In this document: positions 1-64,000 of the stretch, in pieces
Layout of the letters: every line of letters starts with the position of its first letter
How positions within the stretch are numbered: position 1 is the stretch's first letter
Sequence record: NC_052654.1
Strand: one strand, 5' to 3'
Length of the DNA stretch: 64,000 nucleotides
Origin: Escherichia phage vB_EcoM-Ro121c4YLVW
Translations under genes and position numbers: made by a program
Notes under the pieces: generated by a model
Told to the model about the DNA's origin: nothing
Database searches by the model: none
The model's input: the letters and a program-made list of their open reading frames with translations, nothing else

Positions 1-1
1 A

Positions 2-145
2 CCTAAACATAGTCCTTTAGCTTGGATGGAAAAATGGTTGAATCCTGATTTGATTCAGTCAGCAGCCCAAGAGATTCAGTTAACTAATTACAAATTGAAT
101 TCAGCTAACAAAGATCTCTCTGATGATGAGGAGCTTGACTTCTAA
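2..145 (+). CDS. 3' end of upstream gene (partial), hypothetical
   Basis: Open frame from window edge to TAA at 143-145, overlapping next ATG (taATG). Confidence 0.4.
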   Translation, partial: PKHSPLAWMEKWLNPDLIQSAAQEIQLTNYKLNSANKDLSDDEELDF

Positions 146-354
146 TGATTTTGAGATGTGTTGGTATAATCGACACATTCAAAGACGTTTTTGATAAAGG
201 GGCTTCTTATGAAGCCTCTGAAATGAAGAATGGTTTTTGTGATGTATTCGGTAAACGCCTGAAGAAAAACGGCGATCCTTGGCTAGGAGTTATGTCTTGT
301 GGTCATATTATTGTAAATGGTGTTGCCAAATTTGAAATAATTAAGGAGGAATAG
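145..354 (+). CDS. hypothetical protein
   Basis: ORF track 69 aa; co-oriented and translationally coupled. Confidence 0.45.
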   Translation: MILRCVGIIDTFKDVFDKGASYEASEMKNGFCDVFGKRLKKNGDPWLGVMSCGHIIVNGVAKFEIIKEE

Positions 355-506
355 TGGCTGAAAAACTTATTTTTTGTCCTGTGTGCGGTGGGACGGGACA
401 GATGGAAGTGGAAATTATGGTAACATTTCCTTGCCTGAATTGTCATGGTGAGGGGCGAGTAGTAGTCTTTGAAAAAGAAGGGTTGGAGGTAGAAGATGGA
501 GAGTGA
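354..506 (+). CDS. small zinc-ribbon protein (CxxCGGxG...CxxCHGxG)
   Basis: GTG start after AAGGAGG; 50 aa with two CxxC pairs; not in ORF track (<60 aa). Confidence 0.4.
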   Translation: MAEKLIFCPVCGGTGQMEVEIMVTFPCLNCHGEGRVVVFEKEGLEVEDGE

Positions 507-660
507 AAAAGAGTATGTCCGCATTCCACGAGAATTAACAGATCACATTGCAGAAGCAATAGCTTTCGAAGCTAGATGTTGTGGAGGTATTGCTTACGAT
601 ATTTATGAAGCAATTATTAAAGCTGCTCAAGAAGAGGAGGAGATGAATAATGGGTATTGA
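496..660 (+). CDS. hypothetical small acidic protein
   Basis: ATG after GGAGG; 54 aa; overlaps neighbours by a few nt. Confidence 0.35.
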   Translation: MESEKEYVRIPRELTDHIAEAIAFEARCCGGIAYDIYEAIIKAAQEEEEMNNGY

Positions 661-976
661 TATCGAATGGCGTATGTTACAGGGTGCACCATATGATAAA
701 TGGAAAGAAATATTTGGAGACGACCCACAAGTTGAAGACCAGTTCGATGGGGACTTTAATTGGTTTCTCTGCGAAGGTTTGGGCTTGGAAAACATTTCCC
801 CGTGGTACGATGCAGATCCTGAAGATTGTGTCTTCGGTGTCAAGCTGTGTAGCGGCTGTGGTGCTTGTGCCATAGACCTCACAAGCTTAAATAAAAAAGC
901 GAATGAGATCTATTTTGAACTGCTTAATAAGTATAATATTGAAACTGAAACATTAGTATCACAAAACGTCTGGTAA
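650..976 (+). CDS. hypothetical protein
   Basis: ORF track 108 aa; RBS GAGGAGGAG upstream. Confidence 0.5.
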   Translation: MGIDIEWRMLQGAPYDKWKEIFGDDPQVEDQFDGDFNWFLCEGLGLENISPWYDADPEDCVFGVKLCSGCGACAIDLTSLNKKANEIYFELLNKYNIETETLVSQNVW

Positions 977-985
977 GGAGAACTG

Positions 986-1978
986 ATGCGCTATCTGGTA
1001 ACAGGTGGTCTTGGTTTTATTGGGAGTGCCGTGGTGCGCTCTCTTTGTCAAGATCCTAATAACGAAGTTTTTGTCGTTGATAAGATGAGCTATGCAGCAG
1101 ATATTGAGAATGTAGGCGATATCACTCACGTTAAACTAAGCATGACAGATTTGGCAAACGAAGCCCAAGTAAAAAGTTTAGTAGTAGAGTGCAATCCCGA
1201 TTTCATCATTCACTTAGCGGCAGAGAGTCATGTGGATAATTCTATCAAGAATCCACGAGTTTTCATCGACTCCAATATTATTGGTACATACAATTTATTG
1301 GAAGCTGCAAGGCTCCTCCCAAAGAATAAACTGAAGATGTTCGTACACGTCTCCACAGACGAAGTGTACGGCGATATGGCAGACTCTGGCGTTCCCTTTA
1401 CCGAAGAGACAGCTTATGCCCCTTCAAGCCCATACAGTGCGTCTAAGGCAGCATCTGACCATCTTGTGAAAGCTTGGCACCGTACCTACGATTTGCCTGT
1501 TGTGATAACCAACTGCTCCAATAACTTTGGACCTTATCAACATCCAGAAAAGCTGATCCCAAAAATCATCACAAGTATTTTGACGAATAAAGAGATTCCG
1601 GTGTATGGTAAAGGCGATCAGGTGCGAGACTGGCTTTTTGTTGAGGATCATGCGAGAGCTATTCTTCAAGTGGCAACAGGTGGAGAACCAGGCCAAACGT
1701 ATAACGTTGGAACACGTAATCCCAAAACCAATATGGAGATCATCTATATGGTTTGTGACTACATGGATGCTGTACATCCAGAAGCAGGAACCTACCCTTC
1801 TTCCAACTTGATAACTTTTGTTGAAGATCGTAAAGGACATGACTTGCGTTATGAAATCAATCCTTCTAAGATAGAGTCTGAACTGGGTTGGAGTGCAAAC
1901 TCTACATTTGAACAAGATCTCTACTCAACGATTGAATGGTACTTAAACAACCCTCAATGGTGGAGTGAGAAGATTTAA
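986..1978 (+). CDS. rfbB: dTDP-glucose 4,6-dehydratase
   Basis: N-terminal TGGxGFIGS Rossmann motif, STDEVYG and YSASK (YxxxK) motifs typical of RmlB. Confidence 0.85.
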
Positions 1979-1986
1979 GGAGGGCT

Positions 1987-2865
1987 ATGAAAGGTATTAT
2001 TTTGGCTGGAGGAAGTGGAACCCGCCTTCATCCGGTAACACGCAGCGTGAGCAAGCAATTGCTCCCTGTGTATGACAAACCCATGATCTACTACCCTTTA
2101 TCGGTATTGATGTTGGCTGACATTAAGGATATCTTAATCATCACCACACCAGGCGATCAGGAAGACTTTGAGTATCTTCTCGGAGATGGGTCTATGTTTG
2201 GGATAAAACTCACTTACGCAATCCAATCCGAGCCACGAGGTCTTGCGGACGCTTTCATCATCGGTAAAGATTTTATCGGAGAAGACTCTGTTGCTCTTAT
2301 TTTAGGTGACAACCTATTCTTCGGACAAAGCTTTGGTAAACTACTGATTAACGCCAGTGAGATGGTAGATGTTTGGGGCGGAGCTTGTATCTTCGGGTAT
2401 TTGGTGAAAGATCCTGAACGATTCGGTGTGGTTGAATTTGGGAGTAATCGTCAAGCTATTTCTATTGAAGAGAAACCTGAAAATCCTAAATCAGATTACG
2501 CTGTCACAGGTTTGTATTTCTATGATAACTCTGTTGTTCAACGTGCATTAGAAGTAACCCCTTCCGCGCGTGGAGAACTGGAGATCACAGATATCAATCG
2601 CAGCTACCTCGAAGACAGGAAGTTACAAGTGGAAGTTCTCGGACGAGGATTTACTTGGCTTGACACAGGAACACACGCCAGTCTGATGGAAGCTGGTCAA
2701 TTCGTGCAGACTATTGAGAACCGGCAAGGATTGAAGATTGCGTGCCTGGAAGAAATTGCTTTCAAAAAAGGGTGGATTTCTTTAGAGACTTTGGTGTATC
2801 ATGGAAACTCACTGAAGAAAACAGAATACGGGCAATACCTACTCAAATTAGCGGAGAGAAAATGA
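1987..2865 (+). CDS. rfbA: glucose-1-phosphate thymidylyltransferase
   Basis: [16 protein letters not shown]...[17 protein letters not shown]-terminus typical of RmlA. Confidence 0.85.
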
Positions 2866-3428
2866 AAGTAGAAAAAACAAAAATTGAAGGTGCGGTAATT
2901 ATCAAACCAGACGTTTATAAAGATGATCGTGGTTTCTTTTTAGAAACATATAATGAACAAAAATACGAAGATATTATTGGTAGACAAACTTTCGTTCAAG
3001 ATAACATGTCTAAATCAAACTTCGGTGTTTTGCGAGGAATGCACTTTCAAACAAATAATCCGCAAGGTAAGCTTGTTCGTTGTGTAAGTGGGGAAGTATT
3101 GGATTTCGCTGTAGACCTACGTAAAGATAGTCCTACTTACGGTGCTTGGGACGGTGTTGTTCTTCGTGCACGACACCATACACAGTTCTGGCTTCCACCT
3201 GGTTTGGCACATGGTTTTATAGTGTTGAGTATGGATGCTATCTTCGAATACAAATGCACAACTCCATACGACCCTTCCAGCGAACAAAGTTTACGTTGGG
3301 ATGATCCTGATATAGGGATTGATTGGGGCTTCGATATGATTTTTGACGAAGATTTTAAACCTATCTTATCAACAAAAGATGCAATGGCTAAGTCTTTTCA
3401 ACAGCTACGTAGCGAGGGTGTATGCTAA
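2862..3428 (+). CDS. rfbC: dTDP-4-dehydrorhamnose 3,5-epimerase
   Basis: RmlC-like cupin with RGMHFQ motif; ATGA overlap with rfbA; start chosen at internal ATG after RBS. Confidence 0.8.
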
Positions 3429-4264
3429 CATATCTGGTATTGGGCGGTAATGGACAACTGGGACAAGCTTTACGTAAAGTGGCTCCTTCAAATGTATCTT
3501 TAATTTATCCTAAAGAACGTGTAGATATTACAAATTTTGAAGCTGTGCGAAACGCTATTGTTGAAGATTATGTAGATGGTGTTATTAATTGCGCTGCTTA
3601 TACGGCTGTAGATAAAGCAGAACATGATTTTGCTACTGCTTTGGCTGTTAATTCCTACGGCCCTGCAAACATTGCAGCAGTGTGCAGTAAACTTAAAATT
3701 GATTTTGTGCATATTTCTACAGACTATATTTTTAATTACTCTCATCCTATTTTTGAAGATACTACACCTAACCCAATAAACAATTATGGGTATACGAAAG
3801 AACTTGGTGAAAAAATGGTGCGAGGAGTTAACCCAAATGCATATATTATTCGAACAGCCTCGGTATATAGCGAATTTGGAAATAACTTTCTAAAAACCAT
3901 GTTGTCTCGCTATAATGATGGACAACGTGATTTTATTATTGTTGCTGATCAGTTCTCTTGTCCAACATATGCTCCAGATTTAGCAGAAGCTATTTTTGAA
4001 GTATTAAAAACAGGTTGGTCAAGGTCTGTTAAGACTTACCATTTTGCAGGAAGCCATCTTATTTCTTGGGCGGAGTTTGCGGAAAAGATCTTGACACAGA
4101 TGCCAGAACCTGTTAAGATATCGGCGGTATCAGCTTCAACCTATAATGCTCCAGCAGCACGTCCGGTGAAGTCACAATTAGTAACCAGTCACTATCTTAC
4201 AAAATCAGATTTAAATAAAGGTATTGAACGGTCTTTAGCAGTATTACTTAATAAGGAGAGGTAA
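3422..4264 (+). CDS. rfbD: dTDP-4-dehydrorhamnose reductase
   Basis: LGGNGQLG N-terminal Rossmann motif, length and position after rfbC. Confidence 0.75.
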   Translation: MLTYLVLGGNGQLGQALRKVAPSNVSLIYPKERVDITNFEAVRNAIVEDYVDGVINCAAYTAVDKAEHDFATALAVNSYGPANIAAVCSKLKIDFVHISTDYIFNYSHPIFEDTTPNPINNYGYTKELGEKMVRGVNPNAYIIRTASVYSEFGNNFLKTMLSRYNDGQRDFIIVADQFSCPTYAPDLAEAIFEVLKTGWSRSVKTYHFAGSHLISWAEFAEKILTQMPEPVKISAVSASTYNAPAARPVKSQLVTSHYLTKSDLNKGIERSLAVLLNKER

Positions 4265-4524
4265 TGGAATTTGTAATTTTTGGTAAACCTAACTGTCAAT
4301 TTTGCGAAATGTCAAAACAACTATTAACCATGCGCAATAAACAGTTTGAATATTTAAGTCTTGACCAAGACTACGATTTAGAATCAATGACTAAAACAGT
4401 TGTTGATCTTACCGGAGTTCCTCCACGCACATTTCCACAAATTCTGTCTGAAGTGAACGGGGAGGTAACATACGTAGGCGGTTTTACCGAACTGCGTGAT
4501 CTCATGGCTCAAATTGCGGAGTAA
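4264..4524 (+). CDS. glutaredoxin/NrdC-like thiol-disulfide protein
   Basis: CQFC redox motif near N-terminus, about 86 aa, similar architecture to T4 NrdC. Confidence 0.55.
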   Translation: MEFVIFGKPNCQFCEMSKQLLTMRNKQFEYLSLDQDYDLESMTKTVVDLTGVPPRTFPQILSEVNGEVTYVGGFTELRDLMAQIAE

Positions 4525-4529
4525 CACTT

Positions 4530-4679
4530 ATGAAAAGTAAACAGAAACGTAAGATCTTTTCTCGTGCTTTGGCAAATGAGCTGAAGTCCAACATAAAGAA
4601 AACGAAACCAAAACGTGAAACTTCTCCAGAACATCTGTTGTTTAATGAGTTGGATCACGGAGTAGGAGACGACGAATAG
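4530..4679 (+). CDS. hypothetical small basic protein
   Basis: 49-aa ORF filling gap between glutaredoxin and lysozyme genes. Confidence 0.3.
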   Translation: MKSKQKRKIFSRALANELKSNIKKTKPKRETSPEHLLFNELDHGVGDDE

Positions 4680-4686
4680 GAAGTAA

Positions 4687-5187
4687 ATGGCTAAAGTAGT
4701 AGATGAGTTTGATATGCTACGAGTCGATGAAGGACTGAAGCTTACTGTTTATCAAGACCATCTTGGTTATTGGACAGTCGGCATAGGACACCTTCTGACT
4801 AAAATAAAAGATAAAGCAAAGGCTATTCAAATCTTAGATAATCTCCTTGGTCGTAAGACCAATGGAGTTATCACAGAAAAAGAAGCCCGTCAAATCTTTG
4901 CTGACGATGTTGCAAAAGTGAAGAGAGACATAAAAAACAGTGCTATCTTATCACCAATCTATGATAAGGTGAGTGATACTCGTAAATTGGGAATAATCAA
5001 CATGGTTTTCCAGTTGGGGTTAAAAGGTGCTGAAGGGTTTAAAAATAGCTTGACTTTAATCAGCAATGCATATTATACTCAAGCAGGTAAAAACATGCGT
5101 AAAAGCCGATGGTATAGCCAGACGCCAAACCGTGCTGAACGAGTAATTAAAGTTCTGACTTCTGGAACTTTAGATGCTTACAACTAA
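4687..5187 (+). CDS. T4-type lysozyme (endolysin)
   Basis: DEGLKLTVYQD...GYWTVGIGHLLTK...NMVFQLG...AKSRWYSQTPNRAERV closely parallels T4 gene e lysozyme. Confidence 0.9.
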   Translation: MAKVVDEFDMLRVDEGLKLTVYQDHLGYWTVGIGHLLTKIKDKAKAIQILDNLLGRKTNGVITEKEARQIFADDVAKVKRDIKNSAILSPIYDKVSDTRKLGIINMVFQLGLKGAEGFKNSLTLISNAYYTQAGKNMRKSRWYSQTPNRAERVIKVLTSGTLDAYN

Positions 5188-5190
5188 TAA

Positions 5191-5206
5191 AGGGGCTTCG
5201 GCCCCT
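5191..5206 (+). other. GC hairpin (tetraloop TTCG) between lysozyme and phoH; possible attenuator/stabiliser
   Basis: aggggcttcggcccct, no strong T-run. Confidence 0.3.
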
Positions 5207-5224
5207 TCTAAAAGGAGTGCTACT

Positions 5225-5983
5225 ATGGGAAATAAAACCGCAGCTAAAACACAACGGCAGAAACTGGCTAATTCAGCAAAGATTGAAAGCCGTTATGCAG
5301 CAAAAGCGGTAGGTAATGACGATTACCGTTTAGATGAATTTATGCCTGAAGGGGACCAAAATAAGATTGTTCAAAGCATGATTTGGAATGATCTGACTGT
5401 TGTAAATGCTCCGGCAGGGACTGGTAAAACCTCTGTTGCTTTATGGAAAGCTTTGCAGATGCTTCGTTCAGGAGACTTCCGTAAACTACTTTTTATCAAG
5501 AACCCTACTGAAGTCGGAGATGACCAGATTGGTTTCTTGTCTGGGGATAAAACAGATAAACTAGCAGCACACTATGAATCTACAAAACGTATTTTCCAGC
5601 AATTCATGACAGCCAACAAATTGGAAAACGATATTGGATCAGGTAAGATCGAATTGAATATTCCTAACTATTTGTTGGGGGCTACCCTGGATAATACAAT
5701 CGTCATTATTGACGAAGCACAACTCATGTCAACAGAAACACTTAAACTTCTTATTGAACGTGCAGGTATTAATACGCATGTTATTGTATTAGGCGATGTT
5801 CGCCAGACATATGCAATTAAAAAACGTAGCAATGGTCTGCATCAAATTTTGGAACTTTTATATCCAGAAAATGAAGAAGGTGTTCGTGAGCCAATTGTAG
5901 ATTTTATTGGATACGTTGAACTGACAACGGACGATAATAAACGTGGACGTTTGTCTAAACTGATTACTGAAGTGTTTATTTAA
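5225..5983 (+). CDS. phoH: PhoH-like ATPase
   Basis: Walker A APAGTGKTS, Walker B IIDEAQ; start chosen at ATG after AAAGGAG (alternative 5174). Confidence 0.8.
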   Translation: MGNKTAAKTQRQKLANSAKIESRYAAKAVGNDDYRLDEFMPEGDQNKIVQSMIWNDLTVVNAPAGTGKTSVALWKALQMLRSGDFRKLLFIKNPTEVGDDQIGFLSGDKTDKLAAHYESTKRIFQQFMTANKLENDIGSGKIELNIPNYLLGATLDNTIVIIDEAQLMSTETLKLLIERAGINTHVIVLGDVRQTYAIKKRSNGLHQILELLYPENEEGVREPIVDFIGYVELTTDDNKRGRLSKLITEVFI

Positions 5984-6018
5984 TAATGTGGCAGGGAAGC
6001 CATTTATAAGGAGGATTG

Positions 6019-6519
6019 ATGGGTGTAGCAACAATAGCTATCGGAAGAAGCGGTATAGATGAGTGCTATCAAACGGGACTCGTAAAACCTAACGAATTTC
6101 GTCAAATTTGTGTAAACCATATTGAAAAAGAGATTGCTCTTACTTTAGAGAATATGACCCTCCGAGATAAACTGGAAATGTTTAAATGTTGGTGTCTAGG
6201 AGAAGATTGGCTTTTAAACCATTTTCAAGAACTTTCTGATAGTAAAGAAAGCTTGTTTGATTGTATAATAGGAATAGCTGGCTCCGATCCTAGCCTTCTG
6301 CACATAACAGAAGAAGAGGCGAAGTTACTGTTCTTAAGTAATTTGTTTAATAAGAAAGCACTGCTTGTTCGTGATTGTAGTGATCTTCTTAATAACCCGC
6401 TCGCAACGTCTGATCAAATTTTTGTTGACAAAGAGACACTACGTGCGATAGAATACATCTGCAAATATGTGAATGGCGGGAAAGCGGTTCTTAAAACATT
6501 AACAGAGGAGGAAGAATAG
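6019..6519 (+). CDS. hypothetical protein
   Basis: ORF track 167 aa; RBS AAGGAGG. Confidence 0.5.
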   Translation: MGVATIAIGRSGIDECYQTGLVKPNEFRQICVNHIEKEIALTLENMTLRDKLEMFKCWCLGEDWLLNHFQELSDSKESLFDCIIGIAGSDPSLLHITEEEAKLLFLSNLFNKKALLVRDCSDLLNNPLATSDQIFVDKETLRAIEYICKYVNGGKAVLKTLTEEEE

Positions 6520-7211
6520 TGACGACAATTATTGCAACCAAAAATAAGATTTTGAGTGACGGTAAGGTAACTTTTGGTGGACGTGTAGATTCTATTAATT
6601 TCAAAAAGGTCCGAAAAATTGGAGATTACCTTGTAGGTGGTGCTGGTCGTCTGACCTCCGTGCTTTCTTTCTTTCAATGGTTTGAACAAAATCTACAGTG
6701 CGAAGCAGCACGTGATGCTGTCCCTGGTTTGATGATTCACTCTGATCCAGATAAAGAAGATGAAGAGTTTATTGCACTTGTTGTTCATCCAGACGGACGT
6801 ATTTTCCTGCACGAAGGTAATAACCCAACACGTGCATATCCGATTGATGAAGAATATTATGCGGTAGGAAGCGGGTCAGACTTTGCTTTAGCTGCTCTTG
6901 ATGCAGGGGCAACACCAGAACAGGCTATGGAAGTAGCTAAAAAGCGAGATGCTTTTTCTGGTGGTGAAACATTTATTGAAGAACAAGACGAGATTATTGA
7001 ATTAACAGATGATGATTTAGAAAACTTCTCCAAAGAAGAATTGATCAATCTTTTGAAATTCGGTAATCCCTACGGTGAAGAAGAACCTCGTAACGTGGCA
7101 GGTAACGAGGCGGATACTGAAGAAAAATCTGTTGCAGAAAACAACTTGACTTCTAAATCTGAAAATATTAATCTCGTAAATGTGGCGGATTTCGAAGGAA
7201 CCGCTATTTAA
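6519..7211 (+). CDS. HslV-like (proteasome beta-like, Ntn-hydrolase) peptidase with acidic C-terminal extension
   Basis: N-terminal MTTI (Thr after Met), GGAG and AVGSGSDFALAAL motifs as in HslV; GTG start after GGAGG. Confidence 0.65.
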   Translation: MTTIIATKNKILSDGKVTFGGRVDSINFKKVRKIGDYLVGGAGRLTSVLSFFQWFEQNLQCEAARDAVPGLMIHSDPDKEDEEFIALVVHPDGRIFLHEGNNPTRAYPIDEEYYAVGSGSDFALAALDAGATPEQAMEVAKKRDAFSGGETFIEEQDEIIELTDDDLENFSKEELINLLKFGNPYGEEEPRNVAGNEADTEEKSVAENNLTSKSENINLVNVADFEGTAI

Positions 7212-7214
7212 CAA

Positions 7215-7239
7215 ACTGCCCCTTCGGGGGCATTTCTTA
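7215..7239 (+). terminator. Rho-independent terminator
   Basis: tgccccttcgggggca hairpin followed by tttctt. Confidence 0.5.
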
Positions 7240-7256
7240 AACATAGGAGATTAATA

Positions 7257-7691
7257 ATGTTACAAGTTCCTGCTAAGTTTGTTGAAGGCGCTATCCACTC
7301 TTACCGTCAAACATGTAAGAGGGCAAGAAACTGTTTAGATGGTCTGGTGGCAAAAACCTATACTGTTGAAAAGAAGAAACGTTGGTTTGGCAAAGATGTT
7401 TACGAAGTTAATATTTTTGGTGAACATAAACTAAACCACGATACTCCTGAAAACATGTTAGAAATATTTCTAAGAGATGACAAAATATCTCCTATGGATT
7501 ACCAACTTTTAAAATTTTATGATTCTTCTTTGGCTATTGATAAGTTTGTTGAAGATATTCTGTCTAGAAAAACAGATAAAAACACTTATCCTCTAGAGGC
7601 TGATCAAATAGGATTATTAAACGAGATTTCATCCTTTAAAGAGTTGGATAATATTACAAAAGAGGAGATTTTAGATGGCATTAGATTATGA
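7257..7691 (+). CDS. hypothetical protein
   Basis: ORF track 144 aa. Confidence 0.5.
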   Translation: MLQVPAKFVEGAIHSYRQTCKRARNCLDGLVAKTYTVEKKKRWFGKDVYEVNIFGEHKLNHDTPENMLEIFLRDDKISPMDYQLLKFYDSSLAIDKFVEDILSRKTDKNTYPLEADQIGLLNEISSFKELDNITKEEILDGIRL

Positions 7692-8184
7692 TCGCCCAAC
7701 GAGCGATTATTATCCGACACCGCAAAAAGCAATCAATAGTTTGTTTAGTGTTATAGATTTCAAAAATCTAAAGGAAGAAGGTTGGGTTTTTGCAGAACCT
7801 TGCAGAGGTGAAGCTGAAGCGATTTATCGCCATTTTCCTGAAGGTTCAGAATATTGCGAACTTGAAGAAGGTAAAGATTATTTTAGTCATGAATGGGAAA
7901 ATCGTCCCGACATTATAATCACAAATCCTCCATTTAAGTTAGCAATGGAGTTCTTGGAAAAGAGCTTAAAAGAGGCGGATGTTTGTATTTATCTTCTTCG
8001 GTTGGGCTTCTTGGAGTCAAAGAAACGACGAGAGTTCCATCAAAAGAATCCACCAACAAACCTTATAGTCCTTTCAGAACGGCCTTCGTTTGTTGCAGGT
8101 GGAACAGATAAGACAGCATACGCTTGGTATGTATACGACCCAAAGAATCGTTTGGGCCTCTCTCAACCATTTTATTTTGTTTAA
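7675..8184 (+). CDS. SAM-dependent methyltransferase, N6-adenine DNA MTase-like
   Basis: DYYPTP and catalytic NPPF motifs. Confidence 0.5.
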   Translation: MALDYDRPTSDYYPTPQKAINSLFSVIDFKNLKEEGWVFAEPCRGEAEAIYRHFPEGSEYCELEEGKDYFSHEWENRPDIIITNPPFKLAMEFLEKSLKEADVCIYLLRLGFLESKKRREFHQKNPPTNLIVLSERPSFVAGGTDKTAYAWYVYDPKNRLGLSQPFYFV

Positions 8185-8196
8185 GGAGTGTGAACT

Positions 8197-8433
8197 ATGG
8201 GTAAACTAATTATGACAGTGGCTATTGATTTTGATGAAGTAGATGAAAGCCTCAACCTTTCACTTTCTACTGACGTAGATGGCGAAATGGATAATATTGA
8301 AGCAGCTACTGCTCTTTTCTTCAAAAAAGCCATTGAAGTTTATGCCGAACATGCTGCAAATCAGGCAGTAGATTACGGTGGTATCGTGCGAGCTTTAGTT
8401 CACTCTACCGAGGGCAATGACTGGGAAGATTAA
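8197..8433 (+). CDS. hypothetical protein
   Basis: ORF track 78 aa. Confidence 0.4.
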   Translation: MGKLIMTVAIDFDEVDESLNLSLSTDVDGEMDNIEAATALFFKKAIEVYAEHAANQAVDYGGIVRALVHSTEGNDWED

Positions 8434-8636
8434 TGGCTTACAATTATTACTGCATTTATGCACATGAAAAGAAAAAAGGTGACACTGGGACTAACGTTTA
8501 TGCAGAGTCCGAATCTCATGCAAAAGAGATTGGTGCTATCCTTTTATCACGCTGGACTGGAAATAATTACAGTGCAGAAGATATGTTTGCAGAAGTGGAT
8601 TCTAGTATCCAAGAAGACAACATAACAACTACGTGA
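8433..8636 (+). CDS. hypothetical protein
   Basis: ORF track 67 aa, ATG overlapping previous stop. Confidence 0.4.
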   Translation: MAYNYYCIYAHEKKKGDTGTNVYAESESHAKEIGAILLSRWTGNNYSAEDMFAEVDSSIQEDNITTT

Positions 8637-8646
8637 TATACTTATA

Positions 8647-8668
8647 CTCCCTTTTCGGAGGGAGTATT
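8647..8668 (+). terminator. Rho-independent terminator
   Basis: actcccttttcggagggagt hairpin plus atttt. Confidence 0.45.
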
Positions 8669-8681
8669 TTAAGGAGGGATT

Positions 8682-8876
8682 ATGCAGAGCGGAGAAGAAC
8701 TTTTAGAGAAACAATTCTCAACGCGTCAACAAGCTTTAAGTTATATGGTTTTTCTAAGCAATCTTGATGTGAATGAGATACTTTTACGGCGCGAAGGTAA
8801 TTTCTGGAGCGTTAAATATCATGCAACAAGGTCTGTAATCTACCTGGAAGAGGCGGAATTCTCTTTGGTAGAATGA
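8682..8876 (+). CDS. hypothetical protein
   Basis: ORF track 64 aa; RBS AAGGAGGG. Confidence 0.4.
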   Translation: MQSGEELLEKQFSTRQQALSYMVFLSNLDVNEILLRREGNFWSVKYHATRSVIYLEEAEFSLVE

Positions 8877-8890
8877 TCCGAGGAGTAGTT

Positions 8891-9463
8891 ATGCGTTCAA
8901 CTTTCACTGGCAAAATAAATGCTGGTTTGATTTTTACAGCAGTAAGCATTCTTAGCAAAAAGTTTAAAGTTGTTAACTTACCTGTGTGTGTCGATTTCGA
9001 TCATGTTTTTGATCCTTCGAACCCCACTCGTTGCATAGTAAGGAGTAATGTTGAAAACCCAACAGAAAATCTTTTTTATGTAACAAAACCATCTCAAAGC
9101 ATACTTAACCAGGTTGAGGCGAAATTGATACCTAACGGTAAATATTACTCCTTTTTACCTTGTAAGTCGGTTGAAGTAGAGAATAGCAATACTTTCGCTA
9201 ATAACTTGTCTGTATTCGTTTTCTTTGTTTCACAGGAAGACGAAACAGATGAAATGGTAGCAACAGTGAGATCACTTTATGACTCTTTAGGGGTTGTTTA
9301 TAGTCAACAGGTGTGCGAAAATAATAAATCCTGTGTAGATTTCATTATCAACGGTATTTGTGTTTGTAGAGTAGAATCTTTTTGGCTGCACGATACATAT
9401 GTGACTGTAGCAGAGGTTATATCTGAACCAAGATTTAGTCATGCGGTTTCGTTAATAATTTGA
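8891..9463 (+). CDS. hypothetical protein
   Basis: Start moved to ATG after GAGGAG; 190 aa. Confidence 0.45.
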   Translation: MRSTFTGKINAGLIFTAVSILSKKFKVVNLPVCVDFDHVFDPSNPTRCIVRSNVENPTENLFYVTKPSQSILNQVEAKLIPNGKYYSFLPCKSVEVENSNTFANNLSVFVFFVSQEDETDEMVATVRSLYDSLGVVYSQQVCENNKSCVDFIINGICVCRVESFWLHDTYVTVAEVISEPRFSHAVSLII

Positions 9464-9473
9464 GGAGGAAGGA

Positions 9474-9803
9474 ATGGAAATTACTACAGAACAAGCCCTT
9501 ATCGACGAGGGTCGTAAAATCTTAGAAAAGTATTTAGGGGAGATTCATAAAACCCCTGGCTATTTGGGTTGGAGAATTGTTGAAGCTGTAGATTTCCTTC
9601 CTCGTAACAGTAAAAGCGTCGAAATGCGATCTCTTTTCTTATTAGTAAAGGTGGACGGGGATACACCTTTTAAAGATGCCGCAGAACATATTGAAAAAGT
9701 TGAAGAGAAAGCTTATGCAGAATTTGCCGATCTTGTTTTAGAACAAGAGATTGAAGGAAAGGTGAATATTTTTATTTTCTTAGATTTTGAGGAGGATAAG
9801 TGA
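9474..9803 (+). CDS. hypothetical protein
   Basis: ORF track 109 aa; RBS GGAGGAAGG. Confidence 0.45.
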   Translation: MEITTEQALIDEGRKILEKYLGEIHKTPGYLGWRIVEAVDFLPRNSKSVEMRSLFLLVKVDGDTPFKDAAEHIEKVEEKAYAEFADLVLEQEIEGKVNIFIFLDFEEDK

Positions 9804-10543
9804 TCATACACAGAGAAATTACTGTTAAAAGCGATCAAGATCTTTTTATAATTGGAGATCTACACGGTTGTTATAATTTGTATGAAAAAGGAAAGGCAAA
9901 GTTAGGTATCCGAGATACAGATGTGGTTGTATCTCTAGGAGATCTTACTGACCGTGGAAAGCAAAACTTTCGTTGTGTTTTAGAATTTACTCGTAAACAC
10001 AATCGCTACGCTATTCGTGGCAATCATGAAGACATGATGATTAAAGGTATGCTGGAAGGAGATCGTAGCTACTACGAGTGTTGGTATCAAAATGGAGGAT
10101 ATACGGTCTTTGAAGAATGTGGTGAAGAAGGAGCTACAGCCTTAGCAATGATGACAGAAGATTTACCTGTTGTTCTCATTGTTAACTACAGAGGCATGAA
10201 ACTTGCGTTTATTCATGGTGGGTATCCATCTTCTTTGGAATATCTCCCTGTAACAGATATTCCAGAATACATTTCGAAGATGACAAAAACACAGGAAAAC
10301 CGTTTTGCTGAAGCACTTATGTGGGACAGAGATATGGTAGACTGTGCTAAAGAGGGAATGAAACTTCCTGTTGTGATGGGTGTGGATTATGTGTTTCATG
10401 GACACTCTTATGTAAAAACACCTATTATCAATGCGAATCGTGTTTATATGGATACTGGATCTGTGTTCAATAATAACTTAACATTTGCTTATTTCGATAT
10501 GGACGGTGGTCTTCAATTTTATTCAACTCTTGAGGAGGATTAA
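9800..10543 (+). CDS. Ser/Thr protein phosphatase (calcineurin-like metallophosphoesterase)
   Basis: GDLHG, GDLTDRG and GNHE metallophosphatase motifs in canonical order. Confidence 0.75.
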   Translation: MIIHREITVKSDQDLFIIGDLHGCYNLYEKGKAKLGIRDTDVVVSLGDLTDRGKQNFRCVLEFTRKHNRYAIRGNHEDMMIKGMLEGDRSYYECWYQNGGYTVFEECGEEGATALAMMTEDLPVVLIVNYRGMKLAFIHGGYPSSLEYLPVTDIPEYISKMTKTQENRFAEALMWDRDMVDCAKEGMKLPVVMGVDYVFHGHSYVKTPIINANRVYMDTGSVFNNNLTFAYFDMDGGLQFYSTLEED

Positions 10544-10851
10544 TGTATAAGATTACAATTATTCAAAGTGTAGGTAATATCCGTAAAGAAGTTATCTTAG
10601 AAACAGAAGATGTTAATCTTGTTCGTGAGATTGTTCTTAAGGAAGATAACCTGCAAGCTGTAGAATCAGATGCACCGAATCTTATGGTGGATCAAGAATA
10701 TTCTGAACTTCGTCGTATTTTTGAAGAGATTCAGAAGAAAGAAACACAACCTACCATAAAACCTTTTGGCCCTTATGATCCGAGCAATCCTAGCAGTCCT
10801 TGGATCATGAGAAATACGGAACCCTATACACCTTTTGAAATTACTTGTTGA
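10543..10851 (+). CDS. hypothetical protein
   Basis: ORF track 102 aa. Confidence 0.4.
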   Translation: MYKITIIQSVGNIRKEVILETEDVNLVREIVLKEDNLQAVESDAPNLMVDQEYSELRRIFEEIQKKETQPTIKPFGPYDPSNPSSPWIMRNTEPYTPFEITC

Positions 10852-10858
10852 GGTGATT

Positions 10859-11440
10859 ATGGCAGAACTGTTCTATACGGGAGTTGGAAGTAGAGACATA
10901 TCCGAAGAAGAGTGGGCTTTGATGGTAGGCATAGGGAAATGGCTTTCAAACCTTGGGTTTAAATTAAGGTCTGGGAAGGCAGAGGGTAGTGATTCTGCTT
11001 TTGAAACAGGTGTCCAAGAGTCTGAAAATCCTACTAACAAGGAGATTTATGTTCCTTGGGAAAATTTCAAAGGTAATCAGATTCCAGGGGATGTTATTGT
11101 TCTTGCAAAACCAGATACAATGAACTATGCTATCTCTGTGCAATGGATCAAAGATGTTCACCCAGCCTATGAAAAGCTTAAGCAGGGTGCTAGAAAATTG
11201 CACCAACGTAATGTGCATCAAGTGTTAGGTAGAGATTTGGAGAATCCTGCTCCATCATGTTTCTTGTTGGCTTGTGCTAATACTGATAAACATGGAGATG
11301 CAAAAGGTGGAACAGCTACGGCTTGGAAGATAGCTAAAGCCAATAATGTTCCTTGTTTAAACATTCGTGGGAAAACAAAACAAGAGATTTACGATTTTCT
11401 ACGACCTTTGGTAATGAGGGCAATAACAAGTGATTCCTAA
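10859..11440 (+). CDS. DprA/Smf-like Rossmann-fold (SLOG superfamily) protein
   Basis: GVGSR...SGKAEGSDSAFETG...QRNVHQVLG...GGTATAW pattern resembles the DprA core (GSR, SGxAxGxD, RNR); start at ATG after GAGGTGA. Confidence 0.45.
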   Translation: MAELFYTGVGSRDISEEEWALMVGIGKWLSNLGFKLRSGKAEGSDSAFETGVQESENPTNKEIYVPWENFKGNQIPGDVIVLAKPDTMNYAISVQWIKDVHPAYEKLKQGARKLHQRNVHQVLGRDLENPAPSCFLLACANTDKHGDAKGGTATAWKIAKANNVPCLNIRGKTKQEIYDFLRPLVMRAITSDS

Positions 11441-11942
11441 ACGTAAACGTGGTGAACAAAGAACAAACTTGGCAGAAATCTTAGATTACAACATGGTTAA
11501 TGATGTGACAAAAGAAATTCTGCCTGTTGTAGAAGATATTCTTCAAAGAGGGTTACGATTCTGCTCGGATCGGGTGCATTTCATGTGGACACATAAAAGT
11601 GACTCCGCTTTGAATTTCTATCCTTTGGATTATACTCTGAACAATACAGAGATGAAAGATATCAACAAATACTTAATGGGATATAAAGATATAACCGAAA
11701 CCGTTCTTGGAGAATTGGCAGAAATCTTGGCTAACGATATCCTTAGAAATATTAATAAGGCTCTTGACAGAAGCCCAGCAGGAGTAGTAGTATCTTTTGC
11801 TGTGCCAGATATGGTTAAATATGAGTCTACAATACCTAATAAAGCTTATGCCTTTCTTCGGAGAGACGTTCGTGGAAATGTGTTGGAGATGGAGTCAAAC
11901 TACAAGATTGAGGAGGTTTTATGGCAGAGTTCGGATCAGTAA
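11430..11942 (+). CDS. hypothetical protein
   Basis: ORF track 170 aa. Confidence 0.4.
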   Translation: MIPKRKRGEQRTNLAEILDYNMVNDVTKEILPVVEDILQRGLRFCSDRVHFMWTHKSDSALNFYPLDYTLNNTEMKDINKYLMGYKDITETVLGELAEILANDILRNINKALDRSPAGVVVSFAVPDMVKYESTIPNKAYAFLRRDVRGNVLEMESNYKIEEVLWQSSDQ

Positions 11943-12211
11943 CAAGTTTTGAAAGTAACTTCGTTACCGCTTGGGAAGCTTGGGATGAAATGGGTGTTGG
12001 GGAACTTTATTTTTACAATGTAACACTACGTCCAGAGTATGCTTACCTGGTACCAGAAGGAACAGTTCAAATTGGCATGTATCTGTCTTCTCAAGACGGT
12101 GTTGTTCAATTTGAGTTTTATTCAAACACAACGGACAACGAATTTACATATCGTGCATTTCATGTCAACATGTCTTTAGGAGAGGAGAAATTTTATGACG
12201 ACCAAGTTTAA
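11921..12211 (+). CDS. hypothetical protein
   Basis: ORF track 96 aa; RBS GAGGAGG. Confidence 0.4.
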   Translation: MAEFGSVTSFESNFVTAWEAWDEMGVGELYFYNVTLRPEYAYLVPEGTVQIGMYLSSQDGVVQFEFYSNTTDNEFTYRAFHVNMSLGEEKFYDDQV

Positions 12212-12392
12212 AACAGTAGAAGAAGCCGTAAAAGCAGCTTATGAGGCTTTAGCGGAAGCAGAGCAGTTAGCAGATGAGACTGGTAAAGGTTTCCGTTTCT
12301 CCCCTGAATATGGGATGGGTGGCTATTATGATCCAGAAGATGAAAATGAGAATACTGGAACAAATTGGCATCCATCTTCTTTAAGTTGTTAA
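12195..12392 (+). CDS. small acidic protein, C-terminal W-x-SSxSC motif (family member 1)
   Basis: 65 aa ending NWHPSSLSC. Confidence 0.45.
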   Translation: MTTKFKTVEEAVKAAYEALAEAEQLADETGKGFRFSPEYGMGGYYDPEDENENTGTNWHPSSLSC

Positions 12393-12403
12393 TAGGAGGT
12401 AGA

Positions 12404-12679
12404 GTGGGAATCGAAGATATCAAAGGTTATAAGGCGCATACTGACGATAAGATTGGCAAGGTTAACGCTATTAAAGATGCAGAAGAGCGTTTAGGTTTAA
12501 TCTTCAAAGCTTTAGAGGAAGAGTATTGTGAAGCATATCATGGGTCTTTTGACGGCACAGAAAAAGAATTAGGTCTTGCATACGAACGTATTGATCAAAT
12601 CCGTTGTGCTATTAGACATTTAAAAGAAGCTAGTATGTGGGCTTGTCGTTCAGTTTTCCAACCAGAGGAGAAATACTAA
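12404..12679 (+). CDS. hypothetical protein
   Basis: GTG after TAGGAGGTAGA; 91 aa. Confidence 0.4.
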   Translation: MGIEDIKGYKAHTDDKIGKVNAIKDAEERLGLIFKALEEEYCEAYHGSFDGTEKELGLAYERIDQIRCAIRHLKEASMWACRSVFQPEEKY

Positions 12680-12897
12680 TGAGTGATCGTAATGTTGAAG
12701 AATTAACTGAAAAAGCCCAAGCTATTATGGCTTTAGTGGACGAACTTACAAAAGAAGCTGAAGATGCTGGTTTTGGTCTTAGTTTAGAAAATGACGCAAT
12801 CTGTTTTGAAGATTGGCAATCCTCTTCTTGTTATGGTGAAGGTGATGATGGTTTCGTCGTTAATTCTCAAGGTGTTTGGCACAGTAGTAGCTGTTAA
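12679..12897 (+). CDS. small acidic protein, C-terminal W-x-SSSC motif (family member 2)
   Basis: 72 aa; internal DWQSSSC and terminal VWHSSSC. Confidence 0.45.
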   Translation: MSDRNVEELTEKAQAIMALVDELTKEAEDAGFGLSLENDAICFEDWQSSSCYGEGDDGFVVNSQGVWHSSSC

Positions 12898-12906
12898 GGA
12901 GAGATT

Positions 12907-13179
12907 GTGGAGTCTGAAGGCGAACTGCTGATAAAAAAGAAAGTTAAAGAGATGGAACAAGCACAAAGAAAGTTTCGTAAGGAGATTGAAGAACTTTGTG
13001 AACAGTTTCAGGAACAAGCTTGGATAGGTGACTACGGTAACGGAGAAACTTATTACCCTACAGGAACGCCAGCCGCAGATCACTATATTGATTTCATTTG
13101 TGAAGATTATGGTGTAGAGTTGGATGAAAATGGTTTAACCACAAGAGGTGTTTGGATCTCTTCTTCCTCAATGTGTTAG
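12907..13179 (+). CDS. small acidic protein, C-terminal W-x-SSSSMC motif (family member 3)
   Basis: GTG start after TAAGGAGAG; 90 aa ending GVWISSSSMC. Confidence 0.45.
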   Translation: MESEGELLIKKKVKEMEQAQRKFRKEIEELCEQFQEQAWIGDYGNGETYYPTGTPAADHYIDFICEDYGVELDENGLTTRGVWISSSSMC

Positions 13180-13186
13180 TAAATAA

Positions 13187-13211
13187 TAACCCGCTTCGGC
13201 GGGTTTTTTAT
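13187..13211 (+). terminator. Rho-independent terminator
   Basis: aacccgcttcggcgggtt hairpin plus ttttatt. Confidence 0.7.
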
Positions 13212-13269
13212 TGACAGGAATCTGGAAGCTTGATAAACTTAACCTATCAACCAATAGAGGAGAAATATT

Positions 13270-14211
13270 ATGGTGTTAATTGGTAGCCGTGCATTGCAAA
13301 TTCATGCTATGGACATGGGAAAAGACTTGTATCGCCCTTGTGTAGATTTAGATTACCTGTGTACAGAACAAGAGTGGGAAGAATTATCAAAAATGTTCTC
13401 TCAAGAGGAGTTTGTTGAACTTGTAGAACGTAAAGGAAACAAAGGCCATGTCAAAATGATAGCTGGTGCACATTTGGAATACGATATTGCTTCTCAAGGA
13501 GATAGCACAGAAGCTTTGATTAGTTATTGTGAAGATTCTGATGATGTTCGTCGAACTTACGCTGGACATGTTGTTGCTCCTTTAGATGTGCTCTACCTTC
13601 TTAAAATGAGTCATCGTTTTAAAAAGGATAGTCCTCACTTCTTTAAAACTATGAAAGATATTCATTTCATGCGGTCACTGGGCGCAAAGATCCCAGAAAA
13701 TCTTAAGAGTATTTATGAGTTGCGTGAGAAAGAAACATACACTTACTCTCATCCGAACTTAAACGTAAAAAGTAAAGACTTTTTTAAAGGTGATGAGGTT
13801 CCGTATGTTTATGATCATGATTCTATCCATGAAGCAATCGCGGTAATGGATGCTCCGGCATATAAATCTTATATGAAAGATGGAAGTGAAGTTATGACCA
13901 GCAAAGAAAAGTTTTTTGCTCAACCAAAACATGTGCGCCTGTTAGGTGTTTATGAAGAAGCGTGTGTTTTGGCTTTGGAACGTTCACAAATTCCTTTCGG
14001 TGGAGAGATCGGAGGTCCAACCCCTAAGCAAAGTTTTATAATGGCTTTATCTAAAGTCTGCACATCCATCACTAGTGGTTGGTTTAGGGAATATGCTTGG
14101 GAAAACTTTTATGTTGTTATTAAGCTATATGAAAACATGGGCGAAAACGACTATGTTGAACGTTTTAAAGCTAATCAACATGTAGTAAAGCCTTTTGAAG
14201 GAGGTTATTAA
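13270..14211 (+). CDS. hypothetical protein, possibly Pol-beta-type nucleotidyltransferase fold
   Basis: N-terminal GSRAL...DLD resembles the GS...DxD NTase signature (weak); 313 aa. Confidence 0.45.
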   Translation: MVLIGSRALQIHAMDMGKDLYRPCVDLDYLCTEQEWEELSKMFSQEEFVELVERKGNKGHVKMIAGAHLEYDIASQGDSTEALISYCEDSDDVRRTYAGHVVAPLDVLYLLKMSHRFKKDSPHFFKTMKDIHFMRSLGAKIPENLKSIYELREKETYTYSHPNLNVKSKDFFKGDEVPYVYDHDSIHEAIAVMDAPAYKSYMKDGSEVMTSKEKFFAQPKHVRLLGVYEEACVLALERSQIPFGGEIGGPTPKQSFIMALSKVCTSITSGWFREYAWENFYVVIKLYENMGENDYVERFKANQHVVKPFEGGY

Positions 14212-14212
14212 T

Positions 14213-14608
14213 ATGTGTGGATATCTTTCAGAAAGTTATTTCAAAGTGACGCACGAGGATTTAGAAAAAGCACGATTGAAACTGACAGCTATTATTGAAT
14301 ACTCTAATACTGTTGATCACAGATTAAAGACTACTAAAGTATCTGTTCCTTGTTGGTTAGGTTTACGGCATAAAATAATGTCTCAACATGACCATGTTGT
14401 TCGAGAGATGCATGGTTGGTGTTGGTTTCACGATGTGGCTCTGCATTTTGGTTATATTACAGAAGAAGAGCATAGATTCTGTGAACTAACATATCGTATT
14501 CCAACCCTTCACGATTTAGATTTGTGGAAGAAAGCAAACGAGATTTTTCTTACAGAAAGTGATTGGCGTAAAGTTATGGCTTGTCTTGAATGGAGGGGTA
14601 ATGAGTAA
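14213..14608 (+). CDS. hypothetical protein
   Basis: ATG after AAGGAGG; 131 aa. Confidence 0.45.
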   Translation: MCGYLSESYFKVTHEDLEKARLKLTAIIEYSNTVDHRLKTTKVSVPCWLGLRHKIMSQHDHVVREMHGWCWFHDVALHFGYITEEEHRFCELTYRIPTLHDLDLWKKANEIFLTESDWRKVMACLEWRGNE

Positions 14609-15284
14609 AACAGTTTTGTCTATGTTTGACGGATCTGGGATCATGGTGTTACGTTATGCCGAAGCAGGTCACAAGTGTTTTTGTGTAAACGCTGATGAAG
14701 GGGATCACGGTAAATACGAGGTTAGGATGGAGCACCCAAACATAACCTATGTGAATGCCTGGATAGATTCTACATTCAACCCTGAAGATCATGGGATACC
14801 TAAACCCGATATTATTTTTGGATTTCCACCTTGCACTATGTTAGCAGGTAGTGGTAGCAAACACGAACGCAGCACAGAGGAATTGGATGAAGCTTTAGCT
14901 AATATTCGTGTAGTGGAAGCTTTGGGTAACAAATATAATGTTCCTTGGATGATTGAGAACCCAGTAGGTAAACTTTCAACCTTATGGCGTAAACCCGATT
15001 TTTACTTTGATCCTTATGAGTATGGTGGGTATTTGTTTGAAGAGGAAGGAAGCTTTCATCCTAAAATGCCTACCCGTGATGGGTATACAAAGAAAACTTG
15101 TATTTGGCACGGCAATGGTTTTGTTCAACCAGTGAAGAAACCAGTAGATCATATAGGCTGCTTCTGGGGTTGGAAAAGCTTAGGTGGAGCTAGTGCAAAA
15201 ACAAAACAACTTAGATCACTAACCGCACGTGGTTTTGCTCGTGCAGTGTTTTTGTCTAACAATCTTCTAGATAAGGAGAAATAA
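14601..15284 (+). CDS. C5-cytosine DNA methyltransferase-like
   Basis: Motif I LSMFDGSG, motif IV FGFPPC, motif VI ENP; start after GGAGGGG. Confidence 0.6.
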   Translation: MSKTVLSMFDGSGIMVLRYAEAGHKCFCVNADEGDHGKYEVRMEHPNITYVNAWIDSTFNPEDHGIPKPDIIFGFPPCTMLAGSGSKHERSTEELDEALANIRVVEALGNKYNVPWMIENPVGKLSTLWRKPDFYFDPYEYGGYLFEEEGSFHPKMPTRDGYTKKTCIWHGNGFVQPVKKPVDHIGCFWGWKSLGGASAKTKQLRSLTARGFARAVFLSNNLLDKEK

Positions 15285-15937
15285 TGTTAAATTCAAAACC
15301 AGTGGTTGCTTATCAAGTAGATCGTAATGATGGTGAAGGAAGTGTTGTTATTTTCAGTACACACGGTCTTGAGGCTCGTCGAAAAGGTGCATATCGTTTA
15401 GAATGTGAGTTTGAAGACTGCACAAGCCACCGTGTCAAACAATTCGATCAATATGCTGATAAAGGCTTCGTCCCTATCAAAGCGTTACTGGAAGATGGTT
15501 GGTGGGTATATTCTGCTTTTGATTACTCAAAACTGGAGGAGTCAGCTTCGTGCGCCTCCGAGATCGAATATGATGATTACTATGACACTCTATACCTTCC
15601 AGAATGGCTTGTCTTTTCTCCTGATGAGAGAAGTGTCTGGAAAACGTGGGAAGAAATGGAGAGACATGCGTATAGCATCAATGAAGCTTTAGATCGTAAA
15701 ACTTGGTTTATTGAGGCAGTAAAGGCGGCATACCCCCAATTCTCATTCTGTGATTTCACTGGCGGCCCAGGATACATTACACATACAGCCTCTTTTGAGT
15801 TTCCTGGTTCACGTTATAAGGGTAATGTTTATTGGGACTGGGATGAAAATAAACAACCTTCGGCTCAAGACTTCCGTTGCTATGTTTGTCAAGGCGATCA
15901 AGAAGCCCTTGACAAATACCTACAAAATCTGGTATAG
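15284..15937 (+). CDS. hypothetical protein
   Basis: ORF track 217 aa, coupled to MTase gene. Confidence 0.45.
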   Translation: MLNSKPVVAYQVDRNDGEGSVVIFSTHGLEARRKGAYRLECEFEDCTSHRVKQFDQYADKGFVPIKALLEDGWWVYSAFDYSKLEESASCASEIEYDDYYDTLYLPEWLVFSPDERSVWKTWEEMERHAYSINEALDRKTWFIEAVKAAYPQFSFCDFTGGPGYITHTASFEFPGSRYKGNVYWDWDENKQPSAQDFRCYVCQGDQEALDKYLQNLV

Positions 15938-15954
15938 TGCCAGCATCTGAACAA

Positions 15955-15984
15955 AGCCTCCTGTTTCAGGGGGCTTTTCTTTTA
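15955..15984 (+). terminator. Rho-independent terminator
   Basis: gcctcctgtttcagggggc hairpin plus ttttctttt. Confidence 0.55.
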
Positions 15985-15995
15985 TAGGAGGGAAT

Positions 15996-16481
15996 ATGTT
16001 TCAAGTAAATGTCAATGTGCATAATAGTTACTCTGATTGTGAAACGTGTGGCTATAATTCATCTAATGTTATTCGTATTAGTGGCGATTTAGGAGAAGCT
16101 TCTTTTGGAGAAGAAGCAAGTTGCTTTAGTGGTATGGATGCAGAATGGAATGATATTGCACATTGGTTAGTGAGCAAACTAAAAGAAAAAGAGAAACCAT
16201 TTCCTACTCTGCTTGATCGTTCTCTTGTGGAAGATGCAGGTAAAGCATATGCAGACTATGCGTATGCAGACGGGAAATATTTGGAAGATGATAAGGCTAA
16301 CCATTTGCTTTATGTTTACTATGAAGCTGAATCTGCCTACGATAATTATTACAGCATGTCTAACATCCTACGTCTGTTTGCAGAGTTTGATATTTATTTC
16401 GAAGTAGAATTTTCAGAAGATGATACTTACGAGTACAATTCTTATGATCCATTTGAGGAGGAAGAATGCCAAGACGAGTGA
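15996..16481 (+). CDS. highly acidic protein (possible DNA mimic)
   Basis: 161 aa, D/E/Y-rich C-terminal half; overlaps Sir2-like start by 16 nt. Confidence 0.45.
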   Translation: MFQVNVNVHNSYSDCETCGYNSSNVIRISGDLGEASFGEEASCFSGMDAEWNDIAHWLVSKLKEKEKPFPTLLDRSLVEDAGKAYADYAYADGKYLEDDKANHLLYVYYEAESAYDNYYSMSNILRLFAEFDIYFEVEFSEDDTYEYNSYDPFEEEECQDE

Positions 16482-17281
16482 TTTTTGTAAGCGGTGCAGG
16501 TTTAAGTGCAGACAGTGGGATTCGAACATTTAGAACAGACACAGATAGTGGTCGTGCTTTATGGGAAGAATATGATTTAGAAGAGGTCTGCGATATTGGA
16601 GCTTTCCAAGCAGGTTATCGTGTTAGAACATCTCCAGATCTTCCAGTGGTCGGTGGTGTAGACGAGAACGGTATGGATTTGTATGCCAAAACACACGAAT
16701 TTTATAACAAAAGACGTGTTGAGCTTAAAGATGTACAACCTAATGCTGCACATATTCAAATAGCAAAGTGGTTTAAGGAATATCCTAACCAAATAGTAAA
16801 CTTGACAACAAACGTTGATGATCTACTAGAGCGAGCAGGTGTAGACAGAGATTCTGTTATTCACGTACACGGATATCTTCCTGAAGTAGTTTACCGTATG
16901 CATCCCGGAGATTACAAAACACTGGTAGATATTGGTTACAATAGTATAAACATAGATGATTATAACTGGGTGAAGCCTAATGTTGTATTTTTTGGTGAGG
17001 CTGCACCTTTGTATGCAGATATGGCTCACTTGTTCGATACTTTGACCATGCAAGATTTGGTTGTAGTAGTAGGATGTTCAAACCAAGTTATCAATTTTAA
17101 TTGGGAATTATTTCCTGCACTTAGTATGGGTACAAAAATGGTTGTAGTTAACCCTGGAGTTAATTACGAAGAAACACTTCTCTATGAAGATCGTGGAGTT
17201 TTTGTTTACCGAGAAAAAGCTGCAACAGCCTTCAGCAATGAAGGTTTCATTAAAATGGTCGAAGACCACTTAAACAAATAA
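16466..17281 (+). CDS. Sir2-like (sirtuin-family) NAD-dependent protein
   Basis: GAGLSADSGIRTFR NAD-binding motif, HVHG and VVVGCS motifs. Confidence 0.65.
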   Translation: MPRRVIFVSGAGLSADSGIRTFRTDTDSGRALWEEYDLEEVCDIGAFQAGYRVRTSPDLPVVGGVDENGMDLYAKTHEFYNKRRVELKDVQPNAAHIQIAKWFKEYPNQIVNLTTNVDDLLERAGVDRDSVIHVHGYLPEVVYRMHPGDYKTLVDIGYNSINIDDYNWVKPNVVFFGEAAPLYADMAHLFDTLTMQDLVVVVGCSNQVINFNWELFPALSMGTKMVVVNPGVNYEETLLYEDRGVFVYREKAATAFSNEGFIKMVEDHLNK

Positions 17282-17288
17282 ACCACTC

Positions 17289-17312
17289 AAGGGGCTTCGG
17301 CCCCTTTCTTAT
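17289..17312 (+). terminator. Rho-independent terminator
   Basis: aaggggcttcggcccctt plus tcttatt. Confidence 0.6.
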
Positions 17313-17324
17313 TAGGAGAATAAA

Positions 17325-17597
17325 ATGACTGAAGAAATCCGTGATTACTACCTTGCACATTACGTTTACTACTTTGCCAATGCTACACAAAAAGGGGAAG
17401 GTAATCTTTACTTGGCAACAGGACATGGAACAGGCGTTAGGAAATCAAATATTGATAATGCCTTGGCTCAAGTGGCTGCGGGGCTAGAAGATAAACTTCA
17501 AACACCTGTAGTTGTAGTGATGCAAAATATAAATTACCTAGCAAGTTGTACTGAAACCGAATTTAACGCGTCTGAGACGCAATCTAACGAAGAATAA
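17325..17597 (+). CDS. hypothetical protein
   Basis: ORF track 90 aa; RBS AGGAGAA. Confidence 0.45.
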   Translation: MTEEIRDYYLAHYVYYFANATQKGEGNLYLATGHGTGVRKSNIDNALAQVAAGLEDKLQTPVVVVMQNINYLASCTETEFNASETQSNEE

Positions 17598-17598
17598 A

Positions 17599-17630
17599 AC
17601 AAAGGCACCCAAGTGGGTGCCTTTTCTATT
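17599..17630. terminator. bidirectional terminator at convergence of + and - blocks
   Basis: aaaggcacccaagtgggtgcctttt hairpin with A/T runs on both sides. Confidence 0.6.
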
Positions 17631-17666
17631 TTAGAGCGTCTCTGTTCGATTTAGGTGGGTTCTAGC

Positions 17667-17897
17667 TTACTTGTGTAGTGCTCTCTCGTATAACTCAATG
17701 ATCAATTCATCCTCTACTGTAATACGCGCCATTTGATCCGTCTTAAGTATTGTTGGTTGGTAGTGGTGCATTTCACTATTGATACTACAATCCCATTCGT
17801 CATAACCTAAATACTCTCCTACATGGACCTTAACCATAAAGGGAAACGGGTTATCTACCAAAAATGCCATACAACCTTCTTCGATTTTATTTAACAC
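17667..17897 (-). CDS. hypothetical protein
   Basis: ORF track 76 aa. Confidence 0.4.
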   Translation of the reverse strand: MLNKIEEGCMAFLVDNPFPFMVKVHVGEYLGYDEWDCSINSEMHHYQPTILKTDQMARITVEDELIIELYERALHK

Positions 17898-17923
17898 ACG
17901 ACCTCCTATTGCTACAGATATGA

Positions 17924-17945
17924 AAAAACCCGCCGAAGCGGGTTC
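17924..17945 (-). terminator. Rho-independent terminator (minus strand)
   Basis: cccgccgaagcggg hairpin; T-run on minus strand. Confidence 0.5.
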
Positions 17946-17988
17946 TATTGCTACGATAGGATCACTATCCTATAGTATTGTTTCTGTG

Positions 17989-18270
17989 TCAAGCCTTAGC
18001 GTAGAAAAACTTCTCATATTCAGATTTTGTTACGATTGTGGGGCAATCTTTTGTTCCATCCTCGATAACAGGGGCTTCTACCATTCTGGTGTTGAATAAG
18101 CAATAAGTTCCACGCATGTAAATACCCAGTTTTGTTTCTACGATGTGCTCTTTACTTACGCTTGAAAACTTAATCTCACCATCGGAGTCTCTTATAGCAA
18201 TAAGCGCATGTTCGGGCCAATCTTTTCCTTTTGCTCCTAAAGCATTATACAATTCTTGAACGAGTTCCAT
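17989..18270 (-). CDS. hypothetical protein
   Basis: ORF track 93 aa; RBS AAGGAGG. Confidence 0.45.
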   Translation of the reverse strand: MELVQELYNALGAKGKDWPEHALIAIRDSDGEIKFSSVSKEHIVETKLGIYMRGTYCLFNTRMVEAPVIEDGTKDCPTIVTKSEYEKFFYAKA

Positions 18271-18282
18271 ATGACCTCCTTA

Positions 18283-18456
18283 TTAAATAACAAATTTTTC
18301 TTCTTCTGGCTTATCGTAATCTGGAGAATAAACATGTGCGGGATTAAAACCTTTAAAATTTCCGCGACCTTTACGTGGACAGTTGAATGTGCGAGCTTGA
18401 TGATCCCCAAAAGATTTCCCACAATGCATACATTTAAAATCAGTGCGTTTAGTCAT
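18283..18456 (-). CDS. small Cys/His-rich (zinc-binding-like) protein
   Basis: Start moved to ATG after AAAGGAGA; CMHCGK...HQARTFNCPRKG. Confidence 0.4.
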   Translation of the reverse strand: MTKRTDFKCMHCGKSFGDHQARTFNCPRKGRGNFKGFNPAHVYSPDYDKPEEEKFVI

Positions 18457-18508
18457 GCCATATCTCCTTTTAAAAGGCTGCACCTATTGAAGATGCAGCT
18501 TTGATAGA

Positions 18509-18610
18509 TTATTTAGATGAGTCTAAAATGTCTTTTACTTTTGCCGTGATAACGTCTTGATATTTGTTAATAAGATAGCCTACAACTACACCTACGATAA
18601 ATGAAACCAT
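18509..18610 (-). CDS. 33-aa hydrophobic membrane peptide
   Basis: GGAGAAATA RBS then ATG; single TM-like segment; below ORF-track cutoff. Confidence 0.35.
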   Translation of the reverse strand: MVSFIVGVVVGYLINKYQDVITAKVKDILDSSK

Positions 18611-18619
18611 TATTTCTCC

Positions 18620-19228
18620 TTATTTAAGTGGTGAGAGAACAATCTCTCGGTTTTTTAAGAACCAAAGCACGTCATCTTGATCATAGTCTGATCCCTCTGT
18701 AGTAGAATTTTTGATAGAATCAAAAAACCAACGAGGTATACCAAAACAACTTCCAGATGACTGCATGTCTTTCTGCGACATTTTAAATGTGATTGGAAAA
18801 TCACAATTATCAATCTCTCGGATATCTGCTGAAGATAAGATTGTAACTTCAACCAGTTCGTCGTTAGATGTAGTATCGTTGTCTTCCTGAATAATGTCAA
18901 ATGCTTTTTGCACATCTTTTGCATCTAATGTTAAACCTGTGGCTTTCTGAAAAGCCGAAACAAAAATTAGAGCTTCTTCAGAGCAAGGGGCTTCCAGCAA
19001 ATGAGCCATAATAGGTGACAAGCAAATGTTAAGATCTTTGTCATACCAACGAACAATCCACACAGGCGTTGCTCCGTTTTGTTTGTCACGAGCCAAAATT
19101 GTAACGTGCTGACCTTCTTCTGGTATATGATACAAACCAGAAAAACCAGGACCTGTAGTAGATTTTTTGACACGCGCTACGTGTCCAACTTCTAAAGGAT
19201 CTTTACCATCCCAAATCTTCTCTTCCAT
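18620..19228 (-). CDS. hypothetical protein
   Basis: ORF track 202 aa; RBS GGAGG. Confidence 0.5.
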   Translation of the reverse strand: MEEKIWDGKDPLEVGHVARVKKSTTGPGFSGLYHIPEEGQHVTILARDKQNGATPVWIVRWYDKDLNICLSPIMAHLLEAPCSEEALIFVSAFQKATGLTLDAKDVQKAFDIIQEDNDTTSNDELVEVTILSSADIREIDNCDFPITFKMSQKDMQSSGSCFGIPRWFFDSIKNSTTEGSDYDQDDVLWFLKNREIVLSPLK

Positions 19229-19236
19229 ATAACCTC

Positions 19237-19500
19237 CTAAATAACATCTTTGAAATAGTGAATCACTTCAATATTATGGTACAAAGTGCTTCGCTCTTTT
19301 GTGTACTCTGTTTTAGTAACAAACACTTTTGCAATACCGTACTTATGCGCTGGTAGGCTTGGATTGGTTTGCATAATTTCTTTCACTACACTTATAGTTT
19401 CGTGCTCGGATTCCCAATAAGTGAAGTAACCCTCACCATCAACGATTAAAGACTCGTTTTCAAGATCTACAAAACAGAAAAATATTGACGGATGGCTCAT
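19237..19500 (-). CDS. hypothetical protein
   Basis: ORF track 87 aa. Confidence 0.45.
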   Translation of the reverse strand: MSHPSIFFCFVDLENESLIVDGEGYFTYWESEHETISVVKEIMQTNPSLPAHKYGIAKVFVTKTEYTKERSTLYHNIEVIHYFKDVI

Positions 19501-19664
19501 TCTTTTTCTTCAACCTTCCTCAAAGCTTTTTGATCGAATATGGCGTGTTGCAATTCCCCGTTTTCATCGAACCAAGTTACTTTACAAGATTCACCATAAC
19601 TTTCTATTACTGTCATTTGTTTGTTTGCACCTTTAAGGCAAACCACATCACCTACTTGCATCAT
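19497..19664 (-). CDS. YodC/DUF2158-like small protein
   Basis: 55 aa MMQVGDVVCLKGANKQMTV... pattern; ATGA-coupled to downstream gene. Confidence 0.4.
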   Translation of the reverse strand: MMQVGDVVCLKGANKQMTVIESYGESCKVTWFDENGELQHAIFDQKALRKVEEKE

Positions 19665-20110
19665 GATTGAGTTCCTTTTTGTTTTTCAATAGCTGCACGA
19701 ATTTCTGCTAAAGGTTCTGCTACCAAGTCTTCAACTTCTTGGATTTGTTCATTCATCACATCACGAACCATTTGAATACGCTCTTCAAGGGAAACAGCAA
19801 GTTCATCTGCATAAGCCATATTAAGAACGTGGTAGAAATTTTCTTGTGCACTTAAAGCACCAGATAACAAATAATCCTGATCTTCCTCTGGTAAAAGCAT
19901 GTGTTGCTCATATTCAGCAAAAGTGTTTTTGTTAATCTCAAGCAAAGCACCCATCATAACATCATACTGATAATCTTTATGACCAGGGTTGTTTAAAATA
20001 ACATCTTCAAAAATATTAAGAAGAATCTTAGTAACAAAAGCATTGTTTTCGGCACCTTCCATCTGACGGATTACCGTGATTACTTCTTTTTCTTTAGCGT
20101 TTTGGCTCAT
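19661..20110 (-). CDS. hypothetical protein
   Basis: ORF track 149 aa. Confidence 0.5.
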   Translation of the reverse strand: MSQNAKEKEVITVIRQMEGAENNAFVTKILLNIFEDVILNNPGHKDYQYDVMMGALLEINKNTFAEYEQHMLLPEEDQDYLLSGALSAQENFYHVLNMAYADELAVSLEERIQMVRDVMNEQIQEVEDLVAEPLAEIRAAIEKQKGTQS

Positions 20111-20300
20111 AGTGTTTCTCCTCTGATTCTATTTGGATATAACCTGTGGTTTTGCACGGGTTACACTCGTAAATTTGACCTACGTCCGCCATAACATATC
20201 CTGCACCACCACAATAGGGGCAAGGCATAGGAGGACAAGGTATGGACGTAGTGATTGTTACGACATTATCAATTTCCAACATTTTCGCCATTACTACCAT
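20094..20300 (-). CDS. small zinc-ribbon protein (CPxCGGxG...CxxCxxxG)
   Basis: 68 aa with DnaJ-type CxxCxGxG-like motifs. Confidence 0.4.
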   Translation of the reverse strand: MVVMAKMLEIDNVVTITTSIPCPPMPCPYCGGAGYVMADVGQIYECNPCKTTGYIQIESEEKHYEPKR

Positions 20301-20542
20301 TCCGCTATTAACGTCAAACCAAGTGCATCGTTAAAACGCTCAACATTTGAGTATAGGTATGGAGGGGTTATTTGCTCTAAAATTTGTGCTGCTTCCACTT
20401 GGTGTTCTATGTTTTGAGAAGTTCGGGCATAAACTAAGACACCCATTTTATTCAAAATAAAAACAGAATCAGACCCATCCAGCTTATCAACGGCTGCATA
20501 CATTTTAGTCATATTTTCTCCTGGATTACCATTCAGCAACAA
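20294..20542 (-). CDS. hypothetical protein (C-terminal ...LIAEW)
   Basis: ORF track 82 aa. Confidence 0.4.
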   Translation of the reverse strand: MLLNGNPGENMTKMYAAVDKLDGSDSVFILNKMGVLVYARTSQNIEHQVEAAQILEQITPPYLYSNVERFNDALGLTLIAEW

Positions 20543-20741
20543 GACTAGGATTCATAGCAAAAGCTTTGAAAGTTGTTATGTCATGACTAACATTAAAACT
20601 AACACCTTTTACTTTCTCTAGTATTTGAACTTTTGTCTCTCCGTCCCACGGTAGGATGATAACACCATCTCCTGTGATCAACCACCAATGGTTCTCTCCA
20701 TCTCGTGAATCTTTTGCTTTGTATAGAAAATTGGAACTCAT
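20526..20741 (-). CDS. hypothetical protein (C-terminal ...LVAEW)
   Basis: ORF track 71 aa; RBS AGGAGGAAG. Confidence 0.4.
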   Translation of the reverse strand: MSSNFLYKAKDSRDGENHWWLITGDGVIILPWDGETKVQILEKVKGVSFNVSHDITTFKAFAMNPSLVAEW

Positions 20742-20934
20742 TCTTCCTCCTGTTCGGTATTATTCACCTGTGAGACACAATGTAACACAAGCTTTGTGAG
20801 TTTGTCAAGGATCTAATTACATTCTACAGAAGAAGAGGGTTAATAACTATAGGAATAGTCTTACTATAGGTGCAATACTAGTTAAGACTTAGATTGATAG
20901 GTAAGACTTATCTTAAACAGATAATTGATAGGTG

Positions 20935-21010
20935 AATCAGCATTGACTTTTTCAAAAAAATATGGTACCCTAAACATATGTTTACGAGCGATAGCGAGTA
21001 GTAGATTTCT
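20935..21010 (+). promoter_or_regulatory. promoter-like conserved element, copy A (TTGACT..TACCCT..CGAGCGATAGCGAGTA)
   Basis: About 60 bp nearly identical to 55716-55790. Confidence 0.35.
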
Positions 21011-21101
21011 ATATAATAATGTTTCATGTTACTCACGATAGTGAGGTATGAAACGTAAGTGAAGGTAGATAAACTATGATCATCTATCTACCATCTATTA
21101 A

Positions 21102-21311
21102 TCAGTATAGATCCAATGTTAGACTAACAGTTATCCAACAAACAATAACAGTCCATATAACAAGTAATGATCTACAAACTACATCCCATTCAAATACATT
21201 GTATGTTAACCATTCTCCCATCACAACACAAGAACCTAACCAACATCCAACAATAACTATAATCCAATAAAAGAATCCTACAGTAGAGTATATAGCAAAA
21301 GCTTTTAACAT
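21102..21311 (-). CDS. hydrophobic membrane protein
   Basis: 69 aa, strong GGAGGAAAG RBS; antisense + ORF 21076-21270 also has an RBS. Confidence 0.4.
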   Translation of the reverse strand: MLKAFAIYSTVGFFYWIIVIVGCWLGSCVVMGEWLTYNVFEWDVVCRSLLVIWTVIVCWITVSLTLDLY

Positions 21312-21724
21312 CTTTCCTCCAGAAGTTGTTCAACAGTTTGACGAGTATGATTGTCCCAGTAAACCTTAGTGAAGTCAAGAGTCCCTTGTTCGTTTCTCTT
21401 AGTTTCGAAGAAGTATCCGCCTTCTCTTTCTACTCTGTCTCTAATGTGCTCTATAAGGTGCTTTTTACAAGATGCTGATAAACAATAGTCATACTCCCCA
21501 CGAAGCAATGCTATAGCTGCAAGCCTGTTATCACCAACTTGAGATATTGTCCAAGAAAGCATACTACCTTTTATACCTAAAGGTGTTTGTCGAATGGAAT
21601 ATCCACCATGCCGACTGATAGAAATTATGGCAAGTGGTTCTCCTGTTAGGGATCTTCCTAATGCACCTTCTGTTGGACTTCCTTCAATAACACGTTTGAA
21701 AAAAGCTTTGATCTTACCTAACAT
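21305..21724 (-). CDS. hypothetical protein
   Basis: ORF track 139 aa. Confidence 0.45.
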   Translation of the reverse strand: MLGKIKAFFKRVIEGSPTEGALGRSLTGEPLAIISISRHGGYSIRQTPLGIKGSMLSWTISQVGDNRLAAIALLRGEYDYCLSASCKKHLIEHIRDRVEREGGYFFETKRNEQGTLDFTKVYWDNHTRQTVEQLLEERC

Positions 21725-21741
21725 AAGTCCCCCTTAAAAAC

Positions 21742-21876
21742 TTACTTGTTTAAAGTATCTCTTACTTGTTCTGCTTGACGTTTAGTAATAAAAGTCCCAA
21801 CCGAAACGTTAAATTCATTGACTACAGAGAACGATCCATCACGATTCTCACGAATATTAAACAATTTCTTACTCAT
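21742..21876 (-). CDS. 44-aa hypothetical protein
   Basis: GGAGG RBS then ATG; below ORF-track cutoff. Confidence 0.35.
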   Translation of the reverse strand: MSKKLFNIRENRDGSFSVVNEFNVSVGTFITKRQAEQVRDTLNK

Positions 21877-22072
21877 TTCTACCTCCTTCGATGCTTTGTG
21901 CCGTACCATCCCAAGCCATTAGAATATTTGCCAATAGTTCACGAGGCTCTTTAAACCAAACTTCCATTTCATCAAGAATCTCGTCCGTGTCGTAAGTATA
22001 ACCTGGAACACCAAGTTCGCATTTCTTAAGATAGCTTTCTAACCAGCGGTGATAATTCTTAACCCCATTCAT
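21869..22072 (-). CDS. hypothetical protein
   Basis: ORF track 67 aa. Confidence 0.4.
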   Translation of the reverse strand: MNGVKNYHRWLESYLKKCELGVPGYTYDTDEILDEMEVWFKEPRELLANILMAWDGTAQSIEGGRNE

Positions 22073-22397
22073 ACTGTGCTACCTTTTCTTTTACCCAATC
22101 TACACGATCTTTATCATAATGTTGAGTGCCAAGGAAAAGACCATTGTGGAAACTTTCCTCACCGAAAGGATAAATCGGATCTAAACCATCTTCTTCAAAT
22201 AACATTTTTAGTCTCTGTGATGTAGATTTCTTAGTTTCTGAGTTGTAGTTTGTGGTTATAAGCCAATCTTCCAAACAACGACACAAACCTTGACGAGAAT
22301 CCCAAGGAAAAACACAATCTCCGACAGGAGCTTGTTCAGCCCATTTCAACCAGCCTTTAAAAAAGTTATACAGTATGTAGTCTTCAGTGTAATACAT
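22059..22397 (-). CDS. paralog-family protein F (FY..W..GLC..PF..R..WV motif family)
   Basis: Shares motif pattern with five other genes; start at ATG after AAGGAGGAG. Confidence 0.5.
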   Translation of the reverse strand: MYYTEDYILYNFFKGWLKWAEQAPVGDCVFPWDSRQGLCRCLEDWLITTNYNSETKKSTSQRLKMLFEEDGLDPIYPFGEESFHNGLFLGTQHYDKDRVDWVKEKVAQYEWG

Positions 22398-22448
22398 TAT
22401 CTCCTCCTTTACGTATACAATAACACCCCGAAGAACGGGGTGCAACTG

Positions 22449-23060
22449 TTATTTAATCTGTTTGAAAATTTCGTTTGGAACGGTACCGTTTAAAATACCT
22501 TCTACGATCTCCTGTGCAGACGTGTAAGAGAGTCCAAAAGAAGCTACGCCTAAAATTGCCTCCTTCAAAGGATCTGGCAGGGGTTCAAAATTACCTGCAA
22601 CAAAGCCACCTGCACAAGCAGCGCCTTCATCATCCCAGAAAACAACTGCTACATCGTTACCATGCGAAGTTGTGCGATGTGCAATAACTTCAACTTCTGT
22701 TCCTTCTTTAGGAACAGAATAAGAACTGTCCCAAGAATATCTTTCCAAATCAGGAACAAAGATAACCTTTTCACCTACTGGCGGCAGTTCACAACGATAA
22801 TACCAAGAATTTTTTTCGTTCATTGTTTTATTTTCCTCCACGTCTTCAAAAGTAACGATCCAATCGTAGCCGTAAGAAAACGGATATTTTAGATCTAAAG
22901 AATAAGTTTGACCTAGATCGTCCTCAACAAGAACCATCCTGTCAAAGTTTGCGATGTTAGGATTATGTTTAATGATAGGGTATGTTTCCCCTACAGTAAA
23001 TTGCCCCAAATGGTAAAGTTCATCTCTCCAAGTAATTTGGATATGAGTGCATTGAATCAT
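22449..23060 (-). CDS. hypothetical protein
   Basis: ORF track 203 aa. Confidence 0.5.
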   Translation of the reverse strand: MIQCTHIQITWRDELYHLGQFTVGETYPIIKHNPNIANFDRMVLVEDDLGQTYSLDLKYPFSYGYDWIVTFEDVEENKTMNEKNSWYYRCELPPVGEKVIFVPDLERYSWDSSYSVPKEGTEVEVIAHRTTSHGNDVAVVFWDDEGAACAGGFVAGNFEPLPDPLKEAILGVASFGLSYTSAQEIVEGILNGTVPNEIFKQIK

Positions 23061-23064
23061 AAAA

Positions 23065-23337
23065 TCACCCCCAAGAAATATTTATATATCTTACAATGTT
23101 TGCACTGTCTAAAGCCATGTTTGCACCACACCCACGCTCGCGCCAGTAACTAACAATACCTTCACAGATACTCTCTTGTATCTTCTTATCACTTGGCATT
23201 TCTAGTATAAGACTTGGATTGTGGATGTTTATGTTATAATATCCTTCCTCTGCGGCTTGAGCTACCAATTTACTTACTTTTTCAAAGTACGGGGAATTAG
23301 TGGCATCTGCCATTGTTTTTAAGGTTTGTCTATCCAT
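23065..23337 (-). CDS. hypothetical protein
   Basis: ORF track 90 aa. Confidence 0.45.
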   Translation of the reverse strand: MDRQTLKTMADATNSPYFEKVSKLVAQAAEEGYYNINIHNPSLILEMPSDKKIQESICEGIVSYWRERGCGANMALDSANIVRYINISWG

Positions 23338-23702
23338 TATTCTGCCTCATCATAGAAGAAATCCAACTCTTGTTCCAGTTGTTTAACTCGATCCTTAACC
23401 CACTGTACACGTTTTTCATTAAACATGCAACGTTTTTCCTTACACTCTTGCTCAAAAGATTTTGCTGTGTTAAACGGGAAAGTTGTATCTAAACCAGCAT
23501 TTTCAAAACTGGCTAATTGCATACCATAAACAGAATATGCTAAAGAATGATCGGCTCGAAATTCATCACTTATATACATACGTAGACCTCGGCATAAGCC
23601 AACATCAGCGTAACCACTTTCTCGTGGAAAGAGACGGAGGTGTTCTAACCAATTATTATAGAAATCTAAAAGAATCCTCTTACACTTCAAATCAATTGTC
23701 AT
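23337..23702 (-). CDS. paralog-family protein E
   Basis: DFYNNWL...GLCRGL...FPFN...RVQWVKDRV; start after GAAGGAG. Confidence 0.5.
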   Translation of the reverse strand: MTIDLKCKRILLDFYNNWLEHLRLFPRESGYADVGLCRGLRMYISDEFRADHSLAYSVYGMQLASFENAGLDTTFPFNTAKSFEQECKEKRCMFNEKRVQWVKDRVKQLEQELDFFYDEAE

Positions 23703-24102
23703 AAAAAGTTTCTCCTTCATCGAACAAGTTGGCAAGATTGTTCACCGCAATTTGGGTGGAAAGAAGACAACTGTTTGCAGACACATAAGCACGGGCTATT
23801 TTGTAAACATAAGCTTTCGTATTGCAATCTTCTAAAATCGGAAGACTTTCATCGATAGCATCTATAACACTAAACATTACATCTAAAACTTTAATGGTGA
23901 GTGTTGTATTTGTATCTTCGTAACCTTTTTCAATCCGACCTGAATAGAAAGTATAGTCCTCAACAGTTCGTCGTTTAAATTGGCGCATAAAATCAGAACC
24001 ATCTGTAGCAGAATTGAACAAATTTTCAAAAAATACCTCCCATCCGGCAAAAAGGGCTGACAGCATGATTAAGTGGTCTACAGATTCATTTTCTTGTTTC
24101 AT
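23692..24102 (-). CDS. hypothetical protein
   Basis: ORF track 136 aa. Confidence 0.45.
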   Translation of the reverse strand: MKQENESVDHLIMLSALFAGWEVFFENLFNSATDGSDFMRQFKRRTVEDYTFYSGRIEKGYEDTNTTLTIKVLDVMFSVIDAIDESLPILEDCNTKAYVYKIARAYVSANSCLLSTQIAVNNLANLFDEGETFYDN

Positions 24103-24110
24103 ATCCTCTC

Positions 24111-24782
24111 CTATTTAATGTTCAATCTAGCACACAAGCGAGAAACAGTTTTAGCATCCCACTTACCACCACGTGCTGTTGCGATTTTCTTACTATTGAA
24201 TTTTTCAGCAATAGTTTTGTAAGGTGTATTTAAATCTCTAAGGATCTCCAAGCGTTCACGGAATGTCTCTGCAAAAGCGTCTGCTTTAACAGAATTGTAT
24301 TCCATTTTTCCTTTTCTACGTGCAGCGGCAGTTTTAGGATTAGCACTGCCTAATAAAACACCTTTGCTTTTTGCTACAGCAAGACCCTTTTTAATACGAT
24401 CAGCAATACCTCTGACTTCTTGTTCAGCCAGAACAGACAGAAGCTGTATAACCATTTTATCTGCATCTGGCATGATGGCTATCTTAACATCGATCATTTC
24501 TAGAAGAGTTGCTACGGAGGCGTTGTTACGACCCAAGCGGTCAACTTTAGCTACCAATAAAGTTGCTCCGGTAGCTTTACACATTTCAACCGCTTTGACC
24601 AGTTCCTTACGTTGCTTCCAATCGCCCTTACCCGAATAGTATTCAGAAAATTGACCAATAACTTCAGCATCAGGCACAGAGTCTAAGAAGTAACGGATAT
24701 CGTTCTCTTGGCTCTCCATACCATATTGTGCCTCACCTTTTTTCTGTTTAGAAAGACGACTGTAAACAACAAACTTTTTCAT
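24111..24782 (-). CDS. serine recombinase (resolvase/invertase family)
   Basis: N-terminal YSRLS catalytic motif and LLVAKVDRLGRN motif; C-terminal HTH-like region. Confidence 0.65.
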   Translation of the reverse strand: MKKFVVYSRLSKQKKGEAQYGMESQENDIRYFLDSVPDAEVIGQFSEYYSGKGDWKQRKELVKAVEMCKATGATLLVAKVDRLGRNNASVATLLEMIDVKIAIMPDADKMVIQLLSVLAEQEVRGIADRIKKGLAVAKSKGVLLGSANPKTAAARRKGKMEYNSVKADAFAETFRERLEILRDLNTPYKTIAEKFNSKKIATARGGKWDAKTVSRLCARLNIK

Positions 24783-24852
24783 AACCACTCCTAAACCATT
24801 GCTGTATTCTCACTTTACAAAACGAATAAACACTTGTCAAGGTATTTATTAT

Positions 24853-25065
24853 TTACAGCCATTCTACTTTTAAGCAGTATTCTTCGACATGTTGTTTACG
24901 CTTGTTTTTGTCTATGTAAGTGTATTCAACAAATGTCCCAAGATAATCCTTGTCCACATTGTGTTGGCTATTAATTGGACATTTAGTACGACAAACCCGT
25001 TGCCACTGACGAAGAATTACGGCTTTGTTTTTAGGATCAAAGGGATGAGGGTAATGTGCCTTCAT
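24853..25065 (-). CDS. hypothetical protein
   Basis: ORF track 70 aa. Confidence 0.4.
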   Translation of the reverse strand: MKAHYPHPFDPKNKAVILRQWQRVCRTKCPINSQHNVDKDYLGTFVEYTYIDKNKRKQHVEEYCLKVEWL

Positions 25066-25389
25066 TCACGCCTCCTGTTTTAGTCGAAAAATATTTTGAA
25101 TAACTAGAGATGTATAGTTATCACTTAGTCCCATAAGTTCTACTTCCAAGTTTCGAATATCTTCCACCGTAGGAGGATATGTTGGTAAAAATGCTTGAGC
25201 ATTGCCAGATCCGACCTCATTGCTGTAAGCAGTTGTAAAATTGTAAGATACAAAACATGAAACACCTTTTTGTCGGTACCCGATTAATCGACGAATACAC
25301 CAGATAAGAGCCAAACCTATGAGAACACCTCCTAAACCAGCCAACAAGAAGGATAAGTTCATAATAGCTTCGTTAACAACTGCTTGCAT
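25066..25389 (-). CDS. hypothetical membrane-anchored protein
   Basis: 107 aa, N-terminal hydrophobic helix. Confidence 0.4.
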   Translation of the reverse strand: MQAVVNEAIMNLSFLLAGLGGVLIGLALIWCIRRLIGYRQKGVSCFVSYNFTTAYSNEVGSGNAQAFLPTYPPTVEDIRNLEVELMGLSDNYTSLVIQNIFRLKQEA

Positions 25390-25399
25390 TCTTTTCTCC

Positions 25400-25699
25400 T
25401 TAGTTATGTAAACCCAAATGTGCTACAACTTCTCTACGATAAGATAACTGCATAGCGATTTTATAGCCAGGATGAAAACCATTTACATCAATGTCATCAA
25501 ACCAAACCTCAAACGAACCGTGCTTAAGGGTCATTAAGTTGATATACCATTCGATAGTATAATGATCGTTAGCAATACCTTCGATGTAAAACTCTCGGCA
25601 ACAATGAGATAAATCTTCACTTGTTTCACGTTTCCAGTCTTTGATAGCACCCTTCTCTTTAGCTTTATTCAGAATGTGGATCAGGTCTTCAACTTGCAT
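25400..25699 (-). CDS. hypothetical protein
   Basis: Start at ATG after AAAGGAGAG; 99 aa. Confidence 0.45.
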   Translation of the reverse strand: MQVEDLIHILNKAKEKGAIKDWKRETSEDLSHCCREFYIEGIANDHYTIEWYINLMTLKHGSFEVWFDDIDVNGFHPGYKIAMQLSYRREVVAHLGLHN

Positions 25700-25709
25700 A
25701 TTCTCTCCT

Positions 25710-26264
25710 TTAGTTCCAACTAATAACGATGTGTTTGATAATCCCAAAAATACTGTGCTCTGCGGTTGCCAATGTTACATCCAAACCTTTTGCACGTAGC
25801 ATTGTAGCTACAACATTTGCCCCTCTTTTCTGTTCACTTATCTGTTCATAAGAAGAAGGGTTATTGCACAAACCAAAACTGGAAGGTTCAAAGTATTTTT
25901 CAAACTTCCCTTGTTCTGCACAATCTTCAATCTCTAATAGAACGGCGTCTACCATTTCAGTAAAATGGGAATTTGCTTGCAGTGCTTTATTACGCAGTTT
26001 ATCACGTAAACTTCCCGTAGATTCTTCCTGCTCTTCTGTCTGTCCATCTTCACAGAAAGGATGAAGTTCAGCCCAGTCCCAAGCATCTCCTTCTAAAGCA
26101 AATGGAGTGTTGTAATTGAAGAAAGTGCAGCGCGGATATTCCCCGTTGAAAGAATCTTTCAGCAGAATATATTTCTTACCGTTTGCATGGAAGAGTTCTC
26201 CTTTGATAACCTTACCTACAAGGATATCACTGTTAGTGGAACGGGTGCAAATAAATTTTTTCAT
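25710..26264 (-). CDS. hypothetical protein
   Basis: ORF track 184 aa; RBS AGGAGAA. Confidence 0.5.
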   Translation of the reverse strand: MKKFICTRSTNSDILVGKVIKGELFHANGKKYILLKDSFNGEYPRCTFFNYNTPFALEGDAWDWAELHPFCEDGQTEEQEESTGSLRDKLRNKALQANSHFTEMVDAVLLEIEDCAEQGKFEKYFEPSSFGLCNNPSSYEQISEQKRGANVVATMLRAKGLDVTLATAEHSIFGIIKHIVISWN

Positions 26265-26326
26265 GATTTTCTCCTCTTTGTTTCGATGAGATGATTATGA
26301 CAAAGACAGATCCTTCTGTCAACTAT

Positions 26327-26548
26327 TTATTTCCATTCCCCTTGGTGTTCTTTGATCTCATAAGAGTAGTATTCGAACATGCTCATACAAACCACACCAG
26401 ACATTTCTAAACAAAGAGGTTTACTATTATAAAAGGCACTTATCATTCTTCCAGCTTTATCTGCTGACTCTTTAGTATCACATCCGCAAACTGTTCTCAC
26501 CCAAGGATTAGGGCCATCATACTTAAGACGCACAATCCACATGATCAT
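26327..26548 (-). CDS. hypothetical protein
   Basis: ORF track 73 aa. Confidence 0.4.
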   Translation of the reverse strand: MIMWIVRLKYDGPNPWVRTVCGCDTKESADKAGRMISAFYNSKPLCLEMSGVVCMSMFEYYSYEIKEHQGEWK

Positions 26549-26772
26549 TCTTCCATCTCAAACCATTCAGGGAACACTTTGCGGAAGACCCGCGTGTTTT
26601 CTAAGAGAAATTCCAACTCTTTTTCCAAATCTGCGTTCCAACCGTTTATTTTAACACGGATTGCCAATGCACTTGCACGGCGACTCAATTCTTGACAGAT
26701 TGGATCACGCAGAACTATTGAGTCATAAAACTGACAAACAGCCTCAAGTTCATACCAGTTATAATCCGACAT
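26545..26772 (-). CDS. hypothetical protein
   Basis: ORF track 75 aa. Confidence 0.4.
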   Translation of the reverse strand: MSDYNWYELEAVCQFYDSIVLRDPICQELSRRASALAIRVKINGWNADLEKELEFLLENTRVFRKVFPEWFEMEE

Positions 26773-27098
26773 TATTCATCCTCCTCTGCAATACGATCTC
26801 TTACCCAATTAATCCTGTCCACGTTCAGGTGACATACCTCTGCATCTGATTCTAAGATATATGCATCGTAGTTCTCATTGAAAGGGAGTGCTTGACTCAA
26901 CCCTTTGTGGTAAAACTGTGCGTGCATTTCATCTGACAAGATTGTTATAATGGGGTTGTAATTACCTCTGTGCACATAATCGAACAAGTTGGCACACAAA
27001 CCACAATCCCGCCGAAAAGGTTTACCATCAGGAGCACCAACATCAATCCATGCTAGATAAATTTTATAAAACTCCATCAACCTTGTGCTTGTTTTCAT
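26772..27098 (-). CDS. paralog-family protein D
   Basis: EFYKIYLAWI...GLCANL...LPFN...RINWVRDRI. Confidence 0.5.
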   Translation of the reverse strand: MKTSTRLMEFYKIYLAWIDVGAPDGKPFRRDCGLCANLFDYVHRGNYNPIITILSDEMHAQFYHKGLSQALPFNENYDAYILESDAEVCHLNVDRINWVRDRIAEEDE

Positions 27099-27336
27099 TT
27101 AGCCACCTCGTTAGTTTTTCTTGCTCTTTGTTTGCGCGTTCTAAGCTTCTGAACTTTAAACAGAGGGAACGAGAATCCCTACCCATGCACAAGCTTTCAT
27201 CTAAGCTGTGCTCCCCAACCAACCAAAGAGAGTATGTTTGAACATCTAACCCATAGTTTCTGTCTTTCCATAATCTCACCCCAAGAACATCAAAAGGAGC
27301 TTCCGCGACTAAAGAAAGAAACCGATCTTTATTCAT
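27064..27336 (-). CDS. hypothetical protein
   Basis: ORF track 90 aa. Confidence 0.35.
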   Translation of the reverse strand: MNKDRFLSLVAEAPFDVLGVRLWKDRNYGLDVQTYSLWLVGEHSLDESLCMGRDSRSLCLKFRSLERANKEQEKLTRWLNENKHKVDGVL

Positions 27337-27398
27337 ATTACACCACCTTGCTCACGTTGATAATGTATGTATACCATACATAAAATAAATGTCAAGGC

Positions 27399-27599
27399 TT
27401 ATCGACACAGATAGTTGTAACGATCTGCTTTATCCTCGGCTTCAGCAAAGTCAGCAATCAAGGAAGTTTTGAGTTCTTCCAACTCTTTCACCCAAGAGTC
27501 GTAATCGTTCTGTGTTTCTCCAATAGTTTGGAGAAAACAATCGTCGTAGCCAATAGACATGGCTAACTCGATAATACGTTCCAGTTTTTCTTCCATCAC
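27399..27599 (-). CDS. hypothetical protein
   Basis: ORF track 66 aa. Confidence 0.4.
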   Translation of the reverse strand: MMEEKLERIIELAMSIGYDDCFLQTIGETQNDYDSWVKELEELKTSLIADFAEAEDKADRYNYLCR

Positions 27600-27958
27600 T
27601 TCTCTCCTTCTACAGACTTCTGTTTAACATAAAAGTAAGCACCACGAGCAAGATACAAATCATGTTCAATATCGCTCACAGGAAAACCATCTGGATTTTT
27701 AAAACCGTCTTCTACAGCCAAAATGAGAGATCGTAAACTGATAGCTAACAACTCCATTTGATCTTGTAGTTTTCTATTTTCTGCATAAAGGTTTTTGCAT
27801 TTTTGTTCTGCATTTTTCCATTGTTCTAATGCATGATCATAGTTTCGCATAAGGATAGCTTTTTCTTGTTCACGTTTAAAAGTTTCTTCACAAATGAAAC
27901 CCGTGCCTAAACCAGTTTCTTCATCTTTGACAAACACTTCAACAAAATCTTTAGACAT
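27596..27958 (-). CDS. hypothetical coiled-coil protein
   Basis: Start at ATG after AGGAGATAA; about 120 aa. Confidence 0.45.
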   Translation of the reverse strand: MSKDFVEVFVKDEETGLGTGFICEETFKREQEKAILMRNYDHALEQWKNAEQKCKNLYAENRKLQDQMELLAISLRSLILAVEDGFKNPDGFPVSDIEHDLYLARGAYFYVKQKSVEGEK

Positions 27959-27959
27959 A

Positions 27960-28223
27960 TTATCTCCTATTTGCTTTTGGATACTCCCAACCCTCTGGGA
28001 GATCTTCTTTACACATCCACTCAAAAGGCCAGCGACAATAACTGTGCCACTTTCCATCGAGATACAAGCAATCTTCATCCACTGGTCCACAAGGGTTGAT
28101 AACTACAACACACCCTTTTGCTCGCCAATATTGAACTATTTCAGGGTAAAAACAAGAAACGTCGGTCCACTCCCAAATACGTTCATCATTCAAACGGTAT
28201 GCTGCTGGCAATGTCTCTTTCAT
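27960..28223 (-). CDS. hypothetical Trp/Cys-rich protein
   Basis: ORF track 87 aa. Confidence 0.4.
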   Translation of the reverse strand: MKETLPAAYRLNDERIWEWTDVSCFYPEIVQYWRAKGCVVVINPCGPVDEDCLYLDGKWHSYCRWPFEWMCKEDLPEGWEYPKANRR

Positions 28224-28227
28224 ATTA

Positions 28228-28674
28228 TTAAACCTCTGTCAAAGAGAAACGCCAATCCTTACTACTACCTACACCAAGGAAGATATAGTCTCCGGTACTA
28301 ACGGAATATCTCCAAGCGGGAATCCAATCAGGAATCTCTGGCTTATGGCTGTAGCCATAACGCTCGCCACTCGAATCTGTTGCAATATAATTAACAAATT
28401 CAGGAACCTCTAAAGTTTCACCTTGATACTCTACACGCTTGAAGCCATCTTCCACTTCTTTCTCACCTTCTACCAGAAGGGCAAGAAATTTGATGTGAGG
28501 GCAAGTGAAATCTTGTCCTGGATAACGTGAACGGATATCTGTTAACAATGCGACTACAGCATCCGATAACTCTTTATAATCCTCATATCTTACAAATGTG
28601 CCTTCTGTCGGATCATCAGGACACAAACGCCAAACATCGTTGCAGTTTACAGCGTAATGTCTCATTTTAGTCAT
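28228..28674 (-). CDS. hypothetical protein
   Basis: ORF track 148 aa. Confidence 0.5.
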   Translation of the reverse strand: MTKMRHYAVNCNDVWRLCPDDPTEGTFVRYEDYKELSDAVVALLTDIRSRYPGQDFTCPHIKFLALLVEGEKEVEDGFKRVEYQGETLEVPEFVNYIATDSSGERYGYSHKPEIPDWIPAWRYSVSTGDYIFLGVGSSKDWRFSLTEV

Positions 28675-28683
28675 AAATCCCCC

Positions 28684-29082
28684 TTATCGTTGCGTACAAT
28701 CAGCTTCTAGAGTAAGAACATTCGTTATTGTTTTATCATTTTTTAGAAATGCAAACCAAGCCAAAGTGTCTCGATACTCTGTGCGCATCATTACTACTTC
28801 AGTAGTGCCAATAAATTGTTGTGAACCGTACATAGCACTACCATCTTTACTTTTTTCTCCTGTGTATTGCAGAATGCCACTCATCAAAGCACCACCTGAA
28901 TTTTTAAGGATAAAGGAGTTATCTTTATTAATGACAACAGAAGCCATTTTCTTAGGACCAGAAATCACTTCACCTTTCAGATTTTTAACAACCACATCTG
29001 ACACACACTCATAAACTTGAGACGCATTTGCTGTTCCAAGTGATGCAACGAGTAGCAATAAACCTACAATGATCTTTTTCAT
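28684..29082 (-). CDS. secreted/periplasmic protein (signal peptide)
   Basis: MKKIIVGLLLLVASLGTANA-SQ signal-peptide-like N-terminus. Confidence 0.5.
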   Translation of the reverse strand: MKKIIVGLLLLVASLGTANASQVYECVSDVVVKNLKGEVISGPKKMASVVINKDNSFILKNSGGALMSGILQYTGEKSKDGSAMYGSQQFIGTTEVVMMRTEYRDTLAWFAFLKNDKTITNVLTLEADCTQR

Positions 29083-29177
29083 ATAAACTCTCCTCTTTAT
29101 TTACCCGACGCGCCCCTGTTGGGCGGAAAGGGTTGTACGCAAAATTTTTAGCTCCAATCGTCGGGTGTCCCGACTCC

Positions 29178-29384
29178 TTACGCTTTTAATGTTTTAACAG
29201 AATGACAAGCTTTGCAAACCATAACCGGAACAAGTTCATCTCCATTATCCGCATAAATCACTGTTTTCTTCATTCTGCCACCGCATGAACAATACTCTGT
29301 ATGATCCGCAGGAATATTAAATATTCCGTAATCACTTTCATACTGTTTCTTACATATGGACACTGCTTTCGTAAAACAAGACAT
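29178..29384 (-). CDS. small zinc-ribbon protein
   Basis: CSCGG...CKAC pairs; 68 aa. Confidence 0.4.
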   Translation of the reverse strand: MSCFTKAVSICKKQYESDYGIFNIPADHTEYCSCGGRMKKTVIYADNGDELVPVMVCKACHSVKTLKA

Positions 29385-29386
29385 GC

Positions 29387-29608
29387 CTACTCCGCAAGAA
29401 CCTTCACTTCGTCAGAGAAGAATACGTAATCACAACCTTCCCAAACATCTTCTTCAAACCACTCCCATCCCTCGACTTTGGACATTTCTTCTATCGTAAC
29501 AAAGAATGTTGTCATATCCTCACTAACAAGATGTGCTTCAACAACAAAAGGAATCTGAACATTCTCAAAACCAACATAACCCAATACATCACAAACTCTA
29601 ATTTTCAT
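29387..29608 (-). CDS. hypothetical protein (DYVFF pair, member 1)
   Basis: 73 aa; shares W..E.....EG.DYVFF motif with 32900-33130. Confidence 0.4.
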   Translation of the reverse strand: MKIRVCDVLGYVGFENVQIPFVVEAHLVSEDMTTFFVTIEEMSKVEGWEWFEEDVWEGCDYVFFSDEVKVLAE

Positions 29609-29609
29609 A

Positions 29610-29810
29610 TTATGCTCCTTTGTAGATTATGTTGGTGCGTTCACACTCTGCCACCAGCAAGCGATTAGCAATGTTGTCCATAGGAACATCAATCTCTACG
29701 CTCCAAGCGTTGATATACACTTCTTCAATCTTTGCTCCAAGCATTTGTGCGATCAGAGCAACAGCGCCAGCATACTCAAGTTTAATCTCAATTACCATTT
29801 TGCACCTCAA
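29610..29810 (-). CDS. hypothetical protein
   Basis: ORF track 66 aa. Confidence 0.4.
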   Translation of the reverse strand: MRCKMVIEIKLEYAGAVALIAQMLGAKIEEVYINAWSVEIDVPMDNIANRLLVAECERTNIIYKGA

Positions 29811-29812
29811 GG

Positions 29813-30013
29813 TTATTTGTCTTGCTTGTATCTTACAAGGCGATCACACTCCAGGTCAAGAAATTTCTCCGCATTTCGTTCATGTTTGAGCACAATACAT
29901 TGTTCTTTCCAGTCTGTAGCTCTTTGCTGCGCTGCTCCTGGGTCAAAATCCCAAAGCCATGCCGCGAAAAGAACAACCATAACAATTACCAAGAAACTAA
30001 ACACTATTGGCAT
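29813..30013 (-). CDS. small membrane protein
   Basis: Start at ATG after CAGGAGGA; one TM helix. Confidence 0.4.
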   Translation of the reverse strand: MPIVFSFLVIVMVVLFAAWLWDFDPGAAQQRATDWKEQCIVLKHERNAEKFLDLECDRLVRYKQDK

Positions 30014-30318
30014 TGCACATCCTCCTGTGTAGCATGATCTTTTACCCATTTTATACGGGCAGCATTCAAATGCAATAGCCCGTTTCTTTGTGCAAAATCA
30101 TATTTAAACCAGTCTCCGTCATCAAACGGGTATTCTTCAGACAATCCTGCTTCTCGAAATTGCATTTGCATTTCATAATTTAGGTCATCATAACCACCAG
30201 ACCAAAGATAGAGGCAACTGCACAAACCTTTATCGTGCCAGAAAGGATTATTATCTGGAGCACCAGCTAACAGCCAATTATGATAGGCTTGATAAAATTC
30301 TTTAAGTTCTTCTGACAT
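30004..30318 (-). CDS. paralog-family protein C
   Basis: EFYQAYHNWL...GLCSCL...YPFD...RIKWVKDH. Confidence 0.5.
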   Translation of the reverse strand: MSEELKEFYQAYHNWLLAGAPDNNPFWHDKGLCSCLYLWSGGYDDLNYEMQMQFREAGLSEEYPFDDGDWFKYDFAQRNGLLHLNAARIKWVKDHATQEDVQCQ

Positions 30319-30516
30319 TTAACCCCCTGTGTACAGTGTTGAAAGATACACAGCAAAAGCATTCTCGGCTGTTTTAACCTCCTCTTCAAGATCTTCACGC
30401 TCTGCTGGCGTTAGCGCATTTCGCACAGCAGCGTCTGCTTCTCGGATTTTTCTTACTAAACGTGAAACATCTTTCAGTTGTTGAAAAGTAGCCATAATCT
30501 TCCTCCTTTTAGTCAA
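30319..30516 (-). CDS. hypothetical protein
   Basis: ORF track 65 aa. Confidence 0.4.
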   Translation of the reverse strand: MTKRRKIMATFQQLKDVSRLVRKIREADAAVRNALTPAEREDLEEEVKTAENAFAVYLSTLYTGG

Positions 30517-30742
30517 ACCAGTTGTATTCGGAAGGGTAACGAGCGTAGTTTGGCTTGTACCCCAGTCTTTTCATCTTAACAGACATACGAGTGAAGCCAA
30601 AGGTTGTTTTGCCCTTAGACATAAACTTCTTCCCACTCTTCATTGGCTTCTTAGGGTTTTTGATCGTCTGGTGTAACGCTCGCGCAAGCCACAAAGTGTA
30701 TGCGCTCGGCACTTGATTAACTTTCATCTTGTTACCTTTCAT
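30509..30742 (-). CDS. small basic protein (possible nucleic-acid binding)
   Basis: Start at ATG after TGAGGAGG; Lys/Arg-rich, 77 aa. Confidence 0.4.
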   Translation of the reverse strand: MKGNKMKVNQVPSAYTLWLARALHQTIKNPKKPMKSGKKFMSKGKTTFGFTRMSVKMKRLGYKPNYARYPSEYNWFD

Positions 30743-30752
30743 CGAAACCTCC

Positions 30753-30980
30753 TCAGTGAACTTCGTGCCAAGTGCCAAACTCTTCTGCTGATACTTTAGG
30801 AACGGCATGAGTTTCTCGGTATTTGTTTAAAGCTTTCTCAATGGCTGTAGCAAAAACATCTTGTGATTTATAAGGCATATAATAAGAGCGTCCCATGTAT
30901 GCCACTGCATCACGTAATTCTTCTGCTTGCTCTTGTGTAACTGTCAATGTGATAGTAACCATTATTTCACCTCCGACCAA
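30753..30980 (-). CDS. hypothetical protein
   Basis: ORF track 75 aa. Confidence 0.4.
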   Translation of the reverse strand: MVGGEIMVTITLTVTQEQAEELRDAVAYMGRSYYMPYKSQDVFATAIEKALNKYRETHAVPKVSAEEFGTWHEVH

Positions 30981-31261
30981 TCAATAGTGATCCACTCGTA
31001 TGCCCCGTTCAGATCCATTTCTTTATAAACAATAAGCCCACGCTCACGAAGAATTGCTACTGCTTCATCCATCCACTTCACCTGATTGTAGATCTCCCCT
31101 GGGTGGGTAGGGGAATTATCCAGACCAAAATCAGATGGCGTGAAATTTCTTGAAGAGTTTCCCGCTCGTGCTTCAGCAAAACATGTCTCGATCACTTCTT
31201 CAACAGGGAAGTTGAAGGAAGCTTCTTTTGCAATACGGCGTAACTGTTCGGTCAGATTCAT
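30962..31261 (-). CDS. hypothetical protein
   Basis: ORF track 99 aa. Confidence 0.45.
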   Translation of the reverse strand: MNLTEQLRRIAKEASFNFPVEEVIETCFAEARAGNSSRNFTPSDFGLDNSPTHPGEIYNQVKWMDEAVAILRERGLIVYKEMDLNGAYEWITIDWSEVK

Positions 31262-31288
31262 TTTATTCTCCTTTCGTTGTGCGAAACA

Positions 31289-31726
31289 TTACAGCAGATC
31301 TAATGCTTTCAACTCTTCTTTCAATGATTCAGGCAGGTCACATTCAATGTCAATCAGAGATAACAAGTGACCAACAATGCCTTCCAGATGTTGATACTCA
31401 CTATAACTTATAAATTCAGAATTGTAAACAGAAACATCCTTAGTTTCTTTCACAACTTCCCCCGCAGACACGCACATAAAAAAGTTACGCTCTCCGCGAG
31501 CTAACAATATCTCCCAACTTCTGAACGGATACTGTCCAGCTTCAATAATATCTCCGCTGTCCAATAAGGTCAATGAGCAAACAGACCCTGATTCACTAAC
31601 ATCTTCGACGCGGAAACAAGACCCTTCAATCAAAGCTGCCATTTTGAAATTTTCATCAGAGATCATAGAGAAAGCTTCACATGCAGCTTTGCTTTTGAAA
31701 CAGTAAACAGCATTAATTTTAAACAT
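31289..31726 (-). CDS. hypothetical protein
   Basis: ORF track 145 aa. Confidence 0.5.
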   Translation of the reverse strand: MFKINAVYCFKSKAACEAFSMISDENFKMAALIEGSCFRVEDVSESGSVCSLTLLDSGDIIEAGQYPFRSWEILLARGERNFFMCVSAGEVVKETKDVSVYNSEFISYSEYQHLEGIVGHLLSLIDIECDLPESLKEELKALDLL

Positions 31727-31738
31727 AACATTCTCCTT

Positions 31739-32197
31739 TTAAACAAAAGATACGCCGATGGTAGCAACAACCAAACGTTTATAAACTTCAACCTCTTCTG
31801 TAGGATTAGCCATTTTATGCTCCGCTGCTTCTTTCAAAGCTTCTTCATAATTTTGAGATCCAGAAATACAGGTGTCACCAGTCATTACAACATACCACTC
31901 TTCTTTTGTTGTATCAACAGGTTCTTCTTGGGGTTTTCCACGACCACCACGAACACCACCGTCAACAAAATAATCTATATGAGCAGAATTGATTATGTAA
32001 CGATCCCCATCACCAGCAGTGATAATACCATCTCTCATACCTATTACAACCATTGACAAGATATTACCATTTGCATCAGTGCTCAACACCTCGAAAAAAT
32101 TCTCTCCAATGATAGCCGCAATACTGTTATCAAAGGTAGAATATAGTCGCATATAATCCTCATCCTGGAAACGGTAGACATGACCTTCTTTAAACAT
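31739..32197 (-). CDS. hypothetical protein
   Basis: ORF track 152 aa. Confidence 0.5.
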   Translation of the reverse strand: MFKEGHVYRFQDEDYMRLYSTFDNSIAAIIGENFFEVLSTDANGNILSMVVIGMRDGIITAGDGDRYIINSAHIDYFVDGGVRGGRGKPQEEPVDTTKEEWYVVMTGDTCISGSQNYEEALKEAAEHKMANPTEEVEVYKRLVVATIGVSFV

Positions 32198-32651
32198 TGC
32201 TCTCTCCTCCTAGTTCATCATACCATTTCAAAGCGTCTTTTGGAAGCATACCAAAATCTTCTTTTAGCTCTTTTTCAATCTCTTCTTGCATTTCCATCAG
32301 CATTTTCAATTGACGGACTTTTTTGTGCATAGCCACATTCCTTTCATTAAGGTTTGTCACTACATTATTTGCACGACTCGGTGGAAACGACAAAGGTTTC
32401 ACGGGAAGATAATCTTCGATATTATCTAGTGCGTTACGAAAATTATGATCCAAGAAACGCACATCTACACGATTGTAATCGGCAGCTACAACAGTGAACA
32501 CTTTAAACGGCACATTGGATAAAGTATGTTGCACACAGACAGTACCCATATTACCTTCAATTTTACTGGTAACTTCCAGCACACCTGTATGAGCACTAAC
32601 ATAATCGTGAACACATTGCACATAGGCTGCCAGTATAGTGAATTGTCTCAT
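32190..32651 (-). CDS. hypothetical protein
   Basis: ORF track 153 aa. Confidence 0.5.
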   Translation of the reverse strand: MRQFTILAAYVQCVHDYVSAHTGVLEVTSKIEGNMGTVCVQHTLSNVPFKVFTVVAADYNRVDVRFLDHNFRNALDNIEDYLPVKPLSFPPSRANNVVTNLNERNVAMHKKVRQLKMLMEMQEEIEKELKEDFGMLPKDALKWYDELGGESNV

Positions 32652-32896
32652 TTTCTACCTCCCCATAATGCTAACATTTTATTGAAAATGGAAACGCGTC
32701 GTGCGCGAGATGCCATATCATAATTCATTCTTTCCGTCTCTGCAAGAAATTGATCTACGGTAATCAACGCTTTTGTCTTCTCTTTCAGAGTTTGCATATT
32801 CATCCATTCACATTCAGAGTACCAATTATCGAAATACAAACTATCGAGAAGATCCATTGCTGCTTCATTCTGTTGTGGTGTGATCATTGCACACAA
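32648..32896 (-). CDS. hypothetical protein
   Basis: ORF track 82 aa. Confidence 0.4.
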   Translation of the reverse strand: MCAMITPQQNEAAMDLLDSLYFDNWYSECEWMNMQTLKEKTKALITVDQFLAETERMNYDMASRARRVSIFNKMLALWGGRK

Positions 32897-32899
32897 CCC

Positions 32900-33130
32900 T
32901 TAATAGACAATTTCATATTCGTGAGGAAAGAAAACATAATCTTCCCCTTCTCGTGCATCTATCTCGTCCCAAAACCATTCCTGCACTTCCATCATCTTCG
33001 AGAATCGCACATGAGCAAGCCCACTGTATTCCACCGTAGCTTCCAACACAAGTGGGAATTTTGCACGGGTAAGTCCTTTATAACCACCATCATTCTCAAT
33101 ACGAATTTTCATGCGTTTCATGTTATGCAT
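32900..33130 (-). CDS. hypothetical protein (DYVFF pair, member 2)
   Basis: 76 aa; W.WDEIDAREGEDYVFF. Confidence 0.4.
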   Translation of the reverse strand: MHNMKRMKIRIENDGGYKGLTRAKFPLVLEATVEYSGLAHVRFSKMMEVQEWFWDEIDAREGEDYVFFPHEYEIVY

Positions 33131-33332
33131 CCTTCAGACCCTTAATAAAGTAACGACCAACCGGATTCCCTCGGAAGTATTCGTTAATGAAATCGATAAC
33201 ACACGTTTCACTGCCTGTCACAACGGACGGCTTAAAGTTTTGGAATTCTACAGCTACACGGCTGGCTTTAGCCAGTGCTTGCACACGTGTAGGATCAGTC
33301 AAGAACATTGTGACAGTTTTCAAATTCTTCAT
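33123..33332 (-). CDS. hypothetical protein
   Basis: ORF track 69 aa. Confidence 0.4.
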   Translation of the reverse strand: MKNLKTVTMFLTDPTRVQALAKASRVAVEFQNFKPSVVTGSETCVIDFINEYFRGNPVGRYFIKGLKDA

Positions 33333-33381
33333 TTCATCTCCTCATTGGCTATCTGCTATGTCATCCATTATACAAACATCT

Positions 33382-33750
33382 TTATTCAATGCAAGCATTA
33401 TTTGCATCTTCAATGCGATCTTTCACCCATTGCACACGAAACTTGTTGGTATGACACGCTAAAGCTATACACTCTGAAAGGTAATCCATGCAATCTGCAT
33501 TGAACGGAAGATTGTAGTCCAGCCCTGCACATGTAAATTGTTTCCTCATTTCATATTTCAAACGGTCTAACAAATGATCACGCCATCTTCTATCTTCTTC
33601 TCTAGTTGTCTCACCAACAAAATCATCTACATAGTCTACCAGACAACCACATAAGCCACTCGTTGTGCGATTCATTGCAGGATAGTTGGCAATCCATGCT
33701 TTATAGAAGCGAAGCAATGTTGCACTACTCAACGGAATACTATTTGTCAT
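33382..33750 (-). CDS. paralog-family protein B
   Basis: RFYKAWI...GLCGCL...LPFN...RVQWVKDRI; start after AAGGAGAGAA. Confidence 0.5.
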   Translation of the reverse strand: MTNSIPLSSATLLRFYKAWIANYPAMNRTTSGLCGCLVDYVDDFVGETTREEDRRWRDHLLDRLKYEMRKQFTCAGLDYNLPFNADCMDYLSECIALACHTNKFRVQWVKDRIEDANNACIE

Positions 33751-34084
33751 TTTTCTCTCCTTCATAATCTTGAATTCTATCTAGCACCCATTGTATACGA
33801 TGTTTGTTTTTATGGCAAATATGTTTTTTATGTTCGAAGGTGTATTCCTCATAACCACCTTCATTAAACGGGAAATTGTAATCCAATCCTGCACCAATAA
33901 ACTGTGATTTCATCTCCTGTTGTAGACGAGGTAACAGTTCATCAGGATATGTTCCCTCTACATACTTAATCAAACATATGCACAAACCACTCGTTGTGTG
34001 ACCTTCTACCTCACCAGCAAGCCAAGCTTTGTAAAACTTCATTAGACGTAAACTGCTCAACGGAACATTTTTACTCTTTTGCAT
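33740..34084 (-). CDS. paralog-family protein A
   Basis: KFYKAWL...GLCICL...FPFN...RIQWVLDRI. Confidence 0.5.
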   Translation of the reverse strand: MQKSKNVPLSSLRLMKFYKAWLAGEVEGHTTSGLCICLIKYVEGTYPDELLPRLQQEMKSQFIGAGLDYNFPFNEGGYEEYTFEHKKHICHKNKHRIQWVLDRIQDYEGEKNDK

Positions 34085-34089
34085 GACAA

Positions 34090-35640
34090 TCTCCTCTCAT
34101 CGTTAGCCATCTTTCATGGCAATCATCAATCACCAACATCATACGATCAATCTTAGGGAATTACAATCGAATTATCATAGGGGATTCCTATCAATTATCC
34201 CATATATACCGATTATTTTTGACACCCCACTCTTGTATAAAAAGTAACCCAAAATATCTACGGGGAGAGATTATTTCGGGACACCCTGTTTCATAGCAAT
34301 CATGGCAAGAATATCTAATAGAATCAATATGATATGGCAAAAATCATGGCGCATACGTAAGAAGTGCTTAACGCGAATTTTCGGGCCGTCAGGTCCACGC
34401 AGCGACAATTCCCAAATATCATGCGAATGAGAATAATTATCATTCGTATTCAATGACTTATGCAAGGCTCATGCCAACATAGCGACAAGGTGGGCCACTT
34501 GATTATAAATCACACAAACACTTATTTATCAATGGTTTGGCAACTTCATCATATGACGGAACAATGTCAACTGATCCCGCTCATGACAAGCAGACTATTA
34601 TTTATATGAGAATGATTATTATTTAAACGTTTATTAACATATAAACTAAAATAAATCAAGAATTTTCTGATTTTATTTACGTTTAAGAGAAGGTGCTCAA
34701 CATATCGCTACGCGATAGTATTCGCCCCCAAAAGATTAGCCTTTATTTTCTTGTATGTTTATACACTGCGTGTACATCTATGTGCACACTATGCAACCTG
34801 TCGCTATTCGCTCATGTTGCTACGTGCAATTATTCATCTTGCTAATGATTTCATATTGTAACTATTACAATGACTATTGTTATTGCGCTAATGTTATGAT
34901 CTTGGTAATTACATATAATGCTAATAATAAGCCAGCGCAATAAGTGTAAGCGTCATTACGCTTGCAATTATTGCAAGCTACGCAGTAACAAGAAATAACC
35001 GTCACCGATGGTTATGATTGTTGGGGTGTAGTTGGCTTATTATTAGCTCGCTATGTGTCCGGCATAGCGTGCTAATGATGACTCTGTGAATGATTCGTTT
35101 TGTAATGATTTCATTCAGGCACTATTTTGCTAATAGTTATTATTTTAATGGTTTCGTTTGTTATTGTTCGTTAGTTGGTTGTTTTGTCGTGTTATCGTTA
35201 TCTTGCTTAGTATTCATCATGGTTTGATTGTTTGTCATTATCAATCATCTTGCTATTATTCCTTTGATTATGATTAGTTTGCTTATTGTTTTAGGTTGTT
35301 GGTTGGTTAGTTGTTGCGAACTATTATCAACATTATAGTTATGCACTTATATTGCATAGATAAACATGGATAGATGATAATGGTTATCATTGCACCAGAA
35401 AGGAGGTAAAAGGGTGTTTTTGATGGTTTGTTGTTGGTTGTTGATCGATTTTAACCGCTTTAAATGGCTCTCTAACAGCCTGTTACCCTGGGAGGTATGG
35501 TTATTCATTTAATGGTTGATTAGCTTGATACCACTATTTATTCAGTTTTGTTCTGTGTCGGTTTTCCATAGGCGGAATCTATCAACATTGTTCGGGCAAA
35601 AAGAAAGGGCGCTTGGTGCGCCCCTTGTTTTGTTGTCGAT
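34090..35640. other. about 1.5 kb non-coding region with strand-skewed composition, palindromes and Fur-box-like motifs
   Basis: No ATG ORF with RBS; T/G-rich top strand; palindrome at 34936-34975; motifs at 34421-34441 and 34601-34620. Confidence 0.5.
35606..35630. terminator. bidirectional terminator
   Basis: agggcgcttggtgcgccc hairpin flanked by A-run upstream and T-run downstream. Confidence 0.55.
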
Positions 35641-36059
35641 TATAACGCTTCATAGATTGAGTAGATCCGGTTTGCCAGGTCATTACGAAAGCGGAATTTT
35701 TCATCACGTTTAATCATCAGATCCTTAAAACCGCATTCTTTCAAGGCTTCATTAACTTTATGGCGGCAAACGTTCATATTATCCTGCGCGTCACCAATAA
35801 ACTTATTACTGTGATGCATTGCTTTGATCTCTTCCTCTAATACCAGGGCAACTACACGGACCGGATCAAGCTGATATGCGGTAACATCCATGCGGCATTG
35901 TAAACGGCTTTTAACATCGTTTACAGGATACACTGCAACCTCTTCCCCGTCAACGTTCACGATAACCAATTTACCATCGATTTCGAAGCCTTTGGCGGCG
36001 CTACCGTGACAAAAAGCGTTATCGAAGGAGTAAGCTGGATTATTTGATTTAATGTTCAT
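35640..36059 (-). CDS. hypothetical protein (first gene of small-gene array)
   Basis: ORF track 139 aa. Confidence 0.5.
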   Translation of the reverse strand: MNIKSNNPAYSFDNAFCHGSAAKGFEIDGKLVIVNVDGEEVAVYPVNDVKSRLQCRMDVTAYQLDPVRVVALVLEEEIKAMHHSNKFIGDAQDNMNVCRHKVNEALKECGFKDLMIKRDEKFRFRNDLANRIYSIYEAL

Positions 36060-36198
36060 GATGTTGTCCTTTGTTTCGTTTCGTTGTTTGCTGCCAGTAA
36101 GTTAAATATAATATAACGCCGATCCCCTGTCAATAGGGGATAGCGCATTATTTACATTTCTTTACGTTAAAGGGCGCTTAGTGCGCCCTTGTATAATC

Positions 36199-36567
36199 TT
36201 ACTTTGTGCTGTTGTAAACGTTATCGCGTTCAACCATCAGGGCAAGGCGGATCAGTTGATCAGTTGTATCGCTTAAGCTTTTAGGCCATGTTTTACTGTT
36301 CCAGCTATCAAGATTAGATTGAATATATGTATCAATGGCTTGATCCATGTTGTCAAACAAGTTTTCTTCTAAGCTCTCGGCTGTTTCACACTGGAAAGCA
36401 TTAGCCACACTATTAATCAGTAAGCAAGCCAGTAAATCAGCGTTACGCCAATTTTTACGGATAGTTTCATCTGTCAGATAACCAACGAGATTAACCTTTG
36501 CGCCAGTGGTGGACGTTGCGATCACTTCTTGCGCTTTTTCAACTGCTTTAATTGCTGATTTGCTCAT
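36199..36567 (-). CDS. hypothetical protein
   Basis: Start at ATG after AGAGGAAAATAAA; 122 aa. Confidence 0.45.
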   Translation of the reverse strand: MSKSAIKAVEKAQEVIATSTTGAKVNLVGYLTDETIRKNWRNADLLACLLINSVANAFQCETAESLEENLFDNMDQAIDTYIQSNLDSWNSKTWPKSLSDTTDQLIRLALMVERDNVYNSTK

Positions 36568-36819
36568 TTTATTTTCCTCTTTGTGGGCTTGCTGTATTGC
36601 TTGCCCTACGAGATAAATAATAATATAAGGGTGATCCGGTGTCAATAGGTAGAATTGTAAAGATTCGATAGTTTATCTCTTTGATGTTTTGTTGTTTGAT
36701 AGGTGTTAGCTATCAATATATAGCGGGGTCGTCCGGTGATTATCTTCCCTGTTGCCAGTGCCGCCCGTTCAATAAGCATAACAAAAAACAGGACAAAAAC
36801 AAGCCCTGTTTTGTAAAGA

Positions 36820-37023
36820 TTAGATGATCTGCATATCCTCCACGATAATTTCTAATTTCCAAACAAGATGATCTAAGCTCCCTGATAAAAATGATTCCGA
36901 TACATAACCGCCATCGGATACCGTAGCAAGGATCTCGCCATTTGCTTGCTCTTTGATTTGAACATCCAGGCGGTTAGCCTTTGCTTTATTCAGGACGGCG
37001 ATCAGGCGGTTAGCTGTAGTCAT
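36820..37023 (-). CDS. hypothetical small protein
   Basis: Start at ATG after GGAAGGAAA; upstream part of track ORF is the translated leader hairpin. Confidence 0.45.
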   Translation of the reverse strand: MTTANRLIAVLNKAKANRLDVQIKEQANGEILATVSDGGYVSESFLSGSLDHLVWKLEIIVEDMQII

Positions 37024-37040
37024 GGTGTTTCCTTCCAGTG

Positions 37041-37100
37041 GTGAGCGGCACCATTGCCGCCCTACAAAACACATCTTACACTATCCGGCACATTGTGCAA
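37041..37100 (-). promoter_or_regulatory. array promoter unit (TTGCAC-N16-TAAGAT, TAGGGCGG, hairpin GCGGCAATGGTGCCGC)
   Basis: Read on minus strand upstream of 36820-37023. Confidence 0.55.
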
Positions 37101-37106
37101 GCTATT

Positions 37107-37298
37107 TTAAATCTTATCGCCAATATAATCTGATCTGTTCTTCTCTGTCATGCGCTTTAATAATTCTTGCATATTGCTTATAGCTTGCAAGGTGTCTTCT
37201 TCCAGACTTGAATCAACATAATCAGGATCATTCTTCACCTTGCTATAGTTGTGATAGCGTAACGCTGCTAATACCTTTCTAACTTGTTCCACGTTCAT
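37107..37298 (-). CDS. hypothetical protein
   Basis: ORF track 63 aa. Confidence 0.4.
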   Translation of the reverse strand: MNVEQVRKVLAALRYHNYSKVKNDPDYVDSSLEEDTLQAISNMQELLKRMTEKNRSDYIGDKI

Positions 37299-37307
37299 AA
37301 TGTACCC

Positions 37308-37442
37308 TTAAAATAGTGTGCCGATGGAAGATAGCAGGTCACTAACAACTAAAACCAGATCTACTATCACATATCTAATCAGGAAGGGGATAAGCGCCAG
37401 CGTCGCTACTATGATCCCCATTGTGATGATCACCTTTCTCAT
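37308..37442 (-). CDS. 44-aa hydrophobic membrane peptide
   Basis: ATG 3 nt after upstream stop; no clear SD. Confidence 0.3.
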   Translation of the reverse strand: MRKVIITMGIIVATLALIPFLIRYVIVDLVLVVSDLLSSIGTLF

Positions 37443-37444
37443 CG

Positions 37445-37729
37445 TTAGCGGCTTACGTAGGCTTTACCGTTTACGGTCATCGGTATGGCTTCAAGGTCTG
37501 GATCTTCCTTAAGGTCGCGTGCAAGCTCACCGCAGCGGATACCCTCGAATCCGTGATATTCTGTTACACCGTCGTTAAATGTTTTAGCGGCAAGGCATAG
37601 GCGATAATTAACGCCGATCCGGTTTATTGCGTTGATATCGGTTAGCGTGATGGATTCTGGCAACTCATTAGCCAGTACAGGCGCGTTAATACCAACAACC
37701 AGGGCAACTACTGCGATCATCTTTTTCAT
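37445..37729 (-). CDS. secreted small protein (signal peptide)
   Basis: MKKMIAVVALVVGINAPVLA-NE; RBS AGGAAGAGGA. Confidence 0.5.
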   Translation of the reverse strand: MKKMIAVVALVVGINAPVLANELPESITLTDINAINRIGVNYRLCLAAKTFNDGVTEYHGFEGIRCGELARDLKEDPDLEAIPMTVNGKAYVSR

Positions 37730-37783
37730 GTGTCTATCCTCTTCCTATTGCGTTTAATGGGGCGTTACCGCCCCGCTTATGGT

Positions 37784-38020
37784 TTATTGATTGATGTTAT
37801 GATGAAAGTTATTTTCTTCAATAGCTTTTAAAATAAAAGCCGTGATCGCTTTCGTGTCTACTTGTTCGAACGTATCAGAATAAGCCCAATAATAATCATC
37901 CCCTACTTTCGGCGGGTAAACCTGGACAAGGAGATCGCCACCTGGTTGATCTATAAGCTCAACATGCAAGCCGGATGATTCAGCGGTTTTAACGGCGTTT
38001 AATACTGTTGCAATACTCAT
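37784..38020 (-). CDS. hypothetical protein
   Basis: ORF track 78 aa. Confidence 0.45.
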   Translation of the reverse strand: MSIATVLNAVKTAESSGLHVELIDQPGGDLLVQVYPPKVGDDYYWAYSDTFEQVDTKAITAFILKAIEENNFHHNINQ

Positions 38021-38064
38021 AATCTTTCCCTTTCTGATGTGGGGCGTTGCCGCCCCTTTGTTGA

Positions 38065-38364
38065 TTAGATCGCTGTTTCCAGTAGTTCGGCTAACGTCTT
38101 ACCGCCTGATAGTTGGTCTAACGTTTGCTCTTCTGGCAAGAAATTAGCTGATATTAATCCGACTTGATTTCCTTTGTGCCAATTAGCTTGACGGATGATT
38201 CCATCCTTTAAAGATTTTACCGCCATTGTGCAACCGTCGCCAAATGATTCATTTTTATGATCCATTACTTCATAAGCGCCCAGCTTGCTGCTGTTAGGCA
38301 CCATTAATGCGAATACATCACCAACAACCAGTTTTTCTACGGTAACAATAGCGATAGTTTCCAT
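38065..38364 (-). CDS. hypothetical protein
   Basis: ORF track 99 aa; RBS GAGGAAAG. Confidence 0.45.
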   Translation of the reverse strand: METIAIVTVEKLVVGDVFALMVPNSSKLGAYEVMDHKNESFGDGCTMAVKSLKDGIIRQANWHKGNQVGLISANFLPEEQTLDQLSGGKTLAELLETAI

Positions 38365-38382
38365 TTTACTTTCCTCATTATC

Positions 38383-38439
38383 GGCGGCACCATTGCCGCC
38401 CTACGTGGTAAATATTAGCACACTGGCGATCTGTGTCAA
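38383..38439 (-). promoter_or_regulatory. array promoter unit (TTGACA-N16-TAATAT, GTAGGGCGG, hairpin)
   Basis: ggcggcaccattgccgccctacgtggtaaatatta...tgtcaa on + strand. Confidence 0.6.
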
Positions 38440-38445
38440 TACTTT

Positions 38446-38832
38446 TTATTCAATATAAATCAAATTATCTTCACCAATGTAAGCCGACACGTTCGGCATA
38501 AACTTAGCTGCATTGGTTAGGCGGTTCGCCGTGTTAGTGGTGTATATTTCAGGGCGATCCCAAAAGCCTACGCCGTGACTGTTACGGGTAAAATGTAAAT
38601 CATTCCCGATCTGGTTGGCTGTTGCGCCGTCGCTCATTGCCTCAGAGATAGCGGCATTATTGGCATCACAAAACGCCGCCACGTCACGTATGATCCGCTG
38701 ATGGGCTTGATCTGAAAATTCATAATCAGTCATGTCATCTATAAAATTACCTTCATGATCCCTTGCGGATTCAGCAAAAATAAAGGCTTCTTTATAACCG
38801 TTGATGATTTCAATAATGATTTCTGTTTTCAT
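38446..38832 (-). CDS. hypothetical protein
   Basis: ORF track 128 aa. Confidence 0.45.
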   Translation of the reverse strand: MKTEIIIEIINGYKEAFIFAESARDHEGNFIDDMTDYEFSDQAHQRIIRDVAAFCDANNAAISEAMSDGATANQIGNDLHFTRNSHGVGFWDRPEIYTTNTANRLTNAAKFMPNVSAYIGEDNLIYIE

Positions 38833-39053
38833 GCTGTACGCTCGACAATAATAATGGTTTGCGGTATCTCGTTTTCTACTACTAATAAGGCTTTTTTCTG
38901 CGTGATAGATATTTTAACACGTTGTAAAGTAGCGGTAAAATCTTTCATTTCATTATGCGCGGATTTAGTGCAATGCCAGATCTCAGGCTTACCTATTTGC
39001 AAGCCGCGTAAAAATTCTGTTTTACCTGTCTTATTCGTGATCATTTGATTCAC
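38829..39053 (-). CDS. hypothetical protein
   Basis: ORF track 74 aa. Confidence 0.4.
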   Translation of the reverse strand: MNQMITNKTGKTEFLRGLQIGKPEIWHCTKSAHNEMKDFTATLQRVKISITQKKALLVVENEIPQTIIIVERTA

Positions 39054-39054
39054 C

Positions 39055-39159
39055 TTAACCGATACCGTGGGAAGATAGGATCATATTAGCCATAGTTGCA
39101 ACCACTCCAACCGATAACGCCAGGCCCACTATTACAACCGTGAAAATTTTCTCTAACAT
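39055..39159 (-). CDS. 34-aa hydrophobic membrane peptide
   Basis: Own promoter/hairpin unit upstream, RBS GAGGG; below ORF-track cutoff. Confidence 0.4.
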   Translation of the reverse strand: MLEKIFTVVIVGLALSVGVVATMANMILSSHGIG

Positions 39160-39426
39160 GATTCTACCCTCATTAATGGGCGTTGCCTTATTGCCCCGCC
39201 CTACGAAATACATTCTATCAGATAACAAATTATCGTCAAGATTTATTTTTTACTTCCCAAACGGAAAATTCGCTGCCTGTTGGGATCATCTTTTTAATCT
39301 TGTTTGCTGCCGCTACCAGGTCAACGGCTTGCACTGTAATAATATAACCAATTGTCGAGGCTGTTGCGTTGAAAGTTTTCATTATATTACCCTTTAATAC
39401 AGGCGGGATTAATCCCGCCTTGTTGA

Positions 39427-39597
39427 TTACTCTTCATCGTCGCCGTTATAGTATTCAATGCCATTTTCATCGGTTACGGTGATGTTAACGCCACCGATAG
39501 CAACACGATCACGGGCAAACGTCATGGCTTCATTTAAATCTTCAGACCAAAAAATATTGTGACCTTTGCGCGATACATAAAACATAGTCGGGATCAT
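39427..39597 (-). CDS. hypothetical small protein
   Basis: Start at ATG after AGAAGAGAAA; upstream part of track ORF is leader hairpin. Confidence 0.45.
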   Translation of the reverse strand: MIPTMFYVSRKGHNIFWSEDLNEAMTFARDRVAIGGVNITVTDENGIEYYNGDDEE

Positions 39598-39618
39598 GAT
39601 TTGTTTCTCTTCTGTTGT

Positions 39619-39681
39619 GAGCGGTGGACCATTCCGCCGCCCTATGTGGTAAACTTTACTACGTTGTTTGCGTGCTGTCAA
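39619..39681 (-). promoter_or_regulatory. array promoter unit (TTGACA-N17-TAAAGT, ATAGGGCGG, hairpin GGCGGAATGGTCCACCGC)
   Basis: Hairpin stem differs from other copies but stays self-complementary. Confidence 0.6.
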
Positions 39682-39682
39682 A

Positions 39683-39967
39683 TTATTTTTTAATGTTTTG
39701 CCCTACAAAATTAATCATTTCCTTAAGCTGTCTCTCTGTCATGATCGTACCTGGTAACTCTTCTTTAATTTCTTCCGGTAAATAAATATTACCGCGCCAG
39801 GTTAACAAACAACCGTTTTGATCTTCGCAGATAGAATAGGAAAACATCCACTCGCAATCATTTTCAAGCTCCCAAAAACACAAAAAGTCTTCTTTCCCTA
39901 AGTTTTCAACGGTTAAACATAATCCGCGACGTGCTGCATAATTAGTTAGGCTTTTTGTGATTTTCAT
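39683..39967 (-). CDS. hypothetical protein
   Basis: Start at internal ATG (MKITKS...), 94 aa. Confidence 0.45.
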   Translation of the reverse strand: MKITKSLTNYAARRGLCLTVENLGKEDFLCFWELENDCEWMFSYSICEDQNGCLLTWRGNIYLPEEIKEELPGTIMTERQLKEMINFVGQNIKK

Positions 39968-39986
39968 GATTTTTCTCTCTTCTTGT

Positions 39987-40044
39987 GAGCGGCACCATTG
40001 CCGCCCTACAAGATACATATTACCAGACTAAGCCGACTTGTCAA
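39987..40044 (-). promoter_or_regulatory. array promoter unit
   Basis: gagcggcaccattgccgccctacaagatacatatta...tgtcaa. Confidence 0.6.
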
Positions 40045-40165
40045 ACTATTTTTTCTTTTTCTTTGCTTCCAACCGTCTAAGGTTACGGCTTGACTTATTG
40101 CGCAAGGCGCTTAGATCGTCGTACCCTTTCCATGCTTGCATATCTTTCGGATTCATGTTATCCCC

Positions 40166-40327
40166 TTACTTGTTAGCCGGATTATATGCCAGGACCGCGC
40201 CGCTTGCTTTCACGCTTTCCGCTTCATAGTTGCGCAGATCGTTTTCTGTAAGGTTGAGCGCGATCACTTCCTCGATCTCAACGTCAGCGGCAAGGGCGAT
40301 CTCTTTGATAATGTCTGCTGTTTTCAT
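40166..40327 (-). CDS. hypothetical small protein
   Basis: Start at ATG after AAGGTG; 53 aa. Confidence 0.4.
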   Translation of the reverse strand: MKTADIIKEIALAADVEIEEVIALNLTENDLRNYEAESVKASGAVLAYNPANK

Positions 40328-40337
40328 AGTATGCACC

Positions 40338-40457
40338 TTATAAGATGATTGATAAGATAGTGACAACGAAAGCGATTATACTGATGGCAAATGTTATCTT
40401 TTTACCTTCGGATACTGCCGGATTTTTTGCCGTGTATTCTACTATGTACTTGCTCAT
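40338..40457 (-). CDS. 39-aa membrane peptide (C-terminal TM helix)
   Basis: Promoter unit upstream, RBS GAGAGGA; below ORF-track cutoff. Confidence 0.4.
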   Translation of the reverse strand: MSKYIVEYTAKNPAVSEGKKITFAISIIAFVVTILSIIL

Positions 40458-40480
40458 CGTGTAATCCTCTCATTTGCCTT

Positions 40481-40540
40481 GGGAACTATTCCCGCCGCCC
40501 TATGAATTAAATATACACTATCTCAAAAAGATTGCAAGCC
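40481..40540 (-). promoter_or_regulatory. array promoter unit (hairpin variant GGGAATAGTTCCC)
   Basis: gggaactattcccgccgccctatgaatt...tgcaag. Confidence 0.55.
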
Positions 40541-40555
40541 TTTTTCTGAATTATT

Positions 40556-40840
40556 TTATGCAGTAAACAAACCATCATTTACAACGGCGGCGATGATCTC
40601 CCGTGCCATTGATTCAGGGAAAGGGGCGCTATAGTCCTGGCTTGTCTCGTCGGTGTCAGTGATACAATGATAAGCTAACGAGTAAAAGCCTTTACTAACT
40701 GTTTTCAGTGAGATGATGATCACTCGGTCAAGCTTATTGGTGAATGTTGCCGTTAATGTGTTACCCTCCTGCGTCATATTGGACAAGTAAGCGGCATTAT
40801 TAATCAGGGAAAACATTAGCACGGTGTTAGCTTTACTCAT
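40556..40840 (-). CDS. hypothetical protein
   Basis: Start at internal ATG after GAGGATG; 94 aa. Confidence 0.45.
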   Translation of the reverse strand: MSKANTVLMFSLINNAAYLSNMTQEGNTLTATFTNKLDRVIIISLKTVSKGFYSLAYHCITDTDETSQDYSAPFPESMAREIIAAVVNDGLFTA

Positions 40841-40856
40841 GATTGCATCCTCAAAG

Positions 40857-40916
40857 GGGCGCGGCACCATTGCCGCCCTACACGATAACTATAACACAAT
40901 ATAAAACAGGATCAAC
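40857..40916 (-). promoter_or_regulatory. array promoter unit
   Basis: gcgcggcaccattgccgccctacacgat...gatcaa. Confidence 0.55.
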
Positions 40917-41124
40917 CTTTATTTTTCCACGGTGTCAGTTTGTTAATCATTGGTGATAAATAGCGTTTACCAACGTAAAACAGTACGCCAACTGATGCAA
41001 CGGCGGCGATCTCATGTAAGGAGGAAGGTCGCGCGGTGTCATAGTAGGTACCAATAATAGCAATAGCGGCTACTGCGGCAATGTCTGTAATAATTTTTTC
41101 TTGTTTTGTTGTGATAGTGGTCAT
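40912..41124 (-). CDS. small membrane protein (two hydrophobic segments)
   Basis: ORF track 70 aa. Confidence 0.45.
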   Translation of the reverse strand: MTTITTKQEKIITDIAAVAAIAIIGTYYDTARPSSLHEIAAVASVGVLFYVGKRYLSPMINKLTPWKNKG

Positions 41125-41145
41125 AATGTTTTTCTCTTTTATGTG

Positions 41146-41203
41146 GTCGGGAACTATTCCCGCCCTACGTGATACATCTTATCATACTTGGTTATGCTGT
41201 CAA
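41146..41203 (-). promoter_or_regulatory. array promoter unit (TTGACA-N16-TAAGAT)
   Basis: ggtcgggaactattcccgccctacgtgatacatctta...tgtcaa. Confidence 0.6.
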
Positions 41204-41209
41204 CCGTTT

Positions 41210-41395
41210 TTAAAGATATTTTATGCTAATGACGTTTTCAGGTTTAACCTTGTTGTGATGTGCATCAACATAGATCAAACCATCGTCAGAAAAGCCCAGG
41301 ATCACGCCCTGCGCGATAAAACCGTACGCATCACGGTAACGCACGGCTATTTTTAATGTTGCGTTGTAGGCTGTTTTAAGCTCGTTTAAAGTCAT
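41210..41395 (-). CDS. hypothetical protein
   Basis: ORF track 61 aa. Confidence 0.4.
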   Translation of the reverse strand: MTLNELKTAYNATLKIAVRYRDAYGFIAQGVILGFSDDGLIYVDAHHNKVKPENVISIKYL

Positions 41396-41450
41396 TTTTG
41401 TTTATCCTCTACATGTAAAAAGAAAGGGCGCTTGATGCGCCCTTGTTATG

Positions 41451-41597
41451 TTAATCCTCTAAATCCATCCAATTATATTTGTCACTCTTCCCGCGCTTTG
41501 TTTTATTGCGCTTGTCGCCTTTGCGGATCACTTCCTCGTTCCAGGCCTTGCGGATCTTGGAAGATTGAATTTTTTCTGCGCGATTAGATGTATTCAT
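41451..41597 (-). CDS. 48-aa basic protein
   Basis: Promoter/hairpin variant upstream, RBS GAGGAAACAAA; below ORF-track cutoff. Confidence 0.4.
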   Translation of the reverse strand: MNTSNRAEKIQSSKIRKAWNEEVIRKGDKRNKTKRGKSDKYNWMDLED

Positions 41598-41676
41598 TTT
41601 GTTTCCTCTTCATATGAGCGGCACCATTGCCGCTATATTGTTAATTTAAACTGTTTTGTAAAATTGTCAAGGTTTA

Positions 41677-42030
41677 TCATTCATAAGAGCAAGCAAGGAT
41701 CACGCCTGCAATATAAAGCCAATAATTTTCCCTTTCTCGTTGGATTTTATCATCGCTGCTATTCTCTTTAATGTATCCCCAGGATGTTAACAGGCGATCA
41801 ATTTCCCAATATTCGAAAGCGATATTGATATCTGATGGCAAGCCTTGTAACCATGATGCAAGTGCTTTAACAATACTATAATTAAAACGTGATTGGTTAT
41901 CAGGGTACCAGTACTCGGAATTAAAACGGCGCATCAATTCCGCGATCTTCTCTTTTTCGGTTGTAATACCGTAATCATTAAAATCGATAGCGGCAAGGAT
42001 GTACTCTTTAATTGCATTTTGTGCTTTCAT
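41677..42030 (-). CDS. hypothetical protein
   Basis: ORF track 117 aa. Confidence 0.5.
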   Translation of the reverse strand: MKAQNAIKEYILAAIDFNDYGITTEKEKIAELMRRFNSEYWYPDNQSRFNYSIVKALASWLQGLPSDINIAFEYWEIDRLLTSWGYIKENSSDDKIQRERENYWLYIAGVILACSYE

Positions 42031-42047
42031 GGTCTTTCTCTCTTTTT

Positions 42048-42106
42048 GAGCGGGAACTATTCCCGCCCTACGTGTAACAGTTTACTAAAAATTAAATCGG
42101 TGTCAA
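42048..42106 (-). promoter_or_regulatory. array promoter unit
   Basis: gagcgggaactattcccgccctacgtgtaac...tgtcaa. Confidence 0.6.
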
Positions 42107-42109
42107 GCT

Positions 42110-42331
42110 TTATTTTGTTACTACCATTTGGTACCCTGCTTCAATGTTAGTAAATACTGTTATTCCGTCCTGGCGTTCACTCATTAGCATACAAGGCGCT
42201 AACATCCTTTCTACTGCCTTGCACTCATTGTAAACGGCGGTTATATCTCCTGCGGCCTTGTCTTCTGTGGTGAATGTATCGTTTACGTAAACTTGACCAG
42301 CAACAACGGCGACAATAGCGAAAGTGATCAT
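42110..42331 (-). CDS. small protein with N-terminal hydrophobic segment
   Basis: Start at ATG (MITFAIVAVVAG...). Confidence 0.4.
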   Translation of the reverse strand: MITFAIVAVVAGQVYVNDTFTTEDKAAGDITAVYNECKAVERMLAPCMLMSERQDGITVFTNIEAGYQMVVTK

Positions 42332-42410
42332 AATGTTTTTTCTCTTTATGTGTTTCGTTTCAATTAGTTGATAATACAGCAATTTGCAGATTAGTCTTTA
42401 GCAATTCATG

Positions 42411-42629
42411 CTATTTACTCACAACAATATCGAAAACAAATTTTTCTTTGTTGTCTAAGCTCACGTATCCGATTCGACCACGCAATCCGAGAGTAGTGCC
42501 GTATTCGTAACCATCAAGACCTTTAACCTTCCAATCCATGCCCATTAAAACCGCATTATATTTCTGACCAACTACAAAAGCGCCACCAGTTGATTCAATG
42601 CAAACAACTTTAATTTTACGGATTGCCAT
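42411..42629 (-). CDS. hypothetical protein
   Basis: ORF track 72 aa; promoter TTGACT-N17-TATAAT with palindrome flanking -10. Confidence 0.45.
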   Translation of the reverse strand: MAIRKIKVVCIESTGGAFVVGQKYNAVLMGMDWKVKGLDGYEYGTTLGLRGRIGYVSLDNKEKFVFDIVVSK

Positions 42630-42707
42630 TTTCTTTCTCTCTTTCTGGTGATTGGTTTCTCTTCTCTATAGCGCCCATTATAAGGCGCTATAACGAAAAG
42701 TCAACGA

Positions 42708-42875
42708 TTATTTTTTAAGGCTTAAAGTACCTAACTTGTCAGCATGACGTAGACCAGGGAAGATCCATTTTCCTGATTCATCTTTTACAGGGGCTTTAAG
42801 CGTAGCGCCCAGGTTGGCGGCGTTAACTTTACGTGCAACGTTGCGAGCGGCTTCACGGGTAGCGAAAGTGATCAT
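42708..42875 (-). CDS. 55-aa hypothetical protein
   Basis: Promoter unit upstream, RBS AGAGGAAAA; below ORF-track cutoff. Confidence 0.4.
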   Translation of the reverse strand: MITFATREAARNVARKVNAANLGATLKAPVKDESGKWIFPGLRHADKLGTLSLKK

Positions 42876-42966
42876 AATATTTTCCTCTTCTCTTTGTTAG
42901 GCGGTGGACCATTCCGCCGCCTTGATGTAATACAGTTTACTTTATTTTTGCAGTATTGCAAGCGTT

Positions 42967-43179
42967 TTATGAAATAATCGTCAAAGTAAAATTGTAATCA
43001 CCTGATTGGTACAATACTTTATCACCGAACGTTCCAACACGTTTAACATTGCAATATATACCCATAACACTTTTTACATCTTTGATATTCTTCACGCCTG
43101 TAATATCTTTATTAAAATGATCGTGATCAGAAAATAAAACTTGACTTGCATTTTTTAACAGTGTGCGGATATTAGCCAT
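42967..43179 (-). CDS. hypothetical protein
   Basis: ORF track 70 aa. Confidence 0.45.
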   Translation of the reverse strand: MANIRTLLKNASQVLFSDHDHFNKDITGVKNIKDVKSVMGIYCNVKRVGTFGDKVLYQSGDYNFTLTIIS

Positions 43180-43212
43180 CGTGATAATCTCTCTTCTGTT
43201 GTGAGCGGCACT

Positions 43213-43270
43213 ATTGCCGCCCTACGTAATACAGTTTACTCTTTTTCTTTCCCGTGTCAACAATCTTTTT
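43213..43270 (-). promoter_or_regulatory. array promoter unit
   Basis: gagcggcactattgccgccctacgtaatac...tgtcaa. Confidence 0.6.
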
Positions 43271-43497
43271 CAGATTAATTCATCCAGGCATAACAGGCGA
43301 TCAACGTTGAGATCGGTCAGGCTGATGGTTGGCACCTGGTAGGATTCGATGTACTCAACGCTTGCATATTCCCCAAAATTAGCAATAGCCCACTTATTCA
43401 AGATCTCACATACATCATTAATCTTTTTGTTTGTTACAACTGCAATAACCTGGGAAGTGCCAACGGTGCCGGATACGCGAACAATATTGATAGCCAT
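43270..43497 (-). CDS. hypothetical protein
   Basis: ORF track 75 aa. Confidence 0.45.
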   Translation of the reverse strand: MAINIVRVSGTVGTSQVIAVVTNKKINDVCEILNKWAIANFGEYASVEYIESYQVPTISLTDLNVDRLLCLDELI

Positions 43498-43519
43498 AAT
43501 CTTTAATCTCTCTGCTGTT

Positions 43520-43579
43520 GGCGGGAAACCACTTCCCGCCCTATGTGATACATCTTACACTAATTTTAAACGTTGTCAA
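43520..43579 (-). promoter_or_regulatory. array promoter unit (hairpin variant GGCGGGAAGTGGTTTCCCGCC)
   Basis: ggcgggaaaccacttcccgccctatgtgatacatctta...tgtcaa. Confidence 0.6.
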
Positions 43580-43588
43580 CTGTTTTTA

Positions 43589-43828
43589 TTACATTCCAAC
43601 CATCGCGGCGCGGATCGCTGTAGTGCTATACTTGAAACCGTCTGGAGTTTTATCTTGTCCAGTTTGTTCCAGGAATAACATCATATCACGGGCAGCATCA
43701 TTACGATTAGTATTAGCGGCGATAAATTCTTTCGCCAACCGATATAATGATTCGTCGTTATTAATCCAAAGGCTTACATTCCAGTGAGTTTTGTTTTTGT
43801 GACCGTTGTAAGTTTTAGTAATAGCCAT
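43589..43828 (-). CDS. hypothetical protein
   Basis: ORF track 79 aa. Confidence 0.45.
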   Translation of the reverse strand: MAITKTYNGHKNKTHWNVSLWINNDESLYRLAKEFIAANTNRNDAARDMMLFLEQTGQDKTPDGFKYSTTAIRAAMVGM

Positions 43829-43849
43829 GATGATAATCTCTCTTTGAAT

Positions 43850-43911
43850 GAGGCGGGAACTATTCCCGCTCTCTATGTAATACAGTTTACTCTTTTTATT
43901 CGTGCTGTCAA
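43850..43911 (-). promoter_or_regulatory. array promoter unit (degenerate TAGAGAGCGG)
   Basis: gaggcgggaactattcccgctctctatgtaatac...tgtcaa. Confidence 0.5.
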
Positions 43912-43917
43912 TGCTTT

Positions 43918-44283
43918 TTATAAATCTTTTTTACGTTTTACATCGCTTGCATGACTGTATACAGTGATCCCATTGTCACGGCAAAAACGGGAAAGATACG
44001 CGCCGCGTGAAAATTCCTTGCCCTCAAGGTTGATAACCTTGCTAAATTCTTCCAGGGCGACGGTATCAAAATGATCACCATAGCCATATTGAAACGGAAC
44101 GTTAACCACCTCGATCAGTTTACCGCCGATCTCAACGTCAACCATTAAAGAAAAATATGTGTTACCGTAGGACTGTTGAAACCAGCGACGGGCGCTAATA
44201 TGCACCGCCTCAATGCTGGATAATTCAATTTTAGCCGTGTTAGCCAGGGTAGCATAAGCGGAAACATTGATATTAATAGCCAT
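43918..44283 (-). CDS. hypothetical protein
   Basis: ORF track 121 aa. Confidence 0.5.
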   Translation of the reverse strand: MAININVSAYATLANTAKIELSSIEAVHISARRWFQQSYGNTYFSLMVDVEIGGKLIEVVNVPFQYGYGDHFDTVALEEFSKVINLEGKEFSRGAYLSRFCRDNGITVYSHASDVKRKKDL

Positions 44284-44380
44284 GGTGTCACTCTCTCTTT
44301 TTGGTTAGTGGGAAGTATTCCCGATAAAAGTTATTATGCTTATACTATCACTCATTGTCAATAGTATAAGACTAAAACTT

Positions 44381-44560
44381 TTAACGATAATCATTATAGG
44401 CTTTATTGACCTGGCGAATGTAACATTCGAAAGCAAGATCAATGTATTCGTATTCACGCACATAATCACCATAGGTCACTACATACATTTTTAAAGTTTC
44501 CTCATAAGCCAGGAGGATCGAATCTAAACCTATAATCTCAGTTTTTGCAATGATAGCCAT
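44381..44560 (-). CDS. 59-aa hypothetical protein
   Basis: Promoter unit upstream; below ORF-track cutoff. Confidence 0.4.
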   Translation of the reverse strand: MAIIAKTEIIGLDSILLAYEETLKMYVVTYGDYVREYEYIDLAFECYIRQVNKAYNDYR

Positions 44561-44580
44561 GATGTTAACCTTTTATTGTT

Positions 44581-44637
44581 GGCGGCACCATTGCCGCCCT
44601 ACGTGATAAACTATACCAGAAGTTTAAACAGTGTCAA
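44581..44637 (-). promoter_or_regulatory. array promoter unit
   Basis: ggcggcaccattgccgccctacgtgataaacta...tgtcaa. Confidence 0.6.
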
Positions 44638-44643
44638 CCGTTT

Positions 44644-45006
44644 TTATTCGTAAATTTTACCGCTTTCGGCCCATACCATAACGCGGCGCATACTATCCCA
44701 AGTGTTTTGATCCAGGTTTAAGCCGTGCAACTCTTCGGTACTTCCCAGACCAGGTACCGCTTTGTTGTAAGTCGCATATAAGCGCCCTTGATACTCATAC
44801 GCCAGAGTAAGATCCTTTTGAATCATCTTTTTAAGCATAGCATTAAGCATCATATTAGCGGCATGTTGATCACGTTTTAGCGGTAACATGTCAATAAGGG
44901 CGCGATAAGCTGAAACATGAATATCAACCGTTTCACGTGGTAAATTTTTCATATCATTGCGGAAAGATACCAGATTAAACATGATAGTATTGATTTGCTT
45001 GCTCAT
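44644..45006 (-). CDS. hypothetical protein
   Basis: ORF track 120 aa. Confidence 0.5.
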   Translation of the reverse strand: MSKQINTIMFNLVSFRNDMKNLPRETVDIHVSAYRALIDMLPLKRDQHAANMMLNAMLKKMIQKDLTLAYEYQGRLYATYNKAVPGLGSTEELHGLNLDQNTWDSMRRVMVWAESGKIYE

Positions 45007-45027
45007 TGTGTTACCCTTTTTTGTTTT

Positions 45028-45088
45028 GGCTGGGAAGTATTCCGCCGCCCTATGTGATACATCTTATCAGATTAAAAAACGTTGTCAA
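45028..45088 (-). promoter_or_regulatory. array promoter unit
   Basis: ggctgggaagtattccgccgccctatgtgatacatctta...tgtcaa. Confidence 0.6.
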
Positions 45089-45096
45089 GAATATTT

Positions 45097-45192
45097 TTAG
45101 AAAATAATAGCCGCTACTACAATCCAAAATGGAACGGCTAGAATGATAGCGTTAATCGTTCCAACCGTCAAGCTATTTTCTTTATTAATCAT
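45097..45192 (-). CDS. 31-aa hydrophobic membrane peptide
   Basis: Promoter unit upstream; below ORF-track cutoff. Confidence 0.35.
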   Translation of the reverse strand: MINKENSLTVGTINAIILAVPFWIVVAAIIF

Positions 45193-45219
45193 TGTAAGCC
45201 TCTTGCATAATTTCACTAT

Positions 45220-45278
45220 GAGCGGCACCATTGCCGCCCTACGTGGTAAATATTATGCCAGTGGCGGCGATATGTCAA
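45220..45278 (-). promoter_or_regulatory. array promoter unit
   Basis: gagcggcaccattgccgccctacgtggtaaatatta...tgtcaa. Confidence 0.6.
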
Positions 45279-45841
45279 AGACTATTTTCAAAGTTTTCTA
45301 GTGCGATCCTTTTTTCTTCCTCTGTCGGCTGATAATCAGGAAAAGCATCAACACACAACAACGGCGGGATCTCTTCGTACTCTTCCTCTTCCGTTGTCTC
45401 CTCGTCTTCCTCCTGGGCTATGGCTGCAATTTTGGCTAATTTTCTTTCAGCTTGAATCAATTTACCATCAAGTACGTTTTTTGCCATGTTGTAAGCGGTC
45501 CAGGTGATGCGCTTACTTTCCAGGGCCTGATCGAGCGCCGCTATCTTGCTGGGGTATTCATCCAGGACACGAAAAGCCGGATCAACTTTGTACAAAGGAT
45601 TATCTTTCGCGCCGTCGCTCGCATCTTCCGCACTGGATAAATCAGCGTTACCATTTGCCAGCCAGCCAGGGCGCACATAACGCGCTTTTACGTTGCCGTT
45701 ACTACGTGCTAATCTGTTACCTATTTGCTCACCACTATATCCCGTGGATTCATCGATAAGATGATCGGGAATGATGCGCGGATCATCTGCTTCATGTTTT
45801 ACCCAAGACTGGATCACATATTCGCGGCCCATATTAACCAC
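45275..45841 (-). CDS. hypothetical protein with acidic C-terminal region
   Basis: ORF track 188 aa. Confidence 0.5.
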   Translation of the reverse strand: MVNMGREYVIQSWVKHEADDPRIIPDHLIDESTGYSGEQIGNRLARSNGNVKARYVRPGWLANGNADLSSAEDASDGAKDNPLYKVDPAFRVLDEYPSKIAALDQALESKRITWTAYNMAKNVLDGKLIQAERKLAKIAAIAQEEDEETTEEEEYEEIPPLLCVDAFPDYQPTEEEKRIALENFENSL

Positions 45842-46091
45842 CTTTTTTCAACAATTGGCATACTTTAAAAAGACTTGCTGAATCCTTGCAAGGGTAGAAA
45901 GATGTACGATAATCACGTACGCCAACCTTGCGGATCTCGATGTTCTCGCATGTTGTTTGATCAAAGATATTTATTTCATCACGCCCCCTTATATAAACAT
46001 AGTGGGGATGTATTAACGCATATTTTGCTAATCTGTAAAAAGCGTTATCTTTGAACGCGATCACGTGACCTTTTAATTTGATGTAAAACAT
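45834..46091 (-). CDS. hypothetical protein
   Basis: ORF track 85 aa; promoter unit at 46109-46164. Confidence 0.45.
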   Translation of the reverse strand: MFYIKLKGHVIAFKDNAFYRLAKYALIHPHYVYIRGRDEINIFDQTTCENIEIRKVGVRDYRTSFYPCKDSASLFKVCQLLKKGG

Positions 46092-46167
46092 TCTACCACC
46101 TTACAAATAGCGGGAACTATTCCCGCTTTATGTAACATATTAACAAATTATTCGTTAATGTCAAGCC

Positions 46168-46440
46168 TTAAAGCAAAAACGCTACATCTTGCGCTTTTAG
46201 TGTAGTATCAACCATTTTCGGGCTTTTATAATCAACAAAGCGCGCGGTTTTTTCAATAGCGAAACCGAGATAATCTTGCTTGTTGAAATTACATTCTTTC
46301 TTAAATGTTTCCCGTGCAATAGTGATCGCTGCGTCCAGGGATAAACGCCCGTCAATATTGATATTAGCGAAAGATCCGCCACCGCTCATAGGTTTACCAG
46401 TGGTGCCAGCTACGATCATTGTTGCGCTATATGATGCCAT
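46168..46440 (-). CDS. hypothetical protein
   Basis: ORF track 90 aa. Confidence 0.45.
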   Translation of the reverse strand: MASYSATMIVAGTTGKPMSGGGSFANINIDGRLSLDAAITIARETFKKECNFNKQDYLGFAIEKTARFVDYKSPKMVDTTLKAQDVAFLL

Positions 46441-46464
46441 GATGATAATCTCTCTTCTGTTGTG

Positions 46465-46525
46465 AGCGGTGGACCATTCCGCCGCCCTATGTGATACATC
46501 TTATCAGGTTGTTGTTTGTTGTCAA
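46465..46525 (-). promoter_or_regulatory. array promoter unit
   Basis: gagcggtggaccattccgccgccctatgtgatacatctta...tgtcaa. Confidence 0.6.
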
Positions 46526-46531
46526 TACTTT

Positions 46532-46729
46532 TTATTCTATTCCTGCAATTTGATTAACGCGCTTGCATTTTGTAGCGTGCTGGTCTTCTGTAATGACTCC
46601 CATTTCTAACAGGGAATCAATGAAAGATAAAACCGTTTCATGATCATCCTGGGGGTGACTGAACTCAGTAAAACCGTTTACCACTACGTTGATTTGTCCA
46701 GCTTTCGCCACAATGTGCAATGTTGCCAT
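46532..46729 (-). CDS. hypothetical small protein
   Basis: Start at internal ATG (MATLHIVAK...). Confidence 0.45.
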   Translation of the reverse strand: MATLHIVAKAGQINVVVNGFTEFSHPQDDHETVLSFIDSLLEMGVITEDQHATKCKRVNQIAGIE

Positions 46730-46748
46730 GATTTTAACTCCAAATAAT

Positions 46749-46807
46749 GAGCGGCACCATTGCCGCCCTACGTGGTAAATATTATGCCGCCACCTGGCGA
46801 ACGTCAA
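46749..46807 (-). promoter_or_regulatory. array promoter unit (last copy)
   Basis: gagcggcaccattgccgccctacgtggtaaatatta...cgtcaa. Confidence 0.6.
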
Positions 46808-46916
46808 TCACTTTTTCAATCTTTTTTATTTTCTTTTTGCTTGCTATATATAAAAGAAAGGGCTATCATCTTTCTACCGCGCCAACCAGGGCGCACATCA
46901 AAGAAAGGGCGATACC

Positions 46917-47120
46917 ATGACAACTACATTACACCTTATGCACTCATTGGGCTGGCAAGGCGGCACGGTGCACCAGGTAGCAAGTGCAACGGGCTTAAAG
47001 GTTGAAACCGTTCTCAACCTGGGCGATCATAAGGTGGAAGAGATAGATCATTTTGATACGTTCGCAAATGGTTATCTATGGGCTTGCAGTGGCGGCGGGG
47101 CGATATGTATTTTTGGTTAG
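46917..47120 (+). CDS. hypothetical small protein (only + strand gene within the leftward block)
   Basis: ORF track 67 aa; weak RBS. Confidence 0.35.
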   Translation: MTTTLHLMHSLGWQGGTVHQVASATGLKVETVLNLGDHKVEEIDHFDTFANGYLWACSGGGAICIFG

Positions 47121-47154
47121 GTGTCCTATCCTGGCAAGAAAACAAAAAATAATC

Positions 47155-47183
47155 TTGACAAGCCCAGGGATCGGGCTTATACT
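47155..47183 (+). promoter_or_regulatory. sigma70-type promoter with no ORF downstream
   Basis: TTGACA-N17-TATACT; palindromic spacer. Confidence 0.5.
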
Positions 47184-47189
47184 GTTTTA

Positions 47190-47290
47190 CATACAGAAGA
47201 GGAAGCGCCACCCCACGGCGTAAAGGCGGGGCTAACATACCAGGGGGCACTGGTTGGAAGGTTGATCGCCGGTAGGCTGGGCGCTATATA
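47190..47290 (+). ncRNA. candidate small non-coding RNA
   Basis: GC-rich segment with local hairpins just downstream of the promoter, ends near an A/T-rich stretch; no ORF. Confidence 0.25.
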
Positions 47291-47537
47291 TTTGTAAAGA
47301 AATGTAAAGATAAAATAATCGCTTGCTTTCCTGGCTGGATCTGTTATTCTTATTACATGGCGAGGGGACACGGGAGCGCGAGACAAACACCACCCCTGCG
47401 CGTCATTCTCTAAATGAGAATGATTATCATTTACCTTATCAAATAAGAATCAATCTCATTTATAAACCTAAATGCGAATCATTATCATTTGCATTTCCAT
47501 ATGAGAACTCTTCTCATTCCCATCTGCATAAATTTTT

Positions 47538-47740
47538 GTAAACTTTAAATTTTGCTTTTGTACTTTCATTTTTGTAAAAGCAAAAAAACTTTAAATACTG
47601 TGGGCGCGCAAAATTTTTAAAATTTTCCTTGACTTTTGAGTTTTGTTTTGTATCTGACATTTTAAGATAATTTTCCTAAACTTTAAATTTTGGTTTTCAA
47701 CTTTCACTTTTGTAAATTCTTAAAAAGTTTAAATAATTTG
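47538..47740. repeat. two about 63-bp direct repeats rich in A-tracts plus short TTTGAGATAA repeats (iteron-like)
   Basis: Copies at about 47538-47600 and 47677-47740. Confidence 0.55.
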
Positions 47741-47958
47741 AGGGATTTTTGAGATAATGGATAGTGGGAATTTGAGATAACCTTTAATCTTATTGGCAGA
47801 CCTTCAGGAAGCCACTTAGATCGAATCCTAGCAATGCAAACTGAAAAAGACAAGTGTTTGTATAGGACAAAATAATAGGCTCTCTACGGTGCTGTAGGAG
47901 CCTTATTTCTGTGCTACAAAGTGACACCTTTGTTCTAAAAATGAAAAAAGTTAAAATA

Positions 47959-48501
47959 TCACAAATATCGTCTTTGCGGTATTTTGTCTGGGAAAAGTAT
48001 TTCGATCAGTTTATTATGATATTTGCCTAAAAGATTCTGCCCTTTCCAGGTGGCAGGGTTTAGCACCCCTGGTTCATACATCCCCATTCCAATTCCGTAA
48101 ACCTTATCGTAGGGGCTTGCTTCAACAAACGTTTTGTATTGGTAAAGGTGTAAGTCTGCATACAAATCTGGATTCTGTACATATTTCAAGCATAAACCTC
48201 GCATAACAATACGCTCACGGTTCTCTTCCCACATATCATTATTAAAACCAGATACCGCTCGACCCATACGTTTGTAGTATGCTTGTTTCCTCTCGTTGTC
48301 ACGTATAGTCGAGTGATCAAGGATAGCTGCTGCAATCGCATGATCCTTGAACAGCAAAGCCTTACGCCACATCATATATTGCTCAACACAACAGAAAGTC
48401 TCATTGTAACCTGGTTCAGTTTCTGTAAAGGGTGCAATATACCAATTACTAAACACATCTTTATGTGAAAAGAAGAATACATATTCATCAGTTATTCTCA
48501 T
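47959..48501 (-). CDS. NADAR (YbiA-like) domain protein
   Basis: FFFS...FSNW, CVEQYMMWRKA, KRMGR, FVEASPYDKVYGIG match the NADAR signature. Confidence 0.7.
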   Translation of the reverse strand: MRITDEYVFFFSHKDVFSNWYIAPFTETEPGYNETFCCVEQYMMWRKALLFKDHAIAAAILDHSTIRDNERKQAYYKRMGRAVSGFNNDMWEENRERIVMRGLCLKYVQNPDLYADLHLYQYKTFVEASPYDKVYGIGMGMYEPGVLNPATWKGQNLLGKYHNKLIEILFPDKIPQRRYL

Positions 48502-48676
48502 TTTTCATGCCTTCTAAAACTTTAGCTTGCCCGTCTTGAAAAGCTTTCATCAGAACTATCTTAAGATTGACTTCCAAACGTTCTTCATCCTCTCTATAAC
48601 AATCCAACACTGCTTTAAGTTCATCATAGTGGCTCAGAATAGGTTTAAAGATTTCATGATCTGCTAAACGTGTCAT
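48488..48676 (-). CDS. hypothetical small protein
   Basis: Start at ATG after AAGGAGAAA. Confidence 0.4.
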   Translation of the reverse strand: MTRLADHEIFKPILSHYDELKAVLDCYREDEERLEVNLKIVLMKAFQDGQAKVLEGMKNENN

Positions 48677-48689
48677 AGTTTCTCCTTTG

Positions 48690-49055
48690 TTAATCCATCC
48701 ACCAGTAGCCATAAACTGCGTCTGCGTCGATGAGTTTGTGTTTGTTGTTCCGCATGTAGTCTAAGATAAGTAGACGTTTATTGTATCTGGAGAGATTATG
48801 ACCCTCTTTTCCGCCATAGTCAAAATATTTTGCAAGATCTTTACACTCAAACAAAATCAGTTCGGGAGTTTCTTCACACTGGTCTGTCTGGTACACTTGA
48901 CGAATGATCATGTATACATCGTCGTCTTCCGCTAAATGCTCTACTGGTCCACATCCAGCAGGAACAAATTCATAGTCCCATCTGATCAGATGTTTCTCTA
49001 CTGCTTCAAAGAAATCCATCCTTTCGTTGCGCATAATTTGAACGTCAACTAACAT
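48690..49055 (-). CDS. hypothetical protein
   Basis: ORF track 121 aa. Confidence 0.45.
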   Translation of the reverse strand: MLVDVQIMRNERMDFFEAVEKHLIRWDYEFVPAGCGPVEHLAEDDDVYMIIRQVYQTDQCEETPELILFECKDLAKYFDYGGKEGHNLSRYNKRLLILDYMRNNKHKLIDADAVYGYWWMD

Positions 49056-50251
49056 GTTTCCTCCTGTAATGTTCCACCATAAAGTTTATAAATGTTTTGT
49101 ATTGAGGCCATGCAAGATAACTCTACTGTTTCTGTGTAGCCATCTGGCATAGAATATTTGCTCACTGCTTCCGTGTGAAGGACACGCTTACAACGCTTTT
49201 CTGCATCTTTGCATTGCTTCACAGTAGGGAAGTGCCACACTTGGACCTGTTTCATAGTAAACACATTACGACTATTTTGTTTTTTGATACGGCGATCACT
49301 ATTATTGGCAATTCCAAATTTCAAAGCACAGAGAATACCTTGTTCATCATGAATGTGGTTAATGTAACATTGTTGTTGTGTCTGGTTAGCACATTGCGGA
49401 CAACCAGTGCCATGATTTAACAAACCACTGGCACGTCCTATTTGTACCCCATGTTTCTTACATCCATATTTAAACTTACCTAATCTTACAGACGGTTTCC
49501 CGATCCAACCTACCCAGATATACCCTTTCCTTTCTACTGCCTTTTTTACCCTATAGGTAATCTGTGCTTCTGTGTAATGACAGTTAGTTGCACAACGGCA
49601 AGGAATCTTCCCTTGTTTAAGGTCATTCCCTGCGACATAAAACTTACCATCACACACCCCAGCTTGCACATACTCATCGTGAGAGCAGGCAGGACACTCT
49701 ACACACCATAAAGAATCGCGGCCTCGTTTTTTATCTGTTTTAGTGAAGATTGTACCCTCTTTAAACTTTCCTGTATTAATGAAGTCTTGTATGTGCTGAT
49801 CGTCTGGAAGTATTTTAGAATTCCTAGATCTTTTGTTACCGCATTTAGGACAACCACTACCACCCTTAAGATTATGAAATGTTAATGTTCGCCATTCCCC
49901 GTGCTCAGGACAAAGGTTGATCATCTTTGTATGTACACCTATAAACTCTCCATTAATGCCTAAAATCTTGATTCCCTTAGCTTCAGCAATAGGCTTACAT
50001 TCCGAAAGGTAATAATCTAGGTTTTTACTGTTGTCTTGTCTTGCTTTCTCATTTTTGCACCTAGGGCAACCAGACTTACCACGTTTAAAATTGGCAAATG
50101 TGGATGTTCTCCACTCCCCATGATTAGGGCAGAAGTTGATCATCTTCGTGTGCACACCTTTAAATGGCTCTACAATCCCTATAATCTCATATCCTTTAGC
50201 TTCCGCTATTGGTTTACATTCTCCTATATACTGTTCTAACGTCTTCGCCAT
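49049..50251 (-). CDS. multi-zinc-ribbon protein with internal tandem duplication; possible nuclease-like C-terminal domain
   Basis: Two about 80-aa repeats ending CPxHGEWRT..F.N.K.G.SGCPxC; further CxxC pairs; C-terminal FGIANNSDRRIKKQNS region. Confidence 0.5.
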   Translation of the reverse strand: MAKTLEQYIGECKPIAEAKGYEIIGIVEPFKGVHTKMINFCPNHGEWRTSTFANFKRGKSGCPRCKNEKARQDNSKNLDYYLSECKPIAEAKGIKILGINGEFIGVHTKMINLCPEHGEWRTLTFHNLKGGSGCPKCGNKRSRNSKILPDDQHIQDFINTGKFKEGTIFTKTDKKRGRDSLWCVECPACSHDEYVQAGVCDGKFYVAGNDLKQGKIPCRCATNCHYTEAQITYRVKKAVERKGYIWVGWIGKPSVRLGKFKYGCKKHGVQIGRASGLLNHGTGCPQCANQTQQQCYINHIHDEQGILCALKFGIANNSDRRIKKQNSRNVFTMKQVQVWHFPTVKQCKDAEKRCKRVLHTEAVSKYSMPDGYTETVELSCMASIQNIYKLYGGTLQEETC

Positions 50252-50293
50252 CTTTATCTATCCTCTCTCCCTATAATCTGAAGTCAATATAAC

Positions 50294-50314
50294 AAAACCC
50301 GCCGAAGCGGGTTT
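50294..50314 (-). terminator. Rho-independent terminator (minus strand)
   Basis: cccgccgaagcggg hairpin then T-run on minus strand. Confidence 0.55.
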
Positions 50315-50330
50315 AGTTATTTGTGCTGTA

Positions 50331-51470
50331 TCAGAACACGCTACCCAGTGTAGTGGAACGTTGTGTTACAGGCTCCAGCACCACTCGCAGAGTGTTTCCT
50401 GGTGTAGTGCTCATCACCAGAATCTTACCACCTTCAATCAGATCACAAGTTAGACCATCAGCAGTTGCACACAGATCAATATGTGGATCGCCATCTTCAT
50501 CCAGGATAACATAACTGTTGGTTTCCATTGCTTCCACTTCATCATCTTTCAAACTTTGCAGATAGATGTTCAGGGAACAAGCACCCGACAAAAACTTAGT
50601 AGGGGTGAAGTCGTGCCAGTTATTGATCCAATTCACCTTCAGGGTTTTGCCATTAGCTACGATAGAAGCCACATTCCATTTAGCATCGTTGCCTAAAGAA
50701 ATACCCATCATTTCCAGACATTCTTTAAAAGTCATTTTTGGATAGAAATTCAATTCTTCTACAATACCTTGAATAACATCAAAAGACAACTCTGTACTAA
50801 CATCCCATAAACGTTGGAAGTTATCTACGTGCTTTTTATTTACCAAGTTCTTATCCAAGTAATCTAACATAGTTTCACTAGACAGTTTATCGTAATTGAA
50901 ACTGTAATAGATACGACTAGGACGGTTTACAAAATATTCCGAGATATAACCACTATTTTTAGTGAGGATGTAAAGTTTATTCCCACTTCCTGTTCCATCC
51001 AACAAGGTCAACAGTGCTTCCTGATCTTCTTTCTTAGCGTACACTTTATCAAATTCGTCAAATAAAACAACAGCACGATCTGTAATTTTACTCATAAATT
51101 CTAAGAAGCCAGCATCTGTGTAAGGCTGTGTAACCAAAATGGTTGGAATACCTAAACCTTCTGTGGACATTAGAGACATGCTAATCAGTTTAGCTAACAT
51201 CGTCTTACCACTGCCCTTTGTCCCTGTCAGTAACACCCCAGTATTTTTACCTTCTTTACTACGACGAGCAAATGTTTTAATAACATGTGCGGCGCGGTCT
51301 TTAGTTTCCCCATAAAGAGTGTTCGGAAGAGAGAAACTTTCGCCACGCACTAAAGAGTAGTTACCGTGCGGATCGCAGTTGACAACCCAAACTCCAGCAG
51401 GAAGTTTATTAGCTTCAACGCCATATTCCTTATTTACAACCGCTACATCTCCAAAAATAGTGTATTTCAT
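50331..51470 (-). CDS. AAA+ ATPase
   Basis: Walker A GTKGSGKT, Walker B VVLFDEFD; 379 aa. Confidence 0.65.
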   Translation of the reverse strand: MKYTIFGDVAVVNKEYGVEANKLPAGVWVVNCDPHGNYSLVRGESFSLPNTLYGETKDRAAHVIKTFARRSKEGKNTGVLLTGTKGSGKTMLAKLISMSLMSTEGLGIPTILVTQPYTDAGFLEFMSKITDRAVVLFDEFDKVYAKKEDQEALLTLLDGTGSGNKLYILTKNSGYISEYFVNRPSRIYYSFNYDKLSSETMLDYLDKNLVNKKHVDNFQRLWDVSTELSFDVIQGIVEELNFYPKMTFKECLEMMGISLGNDAKWNVASIVANGKTLKVNWINNWHDFTPTKFLSGACSLNIYLQSLKDDEVEAMETNSYVILDEDGDPHIDLCATADGLTCDLIEGGKILVMSTTPGNTLRVVLEPVTQRSTTLGSVF

Positions 51471-51826
51471 TAGAACGTTTCTCCTTTTAAAATAATTACT
51501 GTAAACTTTGCAGTTTTTTCACTCTTAATATTCTTGACTAATAAGTATTCTCCTCCAGGGGCATCTTTATATTGTTTAATAGCTACTATTTCATTTTTGC
51601 AAGTAGCTATAATCGAATAAAAAGGACGTTCCGTGTTATCTTCTTTTCCTGTATATGCCTCAACATCTTTGCACTGTTCTAGAACACCATTCCCAGGTGT
51701 ATAGTAAAACTTGTTGCCTGTGATCACAACATCTTTACCAATATCTGTTTTAACTGCTACAAATTTTTGAGCGTAAGTGGTGAAGCTTACGGTAGCCAGC
51801 AATGTGGCTAAGATTAGTTTTTTCAT
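51470..51826 (-). CDS. secreted small protein (signal peptide)
   Basis: MKKLILATLLATVSFTTYA-QK; start at internal ATG. Confidence 0.5.
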   Translation of the reverse strand: MKKLILATLLATVSFTTYAQKFVAVKTDIGKDVVITGNKFYYTPGNGVLEQCKDVEAYTGKEDNTERPFYSIIATCKNEIVAIKQYKDAPGGEYLLVKNIKSEKTAKFTVIILKGETF

Positions 51827-51837
51827 AAACTTCCCTC

Positions 51838-52002
51838 CTATTCCCACAACATACAAATCGCAGCGACAAACATATTAGCAATAGCCGCACCAAGAACTAT
51901 AAACATCGCCAGTTCAGAACAATATTCACCAACCAGAGGGGATACTATTGCACAGAGTAATCCCAATGTCAAACACAAGTTGATGATGAAGTTTAAAATC
52001 AT
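51838..52002 (-). CDS. 54-aa membrane protein
   Basis: GGAGAGAAT RBS then ATG; two hydrophobic segments; below ORF-track cutoff. Confidence 0.4.
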   Translation of the reverse strand: MILNFIINLCLTLGLLCAIVSPLVGEYCSELAMFIVLGAAIANMFVAAICMLWE

Positions 52003-52011
52003 ATTCTCTCC

Positions 52012-52203
52012 TTACAACCAACCTTTTGCCTGATAGCCTTTAGAAAATCCATCTTCCCATTCTTCGAATTCCTTTTTGTGTGTCATTGGACAATATGGAT
52101 TTACTTTATTAAACATACCAAACTTGAACCCTGCGGTATACCCCTTCTTAAAAGCTATTGATTCTAAAGAGATCATATTCTTTCTCCTCTTAGAACTCGA
52201 CAA
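52012..52203 (-). CDS. hypothetical protein
   Basis: ORF track 63 aa. Confidence 0.4.
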   Translation of the reverse strand: MSSSKRRKNMISLESIAFKKGYTAGFKFGMFNKVNPYCPMTHKKEFEEWEDGFSKGYQAKGWL

Positions 52204-52441
52204 TGATTTTGTCTAAGTGTTCTGCTTCAACTTGGGATAATGTTAACACCTGCACCAAACCTCTGTCAATACCAATTTTAATGACTTGCAAATAATCACC
52301 AAAAAGATCTGATAAAGAAATAGCATGTTCCGTAACTACAATAACTTCATTACCTTTAGTGTATTCTTTCCACACCCGACCACATTTATAAATGTAATCT
52401 TTTTGATCTTCAGTAATCATTTTAGGTTTGATACTTAACAT
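52190..52441 (-). CDS. hypothetical protein
   Basis: ORF track 83 aa. Confidence 0.45.
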   Translation of the reverse strand: MLSIKPKMITEDQKDYIYKCGRVWKEYTKGNEVIVVTEHAISLSDLFGDYLQVIKIGIDRGLVQVLTLSQVEAEHLDKIIVEF

Positions 52442-52779
52442 TACATACTCCCGTATTCTGGTTCAATATTATGTTTACGACAAATGGTATCCCAACGTTC
52501 ATTACCAAAACTTCTTCCATGTAGAGCGTTAAATGCGAAATGCTCTGCCAACCACAATACTACATCATCAGGATCTGTGTCAAGAGGAATTCTAAACTCT
52601 CGATCATAACGCATACGCAGAATAAAATCCTTATCATCTTCAAGGAGATACATGTGACTTTTAGCCCGTGATGCCAAATCAAAGAAAGGAGGCTCATCTT
52701 TCCAAACGTGACGCTCAACTTCAACACCATGATCTACTACCAGAGTAGCGATCACCTCTCTCATTTCTTTACTAAACAT
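52441..52779 (-). CDS. hypothetical protein
   Basis: Start at ATG after AATGGAGGTAAT. Confidence 0.45.
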   Translation of the reverse strand: MFSKEMREVIATLVVDHGVEVERHVWKDEPPFFDLASRAKSHMYLLEDDKDFILRMRYDREFRIPLDTDPDDVVLWLAEHFAFNALHGRSFGNERWDTICRKHNIEPEYGSM

Positions 52780-52789
52780 ATTACCTCCA

Positions 52790-52978
52790 TTAACCAATGA
52801 GTTCAACTGCTTTGCAGATGTAGATCCAAACCGGAGTGAGCATAAGAGCTATACCGAATGCACAATTCCACTTAATTCCCATTTCCTCTATTAGAGACAT
52901 GATTAAGCCAACAGCACTAATAATCAGATAGATCCCTAAGAAAGCCATTGTGAAGAATTCAGACATATTTAGCTCCAA
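52790..52978 (-). CDS. small membrane protein
   Basis: 62 aa, two hydrophobic helices. Confidence 0.4.
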   Translation of the reverse strand: MELNMSEFFTMAFLGIYLIISAVGLIMSLIEEMGIKWNCAFGIALMLTPVWIYICKAVELIG

Positions 52979-53325
52979 AGATTATCAAAATAACTAGCGA
53001 ATAAAAGACGGCCCTCTAACCGTGCCTTCCTTTGATCTTCAGCATACACGATTTCTGGATTACCACTATCAATAAAAGCATTCTCCATCTTTTCTAAAAT
53101 ATTTAACCACTCTCTTCTACCTGTCTCCTCTTCTTCATCTGTATACGGCGCACTTCTATTTGGATACAAAACACGCATCAGTTTAGTGGGGATCATGACA
53201 AACGTGCTATTGTTTGCCTTCTCGCGGAAGGCTTTAATTCCTGCATAGATTACCTTCCCCAAAGCTGCATCCAAATCCATCAGGTCACTTTCTTCTATTT
53301 GAATTTCATCGTGTACAATTTTCAT
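52969..53325 (-). CDS. hypothetical protein
   Basis: ORF track 118 aa. Confidence 0.45.
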   Translation of the reverse strand: MKIVHDEIQIEESDLMDLDAALGKVIYAGIKAFREKANNSTFVMIPTKLMRVLYPNRSAPYTDEEEETGRREWLNILEKMENAFIDSGNPEIVYAEDQRKARLEGRLLFASYFDNLWS

Positions 53326-53609
53326 CGTGCCTTCTCCCGATCTGCGTCCAATTTCAACAAGAAGGTTGCATACTCTTCTGAGCCTTGATGCAAGAACATA
53401 CGATAAGAACTTACCAGTTTCTTGGTCGTTGTATAACGTTCCATTTCCCCAACAACACCTCCACCCAGGGTGTAGAGCACAACACCCTCAAACCCAACAT
53501 GAGTTACTACTTCAACCAAGTCTGTGTTATCCCAATGGTAGTTAGGTGACACAATAAGATCGCCAACTGCCAGTTTAATGTTTGCTACTTCATTTTGTGA
53601 ATAATACAT
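53322..53609 (-). CDS. hypothetical protein
   Basis: ORF track 95 aa. Confidence 0.45.
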   Translation of the reverse strand: MYYSQNEVANIKLAVGDLIVSPNYHWDNTDLVEVVTHVGFEGVVLYTLGGGVVGEMERYTTTKKLVSSYRMFLHQGSEEYATFLLKLDADREKAR

Positions 53610-53621
53610 TTGGTTCTCCTC

Positions 53622-53915
53622 TCACATTAAGACACGTTTTGTATCGATGGGTGCATTATCAAACATGTTAAGAACATTGTCAAGCAGTTTTACTAATTCA
53701 TTTGTAATTTGTTCTTTTGAACGGGAGGAAGTGAGCACTTTGCTTTCACCAACGATATGCATAACTTTTATAGGAGCATCTAAAATAATGTTGTGCTGAC
53801 GATCCTCTTCAAAAGAAGCCAACCATTTCTCGTTGTTACCGTGTAAGGCTACAATGACACCAAAACCGTTAATTGTCTCAGAAATATTCTTAGTTGCTAA
53901 AGTAATGTTCATCAT
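53622..53915 (-). CDS. hypothetical protein (first gene of leftward block)
   Basis: ORF track 97 aa. Confidence 0.45.
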   Translation of the reverse strand: MMNITLATKNISETINGFGVIVALHGNNEKWLASFEEDRQHNIILDAPIKVMHIVGESKVLTSSRSKEQITNELVKLLDNVLNMFDNAPIDTKRVLM

Positions 53916-53929
53916 CTACCTCTCTTGTT

Positions 53930-53995
53930 AATGTTCATATATGATACCTGAAAATAATTTCAGATCAAGTATTGACATGCTTTTTAGTCCTGTTA
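53930..53995. promoter_or_regulatory. divergent promoter hub
   Basis: Rightward TTGACA-N16-TAAGAT (53964-53991); leftward TTGATC-N16-TATCAT on opposite strand. Confidence 0.5.
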
Positions 53996-54029
53996 AGATC
54001 AACTCATACAAAACAAGAGGAGAAAACAA

Positions 54030-54464
54030 ATGCAAAACATCAAACTAACTTGGACCGAAGCTAAAGAAGCAATGAAGGAAGGTAGACGTGTTGAGCACAG
54101 TTATTTTTGCGGTGGTGAATGGTTTGAGATGCGAGATGGTGTTATTCTCGACGAACAAGGTTATAACATGGAAACTTGGTTCAGAGGGGAAGCTTGGCAG
54201 GAAGAGGGTTGGTCTGTAATTGAAAAAGAAGACAGTAAGGAAGAAGGCGTGTTGTCTAATGTAGAACGCAAGATGAGGGAAACAAAGATACCTGCTTTGG
54301 ATTTTGTATACCTGGAAGAACTTGTGGCAGCATCTTTTGTAGCAGGAAATCTTTGGAATACACCTGTTAGCCGACTGGAGAACCAAAATAACCCATCTGC
54401 TCGTAATCACAAGCTTTATAAGGGTAAAGGTCACAACAAATTAAAGAAAGGAAAGAAGAAATGA
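54030..54464 (+). CDS. hypothetical protein with basic C-terminus
   Basis: ORF track 144 aa; RBS AAGAGGAGAA. Confidence 0.5.
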   Translation: MQNIKLTWTEAKEAMKEGRRVEHSYFCGGEWFEMRDGVILDEQGYNMETWFRGEAWQEEGWSVIEKEDSKEEGVLSNVERKMRETKIPALDFVYLEELVAASFVAGNLWNTPVSRLENQNNPSARNHKLYKGKGHNKLKKGKKK

Positions 54465-54607
54465 TCTACAAAAACAAGTTCACTGGTTGTCTCCGTAAAT
54501 TTATCGATAAGAAAGGGTATGTTTCTCTTGACAACGGGGTTACATGGACAGAGAATGGCACTTCAGAACAGCTGATCAAAGCTTTGCCTTACTACGAGGA
54601 GGTTTAA
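54461..54607 (+). CDS. 48-aa hypothetical protein
   Basis: ATGA-coupled; fills gap; below ORF-track cutoff. Confidence 0.35.
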   Translation: MIYKNKFTGCLRKFIDKKGYVSLDNGVTWTENGTSEQLIKALPYYEEV

Positions 54608-54931
54608 ATGTCAAACAGTTTGTTTAGCGTGTCAATTGCACCACGTGTCAACATCCGTTGTCAGTTTGTTACTTTACCTGGTGTAACGCATATCACATTA
54701 GAATACGATCCTCGCTCACGAGACAACCCAATCACAGGGAAAATTGATTGTGCTTATGGAGACTTTGTTATGGATCACCAAACCCTCTTATGCTGTGTGC
54801 AACGCTTACAGGCAGGATCTTTATACATCTTTAAGAAAACAGTGTTCCAAGAGATTGCTCAAGCAGTTGAAAGCGGTATGGAGACTCTTAACGTTATGAT
54901 TGAAGCAGCCAACCAGAAGGAGGTTTTATGA
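54608..54931 (+). CDS. hypothetical protein
   Basis: ORF track 107 aa; RBS GAGGAGG. Confidence 0.45.
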   Translation: MSNSLFSVSIAPRVNIRCQFVTLPGVTHITLEYDPRSRDNPITGKIDCAYGDFVMDHQTLLCCVQRLQAGSLYIFKKTVFQEIAQAVESGMETLNVMIEAANQKEVL

Positions 54932-55185
54932 CACTTTATCACGTAACCACTGAAGGCGATACCGAAGGTCGTACTACGAAAGATTTAGGGTATGTTGAAG
55001 CAGATTCCCCTGAACACGCAATTAAGTATTTGCATTCCATCGGTAAATATGCGACTTATGAATATACTATCTACAAGGTTGAAGTTAGCCCTATACAAGT
55101 GGCAACTCCTATGGTAGAGTTGAAACATCTTAAGGCAAAAGTAAGACCTGGTATAGTGTCCGATTACAAAGGGGGAGTAAAGTGA
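54928..55185 (+). CDS. hypothetical protein
   Basis: ORF track 85 aa. Confidence 0.45.
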   Translation: MTLYHVTTEGDTEGRTTKDLGYVEADSPEHAIKYLHSIGKYATYEYTIYKVEVSPIQVATPMVELKHLKAKVRPGIVSDYKGGVK

Positions 55186-55394
55186 GTGGATGGATTAAAG
55201 TATCTGGTACCGAGGATGTTCCTATCGGAGAGTGGCTTGTAATCATGGCAAACGGCAAGAAGGGATTCTGTGAAGTTAACAAAACACGCAATGGCACGAT
55301 AGCTGTTATCAATGGTCATTTTTATTTTGACTTGGCACCTGTGATCGCATACCATGCACTACCAACATATGAAGAGGAGATTAACAATGGCTAA
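55182..55394 (+). CDS. hypothetical protein
   Basis: ORF track 70 aa. Confidence 0.4.
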   Translation: MSGWIKVSGTEDVPIGEWLVIMANGKKGFCEVNKTRNGTIAVINGHFYFDLAPVIAYHALPTYEEEINNG

Positions 55395-55710
55395 CAAAGA
55401 ACCACATGTATACACTGCACTGGTAAAGCACTTGAACAAAGAACGTAACAAGATCATTGCAGATTATCGTAAATTTAAACGTAGTAGTCTAAATCGTAAA
55501 TACATGCCACATGCAGCTTTTGACGCTACACGTGCAGTGTTTCGTGCAAAGATTGCAGAAATGGATAATCTGCTTAAGCTTGCACGATTATCTATTCAGG
55601 CATCCAAAGTAACAGGAGTCACTCACTTCTTTGACTTCGATACTAAAGCACTATATGCACCAGAAGCAGGTGAACAATTGATTTATCTACTTACCAAAAA
55701 TAAGTGTTGA
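55387..55710 (+). CDS. hypothetical protein
   Basis: Start at ATG after GAGGAGATTAAC. Confidence 0.45.
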   Translation: MANKEPHVYTALVKHLNKERNKIIADYRKFKRSSLNRKYMPHAAFDATRAVFRAKIAEMDNLLKLARLSIQASKVTGVTHFFDFDTKALYAPEAGEQLIYLLTKNKC

Positions 55711-55715
55711 CTTTT

Positions 55716-55790
55716 TTCAAAAAATATGCTACCCTAACCCCGAAGGGTCGAGCGATAGCGAGTATAGATTATGTAATAGATTAATCTCTA
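55716..55790 (+). promoter_or_regulatory. promoter-like conserved element, copy B
   Basis: TTGACTTTTTTCAAAAAATATGCTACCCTAA...CGAGCGATAGCGAGTA, homologous to 20935-21010. Confidence 0.4.
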
Positions 55791-55879
55791 TCGTTAGATG
55801 TTCGAAGAACAGAGATTTAAGTACTTGTTCTTATCGGTAGATGATCGTAAGATCAAGAACAATAATAGGAGAGTGTGTT

Positions 55880-56077
55880 ATGTTAGTCAGTGAAATACTA
55901 CCTGACTCTAATGGTAATCAGATCACTATTGATTGGTTTCCTGGTACTGGTACACTAGATCTAACTGCTGAATGGTCTGGTGATATTTATGGAGAAGGTG
56001 TATTATCATTGTCTACAGAACAAATGATCATCCTTCGTGACTTCTTAATTAGTTTAGATCTAGGAGAAAACAAATGA
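55880..56077 (+). CDS. hypothetical protein
   Basis: Start at ATG after AGGAGAGTG. Confidence 0.45.
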   Translation: MLVSEILPDSNGNQITIDWFPGTGTLDLTAEWSGDIYGEGVLSLSTEQMIILRDFLISLDLGENK

Positions 56078-56343
56078 GTAAAACTTCTGTTGAGTTTATC
56101 GAGAAATCCCCTGTTCCAAAGTTATACCGTTTATCTGAAATTGAACCTATGTCTGTTTTCTATTACTACAACTCAGAAGTAAATGAACAAGAACGGGACT
56201 ACTACTTAGCTACAGATACAGGTGCAGTTTGCTTAACAGGTTCTCGTGCAGGAGAATACATTGCAAATAGTCGTTTTAATGAAGCAGATTCCTGTTGGGC
56301 TAAGGTTGAAACTAAGATCGTCATCAACATCATCAATCATTAA
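56074..56343 (+). CDS. hypothetical protein
   Basis: ORF track 89 aa. Confidence 0.45.
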   Translation: MSKTSVEFIEKSPVPKLYRLSEIEPMSVFYYYNSEVNEQERDYYLATDTGAVCLTGSRAGEYIANSRFNEADSCWAKVETKIVINIINH

Positions 56344-56425
56344 GATTAATCTCACAAAGAGTTACTTGACATGTGCAAAGCTCTTTGTGTAGAATAAAGA
56401 TTCACTTACTAAGGAGACTTTATAA

Positions 56426-56623
56426 ATGGCTACAAAGAAACAGAAAATGAAATGTCTTACTCTTACTGAACTGGGTCAAGCTTCCAACTGCGTTACTGTT
56501 GGTAAGATTTATTCTACAGTTCTTGATAAAGACAACAACAGTTTTACTTTCAAAGATGATAACGGAAACCCTCAAGTTGGAATCTACCCTTCCTGTGCTT
56601 TTGGTACTTGGGAAAAAGTGTAA
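56426..56623 (+). CDS. hypothetical protein
   Basis: ORF track 65 aa; RBS AAGGAGA; promoter TTGACA-N18-TAGAAT upstream. Confidence 0.45.
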   Translation: MATKKQKMKCLTLTELGQASNCVTVGKIYSTVLDKDNNSFTFKDDNGNPQVGIYPSCAFGTWEKV

Positions 56624-56666
56624 CTAATTAGAGGGTATACTTGTAAACAAGATTAAGGAGGCATTT

Positions 56667-56840
56667 ATGGGAGATAAACAAAGTAACATCCGTTACGCGC
56701 TTTATGGAAGAATGGGTGCAGATTGTGAATGGATGCTTCTGTCGCAACGTATACCCTCTTACAAAGAGGCTCTTGAAAAAAGAGACTATTATAAACAAAC
56801 ATGGCGTTTTGTCATTTGTAAACACTATTTGGAGGCGTGA
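56667..56840 (+). CDS. 57-aa hypothetical protein
   Basis: Strong RBS TTAAGGAGG; preferred over antisense track ORF 56628-56855. Confidence 0.4.
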   Translation: MGDKQSNIRYALYGRMGADCEWMLLSQRIPSYKEALEKRDYYKQTWRFVICKHYLEA

Positions 56841-57148
56841 TGAGTACATTATCATTAGCAGTTATGGTACATCAACAGTATGAAGAAGCTGTGAAAGATT
56901 CAGAAAACCCTTCTACATTGGTGTTTGAAGATCGGACTGGTCTTAAATGGGTAGAATCTTGTGGTGAACTTTACTTTTGGTATCCACAAGGTTGCACAAG
57001 TAATTCTAATCTGTATAGTTATGAATTGGAGTATCGTGCGCCTGTAGACGAAGATGATAATTACATCATGTATTATGTTAATAATGGTTGCGGTGAAATG
57101 TTTAATGTAGTATTCTCTAAAGCCTTGAAGTCCGACGAGGAGATGTGA
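56840..57148 (+). CDS. hypothetical protein
   Basis: ORF track 103 aa. Confidence 0.45.
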   Translation: MSTLSLAVMVHQQYEEAVKDSENPSTLVFEDRTGLKWVESCGELYFWYPQGCTSNSNLYSYELEYRAPVDEDDNYIMYYVNNGCGEMFNVVFSKALKSDEEM

Positions 57149-57507
57149 TGAGAAAAGTGCTGTTTGCCTTGCTGTTATTAGCCTCTACTGGTGTTTTTGC
57201 TCGTGACGGCTTTAAGGTTGGGGCAGATCGCACTAAATTCTTCACATGGTTCGGAGGTGAAGCACTTTACCAAGACGGTAAAGATAAAATAAAATGTAAG
57301 TATGTAGAAACATTAAAAGGTGTGGATGATTGGGGCGATGCTTATCAAGCAACAGGCTTCTCTTGTAAGAAACACCTTTACATTGTAGTAAAAGAGTTTC
57401 AAGATATAAATAAACAACTTTTTATTTTAGTAGATCCTAGTAAATTTAATGAACGGGCAGCTTATGAAGTTGACATGTTCTTAGAATACAAGAAGGAGGA
57501 AAAATGA
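57145..57507 (+). CDS. secreted small protein (signal peptide)
   Basis: MMRKVLFALLLLASTGVFA-RD. Confidence 0.5.
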   Translation: MMRKVLFALLLLASTGVFARDGFKVGADRTKFFTWFGGEALYQDGKDKIKCKYVETLKGVDDWGDAYQATGFSCKKHLYIVVKEFQDINKQLFILVDPSKFNERAAYEVDMFLEYKKEEK

Positions 57508-57866
57508 GAGAAACGATTGTAGATGTTGTTATTAATGGTCAACGTTATGTGCCTGTTGTAGATAAAGCTGAACCAGATGCTTTAGATGTTGTTTTTGAAG
57601 ACGATGATCTTGGCACTGTTACTGTGCGTGAATATTTCAGACGACTGCTCTCTACACTTTGGGAAGAAGAAGACAGTTTCAGTGGAAAACGTCCTTTCGG
57701 TAATTCTTGTTGGCAGTTCGATTTGATTATTGGTTTGATCGATGCTGGGTACTTGGAAGGTAAAGTTTATCGTGACGAAGATGGTGGTATAGAAGATACC
57801 GACTATGATCGAGAAGAAGCAGATAAACTAATTCAAGGTCTGATCGCACGTATGTGTTTAGGTTAA
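57504..57866 (+). CDS. hypothetical acidic protein
   Basis: ORF track 120 aa. Confidence 0.45.
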   Translation: MRETIVDVVINGQRYVPVVDKAEPDALDVVFEDDDLGTVTVREYFRRLLSTLWEEEDSFSGKRPFGNSCWQFDLIIGLIDAGYLEGKVYRDEDGGIEDTDYDREEADKLIQGLIARMCLG

Positions 57867-57867
57867 T

Positions 57868-58236
57868 ATGAAGGTATTAAACTTTTACCATTTAGGCAAA
57901 ACAATCCCAGAAGGTGCTGTTTATATTGGTAGAGCAATGCCACACATGGGACTAAAAGCCTCCAAGTTTGCGAATCCTTTTAAGTTAAAAGATGATGAAC
58001 CACGAGGATCAACCATACAAAGGTATAAAGAGTGGTTGTGGGAGCAAATTCGTTGTGGTAAGATCACTCTTGAAGATTTATTAGAGTTAGAAGGGAAAGA
58101 TTTAGTTTGCTTCTGCTCACCTCAACCTTGTCATGGAGATGTATTGGTAGCAGCCGTAGCTTGGGCTAGAAAAGAGTGGGACAAAAAGCATCCTACTTAT
58201 GTAGACAATTATTGGATTTGGGAGGAGAATTTTTGA
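57868..58236 (+). CDS. hypothetical protein
   Basis: ORF track 122 aa. Confidence 0.45.
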   Translation: MKVLNFYHLGKTIPEGAVYIGRAMPHMGLKASKFANPFKLKDDEPRGSTIQRYKEWLWEQIRCGKITLEDLLELEGKDLVCFCSPQPCHGDVLVAAVAWARKEWDKKHPTYVDNYWIWEENF

Positions 58237-58586
58237 AAAATATTATTGATGTAGATGTGTTTGGTATCACAACACTACAAGACAAACAAGCAACATTGTA
58301 TTATCATAAAAAAGAGGACCAAGCTTACATCTACATCGGGGCAGAAAAGTTTGGTGTCGGAGATATGGTTTTAAATGTTGAAGGAGATCTTCCTTTAGAA
58401 CAAAAGTTGAAAGTTTTTCGTTTCACAGGAGATGTTAAACTAGACGGCGTTATCGCAATCCTACAAGAAGACCATTATTACATGGTAACTTTCGTTACTC
58501 CTGCTTTCTCTGGCCTTAATGGAGAAGAAGCTCTTAACGACGTTATTATCTTAAAGATTGGTAATGCTCTAAACGATGTAAACTAA
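58232..58586 (+). CDS. hypothetical protein (start uncertain)
   Basis: Frame open across previous stop; possible TTG start after GGGAGGAGAA. Confidence 0.35.
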
Positions 58587-58599
58587 AGGGGGAGTGAGT

Positions 58600-59109
58600 A
58601 TGTTCTTTGATGCAAATTCTCTTTTTGTATCTACAGCAGGGCAGTCTGCTGTTAATGCAGAATTTGAGGAAAGAGAAGAATGGATTGATAATCACAACTA
58701 CGATCCAAGTAATTTAAACTGGTGCAGTTTGGATGTTGGTAATCTTAGTCGAGATAATGCACTTAGAGCATACTACTCTGTATATACTGTTGACAATCTT
58801 TATCAATACTACGTGTTTCGTAGTCTTATTGTTAATCTTAATTTAGCTGGACGTTTAAAGAACAATAAGGCATTCACATTGGGACATTATATTCCCTTCC
58901 GTAAAGGTGGTGTGCATTTTCCATGTAATTGGATTATTCAAACACGAAAAGAAAACAGTTTAGCAGGAGACACCATGCCAAGATTTAAAGATAAGTGGAC
59001 ATGGGAAAAACAAATGGGATACATTAATGCACATTTGCCACCTAATCTAAAAGAACCTTACGCCAGCAGAGCTAAGGAAATGATGAGGATTGTCAAGAGT
59101 TTTTATTAA
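58600..59109 (+). CDS. hypothetical protein
   Basis: ATG after GGGGGAGTGAGT; 169 aa. Confidence 0.45.
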   Translation: MFFDANSLFVSTAGQSAVNAEFEEREEWIDNHNYDPSNLNWCSLDVGNLSRDNALRAYYSVYTVDNLYQYYVFRSLIVNLNLAGRLKNNKAFTLGHYIPFRKGGVHFPCNWIIQTRKENSLAGDTMPRFKDKWTWEKQMGYINAHLPPNLKEPYASRAKEMMRIVKSFY

Positions 59110-59123
59110 GAGAGGAGAAATAC

Positions 59124-60716
59124 GTGTCTACACAATTGAGTTTTACACCTACCGATGAACAATACGCTATTGAAAGTGGGTATCAAGAAAATCGTTTCGT
59201 TACAATTCAAGCTAAATCTGGATCAGGTAAAACGTCAACACTGTATATGTTGGCTAATGGCACAAATGATAGTATTCTATACTTGGCGTTTAACAAAAGT
59301 ATGGCAGAGGAAGCTCGACGTAAAATGCCGCCTAATGTTATGTGCCGAACGCTACATTCAATCTGTTACCAGCGTCTTCCACAAAACCTTCGACACAAAT
59401 TGTCTCGTCCAGAAGGTCAATATGTTAACGTAGCTGGAACTGGTAGTGAGATTGCCAAAAAATTCAAGATTCAGAACTTGATTGATAAGAATGGTAAAGT
59501 GCTACTGACTCGTGCAATGATCGGGTTAATGGTAAAACAAACTTTAGCTAAATATGAGTTTTCTGACGATGAACATATTGGACATAAACATTTTCCTAAA
59601 GTGCATATGTCAGATCTTAAACGTAAGAACATCAACGAACAAAAACTTATTAACGAAGTTGTTAAATATGCGAAGCAACTTTGGCGTGAGCGTATTGATC
59701 CTAAATCAGAAACCATTATGACTCATGACACCTATGTGAAACTCTTTGAATTGAGTAAAGAAGATTTAGGATACGATATTATTTTTGGAGATGAATTCCA
59801 GGATGTTAACCCTGCATTCCTGTCTATCCTTCGCAATGCTAAATCGGCTAAACGTATTGTTGTTGTGGGTGATGAATTTCAGAGTATTTATCAGTTCCGT
59901 GGAAGCCAGAACATGATGAAGCAAACGGCTAAATATGGGGTTGAGTTGCCTCTGACAGCTTGTTTTCGCTTTGGTCCTAAAGTTGCGGACATTGCTAATG
60001 CGATCCTTTCTGATCGCTCACCTCTGAAGCATCCGCTGGTAGGCAAAGGTTATGATACTGTCACTGGAAGTTTTCATTCTGATGTGGTAGATTATAGTAA
60101 ACCTTACACCATTATTTTCCGTAAGAATTTGACCCTGTTGCTCGAAGCTATGGATCGAATCGCTAACGGAGAAGAGATTATTATTAACGTAGATACCAAA
60201 GATTTCATTTCTATGGTTGATAGTGTTAATGCTTTACGTAGAGGTGATTTGGACAAAGTTAAGCATGAGACAGTTCTACCTTACACTTCTTGGGAAGAAT
60301 TTGTAGAGTGTGCAGAATCAGATCCTGATGCAAAACGACTTTTAAACATCGTTGTTTCTGGTAAAGCTAATAATATTGCATACACTTTACGTATGCACCG
60401 TAACTCTCCAACGGCTAAAGTTACTTTAACTACAGCCCACAAATCAAAAGGTTTGGAGTGGGATCAGGTTATTGTTGCAAATGACTTCCCTTCCAATTAT
60501 GATAAGAAGGGTGAGTGGGTAGGTCTTGAAGAATCAGAACGAAATCTTCTGTATGTTGCACATACACGTTGTATTAAATGTCTGCAATGGAACCGAACTG
60601 TTCAAGAGATTTTAGACATGCATCGTTTAGGTAAGAGCACGGCTCCTGTATCTGAAGAAGATAAGCTTATAGCTGCCCTTGCTCGTAAGATTAATCAAAT
60701 CAGAGAGGATCGTTAA
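59124..60716 (+). CDS. UvrD/Rep-family (SF1) DNA helicase-like protein
   Basis: Walker A AKSGSGKTS, motif II GDEFQD, C-terminal TTAHKSKGLEWDQVIV; GTG start after AGAGGAGAAA. Confidence 0.65.
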   Translation: MSTQLSFTPTDEQYAIESGYQENRFVTIQAKSGSGKTSTLYMLANGTNDSILYLAFNKSMAEEARRKMPPNVMCRTLHSICYQRLPQNLRHKLSRPEGQYVNVAGTGSEIAKKFKIQNLIDKNGKVLLTRAMIGLMVKQTLAKYEFSDDEHIGHKHFPKVHMSDLKRKNINEQKLINEVVKYAKQLWRERIDPKSETIMTHDTYVKLFELSKEDLGYDIIFGDEFQDVNPAFLSILRNAKSAKRIVVVGDEFQSIYQFRGSQNMMKQTAKYGVELPLTACFRFGPKVADIANAILSDRSPLKHPLVGKGYDTVTGSFHSDVVDYSKPYTIIFRKNLTLLLEAMDRIANGEEIIINVDTKDFISMVDSVNALRRGDLDKVKHETVLPYTSWEEFVECAESDPDAKRLLNIVVSGKANNIAYTLRMHRNSPTAKVTLTTAHKSKGLEWDQVIVANDFPSNYDKKGEWVGLEESERNLLYVAHTRCIKCLQWNRTVQEILDMHRLGKSTAPVSEEDKLIAALARKINQIREDR

Positions 60717-60968
60717 ATGGCAGGGTATCACATAACAGACATTAAGAAACAACCTTATGGCAGCATAGAAAAGATTAAAGAGGAAGTAGAAGAACTTTTT
60801 GATGCTGTTGAGCAGGATTGCAAAATAATGCAACTTGTTGAATTATCAGATATTATAGGTGCTGTCGAGGGAGTTTTAGAACAACAGTTCCCAGATATGA
60901 CTTTACAAGACTTAATCATTATGTCCAACATTACTAAACGCGCTTTCCGCACAGGAGGAAGATCATGA
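60717..60968 (+). CDS. small MazG-like nucleotide pyrophosphohydrolase (tentative)
   Basis: 83 aa with KIKEEVEELFDAVE...ELSDIIGAVEGVLE pattern. Confidence 0.35.
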   Translation: MAGYHITDIKKQPYGSIEKIKEEVEELFDAVEQDCKIMQLVELSDIIGAVEGVLEQQFPDMTLQDLIIMSNITKRAFRTGGRS

Positions 60969-61519
60969 ACGTAGCTGTTATTGCTCAAGCTATTGATTAC
61001 TACGGGCGATTTGCGGAGATGTTGGAAGTTCCTTATCTTGTAGATGCGGATATCCTTGCATATACATTACCAGAAGGTAAAGAGGATCGCCCCTTGGGGC
61101 ATCCTAATGGTAAGTTCTACGTAGCCAGTGCAGAGCAGTCTTTCCTCCAGATGGAGAAAGATGGGTTTGAATTTTCAACAGATCATCCTTATATGGCTCT
61201 AACACCTTGCTACCGAACAGAAGAAGAGTTGGATGATGCTCATTTTAACATTTTCTTAAAGTTGGAAATTATTGAGTTTTATCCAGGAGCGTCCGTAAAA
61301 GAATATGCCGAAACTATGCGCTATTTCTTTTGGACGTATTACAAAGTTCAAACTCAAATCATAGAGACAGATATTGGTCTTGACGTGGAAGATATGTATG
61401 GGTTAGAATTAGGTTCGTTTGGGATGAGAACTTCTCCACAAGGTCATCCGTATTTATACGCCACTGGTATCGCAGAGCCTAGGGCATCTATTGCAATAAA
61501 ACGAGGAGGGTTATTATGA
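60965..61519 (+). CDS. hypothetical protein
   Basis: ORF track 184 aa. Confidence 0.45.
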   Translation: MNVAVIAQAIDYYGRFAEMLEVPYLVDADILAYTLPEGKEDRPLGHPNGKFYVASAEQSFLQMEKDGFEFSTDHPYMALTPCYRTEEELDDAHFNIFLKLEIIEFYPGASVKEYAETMRYFFWTYYKVQTQIIETDIGLDVEDMYGLELGSFGMRTSPQGHPYLYATGIAEPRASIAIKRGGLL

Positions 61520-62862
61520 ATGTATATGCACATAAGCAAGATTTGGTAACAGCGGCAAACAATCGGGGCTTGTTCGATAGGCTTTGCAAAGCTATTGAAA
61601 TTGCATATGGTTGGACTAAAGAGACAGATCCTAAACTTACAGGACAATATGCTCTTTTACACGGTTGCACAAATTTTCCATACGTCTGTCACACAGTCGG
61701 GACCAATGAATTTTCTGGAGAGCCGACAGTAGGAGATAATGAACTACGTTTTACAGGAGATGCAATGTTAGATTTAATTCTTAAGAAAACTAAAATGCTA
61801 AAAATTGAAGATGTTTACACGGACACTAGTAACCTTTCTGAAGAAGAAATTGGAGAAATGATTACTACTTTCAATAATACAACAGGGAAGAGTTTTTGGA
61901 CTAAAAGCGATGCTTCCCGTCTTAAACGAGTAGACCCTGCTATTCCAGAAGACGGCAAGAAGTATCGAAAAGTTATCTTTTACGATAAAATGGCAGGTCT
62001 GGATGCTCTACATCTTGAGTGTGGAAGCCTTGTGCCTCCGGCTGTTAGAGAACATGAATTTGCAGTTGAGGTTGAAGCACAGGAGTTTAAAGATATGTTT
62101 TATACTAAGCATGTAAGAAAAGTGGAAGATGTGGAACAACAAAAAGAGACTTTTGAACCAGAAGACACAGAGCCTACCTATATTCCTAATACAGGTATTC
62201 AACCTTGTGAGGATTTTGTTCAAGTCCGTTACAAAAATGGTGTTTTAGAAGTATGCAAAGCCAACCACTTCGAATGGGAGAAATACGACAGTGAATGGCA
62301 GATTGAAGAATATTTTGTTCTCCCAAGAACAGCAAAATACCAAGCACACATCGGAGGTAGACGCCCTTGTGATGGTCCTGTTAATGTTCTTTTTCGAAAT
62401 GGGGACCAAGGAAAAGGTTTGGCAGAGACGTTTTATTGGAGCCACTCTGGAGATGGGTCAGATATTGTAGGTTATATTGAACTTAACCCGTCTCCACGTT
62501 ACCGCAAGCGTCGTCAGAAGCCGCCAGTAGGTAAGAAGAGTGTCGTTCGTGTCCTTTACACTACACAGCAGACATACACATTTAAAAATGTGGTAGACGT
62601 GCAAGTGACCGAGGAGCGAGTTTATATCCAATATGATCGTGAAGTTACAGAGGGTATTAAAGAATCGGTTACTACCGAAATTGAAAATAAGCTTGTTATG
62701 GCAATCATTGTGGAAGAAAGTAAAGTAGAGAACGGTAAAGCCTACACTGTTCGTGATAGCTTCTTGCGTAACATTGATGGAACTTGGGATTATAATGGAC
62801 ACGATGGGACCGCTGTAAAGAACGGTAAGATCATGGGAAGACAATTCCTCTCCAAACGATAA
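61516..62862 (+). CDS. hypothetical protein
   Basis: ORF track 448 aa. Confidence 0.5.
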   Translation: MNVYAHKQDLVTAANNRGLFDRLCKAIEIAYGWTKETDPKLTGQYALLHGCTNFPYVCHTVGTNEFSGEPTVGDNELRFTGDAMLDLILKKTKMLKIEDVYTDTSNLSEEEIGEMITTFNNTTGKSFWTKSDASRLKRVDPAIPEDGKKYRKVIFYDKMAGLDALHLECGSLVPPAVREHEFAVEVEAQEFKDMFYTKHVRKVEDVEQQKETFEPEDTEPTYIPNTGIQPCEDFVQVRYKNGVLEVCKANHFEWEKYDSEWQIEEYFVLPRTAKYQAHIGGRRPCDGPVNVLFRNGDQGKGLAETFYWSHSGDGSDIVGYIELNPSPRYRKRRQKPPVGKKSVVRVLYTTQQTYTFKNVVDVQVTEERVYIQYDREVTEGIKESVTTEIENKLVMAIIVEESKVENGKAYTVRDSFLRNIDGTWDYNGHDGTAVKNGKIMGRQFLSKR

Positions 62863-62867
62863 AACTT

Positions 62868-62892
62868 AAAGGCGCACTTTGCGCCTTTTTTG
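62868..62892 (+). terminator. Rho-independent terminator
   Basis: aaaggcgcactttgcgcctttttt. Confidence 0.7.
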
Positions 62893-62962
62893 ATTTTCCT
62901 CAAAGCTTTTTTCGGTTGGAAGAGGTAGAATAATAGTTCTACTCACAAAATAAGGATTAATA

Positions 62963-64000
62963 ATGAAAGATTTGTACCAAGATGTTTTTTCTTTTTTAGA
63001 TCGCACTTCAGAAACATACACTAGAGAGAATGCAAACAAACCTTCCCACCTCGTTAACACGCATAGGGATCTCTTGGCGGGGATTTTAAGCAAACATATG
63101 GCAATGACACAGATACTGCCAAAAAACTTGTCAGAGTGGCATACAGAAGGTTTTGGACATATTCACGACTTGGATTATCTACTCTCTCCTCTTACAAACT
63201 GTTGTCTTGTTAATTATCAAGATATGTTAGAGACTGGTTTTAAGATCGGAGCCGCACAGATAGAAAAACCAAAATCTATTGGGGTAGCTACCACAGTACT
63301 AACTCAAATTATCCAAGCTGTTGCCTCCAGTCAGTATGGAGGTCAGACGTGTGCGCACATTGATAAAGGTCTTAGTCCTTATGTTGAAGCTAGTTTCCTT
63401 AAAAACATGGAGATAACTAAACGTCGCTACGGTTGTTATGCAAGGAAAGAAGCCCTAGAAATGACCGAACAAGATGTATATGATGCTATGCAAACTCTCT
63501 TGTATCAGGTTAATACTTTAATGAGTGTTAATGGACAATCTCCTTTTATTACAATCAGTATGGGTCTGGATACCTCTGTTTTTGGCAGAATGATCACAGC
63601 TAACTATCTTAAAGTGCATAGTAACGGTCTAGGCAAAGATCATGTAACACCTGTATTCCCTAAAGTTATTTTCTTTTTACAAGAAGGTGTAAACATGAAA
63701 CCTAGTGATCCTAATTATGACCTTAAGCAACAAGCTTTGGCCTGTTGTGCTGATCGTATTTATCCAGATTTTATTTCTGTTCCTTTGAACAAAGAAGTTA
63801 CGGGATCAGCAGATGGTACTGTTACGAGTATGGGTTGTCGTTCCTTTTTGTCGTACTATGCCACCGAACAAGGAGAAAAATATGATGGACGATTCAACCT
63901 TGGAGTAGTTTCTATCAATTTACCTCTGATTGCTGCGGAAGCGAGAAGTAAAGGAGAATCTTTCACCGACCTCCTTAATAAACATATGGAGATAGCCTAC
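62963..64000 (+). CDS. nrdD: anaerobic ribonucleoside-triphosphate reductase (class III), 5' part; continues beyond window
   Basis: N-terminal region closely parallels T4 NrdD (NANK, RDLLAGI.SKH, HxHDLDY, TNCCLV, GFKIG.AQIEKPKSIGVAT, QYGGQT); no stop within window. Confidence 0.8.
   Translation, partial: MKDLYQDVFSFLDRTSETYTRENANKPSHLVNTHRDLLAGILSKHMAMTQILPKNLSEWHTEGFGHIHDLDYLLSPLTNCCLVNYQDMLETGFKIGAAQIEKPKSIGVATTVLTQIIQAVASSQYGGQTCAHIDKGLSPYVEASFLKNMEITKRRYGCYARKEALEMTEQDVYDAMQTLLYQVNTLMSVNGQSPFITISMGLDTSVFGRMITANYLKVHSNGLGKDHVTPVFPKVIFFLQEGVNMKPSDPNYDLKQQALACCADRIYPDFISVPLNKEVTGSADGTVTSMGCRSFLSYYATEQGEKYDGRFNLGVVSINLPLIAAEARSKGESFTDLLNKHMEIAY

Follow-up and report, generated by a model that had tools for sequence, protein, structure and literature searches.

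The Acb2/Vs.4 family of phage proteins sequesters CBASS cyclic dinucleotides by an established mechanism, and NARP1 is known to counteract defence by NAD+ depletion. Iyer et al. proposed roles in NAD-derived signalling for phage SIR2 and SLOG domains, both of which are found in the Thoeris SIR2-SLOG effector ThsA. We analysed a window of 64,000 nucleotides from Escherichia phage vB_EcoM-Ro121c4YLVW (NC_052654.1), in which an initial annotation had marked five rightward genes at 9800-17281 as one module and proposed that its SLOG-like binder and sirtuin interfere with host NAD/ADP-ribose signalling. Unlike in ThsA, the two phage domains lie on separate genes, 5 kb apart and in different predicted transcription units. 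The comparison with ThsA and other defence SIR2 NADases fails further: the phage genes are not co-distributed, the phage Sir2 is deacylase-like and matched no defence-type SIR2 model in a PADLOC search, and the motifs of the SLOG protein are of DprA type. The flagged stretch is probably a patchwork of accessory genes, each with its own distribution, in at least three units, not one functional module. Its gene content is ordinary and previously annotated, and the earlier functional reading was mostly wrong; our survey of gene identities, folds, motifs, terminators and distributions adds two modest leads that we regard as new, the Cys-tail proteins upstream of the nucleotidyltransferase and the position of the DprA-like gene, in other phages, after a NARP1-like pair and a Macro-domain gene.

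The rightward arm and its predicted transcription units

The source phage is a Phapecoctavirus (a phAPEC8-like E. coli myovirus). The whole 7482-base flagged stretch is 99.8% identical to that in vB_EcoM-Ro121lw and others; its five flagged ORFs correspond to CDSs annotated in over 60 published Phapecoctavirus genomes, where four of the five gene names had already been given, and an ORF listing placed all five on the + strand where the initial annotation had put them. The stretch is the distal end of a rightward arm of nucleotide-metabolism and auxiliary genes, comprising NrdA/B, glutaredoxin, PhoH, an HslV-like peptidase and then others up to Sir2. A strong predicted bidirectional terminator (17601-17624), matched by annotation in phage Schickermooser, closes the arm, and the sign of the GC skew switches near 18 kb.

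Judging from predicted terminators, the flagged part of the arm is divided into at least three transcription units, with two strong predicted intrinsic terminators between the DprA-like gene and Sir2. The first (13188..13205, +; a 7-bp stem with 5 GC pairs, and a T-run) would end the phosphatase/DprA-like/Acb2 unit; an ARNOLD terminator is annotated at the matching place in Schickermooser, and a promoter-like site (13211-13239) follows directly. The second (15953..15977, +; an 11-bp stem with 6 GC pairs, and a T-run), also annotated in Schickermooser, would end the nucleotidyltransferase/methyltransferase unit. A further strong predicted intrinsic terminator, again with a matching annotation in Schickermooser, lies 3' of Sir2 (17289..17306, +). 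Unit 1 (~7.3-13.2 kb) would carry an N6-adenine methyltransferase, the phosphatase, the DprA-type SLOG protein, an Acb2 sponge and three Cys-tail paralogues. A MenT/AbiEii-like nucleotidyltransferase and a C5-cytosine methyltransferase-like enzyme would fall in unit 2 (13.27-15.94 kb), and in unit 3 (16.0-17.28 kb) translation of an acidic protein would be coupled to that of a CobB-like sirtuin. Read-through past the predicted terminators might nonetheless allow co-expression of the units, whose genes all lie on one strand and probably belong to one temporal class.

The biochemical activities and physiological targets proposed below for all of these genes are predictions from sequence. The flagged phosphatase (9800..10543, +) is a lambda-type (NinI/PrpA-like) Ser/Thr enzyme (Pfam Metallophos E 2.7e-13; PHROG 246 E 1.8e-75; NCBIfam PrpA/PrpB-type 9.6e-27; lambda Ser/Thr phosphatase, PDB 1g5b, E 5.5e-27) with the motifs GDLHG, GDLTDRG and GNHE, and would act by dephosphorylating proteins of the host or the phage. 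A small gene resembling N6-adenine DNA methyltransferases, with an NPPF motif (7675..8184, +; PHROG 799 E 2.8e-59; PADLOC MTase_II E 3.6e-4), lies beyond the flagged span but would share a transcription unit with the phosphatase and DprA-like genes; among the best 80 viral loci, 20 have a homologue within ~3.8 kb of the DprA-like gene.

The C5-cytosine methyltransferase-like protein (14601..15284, +; 227 aa, compact) matched PHROG 757 (E 1.8e-84), PADLOC type II (MTase_II)/DruM cytosine methylases (E 1e-4) and, across motifs I-IV, M.HaeIII (E 0.08), and FDGSG, P-x-C and ENPV are all invariant in the family alignment. Because a Pfam search gave no match and a family profile search of the PDB gave none either, this call, though it holds, is the weakest of the five; the enzyme may serve self-methylation against restriction. 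Three hypothetical proteins accompany these genes: one of 131 aa (14213..14608, +) that is lineage-restricted, matched PHROG 16551 only, had no match in a Pfam search and occurs in 6 of 62 Sir2 loci; one of 217 aa (15284..15937, +; PHROG 8514; 12 of 62 Sir2 loci) that accompanies Sir2 solely in the Stephanstirmvirinae-like lineage; and an acidic one of 161 aa (15996..16481, +; PHROG 9509 only; 6 of 62 Sir2 loci) whose ORF overlaps the Sir2 start by 16 nt.

The co-location noted by the initial annotation stands, and it is lineage synteny; a single functional module is not borne out by the separate units and independent distributions. Sir2 occurs in 61 viral loci (T5-like, rV5-like and Stephanstirmvirinae-like), about 47 of which carry no other flagged gene within 10 kb, and the loci that do (about 13) belong to one lineage only. 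The block of N6-methyltransferase, phosphatase and DprA-like genes is inverted relative to the block of nucleotidyltransferase, Dcm-like and Sir2 genes in six loci, and two loci lack the nucleotidyltransferase and Dcm-like genes. In T5, the Sir2 gene (T5.102) adjoins nrdD. Conversely, the DprA-like gene occurs in at least 476 viral contigs, and of the best 80 loci only 7 have Sir2 within 10 kb of it. Host profiles also differ: the 973 phage records with Sir2 come mainly from phages of Escherichia, Salmonella and Klebsiella, the 897 with the DprA-like gene mainly from phages of Pseudomonas, Aeromonas and Vibrio.

A stand-alone DprA-type SLOG protein

The DprA/Smf-like call at 10859..11440 (+; 193 aa) was correct: the protein has a SLOG (Rossmann) fold and retains the two motifs by which ssDNA-binding DprA domains are defined, each invariant in the family. 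Its sequence gave no Pfam PF02481 match at E <= 0.01, and it shares 15-17% identity with the DprA/Smf Rossmann domains of H. pylori, S. pneumoniae and R. palustris. In contrast to DprA/Smf and the DprA-like antitoxin ShosA, it is single-domain, without a SAM or winged-helix/DML1 domain, and has the additional conserved features P-W and GGTATA; it also lacks the C-terminal helix of ShosA and had no match to the PADLOC ShosA model. Most likely, it would bind ssDNA or a single nucleotide through the conserved GSR and LxxRN pocket and act as a mediator of recombination or DNA protection. The initial annotation had set an ordinary DNA-binding DprA against its own reading, and the protein comes close to that description, as it keeps both ssDNA motifs and the LOG catalytic motif PGGxGTxxE, for which we searched it, is absent.

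The DprA-like protein alone may instead have a nucleotide- or ADP-ribose-related role, since a NARP1-like pair and a Macro gene lie directly upstream of it elsewhere. PAK_P1-like phages and related ones carry the gene immediately 3' of a Prs-like/Nampt-like (NARP1-like) pair and a Macro-domain gene. Prs-like, Nampt-like, Macro and DprA-like genes cluster repeatedly on the same strand, in 10 loci, and in another five a NAPRTase-family or Macro gene lies no more than ~2.2 kb away. The DprA pocket has room for a single nucleotide base, as would suit a protein of NAD+/ADP-ribose salvage or signal removal that does not bind DNA. However, most of these loci may come from a few related lineages, and therefore the clustering could be plain synteny; the neighbours in rV5-like phages (RNR, glutaredoxin and PhoH) belong to general nucleotide and DNA metabolism; and a published comparative analysis assigns phage DprA to recombination. 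With the DprA signature motifs invariant and the LOG motif missing, we regard the salvage or signal-removal role as possible but doubtful, and prefer the DprA-type assignment.

An Acb2-family sponge and a nucleotidyltransferase beside Cys-tail proteins

A gene at 12404..12679 (+), which the initial annotation missed, has a GTG start preceded by a GGAGG ribosome-binding site and encodes a 91-aa protein of the Acb2/Vs.4 family of cyclic-dinucleotide sponges (Pfam PF24729 Acb2_Tad1_hairpin, E 5.8e-17; 62 bits against a gathering cut-off of 27). It matches T4 Vs.4 (7uq2) over its full length (E 1.4e-28, 64% identity) and keeps all of the Vs.4 cGAMP-contact residues (Y8, H11, K23, R79 and F82), as well as those hexamer-interface residues that were compared (L29, F33, A73 and A77), whereas its central loop (residues about 36-60) is divergent. 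T4 Vs.4 lies among regB, vs.3 and vs.5; the gene here lies among Cys-tail paralogues. From its conserved ligand residues, the protein would be expected to sequester CBASS cyclic dinucleotides, and this predicted homologue is the sole established immune-signal sponge in the stretch. The general theme of a phage countering nucleotide-based immunity does hold here, through Acb2.

The three surrounding paralogues are small acidic proteins with a characteristic end: ...NWHPSSLSC (12195..12392, +; PHROG 899 E 1.2e-12), ...GVWHSSSC (12679..12897, +; PHROG 899 E 1.4e-5, with a family HMM match) and ...GVWISSSSMC (12907..13179, +; PHROG 899 E 5.1e-14, family HMM E 2e-22). The W, the S and the terminal C are invariant in the family alignment, and in 65 of 80 diverse phage loci the nucleotidyltransferase gene is immediately preceded by genes for proteins ending in W-x-x-S-S-x-x-Cys.

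That nucleotidyltransferase (13270..14211, +; 313 aa; DUF7277 and DUF7275), previously listed as a possible Pol-beta-type enzyme, can now be placed in the Pol-beta superfamily with a MenT/AbiEii-like fold and intact catalytic residues, although at the sequence level Pfam and PDB searches matched it neither to AbiEii/DUF1814 nor to a PDB chain. It differs from MenT/AbiEii (DUF1814) toxins, ANT(2'') and LnuA in being phage-encoded and in its 200-residue helical C-terminal domain (DUF7275), which has many invariant His and Asp. Unlike the toxins, it has no AbiEi/MenA-type antitoxin, and its conserved neighbours are the Cys-tail proteins. These may be its partners, and leading guesses for its substrate are RNA or tRNA 3' ends or the Cys-tail proteins themselves. 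Ho et al. (preprint) described phage MNT-like NTases, from phages BCP1 and Av05, that make competitor cyclic dinucleotides and adjoin methyltransferases and NAD genes; Av05 is a phAPEC8-like phage, as here. A motif scan found their motif, GS-x-AY[GAN]T-x4-SDxD, nowhere in the window, and the spacing in the 13270 protein differs (GS, 19 residues, DLD); it therefore represents another NTase family.

Read together, the flagged genes might form an anti-defence island in which each acts against some host system: the methyltransferases against restriction, Acb2 against CBASS, the phosphatase against kinase-based defence, the DprA-like protein by standing in for ShosA, the unstable antitoxin of Shosta, and Sir2 against acylation- or NAD-based defence. 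Two orphan methyltransferases and a member of a proven anti-CBASS family do lie within 8 kb, anti-defence genes are known to cluster, and the preprint reports phage NTases beside methyltransferases and NAD genes. We nevertheless consider the island as a whole unlikely: Acb2 is the one gene whose counter-defence role is specifically supported, the gene families have unrelated distributions, the DprA-like protein lacks the ShosA features, and genes of plain metabolism (RNR, glutaredoxin, PhoH and rhamnose enzymes) share the arm. A mosaic of independent accessory genes accounts better for this mixture.

A CobB-like sirtuin

The Sir2-like call (16466..17281, +; 271 aa; Pfam SIR2 E 1.9e-22) also proved sound, and the protein is a CobB-like, class III-type sirtuin. 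E. coli CobB (1s5p) was the top PDB match (E 7.6e-19, or 1.4e-24 with the family profile); all top PDB matches were deacylase sirtuins, and the NCBIfam matches were CobB-type deacylases only, with scores under curated cut-offs. It shares GAGxSxxSGIxxFR, (T)xNxDxL, the catalytic HG, FGE and GxS with E. coli CobB and human SIRT5. Across 25 family members GAGxSxxSG..FR, TTNVDD, HG, Y80..R83, FFxE and GxS are invariant, and Y80/R83 align with CobB Y92/R95, the class III Tyr/Arg acyl-lysine pocket. In contrast to CobB and SIRT5, the gene is phage-borne and stand-alone, the TQN motif has Thr for Gln, and a 25-30 residue insertion follows the first NAD motif in this protein and part of the family. 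All four zinc-ribbon cysteines are missing from the 25 members; because canonical sirtuins depend on these to fold the small domain, the chemistry could differ from that of CobB. Most likely, the protein would be a protein lysine deacylase that depends on NAD+, with deacetylase or desuccinylase activity towards proteins of the host or the phage; from its sequence, a signal-responsive NADase is unlikely.

The lost cysteines and the variable insertion (residues 47-76), which point to a remodelled substrate-binding small domain, would also fit ADP-ribosyltransferase activity, or NAD+-dependent processing of nucleic-acid ends, in host takeover or RNA repair. In T5, a protein with a HAD_SAK_2 'Swiss-army-knife RNA repair' domain is encoded in the Sir2 operon, and in rV5-like phages genes for an AAA_33 kinase-like protein, a metallophosphoesterase and an ATP-dependent ligase flank Sir2. 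However, the YxxR acyl pocket, catalytic His and complete NAD+ motifs are invariant, the rV5-like ligase is probably the replicative one, and neighbours vary between lineages, none being conserved across them. We regard such an activity as quite improbable and retain the deacylase assignment.

The weakest reading is the original one, in which SLOG binds ADP-ribose-derived signals (for example Thoeris gcADPR) while Sir2 consumes or remodels NAD+/ADPR: the NARP1-like pair and Macro gene upstream of the SLOG family elsewhere, the proposals of Iyer et al. and the Acb2 sponge in the same region favour it, but it is very unlikely given the intervening terminators, adjacency confined to one lineage, the CobB-like pocket of Sir2, the intact DprA motifs, a similarity to ThsA-SLOG that is the weakest among the SLOG matches, and a window in which no NARP or Macro homologue was found. 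In T5, the Sir2 gene (T5.102) adjoins nrdD.

Gene content and layout of the rightward arm

The source phage is a Phapecoctavirus (phAPEC8-like, Stephanstirmvirinae), an E. coli myovirus of roughly 150 kb, and the 7482 bases at 9800-17281 (+) share 99.8% identity with vB_EcoM-Ro121lw and with some 60 further published genomes. Their gene content was known and annotated before: public records list a 'NinI-like serine-threonine phosphatase', a 'DprA-like DNA recombination-mediator protein', a 'DNA methyltransferase' and a 'Sir2 (NAD-dependent deacetylase)', so that four of the five names agree with the initial annotation, and the fifth gene, the nucleotidyltransferase, is entered as a 'hypothetical protein'. 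All five open reading frames were recovered where the initial annotation had placed them. The observation is confirmed; its interpretation, that a SLOG-like binder and a sirtuin jointly disturb host NAD/ADP-ribose signaling, is only partly supported. Interest remains in a zinc-less CobB-like phage sirtuin, an Acb2 homolog, a pairing of small Cys-tail proteins with the nucleotidyltransferase, and clusters in other phages that join a NARP1-like (Prs/Nampt) NAD+ salvage pair, a Macro protein and a SLOG protein.

The stretch forms the distal end of a rightward arm that starts with NrdA/NrdB, rhamnose-pathway enzymes, glutaredoxin, lysozyme, PhoH and an HslV-like peptidase and closes at convergent terminators at ~17.6 kb, where the sign of the GC skew flips; beyond this point lies a leftward arm of small genes of no assigned function. 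Strong intrinsic terminators were predicted on the plus strand at 13188-13205, 15953-15977, 17289-17306 and 17601-17624, and the same sites were found independently by the annotators of phage Schickermooser. A sigma-70-like site, TTGACA-18-TATAGT (11/12; the best in the region), lies just 5' of the hairpin at 15953-15977 (span 15909-15977 (+)), and a transcript from it would begin at or within that hairpin. Upstream of the phosphatase, RefSeq gives the gene at 8873-9463 (+) the name 'histidyl tRNA synthetase' on the basis of PHROG 4806, a name that looks unreliable given no Pfam support at E <= 0.01; no tRNA genes were found in the window.

Two of the five assignments concern enzymes of familiar type. 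The Ser/Thr phosphatase (9800-10543 (+)) is lambda-type, matching Pfam Metallophos at 2.7e-13 and lambda phosphatase (1g5b) at 5.5e-27 over residues 10-230, with the motifs GDLHG, GDLTDRG and GNHE (reference GDxHG, GDxxDRG, GNHE) readable in the translation. The C5-methyltransferase-like protein (14601-15284 (+); 227 aa) also holds up, as the softest of the five calls. It keeps the residues of motif I (FxGxG), motif IV (P-C, with the catalytic Cys) and motif VI (ENV), as FDGSG, FP-x-C-T and ENPV, none of which varies among 8 homologs. It aligns with M.HaeIII motifs I and IV at a weak E of 0.08, and its PADLOC cytosine-methylase matches (E 1e-4) cover residues 1-126 only; it has no match to Pfam PF00145, and its family profile found no methyltransferase in the PDB.

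An Acb2 homolog and a nucleotidyltransferase with Cys-tail neighbors

The interval from the DprA-like gene to the nucleotidyltransferase contains a 91-aa open reading frame (12404-12679 (+)) with a GTG start after GGAGG, entered in RefSeq as a 'hypothetical protein'. Its product matches Pfam PF24729 'Acb2/Tad1 hairpin' at 5.8e-17 (62 bits; cut-off 27) and T4 Vs.4 (7uq2) at E 1.4e-28, residues 3-91 aligning to 3-89, with a full-length identity of 64%. The hexameric Vs.4 sponge counteracts CBASS and binds 3'3'-cGAMP with an affinity of about 30 nM, contacting it through Y8, H11, K23, R79 and F82; its interface includes L29, F33, A73 and A77 (PMC10097602). In the pairwise alignment, all five cGAMP-contact residues and these four interface residues are identical in the phage protein. 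Together, the Vs.4 match and the identical ligand residues argue that the stretch does hold an immune-signal sponge and that, as predicted from sequence, this sponge is the Acb2 homolog and not the SLOG protein. An unannotated Vs.4/Acb2 anti-CBASS homolog in phages that are therapeutic candidates bears on host-range prediction.

Around the Acb2 gene are three small acidic paralogs of PHROG 899 (12195-12392, 12679-12897 and 12907-13179, all (+)), which we call Cys-tail proteins after their shared C-terminus, ...W-x-x-S-S-(x-x)-Cys-stop. The gene that follows them (13270-14211 (+)) proved to be a Pol-beta-type nucleotidyltransferase, as first proposed, with hG[GS]...[DE]x[DE] and a third carboxylate on an NTase fold. 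Pfam gives only DUF7275 and DUF7277, with no sequence membership in DUF1814/AbiEii; the family profile found no match among PDB sequences and a PADLOC scan none either, and only fold comparison produced matches that support a MenT/AbiEii-like assignment. MenT/AbiEii systems carry a cognate AbiEi/MenA antitoxin, whereas the neighbors of the phage enzyme are the Cys-tail proteins instead.

This arrangement recurs widely. Among 80 nucleotidyltransferase loci (L146-L225 of the viral loci fetched for comparison) from T4-like (165-177 kb), jumbo, phAPEC8-like and ~100-kb metagenomic phages, a tandem array of one to five Cys-tail genes stands on the same strand directly 5' of the nucleotidyltransferase in 65, and the terminal cysteine is present in 146 of 151 copies. 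In an alignment of 24 Cys-tail sequences just four positions are invariant, namely the initiator Met, one Trp, one Ser and the Cys at the C-terminus, and a central YGMGGxYY / YGNGETYYP-like motif is frequent. When a Cys-tail HMM was run against 141 loci fetched for other purposes plus the window, only 8 sequences matched, each with the nucleotidyltransferase immediately downstream. Of the 80 loci, 21 have Acb2 no farther than 7 kb away; in T4, which has Vs.4, the region examined gave no BLAST-level relative for either partner.

A functional link in which the small proteins act as substrates, regulators or antitoxin-like partners is plausible. More specifically, we tentatively suggest, as a possibility short of an even chance, that the small proteins, with their W-x-x-S-[SA]-x-x-Cys-COOH ending, and the nucleotidyltransferase form an undescribed, widely conserved phage two-component cassette, the paralogs being substrates or regulators of the enzyme. 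If they are substrates, the nucleotidyltransferase might nucleotidylylate their Ser-rich tail, by analogy with MNT enzymes, which AMPylate HEPN partners. Because Acb2 adjoins, the cassette could serve counter-defense or translation control. Literature searches found nothing on the pairing, and neither for DUF7275 nor for a phage MenT-like enzyme did they return a functional study. The conserved pairing is a concrete, testable lead to new phage-host biochemistry. Two sets of candidate relatives were rejected: none of the window's six frames contains the motif of the Av05/BCP1 competitor-CDN NTase (Ho et al.), and T4 NrdC.11 and the vs.4 neighbors vs.3 and vs.5 have no similarity to the nucleotidyltransferase or the Cys-tail proteins.

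The DprA-type SLOG protein

DprA domains that bind ssDNA, of Rossmann fold (Pfam PF02481), are defined by G-[STA]-R in the beta3-alpha3 loop together with [FLY]-x-x-R-[ND] in helix alpha6, and LOG proteins, of the lysine-decarboxylase-like nucleotide hydrolases, are set apart from them by PGGxGTxxE (Wang et al., PMC3950713). The phage protein (10859-11440 (+)) has both DprA motifs: across 45 sequences G10 and R12 never vary and S11 is kept in at least 90%, and in the second motif, L114-H115-Q116-R117-N118, residues H115, R117 and N118 are invariant. The LOG motif is absent, the aligned segment reading K-G-G-T-A-T-A-W-K, with no G-T-x-x-E. By these motifs the DprA/SLOG assignment stands, and the proposed role in ADP-ribose signaling fares worse: the initial annotation had named retention of all DprA DNA-binding features, together with no ligand binding, as evidence against it, and since the DprA motifs are kept and the LOG motif is missing, the protein appears by its sequence to lean towards DNA binding. 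Iyer et al. assigned phage DprA/Smf proteins to recombination, as an extra ssDNA binder. Sequence comparison with the PDB returned noise only (selenide water dikinase, E 0.94) and a PADLOC scan gave no match.

The alternative that this protein has, by itself, a nucleotide- or ADPR-related role is rather unlikely, and draws its support from other phages. In PAK_P1-like and related phages (~90 kb), the order RNA ligase, Prs-like, Nampt-like, small ORF, Macro, small ORF, DprA-like occurs on one strand (L113 4649-10576; also L104, L112, L114, L122-L124, L126, L131 and L141), giving 10 loci with the RNA ligase/Prs-like/Nampt-like/Macro/DprA-like gene order, and a further five loci place a NAPRTase-family or Macro gene at most about 2.2 kb from the DprA-like gene. 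These clusters hint at a link of this SLOG family with NAD+/ADP-ribose metabolism and are a further concrete, testable lead to new phage-host biochemistry. The window itself holds no NARP or Macro homologs, and in rV5-like phages the DprA-like gene neighbors RNR, glutaredoxin, PhoH, a ClpP-like protein and a small N6-methyltransferase. A related reading makes the SLOG protein an accessory of NAD+ reconstitution that handles ADPR signals, or a substitute for ShosA, a close structural neighbor of the phage protein and a DprA-like antitoxin that binds ssDNA via the same arginines; we consider it less likely than the Cys-tail cassette.

As a separate observation, 20 of 80 loci (among L064-L125) have a small N6-adenine methyltransferase-like gene (7675-8184 (+) in the window) no more than about 3.8 kb from the DprA-like gene; it is placed upstream of the latter in the Stephanstirmvirinae-like phages and downstream of it in the rV5-like ones.

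The Sir2-like protein and the proposed joint unit

The Sir2-like assignment (16466-17281 (+)) is well founded (Pfam 1.9e-22; CobB 7.6e-19, or 1.4e-24 by profile). Its 60 best PDB matches are all CobB, archaeal Sir2, Sir2Tm, SIRT5, SIRT2 or SIRT3, with no defense SIR2 structure among them; NCBIfam returns CobB-type families only, and no PADLOC family matches at E <= 0.01. Defense-type SIR2 NADases (ThsA, DSR1/2, SIR2-HerA, SPARSA) are recognized by a match to defense SIR2 profiles and by fusion or an operon with a sensor domain; the phage protein is stand-alone, at 271 aa. By sequence comparison, it resembles bona fide deacylases, not defense NADases.

The motifs GAGLSADSGIRTFR, TTNVDD, HVHG, FFGE and GCS vary little or not at all among 25 family members and align with CobB. 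They correspond to the class III reference set (GAGxSxxSGIPxFR, TQNxD, HG, FGE, GTS), with Q replaced by T in the TQNxD motif (TTNVDD). Y80-x-x-R83 is invariant in the same 25 members and aligns with 'FYNARR' of CobB, whose Y92 and R95 confer desuccinylase and related activities (PMC6636992). None of the 25 aligned members has any of the four zinc-ribbon cysteines of canonical sirtuins, or indeed any cysteine, between the HG and FGE motifs, whereas CobB has C...C..CC in the segment aligned to this cysteine-free small domain, and a variable insertion of 25-30 residues (residues 47-76 here) is found in only some members, this protein included. From the CobB-like matches, the invariant motifs, Y80/R83, the loss of cysteines and the insertion, we read the protein as a putative CobB-like NAD+-dependent lysine deacylase with a remodeled small domain. 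Such a zinc-less sirtuin is present in about 970 sequenced enterobacterial phages, T5 among them. Literature searches found no functional study of a phage Sir2, and knowing which proteins it deacylates would lead on to asking whether phages reset the acylation of host proteins. A very acidic, lineage-restricted 161-aa ORF without family annotation (15996-16481 (+)) overlaps the Sir2 start by 16 nt, which suggests translational coupling.

On present evidence, the proposed functional unit of Sir2 and SLOG does not exist: two terminators separate the genes, they are not co-inherited, and their hosts differ. The terminators at 13188-13205 and 15953-15977 keep the DprA-like gene (in a unit of ~7.3-13.2 kb) apart from Sir2 (16.0-17.28 kb). 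We compared 61 viral Sir2 loci from T5-like, rV5-like, Mydovirus-like, Stephanstirmvirinae-like and a few jumbo phages; other genes of the 9800-17281 set lie within 10 kb of Sir2 in only ~13 of them, all from this phage's lineage and near relatives. Even there the order varies, since six of the ~13 have the block N6-methyltransferase...phosphatase...DprA-like inverted with respect to the block NTase-Dcm-like-217-aa ORF-Sir2, and the nucleotidyltransferase and methyltransferase are absent from two. Of 62 loci, 15 had a DprA-like gene near Sir2, most of them from the Stephanstirmvirinae-like lineage; two of the 15 lie outside the main lineage and carry distant homologs (31-35% identity) 7-8 kb off. 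Conversely, the DprA-like family spans at least 476 viral contigs, and among the best 80 only 7 have Sir2 within 10 kb. The rV5-like genomes contain both genes, about 20-24 kb apart, and in T5 Sir2 (T5.102) adjoins nrdD. De novo clustering of Sir2 neighbors yielded no partner conserved across lineages.

Among 50,697 phage records, Sir2 occurs in 973, mainly from phages of Escherichia (372), Salmonella (289) and Klebsiella (131), and the DprA-like gene in 897, mainly Pseudomonas (231), Escherichia (124), Aeromonas (85) and Vibrio (79). Fusion, co-transcription or co-inheritance, the marks of a Thoeris-like SIR2 and SLOG pair, were not found for the genes of this phage. As worded in the initial annotation, joint action of the two proteins would have meant a new phage strategy against Thoeris-type NAD signaling; the evidence is unsupportive, and we regard such action on NAD/ADPR signaling as very improbable.

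Elsewhere, Sir2 surroundings take other forms. In rV5-like phages (L008 6728-13594) the genes on either side of Sir2 encode a metallophosphoesterase, an AAA_33 kinase-like protein, an ATP-dependent DNA ligase and a MazG-like (PRA-PH) protein, surroundings unlike those in T5 or in this phage. In T5, we rejected T5.105 (L063 7589-8095) as a Sir2 partner: RefSeq labels it 'Sir2 (NAD-dependent deacetylase)', a probable annotation error, as it is actually HAD_SAK_2 (Pfam 4e-20), and it lies in one operon with the true T5 Sir2, T5.102.

Follow-up and report, generated by a model that had tools for sequence, protein, structure and literature searches.

Phages of very different lineages share, as far as sequence comparison can tell, a conserved gene module in which small genes, whose acidic products end in a near-invariant Trp/Ser/Cys tail, are joined by a gene for a protein with the domains DUF7277 and DUF7275, and this combination suggests an undescribed module of an enzyme-like protein and its partners. 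In the explanation that we favour, to which we assign a probability of roughly 0.45, the small proteins would be partners dedicated to the DUF7277+DUF7275 enzyme and most probably its acceptor substrates.

Three paralogous genes in the phage genome

The DNA analysed, here called the window, is a stretch of 64,000 nucleotides from Escherichia phage vB_EcoM-Ro121c4YLVW (NC_052654.1), the source genome being that of a Phapecoctavirus. Its three tail-motif ORFs all lie on the forward strand. Paralogue 1 (12195..12392) encodes a protein of 65 amino acids (pI 4.31, net charge -8) with the tail NWHPSSLSC, encoded at 12366-12389, and its sole Cys is the last residue. The product of paralogue 2 (12679..12897; 72 amino acids, pI 4.05, net charge -13) carries the motif twice, internally as DWQSSSC (12814-12831) and terminally as VWHSSSC (12877-12894). 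Paralogue 3 (12907..13179), which starts with GTG and has homologues in 414 phage records, encodes 90 amino acids (pI 4.40, net charge -10) with a YGNGETYYP loop and the tail VWISSSSMC (13153-13176). These ORFs, their tails and the internal motif of the middle product are as the first-pass annotation had given them, and the three products are acidic, as it had said, with pI values of 4.05-4.40. All three genes have good ribosome-binding sites (GGAGAGGAG-N-ATG, GAGGAG-N-ATG and AAGGAG-N-GTG, respectively), that of paralogue 2 overlapping the stop codon of the preceding gene.

The pattern W..S[SN].{0,2}C-stop, searched in six frames over the whole 64-kb window, occurs in the three paralogue ORFs only, and mononucleotide shuffles gave a mean of 0.08 occurrences and a maximum of one. 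All three products match phrog_899 (E 1.2e-12, 1.4e-5 and 5.1e-14 for paralogues 1 to 3), the match region being in each case the C-terminal part (70-75 positions), and they are therefore homologues, not look-alikes; given these matches and the shuffle counts, chance or an ORF artefact can be dismissed for the trio. The codons of the tail serines are drawn from both the TCN and the AGY families, so it is the protein that is constrained, and a constraint at the level of DNA or RNA was rejected for the tail on these grounds. The window paralogues score 35-55 bits against their counterparts in phage JS98 and 17-18 bits against their own neighbours. The best JS98 counterpart of paralogue 1 is an ORF at 4196-4477 of the JS98 locus (L002), and the orthologue of paralogue 2 is the JS98 ORF with a doubled motif at 4914-5138 of the same locus (43 bits, versus at most 18 bits to its own neighbours). 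Judged by sequence similarity, the three ORFs are ancient paralogues belonging to PHROG 899. For paralogue 2, the CDD entry PHA02102 is noted in the record of phage Schickermooser (99% identical).

The trio had been described as adjacent; the three tail ORFs are real, but strict adjacency did not stand, as a gene of the Acb2/Tad1-hairpin type (12404..12679, forward strand; 91 amino acids, PF24729 E 9.4e-17) sits between paralogues 1 and 2. Its product falls outside the tail family and is 64% identical to T4 Vs.4. The equivalent array of a relative (L006) lacks the Acb2 gene and has three contiguous paralogues; the Acb2 gene in the array is a lineage-specific insertion. T4 Vs.3 and Vs.5, which flank Vs.4, were considered as homologues of the tail proteins and set aside, both lacking the tail, and a frameshifted relic of a tail gene inside T4 vs.5 was likewise rejected. 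Genes for a DNA methyltransferase and a Sir2-like protein lie near the array.

The terminator noted behind the trio in the first-pass annotation is present as an intrinsic terminator-like hairpin with a T-run on the forward strand (13188..13213, the hairpin AACCCGC-TTCG-GCGGGTT at 13188-13205), which closes the upstream operon and is annotated as a terminator in the Schickermooser record (99% identical), too. A sigma-70-like promoter on the same strand (13211..13239; TTGACA-17-TAAACT with an extended TG, a consensus match only) precedes the DUF7277+DUF7275 gene. With a terminator and a promoter between them, the trio and the enzyme gene are thus not co-transcribed in this phage.

A family defined by its C-terminus

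The tail family (PHROG 899) comprises 271 clusters at 50% identity, almost exclusively from phages, which include T4-like, Phapecocta-like and jumbo phages, Otagovirus, Lazarusvirus and Ackermannviridae. Its members are about 50-150 amino acids long and strongly acidic (median pI 4.4, net charge -9), and typically consist of a long N-terminal amphipathic helix, a small beta-sheet and usually a YG-x-GG-x-Y-x-P loop, followed at the exact C-terminus by the near-invariant tail G-x-W-x-x-S-S-x(0-2)-C. The tail is the most conserved part of the family, and the body varies. Conservation of the tail in homologues, which the first-pass annotation had proposed to examine, proved to be pronounced: the last residue is Cys in 188 of 198 sampled proteins, with a penultimate Cys in seven more, the Trp and the two Ser are 97-100% conserved among the sampled members, and the G, W, S and C of the tail are invariant in an alignment of 27 sequences. 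Of 194 members, 98 have no Cys besides the terminal one. Whether or not the enzyme modifies the tails, it is unusual for hundreds of diverged clusters to keep a Cys exactly at the C-terminus, and this constraint calls for an explanation. The genes occur in tandem, with one to five copies per genome.

An AlphaFold (AF2) model of paralogue 3 (pLDDT 94.5 overall and 87 for the last residues) has a helix at residues 4-34 and a small sheet, with the tail forming a strand (82-85) and a helix (86-89). The protein is thus predicted to adopt a compact helix-plus-sheet fold that takes in the tail as its last strand and terminal turn; a search of the PDB found no relative of this predicted fold. The tail proteins gave no match in PADLOC, Pfam or the PDB. 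In particular, they match neither PF24729 nor any PDB structure of the Acb2/Tad1 nucleotide sponges, which resemble them in being small early phage proteins and of which one representative is encoded within the array. The PHROG 899 entry describes neither function, motif nor partner gene, we found no mention of the family in the literature, and searches for phrog_899, PHA02102, DUF7275 or DUF7277 returned nothing relevant.

The tail genes travel with a DUF7277+DUF7275 gene

Among 35 loci from widely differing phages, 31 have same-strand tail genes just upstream of a DUF7275 gene, namely 20 of 23 IMG/VR loci, four of four GenBank phages of other genera and seven of eight MAG contigs. When the search was reversed and started from distant tail proteins, DUF7275 was found zero to one genes downstream on all five assessable contigs. 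Any other cluster of neighbouring genes recurs at 9 of 27 loci at most. The numbers of records per genus are also close for the tail family and DUF7275, with 249 and 258, respectively, for Escherichia, 34 and 35 for Klebsiella, 34 and 36 for Enterobacter, and 18 and 18 for Shigella; in the first 68 kb of T4, neither a tail gene nor DUF7275 was found. At three related loci (L010-L012), the enzyme gene is present, with no tail gene found within 5 kb.

Divergent DUF7275 lineages adjoin other small proteins rich in aromatic residues and Ser: EEYSSSYY occurs twice in Brevibacillus phage Sundance, and motifs of the GYYDSWDSTYWDG type occur in Streptomyces and Vibrio phages. Such neighbours are consistent with hydroxyl-rich acceptor motifs.

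The first-pass annotation had seen no modifying enzyme identifiable in the window. This needs correction, since the nucleotidyltransferase-like gene at 13270..14211, which that annotation had itself listed downstream, is a putative candidate, travelling, by the sequence comparisons above, with the family across unrelated phages. The idea that the small proteins are substrates for C-terminal modification is plausible and appears strengthened by this linkage, because it is one and the same gene that travels with the tail family across phage lineages.

The putative nucleotidyltransferase

The partner gene (13270..14211, forward strand) encodes 313 amino acids, with Pfam matches to DUF7277+DUF7275 at E 7.5e-76 and 1.1e-13. 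In Pol-beta nucleotidyltransferases (NTases), the catalytic signature reads hG[GS] ... [DE]h[DE]h ... h[DE]h and sits on a beta-alpha-beta core. The N-terminal approximately 90 residues bear a similar signature, with G5-S6, D26-x-D28 and E70 all invariant; among 28 sequences 51-81% identical to the window protein, the GS, DxD and hEh elements and more than 50 further columns are invariant. Of the ORFs in the window, DUF7277 alone has GS...DxD. Conservation is also high in the C-terminal domain, which has many His, Asp and Lys residues (K112, H115, H123, H161, H183-D184, H187) and includes the stretch K[VI]C[TS]SITSGWFRE. The spacing from GS to DxD in DUF7277 is 19 residues, against 9-13 in classical enzymes, curated NTase models gave zero DUF7277 matches in the 28 members even at E<=10, a sequence search of the PDB found no match to DUF7277, and a single-sequence AF2 model (pLDDT 34.5) is too poor to use. 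The NTase assignment therefore rests on the motif, from which we infer that DUF7277 may be an active nucleotidyltransferase. We also considered whether the invariant Cys264 of the enzyme co-varies with the terminal Cys of the partner, which was unconvincing: short forms from Streptomyces and Vibrio phages lack both residues, Sundance has Cys264 and no Cys-ending neighbour, and L010-L012 have Cys264 and no tail gene.

Phage NTases that make competitor cyclic dinucleotides, one of them from the Phapecoctavirus Av05, have been described by Ho et al. (bioRxiv 10.1101/2022.06.09.495361), with a motif GS-x-AY[GAN]T-x4-SDxD followed about 60 residues later by NP-x-h2[DE]. They share with DUF7277 that they are phage-encoded minimal NTase-like enzymes from early accessory regions, and T4 NrdC.11 (GSHLYGTSTPESDVD) fits their motif. 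DUF7277, with GS-x19-DxD, differs from it in both spacing and residues and thus represents a different family, so that the partner can be discounted as an enzyme of this group.

What the module may do

We infer that the enzyme may act on the tail, and the module may benefit the phage, in the following way. The shared tail would serve as a common handle or acceptor site for the DUF7277+DUF7275 enzyme, and a nucleotide-derived group would be transferred to the hydroxyls of the Ser-Ser pair, next to the free C-terminal Cys. Through its diverged acidic body, each paralogue would have its own target in the cell soon after infection, for host take-over or anti-defence. NTases of the Pol-beta fold that modify hydroxyls of small partners are familiar from the pairs GlnD-PII, CitX-CitD / MdcG-MdcC and MntA-HepT; in the phages, too, an enzyme with a GS / DxD / E signature is encoded beside small acidic proteins bearing invariant hydroxyl residues. 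The phage module differs from these pairs in showing no sequence or profile similarity to them, in having several diverged acceptors per enzyme, in its phage setting, and in its proposed acceptor, a Ser of a C-terminal W-x-x-S-S-x-x-C tail, to which transfer is putative. A C-terminal Cys can also act as a carrier arm, as in HypE (C-terminal PRIC) and TusE/DsrC (penultimate Cys). The invariant terminal or penultimate Cys is what the tail family has in common with these proteins; there is, however, no homology, the tail is here predicted to belong to the fold and not to be a flexible arm, and a context of sulfur relay or hydrogenase maturation is absent.

Several points speak against the small proteins being acceptor substrates. 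The tail is predicted to lie within the fold and not to form a free arm, the trio and the enzyme gene of this window have a terminator and a promoter between them, and at L010-L012 the enzyme gene occurs without a tail gene within 5 kb. Furthermore, DUF7277 lacks a match to NTase models or the PDB and has a long GS-to-DxD spacing, and a shared pathway alone, without a direct enzyme-substrate relation, can produce conserved adjacency.

One such possibility, on balance unlikely, is that the small proteins work early and on their own as effectors (inhibitors, decoys, mimics of DNA or proteins, or ligand sponges) against host defence or for take-over, the tail having a structural role or binding a metal, as would be the case if the terminal Cys of several protomers shared one, and the DUF7275 gene being a neighbour through the same pathway or early accessory region that does not act on them. 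Their small size and strong acidity, shared with many anti-restriction and anti-defence proteins, would fit this, as would the tandem diverged paralogues, the Acb2 sponge gene within the array with the methyltransferase and Sir2-like genes nearby, a tail inside a predicted compact fold, and the transcriptional separation of the trio from the enzyme gene in this phage; JS98 has a MotA-box-like middle promoter 86 bp upstream and lacks a late promoter. Such effectors, however, leave unexplained why DUF7275 is paired with the tail genes across lineages that have no other common neighbour, as found in both search directions, and the tail proteins have no PADLOC, Pfam or PDB matches. A metal site would in addition need oligomers, since half of the family is single-Cys. 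It is distinctly improbable that DUF7277+DUF7275 is instead an NTase on another substrate (tRNA or nucleotides), comparable to MenT/AbiEii-type and KNTase-like enzymes, with the small acidic proteins in a regulatory or antitoxin-like role, as inhibitors, activators or specificity subunits that dock via their common tail. The conserved order, with the small gene or genes followed by that of a protein of about 310 residues that combines an NTase core with a helical C-terminal domain, is in line with this arrangement, as is the much better conservation of the enzyme than of the small proteins. Its region K-x-S-H-R-x7-F-x-K-T-x-x-D-I is reminiscent of the K...R...D motifs that DUF1814 NTases have in their C-terminal part. 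Yet no DUF1814 or other NTase model matches, one to five diverged paralogues per enzyme would be unusual for an antitoxin, an addiction module is of no obvious use to a strictly lytic phage, and simple binding does not explain the invariance of Ser-Ser and the terminal Cys.

The first-pass annotation had also thought of precursor peptides, and we consider it very improbable that the tails are processed as in RiPPs, for example by Ser dehydration and Cys addition or by oxidative decarboxylation of the C-terminal Cys to a ring of the AviCys type, with subsequent release of a peptide. The geometry is suggestive, the Cys being obligatorily C-terminal with an invariant Ser 2-4 positions upstream, and the AviCys of epidermin-type peptides is made from the same arrangement of Ser and C-terminal Cys. 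The precursors of epidermin and cypemycin are also small products with a terminal Cys and an upstream Ser, and here several tandem 'precursor' genes lie beside one enzyme-like gene. In contrast to those precursors, the tail proteins are folded proteins of 65-150 amino acids with a constant motif, and neither an HFCD decarboxylase nor a dehydratase is linked to them. The confidently predicted compact fold (pLDDT 94.5) takes in the tail, a constant tail on a variable body is the reverse of leader/core logic, a leader-cleavage motif is absent, and the producers would be lytic phages. The tail genes have no linked gene for LanB/M/D, YcaO, a radical-SAM enzyme, a protease or an exporter, and the 28 members of DUF7277+DUF7275, their sole conserved neighbour, gave no match to known RiPP-maturase families.

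Returning to the small proteins as acceptor substrates, this reading may be extended, tentatively and with the odds against it, to a widespread, almost phage-only system of protein tagging or cofactor loading, in which the NTase-like enzyme covalently modifies the W-x-x-S-S-x-x-Cys-COOH tail. Modification of the tail would then switch on the diversified small acidic effectors or arm them with a nucleotide-derived group, and, if this is true, such proteins would make up a new class of phage effectors, activated by an enzyme and deployed early in infection. The module makes definite predictions, namely a mass shift of the tail and a need for D26/D28, the Ser-Ser pair and the terminal Cys. It offers a handle on the function of three orphan families, PHROG 899, DUF7277 and DUF7275. 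Should the module work in this way, hundreds of sequenced phages would carry a system of enzyme and substrate that has so far gone unrecognised. These phages include T4-like, Phapecoctavirus, jumbo, Pseudomonas, Acinetobacter, Ralstonia and uncultured ones, and the module sits in their early accessory regions, in which anti-defence genes are concentrated.

Three tail genes and their surroundings

The phage under study is a Phapecoctavirus (a phAPEC8-like Escherichia myovirus), and its region 11400-14300 shares 99.9% identity with phage vB_EcoM-Ro121lw; the 20 matches listed, mostly Phapecoctavirus genomes, are all at least 98.9% identical to it. The three small ORFs singled out in the first-pass annotation were recovered with the positions and endings it had given: paralogue 1 (12195-12392, 65 aa) ends in NWHPSSLSC, paralogue 2 (12679-12897, 72 aa) in VWHSSSC, with an internal DWQSSSC, and paralogue 3 (12907-13179, 90 aa, GTG start) in VWISSSSMC. 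Each is preceded by a strong Shine-Dalgarno sequence, and the products are acidic (pI 4.05-4.4, net charge -8 to -13). When all 64 kb are translated in six frames, these three ORFs are the only ones with the ending W..S[SN].{0,2}C-stop, which shuffled sequence yields 0.08 times on average. The serine codons of the tail (the C-terminal motif G-x-W-x-x-S-S-x(0-2)-C) belong to both the TCN and the AGY families, so the selection is on the peptide. All three proteins match phrog_899 (E 1e-12, 1e-5 and 5e-14), here called the tail family.

The trio had been described as adjacent; the genes do form one array, but it is broken by a gene of the Acb2/Tad1-hairpin family (12404-12679, 91 aa; PF24729, E 9e-17), Acb2 being an anti-CBASS sponge, and the product is 64% identical to T4 Vs.4. 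Because the three paralogues are contiguous, without the Acb2 gene, in a 77%-related phage contig, this gene looks like a lineage-specific insertion within the array. The terminator proposed to follow the trio is indeed present (13188-13205 plus a T-run), and a sigma-70-like promoter match, TTGACA-17-TAAACT (13211-13239), lies before the next gene. In the T4-like phage JS98, a MotA-box-like site is located upstream of the tail array, for which a search for late promoters found none. The promoter-like matches in the two phages hint at early or middle expression.

The early region around the array (9800-17281) is an accessory, anti-defence-like neighbourhood: as annotated in the 99%-identical Schickermooser record, it carries genes for a NinI-like Ser/Thr phosphatase (9800-10543), a protein resembling DprA (10835-11440), a DNA methyltransferase of the Dcm type (about 14601-15284) and a Sir2-like protein (16466-17281). 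Two further products from this interval have endings worth recording: that of 11430-11942 (phrog_8569) ends in ...EEVLWQSSDQ, i.e. W-x-S-S without Cys, and that of 10543-10851 (phrog_15301) in ...PFEITC, with a terminal Cys. The tail-family HMM matches neither of them.

A large family with a constrained C-terminus

The tail family is large, old and almost confined to phages, and its C-terminal motif is exceptionally constrained. Paralogue 3 alone matches 414 phage records (tblastn), and, among 1.84 billion cluster representatives, a profile search detects 271 clusters at 50% identity. The conservation of the tail, initially proposed from the window, extends to homologues both close and distant (e.g. 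GVWISSSEMC, GAWVSSSDMC, GFWFSSSMSC, KIWYPSSC). Among 198 collected proteins, Cys is the very last residue in 188 and the penultimate one in seven more; 181 show the spacing W-x-[SPA]-S-S-x-x-C, and 11 show W-x-x-S-S-C. For the 194 representatives of the family, the medians are 86.5 aa in length, 4.4 in pI and -9 in net charge; half of them (98) contain no Cys other than the terminal one, 148 match [YWF]G.G (the YG-x-GG-x-Y-x-P loop) and additional W-x-x-S-S copies are present internally in 32, while longer members (139-173 aa) bear an N-terminal extension on the same helix-strand-tail core.

JS98 possesses five tandem tail paralogues. The window proteins score 54.7, 43.1 and 35.4 bits against particular JS98 counterparts, compared with 17-18 bits against their own neighbours; each being nearer to one JS98 paralogue, the three are ancient. 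A 69-aa JS98 member ending in GFWFSSSMSC (EF469154.1, locus L002, 4694-4903) falls into the gap between orf127 and orf126 in the GenBank annotation and seems to be a gene that the annotation missed.

An AlphaFold2 model of paralogue 3, obtained with a 27-sequence alignment (mean pLDDT 94.5, pTM 0.79), combines a small sheet with an N-terminal helix of 31 residues, a predicted fold with no known relative. The tail makes up the last strand (82-85, with the Trp), a helical turn (86-89, the Ser run) and the final Cys90. Given this strand-and-turn arrangement in the model, the Trp and Gly of the tail probably have a structural role; the likely functional atoms are the invariant Ser-Ser and the obligatorily terminal Cys.

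A nucleotidyltransferase-like gene accompanies the tail family

The tail genes are linked to one enzyme-like gene across phage lineages that otherwise share nothing locally. The linkage was first noticed at a distant metagenomic tail protein (P0114), directly 3' of which lies a gene with the domains DUF7277 and DUF7275; its counterpart in the window, the first gene after the trio, occupies 13270-14211 (313 aa; N-terminal DUF7277, E 1e-13; DUF7275, E 7.5e-76). We examined the linkage both ways. Scanning IMG/VR with the enzyme gene gave 23 loci at 42-77% identity, on contigs of about 150 kb, 165-171 kb and 355 kb and on shorter fragments. One to five tail-bearing ORFs, on the same strand and all upstream of the enzyme gene, occur in 20 of these loci, most within about 2.5 kb, and none was found downstream or on the other strand in any of the 23. 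Clustering of all neighbours gave just two widely shared clusters, those of the enzyme and of the tail family; every other one is present in at most 9 of 27 loci. The same arrangement is found in GenBank phages belonging to other genera, namely Pseudomonas Otagovirus psageK4e, Acinetobacter Lazarusvirus AC4, Ralstonia phage RSP15 and the Erwinia jumbo phage Hallingskeid. From the tail side, five of six distant representatives were assessable (the sixth contig stops 290 bp past the tail gene), and in all five a DUF7275 gene follows downstream with at most one gene in between (local hmmsearch, E 1e-50 to 1e-95). Counted by genus, the records of the tail family and the partner are almost equal in number: 249 and 258 in Escherichia, 34 and 35 in Klebsiella, 34 and 36 in Enterobacter, and 18 and 18 in Shigella.

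A scan of one genome for each of 185,579 prokaryotic species retrieved only eight enzyme-gene loci, all on MAG contigs (seven with upstream tail genes), so the module appears to be phage-borne. Both families are missing from positions 1-68 kb of T4, a stretch that includes the syntenic early region; RB69 has counterparts of both (ORF134c, 136c, 137c and 139c, per the JS98 record). Nolan et al. (PMC1524935) reported 750 ORFs without T4 orthologs in five T4-like genomes, with RB69ORF-type names among the novel ORFs in the text, and RB69 is, to judge by these names, one of the five. On one metagenomic contig with the module (L037), the second gene downstream of the DUF7275 gene (6083-6670) codes for a protein with an ART-PolyVal domain (ADP-ribosyltransferase of polyvalent proteins).

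The partner family comprises 2208 clusters at 90% identity and is far more conserved than the small tail proteins, with more than 50 invariant columns among 28 sequences 51-81% identical to the window protein. Its N-terminal domain displays G5-S6, D26-x-D28 and E70 within a beta-helix-beta-...-beta arrangement; these residues do not vary among the full-length loci and resemble, at the motif level only, the signature of Pol-beta-type nucleotidyltransferases (NTases). Invariant in the C-terminal domain are K112, H115, H123, H161, H183-D184 and H187, along with the block K[VI]C[TS]SITSGWFRE. Curated NTase or HD models match none of 28 members even at E<=10, no PDB relative was found by sequence, and a single-sequence structure model reached pLDDT 34.5. 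Identity with the phage NTase of Ho et al. (bioRxiv 10.1101/2022.06.09.495361) was considered and excluded, as the motif of that family, GS-x-AY[GAN]T-x4-SDxD, fits T4 NrdC.11 instead: the nrdC.11 product (locus L050, 6436-7446) has the N-terminus GSHLYGTSTPESDVD, in agreement with the catalytic motif for CDN-synthesising NTases, and the family is thus distinct from DUF7277. A DUF7275 protein 100% identical to that of the window is encoded by MG065650.1 ('Campylobacter phage B15'), a genome of Phapecoctavirus size (150,742 bp); its Campylobacter host label seems doubtful, with mislabelling or contamination possible.

The only IMG/VR loci with no tail gene within 5 kb are L010-L012 (enzyme gene at 5001-5921), whose enzyme has GRFRT as opposed to GWFRE in all tail-linked ones; in L012 the DUF7275 gene is broken up into two ORFs. 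In Brevibacillus phage Sundance, the ORF directly upstream of the DUF7275 gene ends in EEEEYSSSYYEEEEYSSSYYEED, with no Cys, and EEEEYSSSYY occurs twice in L031 3669-3956, adjoining this divergent gene. Short 253-aa DUF7275 forms in Streptomyces phage Blueeyedbeauty and Vibrio phage R11Z adjoin a separate small-protein family with GYYDSWDSTYWDG or YSYYSYHGYDNYG motifs (L032 4582-5280 and L033 3070-3366). Such aromatic- and Ser-rich neighbours may be alternative partners, and their recurrence without the Cys tail, in the few variant lineages sampled, fits an enzyme recognising or modifying hydroxyl-rich motifs.

Possible role of the module

We favour, with a probability of roughly 0.45, the reading that the small proteins are dedicated partners of the enzyme, most probably its acceptor substrates. 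The tail would serve as the common recognition and acceptor site for the DUF7277+DUF7275 enzyme, and the diverged acidic bodies would direct each paralogue to a separate cellular target. Models for the chemistry are provided by GlnD-PII, CitX-CitD / MdcG-MdcC and MntA-HepT; by likeness to these, the enzyme might nucleotidylylate the tail Ser hydroxyls or transfer a nucleotide-derived group to them, with the terminal thiol or carboxylate involved, a guess that we regard as doubtful in its specifics.

It is possible, if somewhat unlikely, that the proteins are acidic effectors that act on their own, with a tail that is structural or binds metal; this would account for their acidity, paralogy and folded tail but leaves the pairing with the DUF7275 gene unexplained. 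We consider it improbable that the small proteins are regulators or antitoxin-like partners of an NTase with another substrate. The precursor-peptide idea of the first-pass annotation fares worst: the confidently predicted fold, a constant tail on a variable body and the absence of any known maturase linked to the genes all count against RiPP-like precursors, which we consider very unlikely.

The catalogues list the pieces of the module only as orphan families (PHROG 899, DUF7277 and DUF7275), on which a full-text search found no literature, and we know of no system that pairs a dedicated NTase-like enzyme with a small-protein array bearing an invariant C-terminal W-x-x-S-S-x-x-C. We therefore rate the module as lying outside known kinds, its function being inferred from genomic context and motifs only. 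What is new is the conserved DUF7277+DUF7275 partner gene next to the tail family; by its context, namely the embedded Acb2 gene and the genes for a DNA methyltransferase and a Sir2-like protein close by, the module may have an anti-defence or host-takeover role.

Follow-up and report, generated by a model that had tools for sequence, protein, structure and literature searches.

A possible early acidic decoy of phAPEC8-like phages and the adjacent Sir2-family gene: neighbours rather than obligate partners?

Introduction

What does a small, strongly acidic phage protein do when its gene runs into the start of a sirtuin gene? This question is raised by a locus of Escherichia phage vB_EcoM-Ro121c4YLVW (NC_052654.1), a phAPEC8-like E. 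coli myovirus (Phapecoctavirus, Stephanstirmvirinae), of which a stretch of 64,000 nucleotides (the window) was analysed. The acidic gene, here named A, encodes 161 amino acids at 15996..16481 on the plus strand. It is followed on the same strand by a Sir2-family gene for 271 amino acids at 16466..17281.

In the literature searched we found no experimental work on A, on phage-encoded sirtuins, or on DUF5856, a family encoded near some relatives of A. The sole functional proposal found for phage sirtuins is computational and predicts a role in the repair of RNA ends (PMC9503650). Three types of sirtuin neighbourhoods are described there, with 2H/Nudix/cREC/PIN, with RNA ligase/cREC/kinase/MazG and with HAD phosphatase (PMC9503650). 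The A-Sir2 pair belongs to none of these types and is not covered by the proposal, and no RNA-repair genes flank Sir2 in the window.

Results

The acidic gene belongs to a small family restricted to phages

The description of A in the initial annotation as strongly acidic, with a C-terminal half rich in Asp, Glu and Tyr, is borne out by its composition. The protein has a pI of 4.05 and a net charge of about -27, with 37 Asp and Glu versus 10 Lys and Arg, and 16 Tyr. Residues 81-161 hold 23 of the acidic residues, 4 Lys and Arg and 14 of the 16 Tyr. Among the 107 ORFs of the window with at least 80 amino acids, A has the lowest pI, and its net negative fraction of 0.168 lies at the 99th percentile. 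The phage proteome is generally acidic (median pI 5.3) and includes many acidic proteins besides A. Of the charge of A, -12 falls on the last 25 residues and -15 on the remaining core.

Residues 1-160 of A align with positions 1-157 of the 158 positions of PHROG 9509 (E 2.5e-62), homologues occur in 130 phage records, and comparison with phiWec190 gave a dN/dS of about 0.13, with dS saturated. A is thus a real gene, preceded by the Shine-Dalgarno sequence AGGAGGG at 15986..15992 (+), which was read from the sequence. When 1.8 billion representative proteins were searched with a profile, only 22 clusters were returned, and phages were the source of all those examined for genomic context. The family is small and phage-only, consisting of PHROG 9509 and remote relatives in jumbo phages. 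A 900-aa match from this search, P0018, was discarded as spurious, since this bacterial surface protein of repetitive sequence aligns to the hairpin segment only. The label 'putative aminoacyl-tRNA synthetase', carried by the EmilieFrey and BME3 homologues, was unsupported in every profile and fold search, and searches of NCBIfam and PADLOC with A gave nothing.

All 27 full-length members of the family are acidic, with net charges from -16 to -35. The C-terminal 25 residues account for -7 to -16 of this and include two to seven aromatic residues, so that the acidic and aromatic tail is present in every full-length member, including those that do not overlap Sir2. Invariant in the alignment are C15, C18, G38 and C43, and no other cysteine is invariant.

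The predicted fold differs from DNA mimics and contains a cysteine knuckle

The AF2 model of A (pLDDT 86.6, pTM 0.75) has the topology beta-beta-beta, four helices, beta, with the first two strands at residues 2-15 and 19-30. Residues 146-161 (YNSYDPFEEEECQDE; codons at 16431..16478, +) have pLDDT values below 50 and form a disordered C-terminal tail of acidic and aromatic character. The confidently predicted, compact alpha/beta core has no structural relative in the PDB and none among the BFVD viral models except its own family, and the family profile gave only chance matches to PDB sequences (E >0.2).

It had been suggested that A might be a DNA mimic like Ocr or ArdA. Such a protein would block Type I restriction-modification, perhaps also BREX, by imitating B-form DNA. 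Like A, Ocr (T7 gp0.3) and ArdA are small, very acidic (pI about 4) and encoded by phages or mobile elements, and their charge density is probably similar to that of A. The high negative charge of these proteins is thus also found in A, its expression from a sigma70-like promoter is probably early, and its evolution, faster than that of its neighbours, would be compatible with an arms race. But Ocr and ArdA are rigid, elongated, helical, DNA-shaped dimers, while the A model combines an alpha/beta domain and a cysteine knuckle, and about half of its charge resides in the disordered tail and not on a rigid DNA-shaped surface. No Ocr or ArdA family was matched in Pfam (E up to 1; only zn-ribbon_14 appeared, at E 0.17), and no structural likeness was seen to any solved DNA mimic. 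Homology to Ocr or ArdA was thus rejected on both sequence and structure. Moreover, a Dcm-like and other DNA methyltransferases encoded nearby represent a different route of restriction evasion. The suggestion therefore did not hold up with respect to family or fold, and we consider an anti-restriction DNA mimic of this type very unlikely.

The tail resembles those of a different group of proteins, the single-stranded-DNA-binding proteins. E. coli SSB, T7 gp2.5 and T4 gp32 end in disordered tails with many Asp and Glu residues and with aromatic residues close to the terminus, and T4 gp32 combines such a tail with a cysteine-containing zinc site. However, A lacks an OB fold, and homology to these proteins was not detected. 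Since A is acidic throughout, with about -15 in the core, direct binding of A to nucleic acid is unlikely.

According to the alignment and the AF2 model, the codons for C15-E-T-C18-G19 (16038..16052, +) specify a CxxCG knuckle where the N-terminal beta-hairpin turns, and the family alignment adds C43 as the third invariant cysteine (16122..16124, +); no fourth ligand was identified. Matches of A to zinc-ribbon profiles are weak (zn-ribbon_14 at the E value given above, bL32 at E 0.064). Judged from these positions, the knuckle and the third cysteine probably form a structural metal site.

A more direct role in metal handling can be imagined, in which the cysteines and the acidic surface bind cations such as Zn or Fe, or an Fe-S cluster, in connection with a Dps-like mini-ferritin. 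The three cysteines are the only invariant ones of the family, and the A-family genes of jumbo phages and related contigs are found directly downstream of, or no more than about 1 kb from, a gene for a DUF5856 protein with a Dps-like HW..H..D..E pattern, annotated in one record as a starvation-inducible DNA-binding protein. This link may, however, reflect synteny within related jumbo phages, and tblastn detected no DUF5856 homologue within the 64-kb window. Three cysteines with a rubredoxin-like knuckle are most simply explained by a structural zinc site, and A matches neither frataxin nor ferredoxin nor other metallochaperone folds. We therefore give a metal-handling function little credence.

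A and Sir2 lie in a conserved unit

Upstream of A, a sigma70-type promoter-like site was found at 15909..15938 (+), consisting of TTGACA, a spacer of 18 nt and TATAGT with an extended -10 TG; as a pattern match only, it agrees in 11 of 12 positions. A site in the same relative position is present in phi92 (12/12) and phiWec190 (11/12), despite a DNA identity of only about 70%. Between this site and the start of A, a GC-rich hairpin followed by a T-run (15953..15977, +) is conserved in position in both phages and could be either a terminator of upstream transcription or a 5' stem-loop of the A-Sir2 mRNA. Downstream of Sir2, the terminator-like hairpin AAGGGGCTTCGGCCCCTT with its T-run (17289..17306, +) is likewise conserved in both. 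The order of sigma70-like promoter, hairpin, A, Sir2 and terminator is thus shared by three lineages, represented by the window, phi92 and phiWec190, which supports co-expression of A and Sir2 from a putative common unit.

The two ORFs overlap by 16 nt, as noted before: the Sir2 ATG is at 16466 and the A stop codon at 16479-16481. As in a translationally coupled pair, the Sir2 Shine-Dalgarno sequence GAGGAGG (16455..16461, +; supported by junction conservation) and the start codon are located within the A ORF, and A stops beyond the Sir2 start. Since these elements reside in the last codons of A, both proteins would be made together. The Shine-Dalgarno sequence is embedded in Glu codons of the tail, so that conservation of the tail is partly due to dual coding.

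The junction GAGGAGGAAGA-ATG-CCAAGACGA is kept in five loci. Across loci the overlap amounts to 16 nt in five, 13 nt in one and 1 nt in one. In EmilieFrey-type phages a nonsense change removes the last 8 residues of A together with the overlap, leaving a gap of 11 nt, and in FKP3 and nepoznato the overlap is lost due to two insertions of an HNH endonuclease gene at the junction. Overlaps are also found at 6 of 10 neighbouring plus-strand junctions (11921-17597). Overlapping genes are therefore the norm in this genome and the A-Sir2 overlap is not distinctive. The coupled expression proposed in the initial annotation is thus favoured by the position of the Sir2 start signals and by the conserved promoter-like site and terminator, but not by the overlap as such.

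The neighbouring gene encodes a CobB-like sirtuin without zinc-binding cysteines

The assignment of the downstream ORF to the Sir2 family was confirmed by Pfam SIR2 (80.5 bits, cut-off 24) and PHROG 2162 (E 2.8e-104). It matches E. coli CobB (1S5P) with E 7.6e-19, and the motifs GAGLSADSGIRTFR, TTNVDD and VIHVHG align with CobB and are conserved among the phage homologues. They correspond to the NAD-binding GAGxS..G(I)xxFR, to TxN(I/V)D and to the HG motif with its catalytic His. By these similarities the protein is closest to CobB-type deacylases, whereas the comparison with PADLOC defence families gave no meaningful match (best E 0.017).

CobB possesses a four-Cys zinc-binding module, but the aligned Sir2 segment contains no cysteine. 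The sirtuins of T5-like, rV5-like, Vibrio and jumbo phages likewise lack these cysteines. Sir2 is 52-58% identical to the sirtuin of SP15 (T5-like) and 47-54% to that of HdK5 (Vequintavirus, a group typified by phage V5 in Iyer et al. 2022; PMC9503650), and the zinc cysteines are lost in all of them. The idea that A supplies the missing zinc module in trans was rejected, because all sirtuins of the phage clade lack the cysteines whether A is present or not. Residues 50-71 of Sir2 (GYRVRTSPDLPVVGGVDENGMD; codons at 16613..16678, +) correspond to a 21-aa insertion that, according to the alignments, is exclusive to Stephanstirmvirinae sirtuins and hence co-occurs with adjacency to A.

Adjacency of A and Sir2 is limited to one subfamily

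In all 12 Stephanstirmvirinae loci examined, A lies directly upstream of Sir2 or is separated from it by a mobile HNH gene. Outside this subfamily, none of 12 A-family loci from jumbo phages and metagenomic contigs had Sir2 in its flanks (0.3-6 kb). The adjacency does not recur in independent lineages, contrary to what would be expected for an obligate Sir2 partner. In jumbo phage G17, the A-family gene and a sirtuin gene are 31 kb apart. Serratia phage BF also has an A-family match and is reported to encode a sirtuin (PMC9503650). Since a sirtuin is present elsewhere in G17 and is reported for BF, co-occurrence of A and Sir2 at the genome level is not refuted. Conversely, the sirtuins of T5-like, rV5-like, KP12 and Vibrio phages are encoded beside other genes, with no A-like protein among them. 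A was also considered as a cREC, the Sir2-linked domain of rV5-like phages, but its topology is not Rossmannoid and it has no similarity to the upstream proteins of HdK5 and KP12.

Both genes also evolve differently. Between genera, identity is 35-38% for A, 54-66% for the gene upstream and 75% for Sir2. In phi92 the Sir2 protein is 96% identical to that of the window, while A is only 37% identical. A segment with the Sir2 ORF and the terminator (16464..17329) has 91% DNA identity to phi92, versus at most 75% in the flanks, which indicates a cassette exchanged by recombination, with the acidic gene outside it. As judged from these identities, the Sir2 cassette is one that has been swapped between genera without A.

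Discussion

The initial annotation had also considered A as a partner, regulator or substrate of Sir2. A dedicated partner could inhibit Sir2 or regulate it in the manner of an antitoxin, adapt its specificity or serve as its substrate. The stoichiometry would then be fixed by translational coupling, and within the sirtuin cleft the acidic tail could imitate a substrate, either nucleic acid or peptide. RNA ends are the predicted target of sirtuins of the phage clade (PMC9503650), and the tail could mimic them. Adjacency and orientation are retained in all Stephanstirmvirinae loci, although A identity drops to about 35%, and this counts against autonomy of A. The same is true for the Sir2 insertion, which is present only where A adjoins and would fit a lineage-specific interaction. 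The promoter-like site and terminator that bracket both genes, and the Sir2 translation start within A, point in the same direction. Tight pairing of a sirtuin gene with a small partner gene is also known from the toxin-antitoxin-like Sirtuin-Macro systems and from ThsA, DSR and SIR2-HerA, but A differs from the Sirtuin-Macro partner since Pfam detects no Macro domain.

Against a dedicated partner, related sirtuins (50-60% identity) of T5-like and rV5-like phages work without an A-like gene, and nearly identical Sir2 proteins are paired with strongly diverged A proteins. HNH insertions and a nonsense change that truncates the tail are tolerated, and gene overlap is the default in this genome. 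Synteny in a single subfamily is weak functional evidence, and it is lacking in all 12 loci examined from elsewhere, with a wide separation in G17. The claim is thus weakened by the separability of the two modules. We regard a dedicated partnership as doubtful, with perhaps one chance in its favour for every three against. Due to the absence of Sir2 from the flanks examined outside the subfamily, the spacing in G17, the sirtuins without A, the exchange of Sir2, the HNH insertions and the truncated tail, A appears autonomous, and this suggests that A and Sir2 are neighbours rather than obligate partners.

In a more specific variant of the partnership, A would be a regulator that mimics nucleic acid, binds to the zinc-less sirtuin at its Stephanstirmvirinae-specific insertion and thereby gates the NAD-dependent action of this enzyme on the ends of RNA or DNA. 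We consider this improbable. If true, it would represent an undescribed pair of sirtuin and acidic inhibitor that works in the manner of a toxin-antitoxin system or a safety catch during host takeover.

As the reading that we tentatively prefer, while still giving it somewhat less than even chances, we propose that A is an autonomous early acidic decoy and that its position next to Sir2 reflects lineage-specific synteny. In Stephanstirmvirinae, where A precedes Sir2 in their common unit, it would be produced early and together with Sir2. Its acidic surface and tail may then occupy a basic nucleic-acid-binding surface of a host or phage target, so that A would act as a polyanionic decoy in the manner of DNA- or RNA-mimic proteins. 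It is from charge and disorder alone that we think of such a decoy role.

The separability of A and Sir2 means that both genes should be tested independently as well as jointly, and the tail-truncated, HNH-interrupted and Sir2-swapped variants provide ready-made natural controls. With a fold that has no solved relative, the small and apparently early protein A may represent a new decoy or anti-defence factor, and it occurs in E. coli phages, including the BASEL phage EmilieFrey (Bas61), as well as in large jumbo phages.

Results

The window comes from an E. coli myovirus of the phAPEC8-like type (Phapecoctavirus, Stephanstirmvirinae), and positions 13000-19000 are 99.8% identical to several phAPEC8-like genomes. 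The ORF at 15996-16481 (+ strand) is a real gene. Its 161-aa product, hereafter A, matches the PHROG 9509 profile end to end (E 2.5e-62), and homologues occur in 130 phage records at identities from 100% down to ∼33% (tblastn). Against phiWec190 the dN/dS is ∼0.13, similar to neighbouring genes, with dS saturated and DNA ∼73% identical throughout. The initial annotation described A as strongly acidic with a D/E/Y-rich C-terminal half, and computation bears this out: the pI is 4.05, the net charge ∼-27 (37 Asp+Glu vs 10 Lys+Arg), and residues 81-161 carry 14 of the 16 Tyr together with 23 acidic residues. No other of the 107 ORFs of ≥80 aa in the window is as acidic. The gene directly upstream of A (15284-15937) encodes an acidic Trp/Tyr/Cys-rich protein (217 aa, PHROG 8514, no Pfam match); a search of 10 Stephanstirmvirinae loci with this protein found it in that place in every one, at 49-68% identity. 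Between genera, A is only 35-38% identical compared to 54-66% for the gene upstream; A evolves faster than its neighbours, which fits a protein at a conflict interface or a charge-dominated sequence under relaxed constraint. Three tandem small ORFs of 65-90 aa (12195-12392, 12637-12897 and 12907-13179) each encode an N-terminal helical acidic segment and end in NWHPSSLSC, GVWHSSSC and GVWISSSSMC, with a common Trp-x-Ser-Ser-Ser...Cys terminus; they look like paralogues.

Pattern matching placed a near-consensus sigma70-type site (TTGACA, 18 nt, TATAGT, with TG) at 15909-15938 (+), followed within ∼15 nt by a terminator-like GC hairpin with T-run at 15953-15977 (+), ahead of A, and a further terminator-like hairpin at 17289-17306 (+) after the sirtuin-like gene Sir2 (16466-17281, +; 271 aa). 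The ribosome-binding site AGGAGGG precedes the ATG of A at 15996. This layout is kept at matching relative positions in phi92 and phiWec190 despite only ∼70% DNA identity. We regard these pattern-level elements as real. As the order of promoter and hairpin is also kept, the hairpin at 15953-15977 may lie in the 5' UTR and act there as attenuator or stabiliser, besides terminating upstream transcripts. At the meeting point of the + and - strand gene clusters, a perfect hairpin of 10 bp (17601-17624) with a T-run on either strand is probably a bidirectional terminator.

The ORF coordinates confirm that A overlaps the Sir2 start by 16 nt. The Sir2 Shine-Dalgarno GAGGAGG (16455-16461, +) lies inside the Glu-Glu-Glu-Glu-Cys codons of the A tail, as does the ATG, and five loci share the junction GAGGAGGAAGA-ATG-CCAAGACGA, with 35-65% identity over the rest of their A proteins. 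The coupled expression proposed from the overlap is therefore a sound reading: both genes would be co-expressed and are probably translationally coupled. For the same reason the striking conservation of the final EEEECQD of A reflects, at least partly, a dual-coding constraint rather than the function of A. The overlap is unremarkable in its neighbourhood, where 6 of 10 neighbouring + strand junctions in 11921-17597 overlap.

A profile search with the A family, already catalogued as PHROG 9509 and of unknown function, covered 1.84 billion representative proteins and retrieved only 22 clusters, one of which, a 900-aa repetitive protein, was discarded as spurious. The remainder form three groups, namely Stephanstirmvirinae (phAPEC8-like and phi92-like), enterobacterial jumbo phages (Eneladusvirus/Serratia BF, Asteriusvirus/G17/121Q, RaK2 and GAP32) and a few metagenomic contigs. 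Only C15, C18, G38 and C43 are invariant in the alignment, corresponding to a C-[ED]-x-C-G knuckle and one further Cys. All 27 full-length members carry a net charge of -16 to -35, with -7 to -16 and 2-7 aromatics in the last 25 residues. The A/Sir2 locus also occurs in MG065645.1, MG065639.1, MG065656.1, OP562383.1 and OR584014.1 (146-151 kb), labelled as Campylobacter, Acinetobacter or Pseudomonas phages at identities typical of E. coli Stephanstirmvirinae; these host labels may be wrong, or reflect contamination.

An AlphaFold2 model of A, built from a 10-sequence alignment, was confident (mean pLDDT 86.6, pTM 0.75) and predicts a long beta-hairpin (2-15, 19-30) with CxxCG at the turn, a short third strand, four helices (51-64, 76-89, 99-118, 121-129) and a last strand (133-141), while residues 146-161 are predicted to be disordered (pLDDT <50). 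Foldseek found no significant neighbour of the model in the PDB (best E 0.11, TM 0.21) and, among viral models, only uncharacterised family members (phage ukendt, an Erwinia jumbo phage, RaK2). Pfam, NCBIfam, PADLOC and PDB sequence-profile searches gave nothing but weak zinc-ribbon-like matches at the knuckle. The predicted fold of A appears unrecognised so far. In the literature library searched, no paper dealt with the A family, with DUF5856 or with phage-sirtuin experiments. In the earlier analogy to the DNA mimics Ocr and ArdA, charge is the sole common property: none of these searches supports homology or a similar fold, either with Ocr and ArdA or with another solved DNA mimic. That A is a true anti-restriction mimic of this style is very improbable.

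Sir2 scores 80.5 bits against Pfam SIR2 (cut-off 24), matches PHROG 2162 and most closely resembles CobB-type deacylases (E. coli CobB 1S5P, E 7.6e-19), with the GAGxS...FR, TxNVD and HG motifs retained. Its scores against NCBIfam equivalogs are far under the cut-offs, and PADLOC defence sirtuins gave no meaningful match. Sir2 lacks the four cysteines that bind zinc in canonical sirtuins (residues 136-178), as does every phage-clade sirtuin examined (Stephanstirmvirinae, T5-like, rV5-like, Vibrio, jumbo), which rules out A as the specific supplier of the missing zinc module. For the viral sirtuin clade to which Sir2 belongs, a role in RNA-end repair was predicted from three neighbourhood types (Iyer et al. 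2022, PMC9503650). These do not include A-Sir2, and no RNA-repair genes flank Sir2 in the window; the + strand cluster around it contains genes for nucleotide metabolism, DNA methyltransferases, PhoH and the like.

The suggestion that A is a regulator or substrate of Sir2 is supported by synteny: A lies upstream of Sir2, directly or across an HNH gene, in 12/12 Stephanstirmvirinae loci examined. In addition, Stephanstirmvirinae sirtuins share an insertion of ∼21-22 residues (GYRVRTSPDLPVVGGVDENGMD; residues 50-71 of the window Sir2), which the sirtuins of T5-like and rV5-like phages, KP12, Vibrio phages and G17 do not have. Comparative genomics weakens this proposal. Sir2 was found in the visible flanks (0.3-6 kb) of none of 12 A-family loci from other lineages; in the jumbo phage G17, 31 kb separate the A homologue (∼252.5 kb) from Sir2 (∼283.5 kb, beside a Nudix gene); and T5-like and rV5-like sirtuins, 47-60% identical to the window Sir2, have very different neighbours and no A-like protein.

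Natural variants of the junction point in the same direction. Over 16464-17329, a segment comprising only the Sir2 ORF and terminator, DNA identity to phi92, a different genus, is 91%, whereas the flanks are ≤75% identical or not alignable and A is only 37% identical in protein. A cassette of one gene seems to have been exchanged recently between the genera, its breakpoints lying at the start of Sir2 and a little beyond the terminator. From the limits of this segment, Sir2 seems to have crossed between genera unaccompanied by A and now to function beside a very different A. On at least two occasions a free-standing HNH endonuclease gene has entered exactly at the junction, in Klebsiella phage FKP3 (L003, 3480-4130) and Escherichia phage nepoznato (L022, 2477-3217), and Sir2 has a new ribosome-binding site, AAGGAGG, in both. 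The FKP3 HNH ORF begins with what were the RBS, the ATG and the opening three codons (MPR) of Sir2. The junction looks like a hot spot for homing. In EmilieFrey (Bas61; L002, 3460-3480) one base change (TAC GAA to TAC TAA) removes the last 8 residues of A, so that the overlap is lost and 11 nt separate the genes; tblastn matches ending at residues 150-151 suggest the same truncation in ESCO32, PD06, inny and BME3. No support was found for the label 'putative aminoacyl-tRNA synthetase' on the EmilieFrey homologue.

Outside Stephanstirmvirinae, genes for a DUF5856 protein and for thymidine kinase recur as neighbours of the A family, the latter often a few genes downstream. The A-family gene lies beside or near the DUF5856 gene in related loci from other phages or contigs (L009, 2013-3028; L012-L015, ∼5515-6660; L019, 634-1588; L026, 57-1954; L024, 403-1981). 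The DUF5856 protein (146-149 aa, pattern HW..H..D..E) looks Dps-like by sequence and is 61-87% conserved, far above the acidic protein. No DUF5856 homologue was found in the 64-kb window. That A handles metal in connection with such Dps-like proteins is highly doubtful.

Discussion

Adjacency to Sir2 is a conserved trait of one subfamily. The lack of a Sir2 beside A in other lineages, the cassette swap, the HNH insertions and the truncation together indicate that A and Sir2 are modules that can be separated. The two may still interact in this one lineage, but A is unlikely to be a dedicated regulator or substrate of Sir2, and a sirtuin paired with an acidic regulator is more improbable still.

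A belongs to an early-type transcription unit, is co-translated with Sir2, and combines a predicted folded Cys-knuckle domain with a conserved disordered acidic/aromatic tail. As the best explanation we tentatively propose that A is a polyanionic decoy acting on its own, which would bind some host or phage protein at a basic surface, probably one that binds nucleic acid; the Cys knuckle would be a structural metal site. A is probably one more of the small acidic decoy proteins already known from phages, with an unrecognised fold.
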